From the NCBI RefSeq assembly GCF_000185985.2, contig NC_014909.2:390001-422000 (forward strand): a stretch of 32,000 nucleotides of DNA, given 5' to 3'. Source of the DNA: Candidatus Saccharimonadota bacterium (lineage in GTDB: Bacteria > Pseudomonadota > Gammaproteobacteria > Enterobacterales > Enterobacteriaceae). Below are positions 1-32,000 of this stretch, piece after piece; positions within the stretch are counted from its first letter, which is position 1, and every line of letters begins with the position of its first letter. The notes below the pieces were generated by a model. It ran no database searches. It was not told where the DNA came from and worked only from the letters and a program-made list of their open reading frames with translations. A program made the position numbers and the translations under genes.

Positions 1-22
1 TAGTTAATTTAATTTTATCCCA

Positions 23-78
23 TCCTATTATACCTTTCTGCCTTTTTTTAAAACAGAGAAGCGCAAGGTATAATAGGA
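23..78. other. Long GC-containing inverted repeat / putative bidirectional terminator downstream of ychF
   Basis: Perfect 13-bp arms CCTATTATACCTT (24-36) and AAGGTATAATAGG (65-77), extended by a t23/a78 pair, plus an inner TCTG (37-40)/CAGA (54-57) helix. There is no clean U-run on either strand. Confidence 0.3.
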
Positions 79-125
79 AAGTTATTATCCATGATAATTA
101 ACTAAGTTTCTTAAAATAAGAAATT

Positions 126-1196
126 TTAGATACGAAATAAAAATTTCAAAATGTCTCCATCTTCTACAGAATAAATTTTGCTTTCATTGCGAACTTTTCC
201 ATGTTTCTTTCCTCCTATTTCTCCTTTATTTTCAATAAAATCAGAAAATTTGATTACTTGAACACGAATAAAACCTTTTTTAAAATCACTATGTACCTTA
301 TCTGATACATTAAATGCAGTATCTCCTTTAACACAGGTCCATGCTCGAATCATTTTAGAATTAACAGTAAAAAATGTATTTAATTGTAACAAAGATATAA
401 CATGTTCAATAATAGAATTAAATAATATAGAATATGTATTCTTGCACTCTAAAACTAATTTAGTATTAGAATTTTCTAAACAATATGAAACAATTGGAGC
501 ATAATTTTGATTAGATGTCAGTTTTTGTAATTGTTGAAGATAAATGTTACTTTCACTTTGTTTATTAATATTAGCAATATAAATAACTGGCTTAAAAGTT
601 AAAAAATTAAATTTTTGAATATTTTGTTTTTCTATTAAAGACCATTGAATACTTCTCAAAAGAATACCTTCATATAACTGATCCAAACATTTTTTCAATA
701 TATATAACTGTTGATCATGATTAATACTTGTATATTGCGTTTTATAGTTTTTTTTAATAAAAGAAATATATTTCTCACATTTATCTATATCAAATAAAAT
801 TAATTCCGTATTTATAATATTAATATCTCTACAAGGATCTATATTATTCTTAATATGACAAATATTATCATCATCAAAACAACGTATTACATGACAGAAT
901 ATTTTAATAAATTGTACATGATTTAAAATGTTTGGACCTAAACCTATACCATGTGCAGCACCTTCTATTAAACCAGCAACGTCAGTAAATTCTATTATTT
1001 CATGCACTATTTTATGTGTATGTACTATACGATTTAATTCATACAAACGAAATTCAGGGATTTTTACTACCGCAATATTAGGCTGAATAGTACAAAAAGG
1101 GAAATTAGCTATTTTAACAGGTATTTTAGTTAAAACTTTAAATAACGTCGATTTACCTACATTAGGCAAACCAATAATCCCGCAACTAATCTTCAT
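126..1196 (-). CDS. ychF: Ribosome-binding ATPase YchF (Obg-family GTPase/ATPase)
   Basis: 356-aa ORF collinear with E. coli YchF (363 aa). Shares the P-loop GLPNVGKSTLF and the C-terminal TGS-like end (GFIR...F.DF...G...EGK.Y.V.DGD...F). Confidence 0.95.
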   Translation of the reverse strand: MKISCGIIGLPNVGKSTLFKVLTKIPVKIANFPFCTIQPNIAVVKIPEFRLYELNRIVHTHKIVHEIIEFTDVAGLIEGAAHGIGLGPNILNHVQFIKIFCHVIRCFDDDNICHIKNNIDPCRDINIINTELILFDIDKCEKYISFIKKNYKTQYTSINHDQQLYILKKCLDQLYEGILLRSIQWSLIEKQNIQKFNFLTFKPVIYIANINKQSESNIYLQQLQKLTSNQNYAPIVSYCLENSNTKLVLECKNTYSILFNSIIEHVISLLQLNTFFTVNSKMIRAWTCVKGDTAFNVSDKVHSDFKKGFIRVQVIKFSDFIENKGEIGGKKHGKVRNESKIYSVEDGDILKFLFRI

Positions 1197-1325
1197 AATA
1201 TAAAAAAACTTTAATTATTTATGTATAAAACACAGATACACATGATCATCAAAATAATTTTGATCTCAATATAGTTCATTGTAAAATAAAAAAATATTAA
1301 TATTTTAAAAATATTAGTTAATCGT

Positions 1326-1909
1326 TCATATTTTAGGGTGCAATTGATTCATGACTTTAACAAATTTATCAAATATTATATCTTCGATACATAATATCGC
1401 TTGATTCATGATAAAATCAATTTTTTTTTTTCATGAATAGAAGGAGAACTTAATACAAAATTTACAATTTCATTTTTATTTTTAGGACGTCCAATGCCTA
1501 TACGTAAACGATAAAAACCGTATTGGTTGCTTAGGTTATTAATAATATTTTGAATTCCACGATGACTTTCATATAATTTATTCCCTAACTTTATCCTGAT
1601 CATCCCAGGAGATAAATCTAATTCGTCATGAACTACCAATAATTCTTTTAAATCTAGCCGATATAACTTCATATATTTATATACCGCTAACCCACTCTCA
1701 TTAATGTAAGAATTAGGAATTAGTAATTGCACTGTCATTGACTTACATATCGTAAGTGATCCTATAAATCCAGATAAAATTTTATCTAATTTCAAATTAA
1801 CTTTATATTTTTTTGTCAGCATATGAATATACCGATGACCTATACTATGTCTAGTATTTATATACTCAGCCCCAATATTTCCTATCCCCACAATAAGTTT
1901 TATTGTCAT
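1326..1909 (-). CDS. pth: Peptidyl-tRNA hydrolase, interrupted by a frameshift at an A11 tract (frame 0 = 1406..1909, 167 aa; conserved C-terminus continues in another frame to a TGA at 1326-1328)
   Basis: The N-terminal 167 aa align with E. coli Pth (MTIKLIVG.GN.G.EY..TRH..G, HDELDL.PG, RLRIGIG.P). After the A-run, the other frame reads IDFIMNQAILCIEDIIFDKFVKVMNQLHPKI*, which aligns with E. coli [34 protein letters not shown]. One extra A gives 194 aa, the E. coli length. Confidence 0.85.
1421..1431 (-). repeat. Homopolymeric A11 tract (coding strand) at the pth frameshift site
   Basis: Eleven consecutive T on the + strand (1421-1431). Codons read GAA AAA AAA AAA TTG in frame 0. The conserved downstream frame starts at ATT (1421-1419). 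Confidence 0.95.
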
Positions 1910-2039
1910 ATTAAATAAAATATAAAATTTGAAACACTATACTGTTTATTAAAAATGCCATTAAGCATATCAGATTTAATTATTAAAATAATAAGCATTT
2001 AAAAATACTTTATTGTATTCATACAAATAATAATATTTT

Positions 2040-2984
2040 TTATATTCGATACTCAAACATAGCAGAAATTGATTCTTCATTGCTAATACGACGAATTGTT
2101 TCTGCAAGCATACCTGATAAAGTTAAAGTACGTATATTAGGTAATTTTTGTATTACTATTTTTAATGGAATAGTATCACAAACGATAATTTCATCAATCA
2201 TAGATTTTTGTATATTTTCATAAGCATTTCCAGAAAAAATAGGATGAGTAGCATACGCAAATATTCGACCTGCTCCTCTTTCTTTTAGCACATCTGCAGC
2301 TTTACATAATGTTCCTCCTGTATCAATCATATCATCCACTAAAATACAATCACGATTACATACATCTCCAATAATATGCATAATTTGAGAAATATTAGCT
2401 CTAGGTCTTCTTTTATCTATTATTGCCATATCAGTATCATTAAGTAATTTAGCAATAGCTCTAGCCCGAATTACTCCACCAATATCGGGAGACACAATTA
2501 TAGGATTATTAAAATTTTGTCGAAACATATCTTCTAATAAAATAGGACTACCAAACACATTGTCTACTGGAACATCAAAAAAACCTTGTATTTGCTCAGC
2601 ATGTAAATCTACTGTTAAAATACGATCTACCCCAACACTAGATAAAAAATTTGCTACTACCCGTGAGGTAATTGGTACTCTAGCAGAACGTACTCGTCTA
2701 TCTTGACGAGCATATCCAAAATATGGAATCACAGCAGTAATTCTGGCAGCAGATGCTCGTCTTAACGCATCTACCATAACAATTAATTCCATTAAATTAT
2801 CATTTGTAGGTGCACAAGTAGATTGAATAATAAAAATATCTCCACCACGTACATTTTCATTAATCTGAACGCTTACCTCTCCATCGCTGAATCTACCTAC
2901 AGAAGCCTTACCAAGTGTAGTATACAATCGATCTGCAATAAGTTGCGCTAGTTCAGGAATAGCATTGCCAGTAAATAATTTCAT
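2040..2984 (-). CDS. prs: Ribose-phosphate pyrophosphokinase (PRPP synthetase)
   Basis: 314 aa, collinear with E. coli Prs (315 aa). Shares [29 protein letters not shown] and the PRPP loop [11 protein letters not shown]. Confidence 0.96.
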
Positions 2985-3097
2985 AATAAGTAATACATTT
3001 GTACCTTATTGTAAAAAAATTAATAAATAAATAACTAAATATAATATTTTTATAATTAAAATAACCATACAGATATCATGCAAACATAATTTATTCC

Positions 3098-3961
3098 TTA
3101 AATTTTGATCTTTGATAAAATTTGATGTACGGGAGAGATATAAATTCCTCGTACTACAATACTTTTAATCCAATTTGGTAAATATTTTTGACTTTGACAA
3201 GCTAAATATCTATTATAAAATTCAAAAAAAATACAAGCCCCTGTCCCTGTTAATCGAGCTGATGCATAATTAGATAAATAAAAAAAATACTTTTTTATTT
3301 CAGGAAACATGTTTTTTACAATTGGCTCTAAATCATTAGAAAATGGAGTATTCAGTAATTTTTCTACTGAACGATATGGAGAGTAATAATTAAATGCAGA
3401 TCTATACACATCAAACACCCAAGTCGTATTGATATAAATTGGAGGTATAATAATTAAATACCACCGTTCAGGTAAAAATATTGATACTAATTTTTCTCCA
3501 ATACCTTCAGAAAAAGCTGAATATCCATTAATAAATACTGGTATATCTGCCCCTAACATTAATCCTAAACGCATAAGTACTTTTTTTTCCAAAAAACATC
3601 GCCATTCTTGATTAAGAATCATCAATGTAGTAGCAGCGTTAGAAGATCCTCCACCTAAACCTGAACCTATAGGTAATTTTTTATGTAAAATAATATCTAC
3701 TCCTGGTTTCTTTTGGCACGATCTGAAACAAAATTTACGTAACAGTTTAGCAGCTTGTATAACTAAATTATTATTAGATATAATATTATTATTTGTATTA
3801 AATAGTCGAATACACCCATTTTTTGTTACAAAAAATTTCATATTGTCCCCATAATCTAACAATCGAAATAATGTTTGCAAATAGTGATAGCCATCTGAAC
3901 GACGACCGGTCACATATAAAAATAAATTTAGTTTTCCTGGAGATACCACCCATTGATGCAT
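3098..3961 (-). CDS. ispE: 4-diphosphocytidyl-2-C-methyl-D-erythritol kinase
   Basis: Has the GHMP-kinase motif PIGSGLGGGSSNAA. MHQWVVSPGKLNLFLYVTG aligns with the E. coli IspE N-terminus MRTQWPSPAKLNLFLYITG, so I place the start at ATG 3961. The track's TTG at 3976 would overlap lolB. Confidence 0.92.
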   Translation of the reverse strand: MHQWVVSPGKLNLFLYVTGRRSDGYHYLQTLFRLLDYGDNMKFFVTKNGCIRLFNTNNNIISNNNLVIQAAKLLRKFCFRSCQKKPGVDIILHKKLPIGSGLGGGSSNAATTLMILNQEWRCFLEKKVLMRLGLMLGADIPVFINGYSAFSEGIGEKLVSIFLPERWYLIIIPPIYINTTWVFDVYRSAFNYYSPYRSVEKLLNTPFSNDLEPIVKNMFPEIKKYFFYLSNYASARLTGTGACIFFEFYNRYLACQSQKYLPNWIKSIVVRGIYISPVHQILSKIKI

Positions 3962-3963
3962 TA

Positions 3964-4581
3964 TCACATACTCCAATTATTTATATGTAATTTAATGAAA
4001 TATTTTTCATAATGTATTTCTAAAATTTTAGGCAACATAGGTTTATTATTAGTAAAATAAAGTCGATAAAAAATACATATATTTTTATTATCATACAAAC
4101 AATTTACTTTAGATAAAGTACCCATACTATTTAAATAATATTTTGAGTGATAACCAGGCAAACCTAAAATCCAAGATTGTAATTGTTCTTTAAAAAAATT
4201 AGTATTTGTTAACCATACTCGAACATTGTTTTTAAATTCTTCATCTTGAAACATTAAATTTGATGTAACGTATATTATACCGTTCTTCAAGGAAATAGAA
4301 ATAATAGTTAAACCAAAAATATTAAATAATTTAATATTACAATTATTGTTATCATTCTGAGTCCAAATAAAATTTAAATACATTTTTTGTTTAGAATTAA
4401 CTTTATAAACAATATTACCTTGAATGTGATAATAAAATATTTTCGAAATTAATTGCTGATGCATACTCCAAGAATTCATCAACCTTTTTTTTTCAAAAAC
4501 AGAATCGTAATTATGTACACAAGCAGTACATATTAGCACTGCAATATTTAATAATTGAAAAAAATATATATTTTGATACAT
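3964..4581 (-). CDS. lolB: Outer-membrane lipoprotein receptor LolB
   Basis: 205 aa. Signal peptide with lipobox ..LICTAC (E. coli LTAC) and a conserved QSWILGLPG motif (E. coli RQWILGLPG). Sits in the syntenic position upstream of ispE-prs. Confidence 0.88.
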   Translation of the reverse strand: MYQNIYFFQLLNIAVLICTACVHNYDSVFEKKRLMNSWSMHQQLISKIFYYHIQGNIVYKVNSKQKMYLNFIWTQNDNNNCNIKLFNIFGLTIISISLKNGIIYVTSNLMFQDEEFKNNVRVWLTNTNFFKEQLQSWILGLPGYHSKYYLNSMGTLSKVNCLYDNKNICIFYRLYFTNNKPMLPKILEIHYEKYFIKLHINNWSM

Positions 4582-5096
4582 CAGAACAATAACTACAATA
4601 TAATAAATTATTTATCCATAATGATATAATAATACTATTTTATAGTGTTTATATTAAATATAAACAACTTAAATTAATCTTTATTTATTATATAAAAATT
4701 TAAATAATAAACAAAAATATCAACACAATATTTTATATAAATTCATAATACTTTGCGCTACGGGATTTATTTATTTAATTATTTAATTTTGAGCTAATTG
4801 ACAACTAAAATTTTACAAATATAATTGATTTAAAAAATAAAAATTATGATTATAAAATATTATATTAATAATATTGAATAAATCTAAAATATCAATACAA
4901 TTCTAATCAATAGAAATTTATCATCTTTGATAAAGAGAATAAAATAATACAAAGTACATTATTACTAACTGTTACATATATTTTGTTTTATTAGATTATG
5001 ATCATAATTTAAATAATATAAACAATATTTAATATCATTAAAATATTAAATATTATCTAATATTAGAGGCTGCATTTATAGTTAAATCAAAAATGT
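4582..5096. other. Non-coding AT-rich spacer at the position occupied by hemA in E. coli (lolB / hemA-prfA-prmC)
   Basis: 515 bp with no ORF in the track and stops in all frames. The flanking genes are the E. coli neighbours of hemA. Confidence 0.6.
4798..4825 (+). promoter_or_regulatory. Consensus sigma70 promoter (TTGACA-16 bp-TATAAT) facing prfA-prmC
   Basis: TTGACA at 4798-4803, a 16-bp spacer, then TATAAT at 4820-4825. Both hexamers are perfect. By my rough composition estimate, fewer than one such combination is expected per 32 kb on both strands. It lies about 270 bp upstream of the prfA ATG. Confidence 0.45.
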
Positions 5097-6179
5097 ATGT
5101 TACATGACATTATAATAAACAAATTAACTATTTTACAAGAACGGTTTTATAAATTAAAACAACTAATTGAACATCCAAATCATATTCAAAACAATAAAGA
5201 TTTTCATTCCATATCTAAAGAATATGCTCATCTTGCTCATATAGTGACCTATTTTGAACAATGGTTAAATATACAAAAAGAAATTCTTCACACTAAAGAA
5301 ATACTTACTGATATAGATCTGCATGATCTTGCATTAGATGAATTAAAAAAATTAAATATAATAGAAAATAATCTTGAAAAAAAAATTAAAATTCTATTAT
5401 TGCCAACAGACCCTAATGATAAATATGGTTGTTTTATTGAACTACGAGCCGGTACTGGTGGAAAAGAAGCAGCTATATTTTCTGGAGAATTATTTCGAAT
5501 GTATACGCGTTACGCAGAAACACAACGATGGAATATAGAAATTATTCATGCTACATATGGAGAATATGGAGGTTATAAAGAAATTATTGCAAAAATTTCC
5601 TGTAATGGAGCTTATAATCAATTAAAATTTGAATCTGGAGGACATCGGGTTCAAAGAGTACCATATACTGAATCACAAGGACGTATTCATACCTCTACTT
5701 GCACAGTAGCTGTAATTCCAAAAATACCTGACATTAAATTACCTAATATTAACCCTAATGATTTAAGAATCGATACTTTTCGATCATCAGGAGCAGGAGG
5801 ACAACATGTAAATACAACAGATTCAGCAATTCGAATTACTCATATCCCTAGCGGACTATCTGTAGAATGTCAAGATGAACGATCTCAACATAAGAATAAA
5901 TCTAAAGCATTGTCAATATTACGTTCTAGATTATATGCAATGAATATTAAACGTCGAAAAATTGAAGAATCTAATTTTAGACGCAACTTGATAGGTTCTG
6001 GAGATCGTTCCGACCGGATACGTACATACAATTTTCAACAAGGACGAGTTACTGACCATCGTATCGATTTTACATCATATAAATTAAGTGATGTTATGGA
6101 CGGAGCTTTAGGAATTTTAATAAAACCTATTATATGTAAATATCGTTCTAAACTAATAGATCAATTAACACAATTATAA
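5097..6179 (+). CDS. prfA: Peptide chain release factor 1
   Basis: 360 aa, collinear with E. coli RF1. Shares the GGQ motif ([21 protein letters not shown]) and the ESQGRIHTS codon-recognition region. Confidence 0.97.
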
Positions 6180-7024
6180 TGATAACTTGGAATAAATGGT
6201 TAAATTTAGCTTGTTTAAAATTAAAGCATTCACTTAGCCCTAAGTTAGATGCAGAACTTTTATTACAAAAAGTAACTAGAAAATCTAAAATACAATTATT
6301 AACATTCGGAGAAACGAACTTAAGCTTTAAACAAATACAAACACTACAACTATTAATTAATCGTCGGTCTCAAGGAGAACCTATTGCTCATATAATTGGG
6401 GTAAAGGAGTTTTGGTCTTTAAATTTTAAGGTATCGCCAGGAGTTTTTATTCCTAGACCAGATACTGAATGTTTAATAGAACAAATATTAAATTTAAATT
6501 TTAATTCTGATAATGTAGAAATTTTAGATTTAGGAACTGGAGTAGGCACAATAGCTTTAACTTTAGCATCAGAACGTCCGTCTTGGAATATTACTGGGAT
6601 AGAACAGCAGAAACAAGCATTAAGTTTAGCTCATAAAAATAAATTATTATTAGATTGTAAAAATGTAAATTTTATATACGGAAATTGGTTTAAATATTTA
6701 AAAAATTCAAAAAAATTTGATCTTATCGTTAGTAATCCACCTTATATTAATAAAAAAGATTTACATTGGCTATCTAAAGATGTATATTTTGAACCTAGAA
6801 ATGCATTAATATCAAAAAATTCAGGATTATCAGATTTAATGATAATTTGTCAATACTCTAAATATTATTTGTGTCCATCTGGATGGATATTTTTAGAGCA
6901 TGGATGGAACCAAGGGAAACAAGTAAGAAATTTATTAAGTAAGCAACAGTTTATTAATATTTGCACAAAATTTGACTATAATAATTGTGAACGTATTACC
7001 TGTGGTCAATGGAAACCTACATAA
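6179..7024 (+). CDS. prmC: Release-factor glutamine N5-methyltransferase
   Basis: 281 aa with the SAM loop LDLGTGVG and the catalytic NPPY motif (VSNPPYI). Its ATG overlaps the prfA stop (TAATG), as in the enterobacterial prfA-prmC operon. Confidence 0.93.
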   Translation: MITWNKWLNLACLKLKHSLSPKLDAELLLQKVTRKSKIQLLTFGETNLSFKQIQTLQLLINRRSQGEPIAHIIGVKEFWSLNFKVSPGVFIPRPDTECLIEQILNLNFNSDNVEILDLGTGVGTIALTLASERPSWNITGIEQQKQALSLAHKNKLLLDCKNVNFIYGNWFKYLKNSKKFDLIVSNPPYINKKDLHWLSKDVYFEPRNALISKNSGLSDLMIICQYSKYYLCPSGWIFLEHGWNQGKQVRNLLSKQQFINICTKFDYNNCERITCGQWKPT

Positions 7025-7084
7025 TAATTTTATAAATAAAACATAATATTGAAATAAATAATACAAAAAATAATTGGAGTGGAT

Positions 7085-7921
7085 ATGAATGATATCATGA
7101 TCAATATTGGAGATATCCAAATTTCAAATGATTTACCATTTGTGTTATTCGGAGGAATGAATGTGCTAGAAGAACATGATACAGTAATGAAAATTTGTGA
7201 ACATTATACTTCTGTTACTAGCAAGTTAAATATACCTTACATATTCAAGGCGTCTTTTGATAAATCAAATAGAACTTCTATTCATTCTTATCGAGGACCA
7301 GGATTAGAATCAGGATTGCATTTATTTCAAATATTGAAAAAAACATTTAATATCAAGCTCATGACTGATGTACATGAAATCAGTCAGGTTAAAGCTGTAT
7401 CAGAAGTAGTAGATGTAATACAATTACCAGCTTTTTTGGCACGACAAACAGATTTAATTAAAGCAATAGCACAAACTGGATCGGTAATAAATATAAAAAA
7501 ACCTCAGTATATGCACCCAACTCAAATTCAATATATAATTCAAAAGTGTCATTCTTTTAATAATTACAATACTATATTATGTGAACGAGGCACGTGTTTT
7601 GGATATGACAATTTAGTTGTAGATATACTAGGATTAAATATAATGCGTAATATTTCAGGAGGATACCCAATTCTTGTAGATGTTACACATTCTTTACAAA
7701 CCCGTACCCCATTAAGCTCTATCTCCGGAGGAAAAGGAAATCAAGTCTTTGATCTTGCTAAAGCAAGCATTGCTGTAGGTATAGCTGGGATATTCTTAGA
7801 AGCTCATCCCTGTCCTGATATAGCCAAATGTGATGGACAATCTGCGCTACCTTTAACGAAATTAGAACATTTTTTAAAACAAATCAAAGCTATTGATAAA
7901 TTAGTTAAATCTTTCAAATAA
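7085..7921 (+). CDS. kdsA: 3-deoxy-8-phosphooctulonate (KDO-8-P) synthase
   Basis: Collinear with E. coli KdsA ([57 protein letters not shown]). The ATG at 7085 gives the same N-terminal length as E. coli and follows TGGAG (7075-7079). The track's GTG at 7079 sits on that SD. Confidence 0.94.
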
Positions 7922-8713
7922 AATAAGTAAATAACTTGCAGTTTTTAAGACAATAAATTACAGGTAATAACCTATTTTTAATTAAAAATAAAAAATTCTA
8001 TTTCAGAATCCAATAATTACTTGTATATTTTCTTATAATACAACAACCTATTCTTAATATTATACTTTATGTAATACAATAACGAATAAATTGACACTGT
8101 CAGTACTTCTATTTACCTTGAAATAAGAATTACGTTCTAAATAAATTAATTATTTATATATGTACTAATTAAAATAATACTAATTATTTTTTATTTTAAT
8201 TTAAAACATACAACAACAAATATTAAATATGATATTATGAAATGTACATTTTTGCTACTATATTAGTAAGAGTTATTAGTGATGAAAAATAAGTAAATGC
8301 AAGATAACAAACTAATATCTTCATTATATTGTCATATTAAAATATACCCTGCATTTATCTAGTTTTAAATTACCTTTAGAAGGTATTACCTAATATACTT
8401 AATACATAAAAATTTTTTAAAAATAGTATGATTTTTTATAAAAAATTGTTTAGTAAAATTAGATATAATAATTTTTAAATATACAACACAATAATAATTT
8501 TAAATTTAGAGAAAAAAATTAATTTTAGACTTATTGATAATTCAATTATACTAAATAAGAATAAAATTCTAATTAAACATAATATAATATAAAAAAAGTT
8601 TATAAACTTAAACAATAAAACAGATTTCATATGTATACATTTAAAAAGCATTAAATATATAATATACCTGTTAATTTAATATAAAAGTAATCATTAAGAT
8701 AAACCTGATTATT
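7922..8713. other. 792-bp non-coding AT-rich spacer at a synteny break (kdsA | thrS), at the position where the missing thrS 5' third would lie
   Basis: No ORF of 60 aa or more in any frame. The thrS frame is closed by a TAA at 8672. I saw no GC-rich patch that would suggest a structured RNA. Confidence 0.5.
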
Positions 8714-9949
8714 ATGGATAATCACTTTCAACAATACAAAAAAAAAGATCATCGTACCCTTTCAAATCAACTAGATTTATTTCATACACAAGACGATGCT
8801 CCAGGTATGATATTTTGGCATAAAAATGGGTGGATTATTTTTCAAGAATTAAAAAAATTTATTAGAAAAAAACTTCAACAATATCAATATCAAGAAGTAA
8901 AAAGTCCAATTATGATCGATCAGGAATTATGGAAAAAAACGGGACATTGGGATAATTATTATGAACATATATTCATTACTGCTTCAGAAAATCGTACATA
9001 TTGCATTAAACCTATGAATTGTCCAGGCCATATTCAAATTTTTAATTATGGTATAAAATCATATAAAGATTTACCTCTTCGTATAGCAGAATTTGGTCAT
9101 TGTCATAGAAATGAACCTTCTGGATCACTACACGGCCTTATGAGAATAAGAGAATTTACACAAGATGATGCGCATATTTTTTGTTCTATCGAACAAATAC
9201 CAACTGAATTAAACTATTGCATAAAAATGATGTATGATGTTTATCATACATTTGGTTTTAAAAAAATAATAGTTAAATTATCCACTCGACCAATAAAAAG
9301 AATTGGGGAAGATTCAATATGGGATATTACGGAACAATGTTTAGTTCATATTCTTCAAAAAAAGAACATCGAATTTACATATCAACCTCAAGATGGAGCT
9401 TTTTACGGACCTAAAATAGAATTTATTTTACTTGATTCTTTAAAAAGAGCTTGGCAATGCGGTACAGTACAATTAGATTTTTCTTTACCTAAATTACTAA
9501 AGGCTAAATACATAGATAACAATAACAAATATCAAATTCCAGTAATGATTCATAGAGCTATTTTAGGATCTATAGAAAGATTTATTGGTTTGATCACTGA
9601 GGAATATTCAGGTTTTTTACCAACATGGTTGGCTCCTACGCAAATTGTTTTAATGAATGTTACTGATGCACAATCTTTATATGTAACTAATATAGCGAAT
9701 AGGTTAAAATTTGAGAATTTCAGAGTACAAATAGATTTAAGGAATGAAAAAATAGGATGTAAAATTCGATTACATACCATGCATAGAGTACCTTATATGA
9801 TAATATGTGGAAATTCAGAAGTAGATCACGGTACAATATCTATACGTACTTTCCGAGGTAGAAAAATTAACAATTATAATATAGATACATTTATACAAAA
9901 ATTAAAACAAGAAATTAATACTTATAATTTTAATCAATTGGAGGAATAG
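8714..9949 (+). CDS. thrS: Threonyl-tRNA synthetase, catalytic core plus anticodon-binding domain only (N-terminal TGS/editing domains absent)
   Basis: The 411-aa ORF aligns end to end with roughly residues 237-642 of E. coli ThrRS (642 aa), from KDHR..S.QLDL.H.Q..APGM.FWH to the C-terminal QLEE. The zinc ligand contexts are kept ([30 protein letters not shown]). Confidence 0.9.
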
Positions 9950-9957
9950 ATATTATT
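9940..9957 (+). promoter_or_regulatory. infC translation-initiation region: GGAGGA Shine-Dalgarno (overlapping the thrS stop) plus a non-canonical AUU start codon
   Basis: GGAGGA at 9940-9945 and ATT at 9955-9957. ATT AAA ATT GGA AAA AAG ATG CAA reads (M)KIGKKMQ, matching E. coli IF3 (M)KGGKRVQ at identical spacing from the conserved RIN.EI. Confidence 0.6.
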
Positions 9958-10554
9958 AAAATTGGAAAAAAGATGCAATCATTTAGATTGCATCGTATTA
10001 ATAGAGAAATTACTTTACATAAAACTAGATTAACCGGAGTAGATGGTAAACAAATTGGAATTGTGGATTTTAATGAAGCAATTAAACAAGCTGAATCAGT
10101 TGGATTGGATTTAGTTGAGATTAGCCCAAATTCTGATCCTCCAGTATGTAAGATCATGGATTACGGAAAGTTTTTATATGAAAAAAGTAAATCGACAAAA
10201 GAACAAAAGAAAAAACAAAAAATAATTCACGTTAAGGAAATAAAATTTCGACCTTCTACTGACGAAGGCGATTATCAAACAAAATTACGTAATATAATTA
10301 AATTTTTAAGTGAAGGCTGTAAAATTAAAATTACTTTACGTTTCCGAGGTGGAGAATTAATTCATCATCAGATTGGAATGAAAGTATTATACCGTATACG
10401 CAATGAGCTACATGAACTAGCAACAATTGAATTTTTTCCAAAAAAAATTGAAGGACGACAAATGACTATGATTTTAATTCCAAAAAAAATTATTAATAAA
10501 ACAAATTATTCTAAAAATTATAACAATGATACTAATCATGACATAATAAATTAA
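9955..10554 (+). CDS. infC: Translation initiation factor IF-3 (probable AUU start; the first ATG is at 9973)
   Basis: Collinear with E. coli IF3 ([54 protein letters not shown]). It carries about 20 extra N/K/I-rich residues at the C-terminus. Confidence 0.9.
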
Positions 10555-10596
10555 AAAATAATTGATGGTTTAATCTACACTGATTGAGAATAGTCT

Positions 10597-10794
10597 ATGC
10601 CTAAAATTAAAACATTAAAAAGTGCTAAAAAAAGATTCACCAAAACATCTTCAGGTAAATATAAATATAAACATGCCTACACTAGACATATTTTAACTAA
10701 AAAATCTTCAAAACTTAAACGTCATTTAAGACACAGATCTGTTTTATCTAACATGTATATAAGCAAAATTACAAAAATTTTACCCTATATATAA
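10597..10794 (+). CDS. rpmI: 50S ribosomal protein L35
   Basis: 65-aa basic ORF beginning MPKIKT.K.A.KRF, in the conserved infC-rpmI-rplT position. Confidence 0.93.
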
Positions 10795-10885
10795 AAAAGT
10801 AGATATGTGCTTTAATGATATACACAAATTATAAGAATGATAACATTATAACAAATAAATTATTCATATATTCAAAGGGGCATAT

Positions 10886-11242
10886 ATGATGACTCGTGTA
10901 AAAAATAGCATTATAGCTCGTGCTAGACATAAAAAAATTTTAAAACAAGCATCTGGTTATTACGGAGCTCGGTCACGAACATATCGAGTTGCTTATCAAT
11001 CAATCTTAAAATCTGGACAATACTCATATCGCGATCGTCGACAAAAAAAACGTTTGTTTAGAAAATTATGGATTAATCAAATTAATGCAGCATCTCGTCA
11101 GTATGGTATTACTTATAATATCCTAATAAATGCCTTACGTAAATCTTCTATTAATATTAATAGAAAAATACTCGCCAAATTAGCTCAATCTGATAAAGTA
11201 AGCTTTTTCAGTATTATAAAAAATTCTGTAAAAACTATATGA
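10886..11242 (+). CDS. rplT: 50S ribosomal protein L20
   Basis: 118 aa matching E. coli L20 (ARVK...[26 protein letters not shown]...K.GQY.YRDRRQ.KR.FR.LWI..INAA.RQ). The start could also be the second ATG at 10889. Confidence 0.95.
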
Positions 11243-11324
11243 GACACAACATATATACACTATTTTATACAATATTACATTAAACATTATATATAATATA
11301 TTATGAACAATTTCTTAAAATAAA

Positions 11325-12338
11325 ATGCTAAAAAATCTATTAGACAATTTGGTAAATCAGGCAAAAAAAAAATTAATAGCATCTAACAATATAGGGGATT
11401 TAGAGTCTATACGAGTTGCTTTTCTAGGAAAAAATGGATATATAAATCAACAACTTAAATTATTAAATCCTACAAAATTAAATATGAATCCAGAATTGGG
11501 AGCTTCTATAAATCAAGCAAAAAAAGACATATATAATTTATTTCTGAAACAAAAAAAAACAATACAATCACAAATTATAAAACACTCTTTACACACACAA
11601 ATATCGGACATTACTTTACCTGGTCGTCAATCAGAAATAGGTGCATTTCATCCTATAACTAGCGTTATAGAGCAAACAAAAATATTTTTCAATCATTTAG
11701 GGTTTTCAGAGGTAGATGGACCAGAAATCGAAAATGATTACTTTAATTTTGATGCTTTAAATATTCCTAAGAATCATCCTTCTAGAAATCAACATGATAC
11801 TTTTTGGTTTGACACAAACCTATTGCTTAGAACCCATACTTCTGGAATTCAAATACGTTGTATGCTTTATGAAACTCCTCCAATGCGTATCATGTCTATT
11901 GGAAAAGTATATCGAAAAGATTATGATAACAAACACACTCCCATGTTTCATCAAATAGAGGGTTTTATGGTAGACTCTAATTTAAATTTAATGAACCTAA
12001 AAAAAATATTATATGACTTTTTACATAATTTTTTCAAAAAAGATATAACTTTACGTTTTAGGCCTTCTTATTTTCCGTTCACTGAACCTTCCGCAGAAAT
12101 AGATATTTTATATACTACCAATACCATCCAATCAAAACAACCGGAGGATAAATGGATAGAATTATTAGGATGCGGAATGATACATCCAAAAGTATTAAGT
12201 AATGTAGGTATCGATACAAAAAAATTTTCAGGTTTTGCTTTTGGAATAGGAATAGAACGATTAGCAATGTTATTATACCACATTACCGACATGCGAGTTC
12301 TGTTCGAGAATGATATACAATTTCTTAATCAATTTTAA
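11325..12338 (+). CDS. pheS: Phenylalanyl-tRNA synthetase alpha subunit
   Basis: 337 aa with class II motifs ([25 protein letters not shown]). Located in the conserved position upstream of pheT. Confidence 0.95.
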
Positions 12339-12382
12339 TATTTCAATACAATTATATATATTGTATCAAGGAGCAATTTATT

Positions 12383-14794
12383 ATGAAATATAGCGAACTA
12401 TGGTTACGAAAATGGACCAACCCACCGGTTACTCATAATGAGCTAATAAATCAATTAACCATGGCTGGATTTAATGTAAATGAAACTCAATCTATTATTT
12501 TAAATAAGTTTTACGGGGTAGTTATTGCAGAAATTATAAACTTTAAAATACATCCAAATGTTGATAATACATGGATTATTACCATAAATAATGGTACTAA
12601 CAAATTAATCAGCATTATTTCTGATAATCACATTAATTATAGAAAAAAAATGAAGGTAGTTGTAGCAAACATAGGGGCTCTATTACCAGATGGTCAAGTG
12701 GTTACATCAAAAATTATACAAGGTATAAAATCAGAAGGTATTTTATGTACTTTTTCAACATTAGGTCTACATAATAATAGAAAAGATATTATAGAGTTAC
12801 CTGATAATGCACCTATCGGATATGATTTTTACGATTACTTAGATTTAAATGATAAAATAATTGATGTTGACATCACCCCTAACAGAGGAGATTGTTTAAG
12901 TATAATTGGACTTGCTAGAGAAATAGCTTCTATAAATAAATTACAATTAAAAAAACTAATAATCAATACTATTATTCCAACTACTCATGAAACTATTCCT
13001 ATTAGGATTGAAGAACCAAAATTTTGCCCTAAATTTTTAGGTAAAATTATAAAAAATATCAATATTAACGTTCCTACTCCTCTAAAAATACAAGAGAAAT
13101 TACGTCGCTGTGGAATTCGTTCAACAAATATAGTAGAAGATATTACAAATTATGTTGTATTAGAATTAGGACATCCAATACATATATATGATTACGAAAA
13201 AATTAATAAAAACGAAATTATTATAAGATTATCTAAACCAGGTGAAAAATTAATCTTTGATGAAAAAAATATCAATATTAAACTATTTGAAAACACATTA
13301 ATTATCTCTGATCGTAATAAGCCATTAGCTATTGCTGGGCTTGAAATAGAAAATAAATCAAATATTTCTCTAAAAACTTCTAATATATTTATACAAGTTT
13401 CTTTTTTAGATCCAACAGTAATCATAAAACAATCTAAATTGTATAATTTCCATCATTTTTATACAATGCAATATGAACGAGGAGTAGATTGCAACATATC
13501 TGAGTTAACGTTAAATTATTTTACGGAATTATTAATAAAAAATTGCAATGGACATGTAGGCCCAACTATAAAAATTATTAATAAAAAATTTATACCTAAA
13601 ATAAAAAAAATTAAATTACAACGGGCTAAATTAAATTCAATACTTGGTTTTCATGTAGAAACTCAAGACATTTCAAATATTTTAAAAAGTCTGGGTTTTA
13701 AAATAAATGTCAAAGATAATCTATGGATTGTATCGATTCCAACTTGGCGTTTTGATATCAATATAGAAGAAAATTTAATATCTGAAATTATACGTATATA
13801 TGGATATAACAAAATCCCACAAGATTCAATTAAAACTGTATTAATCCCAAATTCTCTGCATACCCAACTTTCAAATGAAACAGTTACATTATCTAAATCC
13901 AAAATTATATTAATAGATCGAGGATATCAAGAAATAATTACATATAGTTTTATAAATCCTAATATTCAAAAATTAATGAAATTTCAAGATATAACTCCAT
14001 TCACTTTAATTAATCCTATAAATCAAGAAATGTCTGTTATGAGATTATCTTTATGGCCAGGCCTTATTAAAACGATGTTATATAATCAAAATAGACAACA
14101 AAAAGATATTCGATTATTTGAAAGTGGAATGTGTTTTATCCCAAATAAAAATAATAATGACCAAGTATCTCACCAATTTATGTTATCCGGAATAAGATCC
14201 GAATTTAAAAATAACGAACATTGGGACTCAAAAATATCTTCAATAGATTTTTATGACATTAAAGGAGATGTGGAATCTGTATTAAATATGATTTATAGAC
14301 ACAATCAAATTATATTTAAAAGCTGTATTCATCCTGCACTACATCCTGGACAAAGAGCTGAAATATATTGTAATAATATACTAATAGGATATATAGGAAT
14401 GATTCATCCTAAAATACAACATTTATTAGGTTTACGTGCAAATATATTGATGTTTGAATTATTTTGGGATGCAATCCCTAAATTTACATTATCTCAAATT
14501 ACCTCTGTTTCTAAATTTCCGAAAAATCATCGAGATATTTCTTTTGTTCTACCAATATACATTTCTGCATCAGCTGTAATTGATGAATTAAAAAAACTTA
14601 ATATTAATCAATTGATTTGCATTAAATTAATTGATTTATATACAGGAAAAAAAATTCCAATTGGATTCAAAAGCTTTACTATTAAACTAACTTTTCAAAG
14701 TAATACGCATACATTCCAAGAACAAGAAATTAAAGAAATACTGAATACATGTATTATTACATTACAAAAACGTTTTCATATTATTTTAAGATAA
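12383..14794 (+). CDS. pheT: Phenylalanyl-tRNA synthetase beta subunit
   Basis: 803 aa (E. coli 795). N-terminus MKYSELWLRKW and the TPNRGDCLS.IG.AREI motif. AAGGAG SD lies 8 nt upstream. Confidence 0.95.
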   Translation: MKYSELWLRKWTNPPVTHNELINQLTMAGFNVNETQSIILNKFYGVVIAEIINFKIHPNVDNTWIITINNGTNKLISIISDNHINYRKKMKVVVANIGALLPDGQVVTSKIIQGIKSEGILCTFSTLGLHNNRKDIIELPDNAPIGYDFYDYLDLNDKIIDVDITPNRGDCLSIIGLAREIASINKLQLKKLIINTIIPTTHETIPIRIEEPKFCPKFLGKIIKNININVPTPLKIQEKLRRCGIRSTNIVEDITNYVVLELGHPIHIYDYEKINKNEIIIRLSKPGEKLIFDEKNINIKLFENTLIISDRNKPLAIAGLEIENKSNISLKTSNIFIQVSFLDPTVIIKQSKLYNFHHFYTMQYERGVDCNISELTLNYFTELLIKNCNGHVGPTIKIINKKFIPKIKKIKLQRAKLNSILGFHVETQDISNILKSLGFKINVKDNLWIVSIPTWRFDINIEENLISEIIRIYGYNKIPQDSIKTVLIPNSLHTQLSNETVTLSKSKIILIDRGYQEIITYSFINPNIQKLMKFQDITPFTLINPINQEMSVMRLSLWPGLIKTMLYNQNRQQKDIRLFESGMCFIPNKNNNDQVSHQFMLSGIRSEFKNNEHWDSKISSIDFYDIKGDVESVLNMIYRHNQIIFKSCIHPALHPGQRAEIYCNNILIGYIGMIHPKIQHLLGLRANILMFELFWDAIPKFTLSQITSVSKFPKNHRDISFVLPIYISASAVIDELKKLNINQLICIKLIDLYTGKKIPIGFKSFTIKLTFQSNTHTFQEQEIKEILNTCIITLQKRFHIILR

Positions 14795-14999
14795 AATTTT
14801 ATTTTTTAGAATTATCTTAAACTCTTATTAAATTTATCAATAAACTGTATTGTTCTTATAATAAAGAATACCTTTTATAAAAAAATGATATTAAATAACT
14901 GTTTATAATTTTATTTATTGTACAATATAATAAAATTATTTATATCCATACATTAAAAGTAATACTAATTTTTATTAAGCTTATTATAAAGGAAAAATT

Positions 15000-16016
15000 A
15001 TGACGTCTCTACGATTGTTAGTTTCTAACTCTTATAATCCATGGTTTAATTTATCCTTAGAAGAACATACATTTCAAAATATGGAGAAAAATCAATCCAT
15101 ATTATTTCTTTGGAGAAATCAAAACACAGTAGTTATTGGAAGAGCTCAAAATGCTTGGAAAGAATGTAATACCCGCCGTATGACCCGAGATGGAATTAAG
15201 TTAGCTCGGAGATATAGTGGAGGAGGAGCTGTATTTCATGATTTAGGAAATACCTGCTTTACTTTTATGTCTACTCAACCAAAATATAACAAAAATATAT
15301 CTTTAAACATAATTTTAAATGGATTAAATACTTTAGGAATTAAAGCTATAATTTCCGGAAGAAACGATATAGTTGTAGATACAACACAAGGACAACGAAA
15401 AATTAGTGGATCTGCGTATCGTAAAACAACGGATCGCCAATTACATCACGGTACGTTACTGTTAAATGTAAATCTCAATAAATTAACTTATTATTTAAAC
15501 CCAGATTTTAAAAAATTAGAAAGTAAAGGTATTTCTTCCATAAAATCAAGAATAATTAACCTTAACAAACTAAAACCAGATATTGATCATGAAGAAGTTT
15601 GTCATACGATACAACAAGCTTTCTTTAAATATCATCAAGCATCTGAACAACAACCAGAATTAATTTCTATAAATGATTTGAATCATGTAATAGAATTTTC
15701 TAAACAATTTAATAAACAACGTAGTTGGGATTGGAATTTTGGCAATACCCCATCATTTACTCATTTATTAGACAAAAGATTTGATTGGGGAGGAGTAGAA
15801 CTACACTTTGACATTGAACATGGAATAATCAATCGTAGTCAAATTTTTACTGATAGCTTAGATCCTGCTCCATTAGAAGAACTATCAAAAAAACTAATAG
15901 GAATCCCGTATAATTCTAGTAGTATACAAAACTGCTGTATAAAATGGATGGAAAATTGGCCTAAATTAAAAGAATTAGAAGAAGTAAAACTTTGGTTAGT
16001 AAAGAGTATTATTTAA
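15000..16016 (+). CDS. lplA: Lipoate-protein ligase A
   Basis: 338 aa, collinear with E. coli LplA (LRLL.S.SY.PWFNL..EE, LFLWRN..TVVIGRAQN.WKECNTRRM, RR.SGGGAVFHDLGNTCFTFM, KISGSAYR, HHGTLLLN). Confidence 0.95.
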   Translation: MTSLRLLVSNSYNPWFNLSLEEHTFQNMEKNQSILFLWRNQNTVVIGRAQNAWKECNTRRMTRDGIKLARRYSGGGAVFHDLGNTCFTFMSTQPKYNKNISLNIILNGLNTLGIKAIISGRNDIVVDTTQGQRKISGSAYRKTTDRQLHHGTLLLNVNLNKLTYYLNPDFKKLESKGISSIKSRIINLNKLKPDIDHEEVCHTIQQAFFKYHQASEQQPELISINDLNHVIEFSKQFNKQRSWDWNFGNTPSFTHLLDKRFDWGGVELHFDIEHGIINRSQIFTDSLDPAPLEELSKKLIGIPYNSSSIQNCCIKWMENWPKLKELEEVKLWLVKSII

Positions 16017-16339
16017 TTAATATTTTAAACTATTTTAGTATAAAATATATACCATTGTCTCAAAAGTTATTTAAATTATATATAACTATTATAAGACTAA
16101 AAGTTAATCGAGGCACATATAATGCTGAAAAATTTATAATAACTATTGTATTATATTAATAATAATATTAACTATACTCTGTAATTTATGCATTTAATTA
16201 CGTAAATAAATAATTATTTATGTAATCTTTAAAAAAAAAATAAAGAGAATATTGACATATTCTTCAATTATTTCAACAAATTTTAATAAACGCTAATTAT
16301 AATTTTATAAAAATTAATTAATTTTAATGGGTAGTTACA

Positions 16340-16729
16340 ATGCAAAACACTATTGTACATAGTAATACATTTTTAAAATCCAATAAAAACATTCCTTGGA
16401 AAGGAGTTACATTAACAGATTCTGCAGCACAGCACATTCTTCAATTAATAAATAGAGAATCAAAAATTTTAGGATTAAAAATAACCATTAAAAAATCAGG
16501 ATGTGCTGGATTAACTTATCAATTAAGTAAAGTGTTTTATCCTGAACAAAATACCGTAGTTTATGAACATAATAGAGCTAAACTATTCGTTCCAATAAAT
16601 ATCATGCCTATTATTGACGGTACAGAATTAGATTACATTCAGGACGGTTTAAACTATTCATTTAAATTTAATAACCCTAAAGCTCAATTTCACTGTGGTT
16701 GTGGAGAAAGTTTTAGAATATATAAATAG
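16340..16729 (+). CDS. sufA: Fe-S cluster A-type carrier SufA
   Basis: 129 aa with the A-type carrier cysteines (GCAG ... CGCGESF). First gene of the sufABCDSE order. Confidence 0.92.
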   Translation: MQNTIVHSNTFLKSNKNIPWKGVTLTDSAAQHILQLINRESKILGLKITIKKSGCAGLTYQLSKVFYPEQNTVVYEHNRAKLFVPINIMPIIDGTELDYIQDGLNYSFKFNNPKAQFHCGCGESFRIYK

Positions 16730-16740
16730 GTATAATAATT

Positions 16741-18240
16741 ATGTTAAATAAAATTTCTAATATGGATGATATAGATCCAAAATTCAAACATAAAAATACA
16801 ATAAATTATAAAGAGGGATTTTTTACAACGTTACAAAGTGAAGAATTTAATAAAGGAATTAATGAAAACGTAATTAGAGCTATTTCAAAAAAAAGATTAG
16901 AACCAGCATGGATGTTAAAGTTTAGATTATCAGGGTATCATGCGTGGAAAAATATGAAAGAACCACATTGGTTAAAAGGACATTACGACAAATTAGACTA
17001 CAATGCTTATAGTTATTATTCAGCTCCCATTTGCACTGCAAATAATCAAAACAATAAACAAAAAAACGATCCAGTAAATACTTCAGATAAATCTAAATTT
17101 TTAAATAAAGAAGTAGAAAAAACATTTAATAAATTAGGTATACCACTCAATGACGAAGGGCAAGTAGCAATTGATGCGATTTTTGATTCTGTTTCTGTAT
17201 CTACTACATATCGACAAACTTTATTAAAAAAAGGAATCATTTTTTGCTCTTTGAATGATGCTATTCATGATTATCCTCACTTAGTACAAAAATATTTAGG
17301 AACAGTAGTATCCTTTAATGATAATTTTTTTGCTGCATTAAACGCTGCAGTAATGTCTGATGGAACTTTTATATATATTCCTAAAAATGTACGATGCCCT
17401 ATGGAATTATCTACATACTTTCGCATAAATTCAAAAATCACTGGCCAATTTGAGCGTACAATTTTAATTGCAGATATAGGTAGTTATGTCAGTTATATTG
17501 AAGGATGTTCAGCTCCAGCCCATAATAATTATCAGCTTCATGCAGCTGTAGTAGAAGTTATCGTGTTAAAAAATGCTCAAGTCAAATATTCAACAGTACA
17601 AAATTGGTTTTCTGGAAACACGAAAAACTCTAAAAACGGAATTTTAAATTTTGTTACTAAACGAGCATTATGCGCTGAAGAAAATTCTAAAATGTCTTGG
17701 ACCCAATCTGAATCCGGATCCGCTATAACTTGGAAATATCCAAGTATCATTTTAAAAGGTAATAATGCTGTTGGAGAATTTTTTTCAGTAGCTATCACCA
17801 ATGGATTTCAACAAGCTGATACTGGTACAAAAATGATTCATCTTGGAGAAAATACTCGTTCTACTATTATTTCAAAAGGAATTTCTGTCGGTAATAGTCA
17901 AAACACTTACCGAGGATTAGTGAAAATTATGCCAACTGCTTTTCACGCACGAAACTTTACTCAATGTGATTCCATGTTGATTGGCAACAAATGTGGGGCT
18001 CATACTTTTCCGTACATAGAATCTCATAATAATACCGCTCAACTAGAACATGAAGCCACAACCTCAAAAATTAATGATGATCAATTATTTTATTGTAGAC
18101 AACGTGGCATTACTGAAGATAATGCTATTTCTATGATTGTAAATGGATTCTGCAAGGAGATATTATCAGAATTACCTTTAGAATTTTCTGTTGAAGCTCG
18201 TAAATTATTAGAAATAACCTTAGAGCATAGTGTAGGATAA
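16741..18240 (+). CDS. sufB: Fe-S cluster scaffold SufB
   Basis: 499 aa, highly similar to E. coli SufB (VAIDAIFDSVSV.TTYR, YVSYIEGCSAP, KMSWTQSE.GSAITWKYPS, C-terminal LEHSVG). Confidence 0.97.
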   Translation: MLNKISNMDDIDPKFKHKNTINYKEGFFTTLQSEEFNKGINENVIRAISKKRLEPAWMLKFRLSGYHAWKNMKEPHWLKGHYDKLDYNAYSYYSAPICTANNQNNKQKNDPVNTSDKSKFLNKEVEKTFNKLGIPLNDEGQVAIDAIFDSVSVSTTYRQTLLKKGIIFCSLNDAIHDYPHLVQKYLGTVVSFNDNFFAALNAAVMSDGTFIYIPKNVRCPMELSTYFRINSKITGQFERTILIADIGSYVSYIEGCSAPAHNNYQLHAAVVEVIVLKNAQVKYSTVQNWFSGNTKNSKNGILNFVTKRALCAEENSKMSWTQSESGSAITWKYPSIILKGNNAVGEFFSVAITNGFQQADTGTKMIHLGENTRSTIISKGISVGNSQNTYRGLVKIMPTAFHARNFTQCDSMLIGNKCGAHTFPYIESHNNTAQLEHEATTSKINDDQLFYCRQRGITEDNAISMIVNGFCKEILSELPLEFSVEARKLLEITLEHSVG

Positions 18241-18313
18241 AATCATAGTTTACATTAAAGATAATATATTTTTAATTCGACAAAAATTTCATAAATATCA
18301 GAGGAATAAAAAA

Positions 18314-19054
18314 GTGCTACTATCAATACAAAACTTAAATGTTAATATACAAGAAACATCTATTCTTAAAAAGTTCAATTTAGAAATTAATTTTGGGGAA
18401 ATACATATAATTATGGGACCCAATGGATCTGGAAAAAGCACATTATCATCTGTCATATCTGGTCAACAAAATTATATTGTTACTAATGGAAAAATTTTAT
18501 TTAAAGGAAAAGACTTGCTATCATTAAAACCAGAGGAACGCGCAGGAGAAGGAATTTTTGTAGCATTACAATATCCGGTAGAAATTCCAGGTATTAGCAA
18601 TCAATTGTTTTTATATAGTGCTGTTAACGCGCTTAGAAAATACAGAAAACAACCTCCTATAGATCGTTTTACATTTCTTAATTCTGTTCAAGAAAAAATG
18701 AAATTATTAAAAATGCCTGAAGATTTATTATCTAGATCAGTAAATGTTGGATTTTCAGGGGGAGAAAAAAAACGAAATGATATATTGCAAATGATGATGT
18801 TAGAACCCATATTATGCATTTTAGATGAAACAGATTCTGGATTAGATATTGATGCTATCAAAATTGTTTATAATGGACTTAATTTTTTACGTAATAAAAC
18901 ACGAGCATTCATCATTATCACTCATTATGAAAGAATTTTAGAATATATTAAACCAGACTATGTACATATTTTATATAAAGGTCATATTAGGAAATCCGGA
19001 GATCTAACATTAGTCACCAAACTCGAGGAAAAAGGTTATGGTTGGATATGTTAA
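18314..19054 (+). CDS. sufC: Fe-S cluster assembly ATPase SufC (GTG start)
   Basis: 246 aa with Walker A GPNGSGKST, the ABC signature SVNVGFSGGEKKRNDILQM and Walker B ILDE.DSGLDID. GAGGAA SD lies 8 nt upstream of the GTG. Confidence 0.96.
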   Translation: MLLSIQNLNVNIQETSILKKFNLEINFGEIHIIMGPNGSGKSTLSSVISGQQNYIVTNGKILFKGKDLLSLKPEERAGEGIFVALQYPVEIPGISNQLFLYSAVNALRKYRKQPPIDRFTFLNSVQEKMKLLKMPEDLLSRSVNVGFSGGEKKRNDILQMMMLEPILCILDETDSGLDIDAIKIVYNGLNFLRNKTRAFIIITHYERILEYIKPDYVHILYKGHIRKSGDLTLVTKLEEKGYGWIC

Positions 19055-20330
19055 GGATAGTAAAACTCAAATATTGCGCCAATGGTATCTATTATTCAAA
19101 CAACAACATAATAATTGTCTTTCTAATGCAGATATCAAACATTGGGAATTTGTAAAAAAATATAAAGCAACAGATAATACATATAATCTTAATAATTTTA
19201 ATTTCTTTGAAAATTTGTCGAAATATCATTTTATAATTAATTCAAATTTAAATATTGATATATGTCTATACAATTCCATAAAACTTCCTATCGACTGTTA
19301 TCGTGTGGTATTTATTAATGGGCAATTTTCCTTCAAATTCAGCGATAAAATAATTGATCCATGGATATTAACAATCCATCAAGGTTCTAAGCGGTATAAC
19401 ATATTTAATCCTCCCATTTGTCCAACAATGTTCTCGTATTTAACTGAATGTTTAAGTGATACTACAATACATATAAAATTACCTAAATCAATTGAAACAA
19501 AAAAACCATTATATTTACTACATATTAATTCAGGCACTAAAATACCTAATCAGTTATCTCTATCGAATTCTCACTATTATTTAGAAACAGAACAATACAC
19601 TAACACATCTATTATAGAACATTTCGTTGGTATAAATGAAAATAGTTATTTGTTTAATACTAGATCATCCATCCTTATAGGCAAACAATCTAAACTCAAT
19701 CATATTAGTTTAATATATGAAAATCAATCCAGCTATCATATATCAAATCAGGATATCAATATCAATAGTTGCGCTCATGCAAATAGCAACGTATTTATTA
19801 TTTCAGGTTCTAAATTTACATCCCATCAAATAAATTCTAAAATTAATCACTCCCAATCATTTTTATCTTTAAATAGTTTAACTATTTTATTAAATAAAGA
19901 AATTGGTAAAATACAAACATATGTAGAACATAATAATCAAAATCATGCTACAAGTGAGCAATTACATAAAATTATAGCAAATGATCATAGTACTGGAGTA
20001 TTTCAGGGTTTAATTAAAGTCAATAAAAATTCTATAAAAACTGATAGTAAAATGACTAATAATAATTTATTATTAAATAAATCTGCTTCGGTATATAGCA
20101 AACCAAAGCTCGAAATTTATTCCGATTCTGTTCAATGTGGTCATGGAGCAACAGTAGGATGTATTGATATGAATCATGTATTTTATTTAAATACACGAGG
20201 TATTGTAAAAAAAGATGCAATTAATATGTTAATTTATGCATTTACTATAGAAATTACAAAAAACATTACGCACCCGTTTCTGCAAGACGTAACAACACAA
20301 AAAATTAATCATATCTTATCAGGAATGTAA
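19038..20330 (+). CDS. sufD: Fe-S cluster assembly protein SufD
   Basis: 430 aa with C-terminal conservation to E. coli SufD (IKTD..MTNNNLL, KP.LEIY.D.V.C.HGATVG.ID....FYL..RGI). Overlaps the sufC end by 17 nt. Confidence 0.92.
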   Translation: MVGYVKDSKTQILRQWYLLFKQQHNNCLSNADIKHWEFVKKYKATDNTYNLNNFNFFENLSKYHFIINSNLNIDICLYNSIKLPIDCYRVVFINGQFSFKFSDKIIDPWILTIHQGSKRYNIFNPPICPTMFSYLTECLSDTTIHIKLPKSIETKKPLYLLHINSGTKIPNQLSLSNSHYYLETEQYTNTSIIEHFVGINENSYLFNTRSSILIGKQSKLNHISLIYENQSSYHISNQDININSCAHANSNVFIISGSKFTSHQINSKINHSQSFLSLNSLTILLNKEIGKIQTYVEHNNQNHATSEQLHKIIANDHSTGVFQGLIKVNKNSIKTDSKMTNNNLLLNKSASVYSKPKLEIYSDSVQCGHGATVGCIDMNHVFYLNTRGIVKKDAINMLIYAFTIEITKNITHPFLQDVTTQKINHILSGM

Positions 20331-20331
20331 T

Positions 20332-21567
20332 ATGACAGTCGATTATCCCATAAAAAAAATAAGATCAAATTTTCCTATACTAAATAAAATGATTAATAAA
20401 TATCCATTAACCTACCTGGATAACGCTGCTACTACTCAAAAACCTGATGTTGTTATCGAATCGCAAGCTTATTATTATAGAAATGAATGTTCTTCTGCTC
20501 ATAGAAGTGTGCATAGTTTAAGTACTTTATCCACTGATTACATGGAAAAAACTAGATTATATGTAGCAAATTTTATTAATGCATCTAAATCAGAAGAAAT
20601 AGTTTTCGTTAAAGGAACAACCGATGCTATTAATTTAATTGCCAACAGTTGGGGTCGTAATTTCATTAATTATGGAGATAATATTTTAATTAGTGAAATG
20701 GAACATCATTCTAATATTCTACCATGGCAAATTTTGGCAAAAGAAAAAAATATTAAGTTAAATTATATCCCGTTATTATATGATGGATCGTTAAATTTAA
20801 CTAAATTATCCACATTGATAGATCACCGAACGCGGTTGGTATCAATAACACATATGTCTAATGTTGTGGGTATAATTAATCCATTAATTGAAATAATTAA
20901 TATAGTACATACTAAAAGTAATGCGATAATATTAATAGATGGGGCTCAAGGTATTGCTCACCAATTAGTAGATGTACAAAAATTAAATTGTGATTTTTAT
21001 GTATTTTCTGGACATAAAATATATGCTCCATCTGGAATTGGAATAATGTATGGAAAATCAGAATTACTAAAAAAAATGAAACCATGGATAGTAGGGGGTG
21101 GAATAGTTAAAGATGTCAGTTTAACACAAAATGCAACATTCATAGATTCTCCATGGAAATTTGAATCAGGTTCTTCTAATGTTAGTGGAATCGTAGCTTT
21201 AAGAAATGCTATTAAATATGTTAATTCTATAGGAATAGAAAATATTTTTAGACATGAAACCCAATTAATGTCTTATACAAGACATATGTTATTGAAAAAA
21301 AATTTAAATTTAATGCTATATAATAAAAATAATAAATCAAGTAGTATGATTGCCTTTAATTTTAAATTACATAATTCCTATGATATAGGAACATTGTTAA
21401 ACCAATATGGGATTGCTATTAGGACAGGCCACCATTGCGCAATTCCTTTAATGAATCATTTTAAGGTTTCTGGAATGTGCAGAGCTTCTTTTGCTATGTA
21501 TACTAATACAGAAGATATAGACCGTTTTATAGATGGACTAATTCGAATACAAAATTTATTTATATAA
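20332..21567 (+). CDS. sufS: Cysteine desulfurase SufS
   Basis: 411 aa, class V aminotransferase. PLP-lysine context FSGHKIY and active-site Cys context RTGHHCA. Confidence 0.95.
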   Translation: MTVDYPIKKIRSNFPILNKMINKYPLTYLDNAATTQKPDVVIESQAYYYRNECSSAHRSVHSLSTLSTDYMEKTRLYVANFINASKSEEIVFVKGTTDAINLIANSWGRNFINYGDNILISEMEHHSNILPWQILAKEKNIKLNYIPLLYDGSLNLTKLSTLIDHRTRLVSITHMSNVVGIINPLIEIINIVHTKSNAIILIDGAQGIAHQLVDVQKLNCDFYVFSGHKIYAPSGIGIMYGKSELLKKMKPWIVGGGIVKDVSLTQNATFIDSPWKFESGSSNVSGIVALRNAIKYVNSIGIENIFRHETQLMSYTRHMLLKKNLNLMLYNKNNKSSSMIAFNFKLHNSYDIGTLLNQYGIAIRTGHHCAIPLMNHFKVSGMCRASFAMYTNTEDIDRFIDGLIRIQNLFI

Positions 21568-21616
21568 AATAATTTATTTGATTGTTGAAAATTTTAATTA
21601 ATTAAAACAGCACAAA

Positions 21617-22093
21617 ATGCTCCCTACAAAAAATCAATTGTTAAAAAATTTTTATAGTTGTGCTAATTGGGAAGAAAAATATCTATATATAATAGATCTT
21701 GGAAAATTGCTCCCAATCTTTCCTGAAAGATTTCGAACAACAAAATATTTAATCAAAAATTGCCAAAGCAATACTTGGATTGCTTTAATCCCTATTTTAA
21801 ATAAGAAGCCCGATCAACATTTAAATAAAAATCAAAATACGTCCTTTGTAAAGTTTTATGGAGATAGCGATTCTGTCATTATTAAAGGAATTATTACAAT
21901 AATCTTTATCGTATATCAAAATTTAAGCATTGAATCTATTATAAATTTTGATATACGACATTTCCTCACTCAATTAGCGCTAAATCAACATTTAACCATA
22001 TCCAGATCCCAAGGGGTATATTCTATACTAGATGATATTCAAACTCAATCAAACAACTTATTATTATCAAGTTCAAAAACTCACCTTACATAA
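21617..22093 (+). CDS. sufE: Sulfur acceptor SufE
   Basis: 158 aa with CANWEEKYLYII.LG identical in context to E. coli SufE, plus the acceptor Cys (NCQSNTWI) and TISRSQG. Confidence 0.92.
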   Translation: MLPTKNQLLKNFYSCANWEEKYLYIIDLGKLLPIFPERFRTTKYLIKNCQSNTWIALIPILNKKPDQHLNKNQNTSFVKFYGDSDSVIIKGIITIIFIVYQNLSIESIINFDIRHFLTQLALNQHLTISRSQGVYSILDDIQTQSNNLLLSSSKTHLT

Positions 22094-22170
22094 TCCCCCT
22101 AACACAATAAGTTTATTAACTTAATAAAAGTCTCATATCCTTTTTTACATTATTAAACTAAATTATATTT

Positions 22171-22407
22171 TTATTTACGATATAAAGATATTTGATTATC
22201 AAGTCGTTTGTTAGCTCTATGTGCTTCATTTTTAGCTTGTTCTATTTCAGGTTTTAAAATATCAACATTGCTATTTAGCTGATCTAATCTAGTACTTAAT
22301 TCTTGTACTTCTGCGGATAACTCCGTTATTTTCGTAGTACTTGCACAACTTACTAAAATTAAAGTACTGAAAACTGTCACAAAATACATTAATATTTTAT
22401 TATTCAT
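22171..22407 (-). CDS. lpp: Major outer-membrane (Braun) lipoprotein
   Basis: 78 aa, the same length as E. coli Lpp. Lipobox LVSC, heptad-repeat coiled coil, RAN.RLDN and the C-terminal YRK used for peptidoglycan linkage. GGAG SD upstream. Confidence 0.93.
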   Translation of the reverse strand: MNNKILMYFVTVFSTLILVSCASTTKITELSAEVQELSTRLDQLNSNVDILKPEIEQAKNEAHRANKRLDNQISLYRK

Positions 22408-22594
22408 TTTTACACTCCAAAAAACGATTAAATTTTAATTACCTCATTTTATCTTAACCTTCATTTACCAAATAATCAAACTTTAATATTTATTAATATA
22501 AATAAAAAACGAATCATTGTAATATTAAAATTATCGATTTTTTCTTATTGTATATACTTAATATATTATACACATTATAATTTTTGACTTATTA

Positions 22595-22668
22595 TGCGTT
22601 CTAATGGATTTGAACCATTGACCTCTACCATGTCACGGTAGCGCTCTGTCCATCTGAGCTAAGAACGC
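22595..22668 (-). tRNA. tRNA-Val (anticodon GAC), no genomically encoded 3' CCA
   Basis: Hand-folded cloverleaf of 74 nt. Acceptor GCGTTCT/AGAACGC; D arm GCTC-AGATGGACA-GAGC; anticodon arm CTACC-GTGACAT-GGTAG; variable AGGTC; T arm AATGG-TTCAAAT-CCATT; discriminator A. Near-identical architecture to E. coli valV/valW. The discriminator is followed by TAA rather than CCA. Confidence 0.9.
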
Positions 22669-22933
22669 ATACAATAAAATTATTTATTTAAATCTCTTAT
22701 TACTATTAAAAACTTATTTAAGATTAACATTTAAATCTAGTAACATATCATCATGTATCATGATTAATTAAATGTAAAACAAATACAAAATAATAAATTA
22801 ATTGTATTAATAATTATATAATAAAATTGGTAATTTTTATACTCAATACAAGACAATCATAATTTTATTTATCACAAGAATCTGTTACACTGCCATATAT
22901 ATGAATTTTATTACTAAAAAGTAGTTTGAGAAT

Positions 22934-23566
22934 ATGTTTTCAGGTATTATACAAGCTGTAGTTCCTGTACATCAAATTTATAAAGAAACAACTCACTTTA
23001 TAAAATATACAATTAAATTTCCCCCTCATTTACTTATTAAATTAACAATTGGCTCTTCTATCTCCAACAATGGATGTTGTCTCACAGTAGTTTCTATTAA
23101 TCAAAATTTAGTCAGTTTTCATATAATACATGAAACATTAAAATTAACTAATATGAATAAATTAAAAATAGGAGATTTAATTAATATAGAAAAGTCAATA
23201 CGTTATAATTCAAGGATCGGAGGCCATTTAATGAATGGGCATGTTGATTGCACAGGAGAAATAAAAAAAGTAATAAATTTTAAAAAAAATAAAATAATAT
23301 GGATTAAAATAAACAACAATTACTTTCAAAAATATATTATACAACAAGGATCTATTGGAATTGATGGAGTAAGTTTAACAATTAACAAAATTTTAAACAA
23401 CTATATACGTATTTGTTTAATTCCACATACAACAAACAATACTACACTTGGAATAAAAAAGACAGGGAATATAGTCAATATTGAAATTGATTTCATAACT
23501 AAAATTATTACTAATACTACAGAAAAAATATTGTATAATGCAAATTATACCTTAATAAGGAAATAA
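22934..23566 (+). CDS. ribC: Riboflavin synthase (alpha chain; called ribC or ribE depending on nomenclature)
   Basis: 210 aa beginning MFSGII, with the internal duplication motifs NGCCLTV and GIDGVSLT, and IGGHLM.GH, as in E. coli riboflavin synthase. Confidence 0.93.
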   Translation: MFSGIIQAVVPVHQIYKETTHFIKYTIKFPPHLLIKLTIGSSISNNGCCLTVVSINQNLVSFHIIHETLKLTNMNKLKIGDLINIEKSIRYNSRIGGHLMNGHVDCTGEIKKVINFKKNKIIWIKINNNYFQKYIIQQGSIGIDGVSLTINKILNNYIRICLIPHTTNNTTLGIKKTGNIVNIEIDFITKIITNTTEKILYNANYTLIRK

Positions 23567-23616
23567 AAATTTTTATCACCAAATATTATATATATGCTAT
23601 AACTGGAAACATCACA

Positions 23617-23949
23617 ATGAACAATACAATAAAAACAATCAAACAACAAATTAAAACACATCCAATCCTTTTATATATGAAAGGAACTCCTAATATATTT
23701 AAATGTGGATTTTCTTCAAAAGCTTCTCAAATCTTATCTGAATATATAAAATCTTTTGTATATATAGATGTTTTAGTACATACAGACATTCGATCAGCTT
23801 TACCAAGTTTTTCTAATTGGCCAACTTTTCCTCAATTATGGGTAGAAGGAAAATTAATAGGAGGATTTGATATTCTTTCTGACATGCATCAAGATGGAAG
23901 TTTGAAAAAACTTATTGACCCAATTAAAATAAAATACAATTTGGATTAA
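23617..23949 (+). CDS. grxD: Monothiol glutaredoxin (Grx4 family)
   Basis: 110 aa with the CGFS active site (KCGFSSKA), PILLYMKG.P and NWPTFPQLWV.G.L.GG.DI, matching E. coli GrxD. Confidence 0.94.
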   Translation: MNNTIKTIKQQIKTHPILLYMKGTPNIFKCGFSSKASQILSEYIKSFVYIDVLVHTDIRSALPSFSNWPTFPQLWVEGKLIGGFDILSDMHQDGSLKKLIDPIKIKYNLD

Positions 23950-24013
23950 TTAAAAATGTAAATAATTATTTAATCTGTGTCAAGCTTAATTTTAATTATA
24001 TACATTATCCAAA

Positions 24014-24679
24014 TCAATTATTAATACTTGATGATGGTGGCCATCCTCCAAGTCGTTTCCATATGTTTACTAATTCGCAAAATAAAATAGCAGTTTTTTC
24101 AGTATCATATAACGCAGAATGCGCTTTGCTTTTATCAAAAACAATACCGGCATGTTTACAAGCTGTAGCTAAAACTGTTTGACCAAATACTAATCCACTC
24201 AAAGCAGCAGTATCAAATGTAACAAAAGGATGGAATGGATTAACATTCATATTATTATTAGTATCACTAATACGTTCTATTGCAGCCATTATAAAACTAT
24301 GGTCAAAAGAAGCATTATGAGCTACTATTATGGCCTTATGACATTCATGGATTTTAATACCCATATTAACCATTTTAAAAATTTCATTTAAAGCTTCTTG
24401 TTCTGTTACCGCAAACCGCAAAGGATTATTTGGATCAATTTTATTAAGAGCCAATGCTGAAGGGTGTAGATTAGCCCCAGGAAAAGATTTAATATTAAAA
24501 TGCAAAACGTTATCCATACACAACCAACCATCTGAATCCATTTTTAAAGTAATTGTTGCAATTTCTAATAAAGCATCAGTATTAGCATTTAATCCTGCTG
24601 TTTCTACATCAATAACAACAGGATAAAAACCTCTAAATCTTGATTTTAAAGTATTATTTTTTTTATATTTATTCGTCAT
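24014..24679 (-). CDS. rnt: Ribonuclease T
   Basis: 221 aa with DEDDh exonuclease motifs ([25 protein letters not shown]) and [26 protein letters not shown] collinear with E. coli RNase T. Confidence 0.95.
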
Positions 24680-25161
24680 AAATCACTATAAAAATCAATT
24701 ATACAATAGTATTCTTATTCATCAATTAAAATTCTATTGTAAACTCACATACAATAATATAATAAAATTACTCTACTACAATAATCAATTTTACAATAAA
24801 TTCCACATCATCATGATAATGTTAAAATCCTAAAAAATATTATCAATAAAATTTAATTTCTATCCATACCTAAGAATCATAAAATATTTCATTTGCTTTA
24901 AAAATTAACATTATATATCAACTTATAGTACCTAATTTTAAAATAATTATCTATAATAATAAATATATGTTATATTCATACTTTATAAGTCATACTATAT
25001 ATGTAGAATATATATGATTTAAATCATAATTATAAATTATTTGTTTAAAATAATTAAAACTATAATTATATAAACTATACAAAATCATATCTGTATTAAA
25101 AATAAAAAATCAAAAAATTATATAATAAAATTCAAAAATTTTAGCAAAAGGAGAAAATAGA

Positions 25162-25596
25162 TTGGAATCATCATTGGGGTCAAATTTAGCTCGCCTTGTT
25201 AAAATGTGGCGTACCTTAATTGATTATCGTTTAAAACCACTAAAGCTTACACAAACTCATTGGATTACATTATATAATATTTATCAATTACCTCCAGATC
25301 AGTCCCAAATTCAATTAGCAAAAGCTATAGGCATTGAACAACCATCTTTGGTCAGAACATTGGACCAACTTGAATTAAAAGGTTTAATTGTTAGAAATAC
25401 CTGCCCTAATGATCGTAGAGCAAAGCGCATCACATTGACTCCAAAAGCAAAACCTATTATCATTAAAGTAAATCAAGTTATTAATATGACTAGAGTCGAA
25501 GTCTTTAATGGATTTACTTGCAAAGAAGTACATGAATTTAATAGTACTTTATTTAAATTAGAAAAAAATATAACGACTTTATATAACAATTCTTAA
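25162..25596 (+). CDS. slyA: MarR-family transcriptional regulator SlyA (TTG start)
   Basis: 144 aa, the same length as E. coli SlyA and close to it ([78 protein letters not shown]). AAGGAG SD at 25148-25153 precedes the TTG at 25162. Confidence 0.92.
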
Positions 25597-25847
25597 TTAT
25601 TTTTAAATATATATCTAATAATATTAATTTATAATAAATCAAAATATATAGAAATTTTAATTTTTGATTATTAGATCAAACCCATAATAAAATAGGTCAG
25701 AAATTTATCTACTCTAGATTATTCAAGAAAATTTATATTAATTATTTAATCTAATTGCTGTCTGTGTTAAAATTAATTTGAAGTATTATATTAAATAATG
25801 AAATCAGCTATATTTTATACGGAAAATATATAATTTAATACTAAATA

Positions 25848-26498
25848 ATGATAATCAATTCATTTGAAATTTTCAATACAAGAAGAGAGTACAACTTAGG
25901 AACATTACGAAGATCAAATTTAACCACCAATCCTATGGATTTGTTTTCTAAATGGCTGCAAGAGGCTTATCTAAAAAAAATACCTGATCCAAATGCAATG
26001 TGCATATCAACAGTGGATCGTACAGGACAACCATTTCAACGACTAGTATTATTAAAATATTTTAATGATGAAACAATGATGTTTTTTACAAATTTGAAAA
26101 GTCGTAAATCCATACATTTAATTGATAATCCTAAAATAAGTTTATGCTTTCCTTGGAGTATAATAGATAGACAAGTTATCGTTACGGGTAACGTTAATAA
26201 ACTTTCTCAAAAAGAAGTGTCACAATATTTTTATACAAGACCAAAAAATAATCAAATTAGTACTTGGGCGTCTAGACAATCCTCTATTGTTTCATCTCGC
26301 AATATATTCGAAAACAAATTTTTAAAATTTAAAACTAAATACTTAAACAAAAATATTCCGTTTCCAAAATTTTGGGGTGGATATAAAATCTATATCAATA
26401 GTATTGAATTCTGGCAAGGAGGAATGTATCGATTGCATGATCGCTTTATATATAGAAAAAATAAAAAAAAATGGTCTGTTGATCGTTTATCCCCTTAA
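25848..26498 (+). CDS. pdxH: Pyridoxamine/pyridoxine 5'-phosphate oxidase
   Basis: 216 aa, collinear with E. coli PdxH (RREY..G.LRR, GQP.QR.VLLK, PFP.FWGG, IEFWQGG..RLHDRF.Y, DRL.P end). Confidence 0.94.
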   Translation: MIINSFEIFNTRREYNLGTLRRSNLTTNPMDLFSKWLQEAYLKKIPDPNAMCISTVDRTGQPFQRLVLLKYFNDETMMFFTNLKSRKSIHLIDNPKISLCFPWSIIDRQVIVTGNVNKLSQKEVSQYFYTRPKNNQISTWASRQSSIVSSRNIFENKFLKFKTKYLNKNIPFPKFWGGYKIYINSIEFWQGGMYRLHDRFIYRKNKKKWSVDRLSP

Positions 26499-26608
26499 AG
26501 TGTAATTATTATTTATAATATTTATTATATACGAAAATTTTCAAAATATTGTTTATAATAATTAAATTACTTTATAATGTAATTATATTTATTATGGAAT
26601 TAATATAC

Positions 26609-27907
26609 ATGAAAACTTATAATTCAATTACTAATGTTGACGTGATAAATTATTTATATGAACGCGGATTTATAGCTCAAATTACTAATAAGAACATATT
26701 AAACTCAATATTACAATCAAAATCAATAACCTTATACTGTGGATTCGATCCTACTTCTGATAGTTTACATATTGGTCATTTAGTTCCACTACTATGTTTA
26801 AAAAAATTTCAAAAATTTGGACATAAACCGATAATTTTATTAGGTGGGGCTACAGGATTAATTGGTGATCCAAGTTTCAAAGATTCTGAACGTCAACTAA
26901 ATCCAATGAACACAATTCAACAGTGGATCGAAAAAATTAAGTCACAAATTTCTTCATTTATTGATTTAAATAGTAAAAATCATCCTCACAACATTCATAT
27001 TGTTAACAATTACACATGGTTTTCCTCTACAAATATTTTAACATTTTTAAGAGATATAGGAAAATTTTTTTCTATAAATAAAATGATAAATAAAGATTTT
27101 ATAAAAAAACGCTTAAAAGAAGATAATTGTGGAATTTCTTATACTGAATTTTCATATAATTTAATGCAAAGTTATGATTTTTTTTATTTATATAAAAATT
27201 ATGGAGTAATATTACAAATTGGAGGTTCAGATCAATGGGGCAACATCATATCTGGTATTGACTTAATTAGACGTATATACAACAAAAAAACTTATGGCAT
27301 TACAGTGCCTTTATTAACAACTATAAATAACATCAAATTTGGAAAAACAGAAAAAAATACAATTTGGATTGATCCAAATAAAACTAGTCCATACAAATTT
27401 TACCAATATTGGTTAAATATTGATGATAAACAAGTATGTTCTTTTCTGAAAATATTTACAGATATGAATATAGAACAAATTAATTTTTTAGAAAAAAAAA
27501 TGAATAACAACTATTTTATTCCTATCACTAAAACAACACTGGCAGAAAAAATAACTAAATTGATACACGGAAAACAAGGATTAAAATCAGCTCAACGTAT
27601 TACAAAAAATATCTTTTATGATCACCCCCTTGACTTAACTTTAGAAGATTTTAATCAACTAGCTAAAGATGGAATTCCTAGTATTATACTGAAAAAAGAT
27701 ATTACATTACAACAAGCTTTAGTAGAATCAAAATTAGCAACTTCTAAATCTCAAGCTCGATATTTTATTGAATCTCATGCTATTACAATTAATAAAATCA
27801 AACAGCTAAATAAACAATACATTTTTAATAATACTGATAGACTATTTAATTCTTATACATTATTAAAAAAAGGGAAAAAGCATTCTTGTTTAATTCAATG
27901 GAAATAA
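26609..27907 (+). CDS. tyrS: Tyrosyl-tRNA synthetase (start ATG 26609 or 26594; the track's TTG at 26549 is unlikely)
   Basis: Class I motifs HIGHLVPL and KFGKT, and the C-terminal S4-like end LLKKGKK..CLI.WK. Alignment with E. coli TyrRS (424 aa) puts the start at the internal Met. Confidence 0.93.
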   Translation: MKTYNSITNVDVINYLYERGFIAQITNKNILNSILQSKSITLYCGFDPTSDSLHIGHLVPLLCLKKFQKFGHKPIILLGGATGLIGDPSFKDSERQLNPMNTIQQWIEKIKSQISSFIDLNSKNHPHNIHIVNNYTWFSSTNILTFLRDIGKFFSINKMINKDFIKKRLKEDNCGISYTEFSYNLMQSYDFFYLYKNYGVILQIGGSDQWGNIISGIDLIRRIYNKKTYGITVPLLTTINNIKFGKTEKNTIWIDPNKTSPYKFYQYWLNIDDKQVCSFLKIFTDMNIEQINFLEKKMNNNYFIPITKTTLAEKITKLIHGKQGLKSAQRITKNIFYDHPLDLTLEDFNQLAKDGIPSIILKKDITLQQALVESKLATSKSQARYFIESHAITINKIKQLNKQYIFNNTDRLFNSYTLLKKGKKHSCLIQWK

Positions 27908-27974
27908 ATTATAAAAATTTGTGTATTACAATAACAATAATATCAACAATTTTTTATAATTATTCAATACAACA

Positions 27975-28625
27975 TTAAAAACCAAAAAATTTTTTCATGT
28001 CAAATTCACATAAACTATTAATAACACAACTATTACAACTGGGTTTTTTAGCATGACATGTATTTCGGCCATGTCGTATTAACCATAAATGACAATTTTT
28101 TTTAAATTCTCTTGGTACTACAGAAATCAATTTCTGTTCTACAGCAGCGACATTATTCCCAATTGCAAATTTACTTCTATTACAGAATCTGAATACATGA
28201 GTGTCTACAGCAATAGTAGGCCAACCAAAAATTACATTTAAAATAATACTAGCAGTTTTTCGACCCACTCCTGGTAATGATTCTAATTCTTCTCGATTTT
28301 CTGGTAAAAACCCATTAAATTTTTCTATTAACAACTGACAAATTTTTATTATATTAACTGCTTTAGAATTAAATAATCCAATGGATCTAATATAATATCT
28401 AATTCTATTGATTCCAAGAAATAACATATCCTGAGGAGTATTAGCAACTTGAAATAAACTTTCAGTTACTTTATTAACTTGAACATCTCGAGCACGTGCT
28501 GATAATAATACTGCAATAAGTAATTCAAATGGAGAATGATAAATCAACTCAGTATCATAAGTTGTGATATTAGCATTGTAATCTCGTAATTTACATAAAA
28601 TTTGGTAACGTTTAATACGATTCAT
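27975..28625 (-). CDS. nth: Endonuclease III (DNA glycosylase/AP lyase)
   Basis: 216 aa with SPFELLIAVLLSA.A.DV.VNK, the HhH-GPD region LPGVGRKTA, and the 4Fe-4S cysteine cluster C-x6-C-x2-C-x5-C (CHAKKPSCNSCVINSLC). Confidence 0.95.
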   Translation of the reverse strand: MNRIKRYQILCKLRDYNANITTYDTELIYHSPFELLIAVLLSARARDVQVNKVTESLFQVANTPQDMLFLGINRIRYYIRSIGLFNSKAVNIIKICQLLIEKFNGFLPENREELESLPGVGRKTASIILNVIFGWPTIAVDTHVFRFCNRSKFAIGNNVAAVEQKLISVVPREFKKNCHLWLIRHGRNTCHAKKPSCNSCVINSLCEFDMKKFFGF

Positions 28626-28727
28626 ATTATGCGAGTAATAAAAACTTTATTGTTTAAATAATTTATATGATTGCTGTAAAAAATTTAACTGTAAAATATA
28701 AAAAAAATTTAATACAATATTGACAAA

Positions 28728-30131
28728 TTACAATAATTTAGTTTCAGTAGGATGAATCATGTTATCAGGATTAACCCATTCATCAAATTGATCTTCAGAA
28801 ATATATCCCAATTTTTCTGCTGCAGTTTTTAAAGTTACTCCCGTTAACTCAGCTTCTTTAGCAATTTGCGCTGATTTTTCATATCCAATATGCAAACTCA
28901 ATGCAGTTACTAACATTATCGATTTATCTAATAACTCTTTTATTCGCTTAATATTTGGTTGTAATCCAACAACACAATAATCATGAAAATTTCTTATCCC
29001 ATCTGATAGTAATCGTACTGATTGTAAAAAATTATAAATTATTAATGGCCTATACACATTTAATTCTAAATTTCCAGATGCTCCTCCAATCCCTATGCTA
29101 ACATCATTACCCATAACTTGACAACATAACATGGTCATAGACTCGCATTGAGTAGGATTAACTTTACCAGGCATCATCGAACTCCCAGGCTCATTAGCTG
29201 GAATAATTATTTCCCCAATTCCACATCGGGGGCCAGATGCTAATAATCGTATATCATTTGCAATTTTCATCATAGATGTAGCTAATCCTTTTAATGCTCC
29301 ATGACTATGAACTAATGCATTACATGTAGATAAAGATTCAAACTTATTTGGTGCACTTACAAAAGTATGATTAATTAAACGAGATAATTCAAGTACAACT
29401 CGTTCATCATATTCTGGATGCGCTCCAAAACCAGTTCCTACAGCTGTTCCTCCTAATGCTAATGTACTTAAATAGGGAATATGAAGTTTAATATGATCTA
29501 TATCTTTTCTTAACATAAAATCCCATCCGGAAATTTCTTGACCTAAAGTGAGTGGAATAGCATCTTGCAGATGAGTACGGCCAATTTTAATAATATCACG
29601 AAACTGAATAGATTTTTTTAATAAAGTTTTTTGCAATATTTTAACTGTAGGTATTAATTGTTCCTTTAAACTGATAATAATTGCTATATGCATAGCGCTG
29701 GGAAAGACATCATTAGAACTTTGACTTTTATTAACATGATCATTTGGATGTACTAATAATTTTTTTTTGTTTCCTAATTTCTTTTTTAGTAATTCATTAG
29801 CTCGATTAGATAAAACTTCGTTTATATTCATGTTACTTTGAGTACCTGATCCAGTTTGCCAAACTGATAACGGAAATTCACTTTCATGGATTCCAGATAA
29901 TACTTCATCTGCGGCTTTAATAATAGCCTCAGATCTGTTAAAATCAAGTAATTTTAAATCGAAATTTACTTGAGCAGCAGCACGTTTAATAAACGCTAGT
30001 GACTTGATTAATTCTAAAGGCATTTTTTCGTAAGAAATATTAAAATATTTCAATGATAGTTCTGTTTGAGGTCCCCATAAGTTATGAGATAAATCTAAAG
30101 ATTTATGAATTAACTTAGTATATTTAGTCAT
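28728..30131 (-). CDS. fumC: Class II fumarate hydratase
   Basis: 467 aa, the same length as E. coli FumC. Has the fumarate-lyase signature GSSMMPGKVNPTQ and conserved blocks QTGSGTQ.NMN.NEV and HPNDHVN.SQSSND.FP. Confidence 0.96.
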   Translation of the reverse strand: MTKYTKLIHKSLDLSHNLWGPQTELSLKYFNISYEKMPLELIKSLAFIKRAAAQVNFDLKLLDFNRSEAIIKAADEVLSGIHESEFPLSVWQTGSGTQSNMNINEVLSNRANELLKKKLGNKKKLLVHPNDHVNKSQSSNDVFPSAMHIAIIISLKEQLIPTVKILQKTLLKKSIQFRDIIKIGRTHLQDAIPLTLGQEISGWDFMLRKDIDHIKLHIPYLSTLALGGTAVGTGFGAHPEYDERVVLELSRLINHTFVSAPNKFESLSTCNALVHSHGALKGLATSMMKIANDIRLLASGPRCGIGEIIIPANEPGSSMMPGKVNPTQCESMTMLCCQVMGNDVSIGIGGASGNLELNVYRPLIIYNFLQSVRLLSDGIRNFHDYCVVGLQPNIKRIKELLDKSIMLVTALSLHIGYEKSAQIAKEAELTGVTLKTAAEKLGYISEDQFDEWVNPDNMIHPTETKLL

Positions 30132-30261
30132 TATTATTATAAAATATTGAATTATCGTTTTAATAATGTAAATATTATATGTTATTCAAAATAAACGCAA
30201 TGAATTGTTAATAACTTAAAAAAATCTACAATATTTAATTTAAACACAATTATAATTTTAT

Positions 30262-30324
30262 ATGAAATTTTATATATATTTATATGCTATATTTATGCTT
30301 CCTATGATGAAAATATGTAATGCA
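30262..30324 (+). other. Predicted Sec signal peptide of the invasin-like protein
   Basis: MK n-region, hydrophobic core FYIYLYAIFMLPMM, and a C-N-A cleavage-type c-region followed by NNVN. Confidence 0.6.

Positions 30325-32000: not shown

Follow-up and report, generated by a model that had tools for sequence, protein, structure and literature searches.

The pth gene of Candidatus Blochmannia vafer BVAF, encoding peptidyl-tRNA hydrolase (Pth), which recycles tRNA from aborted translation, is split by a run of 11 adenines; one additional A restores a reading frame that ends in the conserved and functionally important C-terminal tail of the enzyme. Slips within the tract in a minority of expression events, chiefly during transcription, would keep the gene functional, a reading to which about an even chance is given; both that rescue occurs at all and which machine performs it are inferred.

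The frameshift and its interpretation as a case of slippage are already known for this very gene. Williams & Wernegreen (2010, BMC Genomics 11:687; PMC3017870; GenBank CP002189) listed eight genes of B. vafer with frameshifts in homopolymers, pth being one of them, as opposed to four in each relative sequenced by 2010, proposed transcriptional slippage as the rescue and annotated such genes as intact ORFs. Locus, tract, proposed correction and the 194-aa conceptual translation in that entry are the same as described here, without substantive difference, and the assignment of the gene in an earlier note, made from the sequence alone, to the poly(A) frameshift class of Buchnera and Blochmannia coincides with the call of the genome authors (PMC3017870). 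The genes dnaG, dxs, pth and ribF were reported as frameshifted in B. vafer only and as free of unusual rate acceleration (PMC3017870). Since the point was made in 2010 for pth and in 2008 for the phenomenon, the observation itself brings nothing new; what is added here is a codon comparison with nine Blochmannia, statistics on tail versus body of the protein, a mapping of the helices and of the residues that bind tRNA, and a search for stimulatory structures. If a core function does survive as a frameshifted gene, it indicates the extent to which a genome can decay while errors in expression compensate. Being indispensable to the cell, pth, dnaG and dnaX of B. vafer would be good test cases for the yield of slippage.

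The locus and its two readings

The window, i.e., the whole stretch of 32 kb that was analysed, originates from B. vafer BVAF, and pth lies on its minus strand. As encoded in the genome, the frame-0 ORF (positions 1406–1909, minus strand) comprises 167 aa and closes with HEKKKLILS (C-terminal end in the genomic reading: ...SSPSIHEKKKLILS, then stop) at a premature TGA (1406–1408, minus strand), four codons past the tract. The tract itself, A11 at 1421–1431 on the minus strand (T11 on the plus strand), covers the codons GAA AAA AAA AAA and is both the site of the frameshift and the candidate slippage site. Rewritten as A12, the entire locus (1326–1909, minus strand) becomes a CDS of 194 aa, which ends ...HEKKKIDFIMNQAILCIEDIIFDKFVKVMNQLHPKI with its stop at 1326–1328 and reads ...SIHEKKKIDFIMNQ... 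across the junction. The part thereby gained is a tail of 31 codons plus stop in the −1 frame (1326–1421, minus strand), IDFIMNQAILCIEDIIFDKFVKVMNQLHPKI, with IDFIMNQAILCIEDIIFDK and VMNQLHPK as tail-derived peptides of the longer reading. Among the other tract lengths tried in silico, A9 gives 193 aa, and A10 and A13 leave the gene broken. The intact frame can be reached through one additional A or two missing As in the mRNA, or through a −1 ribosomal shift, and all routes within the tract lead to HEKKK-IDF... or to a variant of it that differs by one lysine. The earlier note had claimed that the A11 tract splits pth, with frame 0 ending at 167 aa, and that one added A gives exactly 194 aa, the length in E. 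coli; the split and the restored length are both borne out, and the A12 reading is identical to GenBank ADV33741.1 (UniProt E8Q6Z4, ‘peptidyl-tRNA hydrolase, str. BVAF’).

The 167-aa frame-0 product is likewise on deposit, as the identical RefSeq entry WP_236608337.1 of B. vafer (Blochmannia is also written Blochmanniella). The databases are thus split: RefSeq treats the truncation as an ordinary protein, and the 194-aa conceptual repair sits in GenBank.

A11 is the longest homopolymer of the window. Its length is unremarkable, at chance level for a genome of 26% GC: under a first-order Markov model of the window, 1.27 runs of at least 11 nt are expected (one observed) and 8.8 of at least 9 nt (10 observed). 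What departs from chance is that the other frame holds an intact, homologous tail. All remaining runs of 9–10 nt within ORFs of the window are in frame, as the earlier note had stated. The accompanying list of runs rightly placed the others inside uninterrupted ORFs; in detail it needs amending, with the thrS run located at 8738–8746 and not at 8747–8755, and with an in-frame A9 (5377–5385) and an intergenic A10 (16231–16240) having been left out.

The tail and the structure it completes

Several lines of comparison identify the out-of-frame tail as a genuine Pth C-terminus, as had been proposed from its resemblance to E. coli Pth. The Pfam profile PF01195 (Pept_tRNA_hydro) matches the 167-aa reading with 143.1 bits over profile positions 1–156 of 183 and the 194-aa reading with 157.8 bits (cut-off 27) over the full length, 1–183 of 183. 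The 194-aa reading is colinear with the Pth structures of E. coli and Klebsiella (residues 1–191; including 2pth and 3vjr), the alignment passing the junction without a gap, and the best matches to Pth chains in the PDB have E values down to 2.5e-43. When residues 150–194 were searched alone (45 aa, the tail and the 14 residues preceding it), the top 15 PDB matches were all Pth chains. Of all 31-codon windows in the −1 frame of genes in this stretch, just 1.9% lack a stop.

Upstream of the break, the protein retains N11, H21, N70 and D95 of the catalytic site as well as K107/R136, the clamp for the 5′-phosphate. The tail holds K185, N188 and H191, which correspond to K182, N185 and H188 of E. 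coli, the residues that bind the T-psi-C stem there; their equivalents are conserved in 15, 20 and 20, respectively, of 21 other Blochmannia Pth proteins. At the position of E. coli N114, B. vafer has R117, and Blochmannia as a group varies between H, R and N. In E. coli Pth, the C-terminal helix inserts into the T-psi-C stem's minor groove, and the substitutions N185A and H188A lower kcat/Km 5.7-fold and 5.4-fold, respectively, while K182A raises Km more than 8-fold (PMC3488237).

In an AlphaFold2 model of the 194-aa reading (mean pLDDT 93.9, pTM 0.91; 94–98 in the tail), helices span residues 158–173, 175–179 and 183–190, and the break follows residue 163, six residues into alpha5, so that most of alpha5 and all of alpha6 are contributed by the tail. 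Judged from this model, the 167-aa product is devoid of two-thirds of alpha5 and of the whole of alpha6, which amounts to the loss of the complete C-terminal helical hairpin. The same two helices cover one side of the central sheet in V. cholerae Pth (PMC5238795). With most of alpha5 and alpha6 removed, the 167-aa product probably misfolds.

Part of the tail is dispensable in some settings, since Buchnera Pth (176–177 aa) has no alpha6 and a T. thermophilus Pth mutant lacking its last 16 residues still yielded crystals (PMC11994314). The truncation in B. vafer is considerably deeper, because both of these proteins retain alpha5. The Pth of Buchnera aphidicola resembles the B. vafer product in being an endosymbiont Pth without the alpha6 equivalents of N185 and H188 and, in three of four sequences aligned, without the K182 equivalent as well; however, its alpha5 is complete and its end lies in frame, whereas the zero-frame product of B. 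vafer stops inside alpha5.

Origin, reality and persistence of the lesion

A protein search yielded the Pth proteins of 21 other Blochmannia, for nine of which the DNA of the locus was read. All 21 proteins are intact, with lengths of 191–206 aa. At the codons of the tract, each of the nine relatives has 12 nt, in frame and broken by at least one base other than A, e.g., GAA AAA AGA AAA ATT, GAA AAA AAC AAA ATC or GAA AAA GAA AAA ATT; in B. floridanus, these codons read GAA GGT ATT CAG ATT. Because the relatives have 12 nt at the same codons, A11 is best explained as a 1-nt deletion from an in-frame A12, and, the in-frame state being 12 nt, it is A12 rather than A9 that is colinear with E. coli Pth. 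The lesion presumably arose in two steps: AT-biased mutation would have turned codons for Glu-Lys-x-Lys-Ile into an uninterrupted A12 (GAA AAA AAA AAA ATT), and replication slippage would then have removed one A, a deletion suggested by the state of the relatives. The frameshift is not shared outside B. vafer, with none of the 21 proteins truncated and none of the nine loci frameshifted at the DNA level. The comparison of tract and frame with relatives, which the earlier note had recommended, thus points to the loss of 1 nt of 12 in B. vafer and shows the lesion in none of the other species found. Maintenance across strains or species was not found, the frameshift being common only to two near-identical genotypes from one colony, unlike the conserved frameshifts from which selection has been argued elsewhere. 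A profile search of genome contigs with the Blochmannia Pth alignment returned, among the matches listed, only free-living gammaproteobacteria, with generic Pth motifs.

The B. vafer consensus is a majority call at 542x Illumina coverage, obtained from PCR-amplified GAII libraries; re-analysis at 930x disclosed a second genotype in 18–44% of reads, which forms a distinct variant class. The two genotypes differ by 37 indels, of which only two are in protein-coding genes, both of 3 nt, and by a dS of 0.0017; since no frame-changing coding indel separates them, both genotypes carry the frameshifted pth. Judged by these published coverage and genotype data, sequencing error is an unlikely source of A11. 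Taken more broadly, the proposal that A11 is an artefact or is confined to a fraction of the population, with A12 in the true or in co-existing copies owing to PCR under-calling or copy heterogeneity, and with Pth intact in at least some chromosomes, is very improbable. Such an artefact would be favoured by the PCR-amplified Illumina GAII libraries, by homopolymer frameshifts published without a reported Sanger check, by long A/T runs being the commonest sites of indels, and by the narrow record, in which no second assembly was found and the protein collection contains just two NCBI entries. It is opposed by the majority call at 542x and then 930x, with no frame-changing coding indel among the variants, and by the behaviour of comparable runs: B. 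vafer has 153 coding poly(A) tracts of at least 9 nt, most of them in frame (PMC3017870), as are the other 9–10 nt runs in ORFs of the window. Because other long coding tracts are mostly in frame, there is no sign of systematic under-calling.

No sizeable A12 subpopulation was seen at 930x. As to independent sequence from B. vafer, no contig is on record for the 167-aa product, and a scan of JGI metagenomes for the exact flanks, allowing tracts of 8–15 nt, gave zero hits. The idea of pth as a phase-variable contingency locus was considered and rejected; it is a housekeeping gene, and the literature reports no polymorphism in tract length at 930x.

The earlier note had reasoned that the tail has kept its homology and is hence still translated, a step that the data do not support. 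In conservation the tail matches the body: the ratio of tail to body identity between B. vafer and other Blochmannia is 0.93 (0.82–1.04 for intact relatives), and, among columns on which 19 or more of the 21 other Blochmannia sequences agree, the tail shows one change in 10 (T175I) and the body three in 67 (Fisher p=0.43), with 0–2 such tail changes in intact relatives. Yet a recent frameshift would look identical, and the absence of any signs of decay comes from 31 codons with the nearest relative only ~62% identical, which leaves almost no power for relaxed constraint; translation is therefore not established by homology. The rate test in the genome paper placed pth among genes without acceleration (1–1.5-fold, inside the spread of 570 orthologs; PMC3017870). 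The residue altered by T175I is invariant among the 21 other Blochmannia.

Proposed slippage, possible recoding and their alternatives

With standard decoding, synthesis would stop at 167 aa, giving a protein with its catalytic site retained and the hairpin that docks into the T-psi-C stem of the tRNA lost. A slip within the tract in a minority of expression events would most likely leave the gene functional nonetheless. Probably the main route would be through RNA polymerase, which may copy one template T of the T11 twice and thus produce an A12 mRNA coding for the 194-aa enzyme (...HEKKK-IDFIMNQ...); a −1 slip of the ribosome on the AAA-lysine codons may add identical protein. The outcome would be a level of full-length Pth that is lowered but enough. 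Slippage of bacterial RNA polymerase on runs of at least 9 A/T is well documented (PMC5009743), and in Buchnera 151 of 157 transcription insertions were located in A/T homopolymers, 80% of them being of a single nucleotide, at a frequency that climbs exponentially as runs lengthen, up to 11 nt (PMC5574713). The Buchnera data favour the RNA polymerase route, because insertion of a single A is the very event needed in pth. In the same error-corrected RNA sequencing of Buchnera by Traverse & Ochman, no error made in transcription re-established a reading frame (PMC5574713); a figure of ~30% corrected transcripts, an earlier RT-PCR-based estimate cited in PMC3017870, may hence be inflated. Also counting against rescue are the confinement of the frameshift to B. 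vafer, T175I in the tail and the existence of short Pth elsewhere.

The A11 of pth matches the class outlined by Tamas et al. (2008, PNAS) and Wernegreen et al. (2010, MBE), in that an A/T run of at least ~9 nt lies within a CDS and a single indel is the sole lesion. With this class pth shares the long A/T run in an otherwise intact gene, the AT-rich obligate endosymbiont as host, the single indel in the tract and the lack of rate acceleration; it differs from the best-supported members, which have been kept as frameshifts from one population or species to another and come with cDNA evidence, by being frameshifted in one species.

Rescue that is mainly translational appears distinctly unlikely. 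Ribosomes would pause on the three AAA codons and slip or slide by −1 in A11, the mRNA would stay A11, and the protein would be the same 194-aa Pth that an A12 mRNA specifies. The heptamer A AAA AAA (X XXY YYZ) occurs several times within the tract, and in E. coli, ribosomes that meet at least three iterated AAA codons do slide and exit in other frames (PMC4363877), although the main effect reported for sliding is a loss of output. Also against a translational route, stimulatory elements were not detected near the tract: in the 106 nt around and downstream of it, there is no stimulatory RNA structure (z=−1.28; 20 of 200 shuffles equally stable), and in the 39 nt upstream no SD-like motif. Compared with a programmed −1 site of the dnaX type, the slippery heptamer is present in pth, but the stimulator and the conservation are missing, the tract being interrupted in all relatives read. 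Any ribosomal contribution would thus be unprogrammed, given the lack of a fold signal, of an SD-like element and of conservation of the tract. In dnaX-type recoding (E. coli A AAA AAG; transcriptional slippage on A9, PMC5009743), polymerase or ribosome likewise changes frame at a slippery A-rich site; in contrast to pth, the event is programmed, conserved, equipped with flanking signals and the source of a second useful product, whereas pth has no stimulatory structure, SD-like element or conservation, and its zero-frame product is probably useless. A hairpin UUGAUU/AAUCAA just 3′ of the tract was discarded as a candidate signal; it is due to the codons themselves and could also form in an unframeshifted relative.

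The alternative that no meaningful rescue takes place is unlikely: a recent, slightly deleterious deletion would have been fixed by drift, leaving a truncated and weak or inactive Pth and a tail that has not yet decayed, as the first step of erosion. It would account for a frameshift that occurs in B. vafer alone among 22 Blochmannia lineages and fits the eight frameshifts in this species versus four per relative (2010), the powerless test of tail conservation, and genotypes that share the lesion while differing by a dS of only 0.0017. The short Pth proteins of Buchnera (176–177 aa) and T. thermophilus (16-residue deletion, PMC11994314) and the missing frame restoration in the data of Traverse & Ochman (PMC5574713) point the same way. 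However, Pth is essential in the bacteria tested (PMC3488237, PMC5238795) and intact in every other Blochmannia found; the truncation cuts much further into the protein than those of Buchnera or Thermus, its 167-aa product probably misfolding; and some slippage is to be expected on an A/T run of 11 nt (PMC5574713, PMC5009743).

Two further ideas, both extremely improbable, concern the immediate surroundings of the break. Pth might act as a split enzyme, re-initiation at ATGA yielding a 27-aa peptide, MNQAILCIEDIIFDKFVKVMNQLHPKI, that joins the 167-aa body non-covalently. The corresponding ORF (MNQAILC..., 1326–1409, minus strand) has its ATG overlapping the frame-0 stop (ATGA, 1406–1409), and only B. 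vafer has Met here (18 of the others have I, two L and one V), a change that ran against AT bias; nor is a missing SD an objection, as an SD duplex of −4 kcal/mol or better precedes only five of the window's 24 gene starts (median +0.25), and absence at the internal ATG is uninformative where most genes have no recognisable SD. On the other hand, the idea is post hoc, and one conservative transition suffices to turn ATA into ATG; the start of alpha5 (residues 158–167) would be missing from the peptide, and the body would bear four junk residues; short helices on their own are as a rule unstable and broken down; and a precedent for a split Pth was not found in the protein and PDB searches. The other idea is that the run of Lys codons is a feedback sensor, low Pth leading to less charged tRNA-Lys, ribosomal pausing on AAA AAA AAA of the pth mRNA, more −1 slips and, in turn, more full-length Pth. 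In E. coli, a shortage of Pth is reported to kill mainly by starving cells for Lys-tRNA(Lys), and ribosomal frameshifting is reportedly promoted by ‘hungry’ lysine codons; for B. vafer, the support consists solely in the coincidence that the break falls in a run of Lys codons of a gene that recycles tRNA-Lys. If true, it would be an autoregulatory frameshift comparable to that of prfB.

Shortened and substituted Pth in insect symbionts

In all four Buchnera Pth sequences (P0035, P0070, P0079 and P0082), the protein is 176-177 aa long and lacks both the first four residues and the entire alpha6, the last Pth helix. With that helix go the counterparts of E. coli N185 and H188 and, in three of the four sequences, that of K182. 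To judge from its sequence, Buchnera Pth is a natural Pth that would make no contact with the T-psi-C stem. The active site of the B. vafer enzyme carries a substitution: Asn (E. coli N114) is replaced by Arg at residue 117 (window about 1559-1561, minus strand). Across Blochmannia, this position is occupied by H (9 proteins), R (8) or N (4); N is retained at the equivalent position in Buchnera and three other symbionts.

The pth stop codon and the database records

In B. vafer pth, the frame-0 stop shares bases with a tail-frame ATG in the sequence ATGA (1406-1409, minus strand), and this ATG starts a 27-aa ORF spanning the remainder of the pth tail. Such an overlap would allow termination followed by re-initiation. 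The Met is found only in B. vafer Pth, the other 21 Blochmannia proteins having I, L or V here, and the stop/start overlap is probably a coincidence. Users of the protein entries for the locus (1326-1909) receive no sign of the pth frameshift from either source: RefSeq WP_236608337.1 presents the truncated 167-aa Pth as an ordinary 'aminoacyl-tRNA hydrolase', and the conceptually repaired 194-aa protein is what GenBank (ADV33741.1) and UniProt (E8Q6Z4) give.

N-terminal truncation of thrS

The thrS region (7922-9949, plus strand) consists of a short ORF and an ORF-poor upstream stretch. At only 411 aa, the product of the ORF (8714..9949) has the class II core domain and the anticodon-binding domain but neither a TGS nor an editing (tRNA_SAD) domain. 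In the 790 bp located 5' of it (7922-8713), no ORF exceeds 58 aa and the GC content is 10-21%; this stretch is probably the eroded 5' part of thrS. B. floridanus, B. ocreatus and the Colobopsis symbionts likewise have a short ThrRS (404-431 aa), whereas the enzyme is 642-649 aa long in other Blochmannia. This distribution of lengths suggests that the editing domain was lost repeatedly or in a patchy manner.

Homopolymer runs and gene starts

The earlier note had listed the other A/T runs within genes as in frame; its thrS coordinates were 9 off (correctly 8738-8746), and two runs had been left out, an in-frame A9 (5377-5385) within a 360-aa ORF (5097..6179) and an intergenic A10 (16231-16240) ~100 nt upstream of an ORF starting at 16340. 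A recognisable Shine-Dalgarno sequence is missing at most ORF starts in the whole window, and some longest-ORF start assignments may be wrong. The anti-SD duplex energy has a median of +0.25 kcal/mol at the 24 starts, five of which reach -4 kcal/mol or better; among all the window's ATGs, 13% do so.

Follow-up and report, generated by a model that had tools for sequence, protein, structure and literature searches.

The 32-kb window (the whole stretch of 32,000 nucleotides that was analysed) derives from the ant endosymbiont Candidatus Blochmannia vafer BVAF and carries, between kdsA and infC, a thrS gene for a threonyl-tRNA synthetase (ThrRS), BVAF_354, which is already annotated as ADV33748.1 (Table 1). 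BVAF_354 is a natural ThrRS built of catalytic and anticodon-binding domains alone, and its cis editing domain is absent. The tRNA-synt_2b and HGTP_anticodon families are its sole Pfam domains, with no match to TGS (PF02824) or tRNA_SAD (PF07973), and the protein passes the NCBIfam thrS model TIGR00418 (525.6 bits against a cut-off of 383.65) over profile positions 166–564 of 565 only, leaving positions 1–165 unmatched. Both results bear out the first-pass annotation of this DNA, which had described thrS as lacking the TGS (N1) and editing (N2) domains. Alignment with E. coli K-12 ThrRS yields a single ungapped block in which residues 6–411 pair with E. coli residues 237–642 at 62.6% identity (254 of 406), in agreement with the earlier claim of a gap-free match over the catalytic and anticodon-binding domains and placing its start at E. 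coli 237. The zinc site, also said to be intact, retains all three ligands (C334, H385 and H511 in E. coli numbering), and R363, E365, Q381, D383, Y462, K465, C480, T482, Q484 and R520 are likewise unchanged, so that 13 of 13 checked residues are identical; E. coli V376 is replaced conservatively by isoleucine. A conserved DHR motif lies at BVAF_354 residues 12–14, preceded by a ten-residue segment that we take to be interdomain linker. The proposed likeness to the engineered E. coli ΔN-ThrRS (242–642) also holds, as the crystallised construct (1evk, 401 aa) matches residues 11–411 and leaves those ten residues as an N-terminal extension. BVAF_354 thus has the core, zinc and substrate residues, anticodon domain and operon context of a bacterial-type class IIa ThrRS and lacks N1/N2 with their HxxxH and DxCRGPH motifs. 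With a single thrS in the published gene list, it is a minimalist ThrRS, a working enzyme whose cis post-transfer editing domain is wholly absent.

Table 1. Features of the thrS region of B. vafer BVAF, in window coordinates.
Feature	Position	Strand	Remarks
kdsA (3-deoxy-8-phosphooctulonate synthase)	7079..7921	+	conserved upstream neighbour
kdsA–thrS spacer	7922..8713	.	792 bp, 16.2% GC; sister genomes have recognisable decayed N-terminal thrS here; no detectable homology to that sequence in vafer
Best sigma-70-like site, candidate thrS promoter	8634..8663	+	TATACA-18-TATAAT, 10/12, ~50 bp before the ATG
Last in-frame stop before the thrS ATG	8672..8674	+	TAA; no ATG, GTG or TTG from there to 8714
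thrS (BVAF_354)	8714..9949	+	411-aa ThrRS without N1 (TGS) and N2 (editing); ATG start, TAG stop 9947-9949
BVAF_354 residues 1-10	8714..8743	+	by offset E. coli 232-241, just upstream of the ΔN(242-642) boundary; residues 6-10 within the aligned block
Class II aminoacyl-tRNA synthetase catalytic core, PF00587 (tRNA-synt_2b)	8981..9607	+	residues 90-298; Pfam, E 3.2e-55
Zinc-ligand codons	C103 9020-9022; H154 9173-9175; H280 9551-9553	+	E. coli alignment
Anticodon-binding domain, PF03129 (HGTP_anticodon)	9641..9910	+	residues 310-399; Pfam, E 1.3e-15
infC (IF-3)	9973..10554	+	conserved downstream neighbour, then rpmI, rplT, pheS, pheT

The gene order prfA-prmC-kdsA|thrS-infC-rpmI-rplT-pheS-pheT-lplA is shared by seven complete Blochmannia genomes (that of the window included), with thrS short or full-length, and the kdsA|thrS adjacency recurs on one Logan contig. 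From thrS to pheT the order is that of E. coli K-12 and of all Blochmannia loci examined. The junction between kdsA and thrS, proposed as a synteny break, is therefore an arrangement kept across the genus.

The kdsA–thrS spacer is the largest gap without genes in the window, in a genome where intergenic regions have a median of 134 bp (PMC3017870). As the first-pass annotation stated, it is AT-rich DNA with stops in every frame (26, 41 and 19 in the three forward frames), and the frame of thrS itself is closed by a TAA shortly before the start codon. The same annotation had suggested decay in place of the missing 5′ half, for which we find no direct trace in B. vafer. We compared spacers by Smith–Waterman alignment with dinucleotide-shuffle controls, permissive blastn being discarded because AT-richness inflated its E-values. 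Against N-terminal coding DNA the vafer spacer scores z = −0.1 to 1.8, against other Blochmannia kdsA–thrS spacers z is at most 1.6, and an N-terminal HMM run on its six-frame translation returns E of about 1. A tblastn search of the window with 107 full-length N-terminal domains (composition correction off) gave AT-bias noise, and within the spacer recovered just the start of the thrS ORF itself, so that the tblastn and HMM check that had been suggested turns up no remnant anywhere in the 32 kb, spacer included. The same tests are strongly positive in sister genomes, with colinear decayed N-terminal DNA preceding the short thrS of ocreatus (z 14–33), P0013 (z 8–51), P0005 (z 7–19), floridanus (z 7–11) and P0002 (z 2–7). 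The argument from length, in which the 792-bp spacer roughly matches the missing 700 bp, carries little weight, as full-length relatives have a spacer of 950–1300 bp in front of a 1929-bp thrS. By analogy with the sister genomes, an eroded thrS remnant is nonetheless the likeliest origin of the vafer spacer. Upstream signals are sparse: in a promoter scan of the region the number of sites was not above that in shuffles, the leader (8560–8735) has no significant RNA structure (z −0.19), and Rfam matched tRNA-Val alone in the window. Because the leader lacks significant structure and Rfam finds nothing besides this tRNA, there is no evidence here for an E. coli-like thrS operator.

A truncation of this kind could in principle be an artefact, the real gene being full-length or its N-terminal half being rescued by frameshifting or transcriptional slippage, and Blochmannia genes with poly-A frameshifts can indeed be rescued by slippage (PMC3017870). 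We give this reading almost no credence and regard it as effectively refuted already. The protein deposited for B. vafer BVAF is identical to the ORF of the window, and a second, resequenced B. vafer genotype lies just 382 SNPs and 37 indels away, the longest of 15 nt (PMC3268670), which together rule out an assembly artefact. No intact N-terminal ORF of the sort that would point to an assembly or indel error lies upstream, the six frames of the spacer show no N-terminal ThrRS similarity and are dense in stops, and independently sequenced genomes display the same architecture.

Comparison of thrS length in sister strains demonstrates that vafer is not alone in this truncation and that the genus contains both forms. 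Short ThrRS proteins are encoded by floridanus (410 aa), ocreatus (423), the pennsylvanicus/chromaiodes/herculeanus/modoc group (408), Colobopsis nipponica (404) and C. obliquus (414), and full-length proteins by vicinus, sp. SNP and C. nipponensis. In neighbour-joining trees the truncated forms occupy at least four separate positions with 96–100% bootstrap support, which points to at least four independent truncations among complete Blochmannia genomes. Start sites vary by lineage and all fall 3–31 residues before the same DHR motif. The ThrRS tree groups vafer and floridanus at 68%, whereas a five-gene concatenate joins vafer to a full-length strain at 99%. Changes also extend to enzymes that are still full-length: 8 of 13 full-length Blochmannia ThrRS carry substitutions at the editing catalytic residues H73, H77, C182 or H186 (P0006 has one such point-mutated form), and identity among full-length enzymes is 0.53 in the N-terminal part versus 0.74 in the core. 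Close relatives can differ in this respect, as B. vicinus (642 aa, intact editing site) and B. pennsylvanicus (408 aa) have cores that are 90% identical. Living lineages therefore display an intact editing site, a point-inactivated site, a freshly pseudogenised 5′ half and a fully eroded spacer.

The core of the enzyme is under purifying selection. In published comparisons of vafer with floridanus, dN is 0.135 for thrS, as against 0.282 for proS, 0.210 for trpS, 0.209 for pheS and 0.213 for alaS, and Tajima relative-rate tests of truncated versus full-length cores detect no consistent acceleration. These values bear directly on the proposal that thrS is a decaying pseudogene, the charging of tRNA-Thr having passed to the host or to a different enzyme. 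Among extremely reduced symbionts, some such as Portiera and Carsonella have no thrS at all, which lends that proposal some precedent, but we consider it highly improbable for B. vafer: the 411-codon frame is open with every catalytic and zinc residue intact, dN is below that of four other synthetase genes in the same rate table, core identity is still 62–77% across lineages with independently truncated genes, and the NCBIfam equivalog cut-off is passed.

Loss of the domain from ThrRS need not mean loss of the activity if a free-standing deacylase, from elsewhere in the B. vafer genome or from the host bacteriocyte, clears Ser-tRNA-Thr in trans. Archaea supply a precedent in the ThrRS-ed protein that accompanies editing-less ThrRS of Crenarchaeota, as do INS- and AlaX-family factors (PMC4267643; PMC11415595), and our direct inspection covered 32 kb of a 722-kb genome. 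Against this, the whole window contains no N1–N2 homology (HMM E = 0.5). In a comparison by gene names only, which a divergent or unannotated deacylase would escape, the published catalogue of every vafer, floridanus and pennsylvanicus gene shows one thrS, and dtd, ybaK, yeaK, proX, alaX and yihZ are missing from it. A shallow protein-database search with a Blochmannia N-terminal domain (284 candidates, in which full-length Blochmannia ThrRS also went unrecovered) returned no stand-alone Blochmannia protein. Furthermore, because the same genus point-inactivates editing residues within full-length enzymes, the editing activity itself seems dispensable and not relocated. On these grounds editing in trans is quite unlikely. 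The first-pass annotation had posed a choice between tolerance of mistranslation and a factor acting in trans; the choice was reasonably framed, and the lack of any known trans-editing gene name in the published list favours tolerance.

Fidelity might alternatively be kept at the synthetic site, through tighter rejection of serine or strong pre-transfer hydrolysis of Ser-AMP. Increased specificity is known for some editing-less synthetases (PMC11415595), yet pre-transfer editing alone failed to stop either the yeast mitochondrial enzyme or E. coli ThrRS from forming Ser-tRNA-Thr (PMC4267643), and the first-shell residues of BVAF_354 are all identical to those of E. coli. A comparison of ten truncated with twenty full-length cores uncovered no convergent core substitutions in the truncated forms beyond three weakly biased columns (433, 525 and 611), none at a listed active-site residue, and no consistent burst of rate follows truncation. 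Such compensation is thus unlikely.

The reading that we favour, and consider probable, is that BVAF_354 serves B. vafer as its one functional, housekeeping ThrRS, that it operates without post-transfer editing, that Thr-to-Ser errors are tolerated and that the truncation is an endpoint of relaxed selection. Under this model BVAF_354 would still activate threonine at its conserved zinc site and charge tRNA-Thr, and without N2, the domain that contacts the acceptor minor groove of the tRNA, it would be unable to hydrolyse Ser-tRNA-Thr in cis. Since no known trans-editing gene is named in the published list, B. vafer most likely lives with more Thr-to-Ser misincorporation, at a level limited perhaps just by pre-transfer hydrolysis at the catalytic site. 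Experiments elsewhere provide context: E. coli ΔN retains full activation activity and charges tRNA less efficiently (cited in PMC4267643), Anabaena T2ΔN, which lacks N1–N2, has null editing (PMC4787780), and E. coli ThrRS C182A shows little growth defect, Thr-to-Ser errors being described as well tolerated (PMC10057733). Across the genus, relaxed selection on ThrRS proofreading has probably proceeded in stages, in which editing catalytic residues are first substituted, the N-terminal half is then pseudogenised with translation restarting just upstream of the DHR motif, and the dead 5′ half finally erodes to anonymous AT-rich spacer, with B. vafer representing the last stage.

A broader proposal, to which we would give slightly less than an even chance, is that Blochmannia constitutes a natural replicated experiment in discarding proofreading, N1–N2 having been independently deleted at least four times (up to about nine counting SRA-derived contigs), each deletion ending essentially at the engineered ΔN boundary and all intermediate stages surviving. 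A stronger version would hold that removal of the dead domain was itself favoured, for example by relief of a charging or regulatory burden. Our search of the literature on Blochmannia and its threonyl-tRNA synthetase, thrS or editing turned up no description of this truncation. If unreported, the replicated losses would offer matched pairs, such as vicinus and pennsylvanicus, in which to measure the proteome-wide cost of lost ThrRS editing in vivo.

Among known systems, the closest in form is the engineered E. coli ΔN-ThrRS (242–642; PDB 1EVK, 1EVL, 1FYF, 1KOG and later inhibitor complexes), which has the same domain content, almost the same boundary and an active site identical to that of BVAF_354. 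A construct of this type forms a dimer with full activation activity and reduced efficiency in charging tRNA (PMC4267643). The Blochmannia protein differs in being natural, the only ThrRS of its organism and maintained in its short form by selection, in addition to its N-terminal extension. Yeast mitochondrial ThrRS (MST1/ScmtThrRS; PDB 3UGQ and related entries) is likewise natural, consists of catalytic and anticodon-binding domains alone and works in a reduced, host-dependent translation system, where it mischarges serine in vitro and possesses pre-transfer editing only (PMC4267643). It is, however, distant in sequence (E 1.6e-80, gapped), nuclear-encoded, imported, co-evolved with an unusual tRNA-Thr1 and in the service of a handful of proteins, whereas the Blochmannia enzyme serves an entire proteome of 587 protein-coding genes (PMC3017870). 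The crenarchaeal pair ThrRS-cat and ThrRS-ed (for example in Aeropyrum pernix, PDB 3A31) also has a catalytic ThrRS without a cis editing domain, but the enzyme is of archaeal type (E 1e-45) and its editing resides on a separate protein, a partner not seen for B. vafer in the window or the published gene list. Other Blochmannia, and Candidatus Providencia siddallii (410 aa, on a 755,758-bp contig, 60% identical), have short ThrRS with the same architecture and boundary as that of vafer; these are independent truncations with different starts, and several keep a recognisable N-terminal pseudogene that vafer lacks.

Proofreading of Ser-tRNA-Thr by ThrRS is usually treated as conserved quality control. 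Editing-defective synthetases have nevertheless reportedly been found in host-restricted bacteria, by Li et al. 2011 for the ThrRS, LeuRS and PheRS of Mycoplasma and by Melnikov et al. 2018 in a survey. B. vafer shares with the Mycoplasma enzymes the theme of proofreading lost in small genomes. In Mycoplasma, reviews describe point mutations and deletions over several synthetases (including PMC10057733) and an Anabaena study notes insertions in the ThrRS editing domains (PMC4787780), whereas in B. vafer the entire N1–N2 module is gone. One study inferred from its experiments that selection disfavours a misacylating ThrRS in the housekeeping role (PMC4787780). That host-restricted organisms can have natural editing-deficient synthetases is well established, and vafer is one instance within a recurring loss in its genus and in other reduced genomes. 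No new mechanism is revealed, as the protein was annotated, the ΔN enzyme had already been studied in vitro and the general trend has been reported. What the locus adds is an obligate mutualist whose whole proteome runs on a ThrRS without an editing domain, a state to which its relatives have come repeatedly. The locus lends support to the idea that bacteria restricted to hosts live with statistical proteomes, and closely related species pairs with and without editing would make it possible to measure how often errors really occur in vivo and at what cost.

The window (25.8% GC) encodes a threonyl-tRNA synthetase (ThrRS) 100% identical to ADV33748.1 from Candidatus Blochmannia (Blochmanniella) vafer str. 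BVAF, which is encoded on a 722,585-bp contig and named BVAF_354 in the published gene list, between kdsA (BVAF_353) and infC (BVAF_355). A phmmer search of PDB sequences aligned residues 6–411 with residues 237–642 of E. coli ThrRS without gaps (1qf6_A, E 2e-188) and residues 11–411 with 1evk_A, an engineered truncated form of 401 aa, and direct alignment to K-12 ThrRS gave 254/406 identities in a single ungapped block. In Pfam the protein matches the class II core and the HGTP anticodon domain and nothing else, and it passes the NCBIfam thrS equivalog cut-off with profile positions 1–165 unmatched. Residues C334, H385, H511, R363, E365, Q381 and D383, together with Y462, K465, C480, T482, Q484 and R520, are kept in alignment to E. 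coli. The factual statements of the first-pass annotation, a 411-aa ORF, a gapless E. coli alignment, missing N-terminal domains and an upstream spacer, were all borne out. An assembly artefact, in which the short gene would reflect sequencing error, is ruled out by a near-identical second B. vafer genotype (382 SNPs and 37 indels from the published genome, the longest 15 nt; PMC3268670) and by the short architecture in independently sequenced Blochmannia genomes. The vafer ThrRS without an editing domain is a real, already annotated protein of a known category.

Coordinates of features in the B. vafer window and on contigs of two related strains
Feature	Sequence	Position	Strand	Description
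thrS	window	8714..9949	+	411-aa ORF
kdsA–thrS spacer	window	7922-8713		792 bp, 16.2% GC; stops per + frame: 26, 41 and 19
TAA	window	8672		last stop in the thrS frame upstream of the ORF
pheT	window	12383-14794	+	PheRS beta subunit
gene-free gap	window	4582-5096		515 bp; among next-largest after the spacer
gene-free gap	window	22094-22593		500 bp; among next-largest after the spacer
tRNA-Val(GAC)	window	22594-22669	-	adjoins the 500-bp gap; sole RNA gene found in window
prmC–thrS gap	L011 (Logan SRR32934495), Blochmannia-like P0005 strain	3213-4000		788 bp; no kdsA called; thrS product 431 aa
infC	L012, P0013 strain	5432-5776		called at 114 aa (IF3_C only), downstream of short thrS

Annotated ThrRS proteins are short in vafer (411 aa), floridanus (410), ocreatus (423), the pennsylvanicus group (408; pennsylvanicus, chromaiodes, herculeanus and modoc) and the symbionts of Colobopsis nipponica (404) and C. 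obliquus (414), and full-length in vicinus (642), sp. SNP (643), two Camponotus sp. symbionts (644) and the C. nipponensis symbiont (642). SRA-derived contigs add short (strains P0002, P0005, P0007, P0010 and P0013) and long forms (P0004, P0006, P0008, P0009, P0011, P0014, P0015 and P0017–P0020). Trees were inferred by neighbour-joining from 401 ThrRS core sites, with 200 bootstraps, and from the flanking genes after concatenation. In these trees, the Colobopsis pair adjoins the outgroups, the pennsylvanicus group (100%) is nested with full-length vicinus and nipponensis in one clade (100%) to which ocreatus is sister (99%), and vafer, floridanus and P0002 cluster with full-length P0004. Because a lost domain cannot be regained and the short forms are scattered on these trees, at least four independent truncations are required among complete Blochmannia genomes, and more if P0005, P0007, P0010 and P0013 are counted. 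The ThrRS tree groups vafer with floridanus at 68%, whereas in a five-gene concatenate vafer joins strain P0004, whose ThrRS is full-length, at 99%; vafer and floridanus have been treated as sisters relative to pennsylvanicus (PMC3268670). Start sites vary by lineage, each lying 3–31 residues before an invariant DHR motif (vafer, DHR at residues 12–14; floridanus, MKKNQKIKKYDHR; pennsylvanicus, MSQVPKKNDHR; Colobopsis symbionts, MDIGDHR and MDARDHR; ocreatus, 23 residues ahead of the motif), and the truncation boundary is essentially that of the engineered E. coli construct deltaN(242–642). The 408-aa enzymes of pennsylvanicus (AAZ40987.1), chromaiodes, herculeanus/camponoti and the C. modoc symbiont share a 90%-identity cluster with the 642-aa vicinus enzyme (P0012 cluster), and pennsylvanicus and vicinus are 90.3% identical in the core; this truncation is very recent and forms with vicinus an ideal matched pair.

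Some full-length Blochmannia enzymes have an eroded editing site, a probable stage before deletion. We scored seven editing-site residues (E. coli numbering: H73, H77, Y104, K156, D180, C182 and H186) and found all seven kept in five full-length proteins and at least one lost in eight: P0006 (H73Y, C182L, H186Q), P0009 (H73N, C182Y), P0020 (H73L, H77Y, C182S, H186N), P0014 (H73Q, H186Q), and P0011, P0008, P0017 and P0018, where H73 is replaced. Identity among the full-length proteins is 0.53 in the N-terminal module versus 0.74 in the core. With these substitutions and this weaker N-terminal conservation, the genus displays a complete ThrRS degeneration series. The full-length ThrRS of Baumannia cicadellinicola (P0059) carries H73C in the editing HxxxH motif, as in several Blochmannia. 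The remaining core is constrained: the published dN of thrS in the vafer–floridanus comparison is 0.135, below proS, trpS, pheS and alaS, relative-rate tests found no consistent acceleration of truncated cores, and core comparison found no convergent substitutions marking truncated forms. These results argue that the vafer core is a working enzyme, whose sequence gives no sign that the active site was re-engineered to compensate.

The junction upstream of vafer thrS had been read as a synteny break containing thrS sequence decayed in place. The order prfA-prmC-kdsA | thrS-infC-rpmI-rplT-pheS-pheT-lplA is common to seven complete genomes (the window, B. floridanus, vicinus, ocreatus and the symbionts of C. 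nipponensis, Colobopsis nipponica and C. obliquus), so the adjacency is old and genus-wide, not a break peculiar to vafer. The kdsA–thrS gap beside short thrS is 792 bp in vafer, 886 bp in floridanus, 1290 bp in ocreatus, and 244 and 408 bp in the Colobopsis nipponica and C. obliquus symbionts; since gaps reach 1303 bp (vicinus) and 952 bp (C. nipponensis symbiont) even beside full-length 1929-bp thrS, the match of 792 bp to the missing 700 bp carries little weight. Each spacer was compared by Smith–Waterman alignment with the DNA encoding the N terminus in three full-length Blochmannia genes, against a control of 60 dinucleotide-preserving shuffles, and six-frame translations were searched with an HMM built from the first 240 residues. 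Colinear thrS matches occur in the spacers of ocreatus (z 14–33; HMM E 6e-5 and 1e-3 in two frames, a frameshifted remnant), P0013 (z 8–51; E 1e-12), P0005 (z 7–19; E 1e-7), floridanus (z 7–11) and P0002 (z 2–7; E 2e-3), demonstrating in-place decay in these relatives. However, neither method detected a thrS trace in the vafer spacer (z −0.1 to 1.8; E ~1, and E 0.5 across the window), Smith–Waterman gave no match in the spacers of P0010 and the two Colobopsis symbionts, and the vafer spacer has no significant similarity to other Blochmannia spacers. Decay in place remains a plausible reading for vafer, supported by a spacer that is the widest gene-free gap in the window and ~6 times as long as the median intergenic region of this genome, 134 bp (PMC3017870). 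In the P0005 strain, the prmC–thrS gap contains the decayed thrS sequence and kdsA appears lost; the short infC call in the P0013 strain may reflect a missed non-ATG (AUU-type) start or real erosion.

Loss of editing could be offset in trans or tolerated. HMM search found no N1–N2-like sequence in the 32-kb window, and the gene table of B. vafer, floridanus and pennsylvanicus lists one thrS row and, by name, no dtd, ybaK, yeaK, proX, alaX or yihZ; with direct profile search covering the window and gene names the rest, the absence of trans-editing is less than conclusive. Post-transfer hydrolysis of Ser-tRNA-Thr is the work of N2. Removal of N1–N2 leaves a dimer with full activation, less efficient charging (PMC4267643) and abolished editing (PMC4787780), Ser-tRNA-Thr still forms despite pre-transfer editing at the synthetic site (PMC4267643), and the editing-dead C182A mutant is tolerated by E. 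coli and barely impairs its growth, since Thr-to-Ser changes are mild (PMC10057733). By these precedents, vafer tRNA-Thr would be mischarged with serine at an elevated rate that B. vafer would tolerate. E. coli ThrRS autoregulation depends on the N-terminal domain, and no structured RNA was found upstream of the ATG in the vafer thrS leader, so operator-based autoregulation was probably lost as well. Aligned to E. coli PheT, vafer PheT keeps R244, N254 and H265 and carries G318I, E334Q, T354H and A356Y, at just 40% identity and with uncertain local alignment at the editing site. The PheRS beta-subunit editing site looks degenerate and, if this alignment is correct, B. vafer may also have lost PheRS proofreading.

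Natural ThrRS enzymes without editing domains occur in yeast mitochondria and Crenarchaeota (PMC4267643), Mycoplasma has degenerate editing domains (PMC10057733), and general editing loss in host-restricted organisms is already published (PMC10057733, PMC11415595). Further core-only ThrRS proteins turned up among the 1.84 billion cluster representatives searched. In the leech symbiont Candidatus Providencia siddallii (P0159), a 755,758-bp contig encodes a ThrRS of 410 aa, 60% identical to that of vafer and with the same start boundary, an independent deltaN case outside Blochmannia. Several representatives of ~400–430 aa, such as the P0199 cluster (contigs up to 705,877 bp), may be additional core-only cases or partial gene calls. 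A 429-aa ThrRS labelled Sodalis praecaptivus (CAK8738612.1; P0023/P0156) starts MLQRIYGTAW, within the end of N2, and falls in one 90% cluster with a 702-aa protein; it reflects either a miscalled gene or a recent truncation in a symbiont allied to Sodalis. Our literature search, whose coverage excluded the main survey of editing loss, found no paper mentioning Blochmannia ThrRS truncation. The contribution here is to show that loss of the ThrRS editing domain is recurrent and staged within a single genus.
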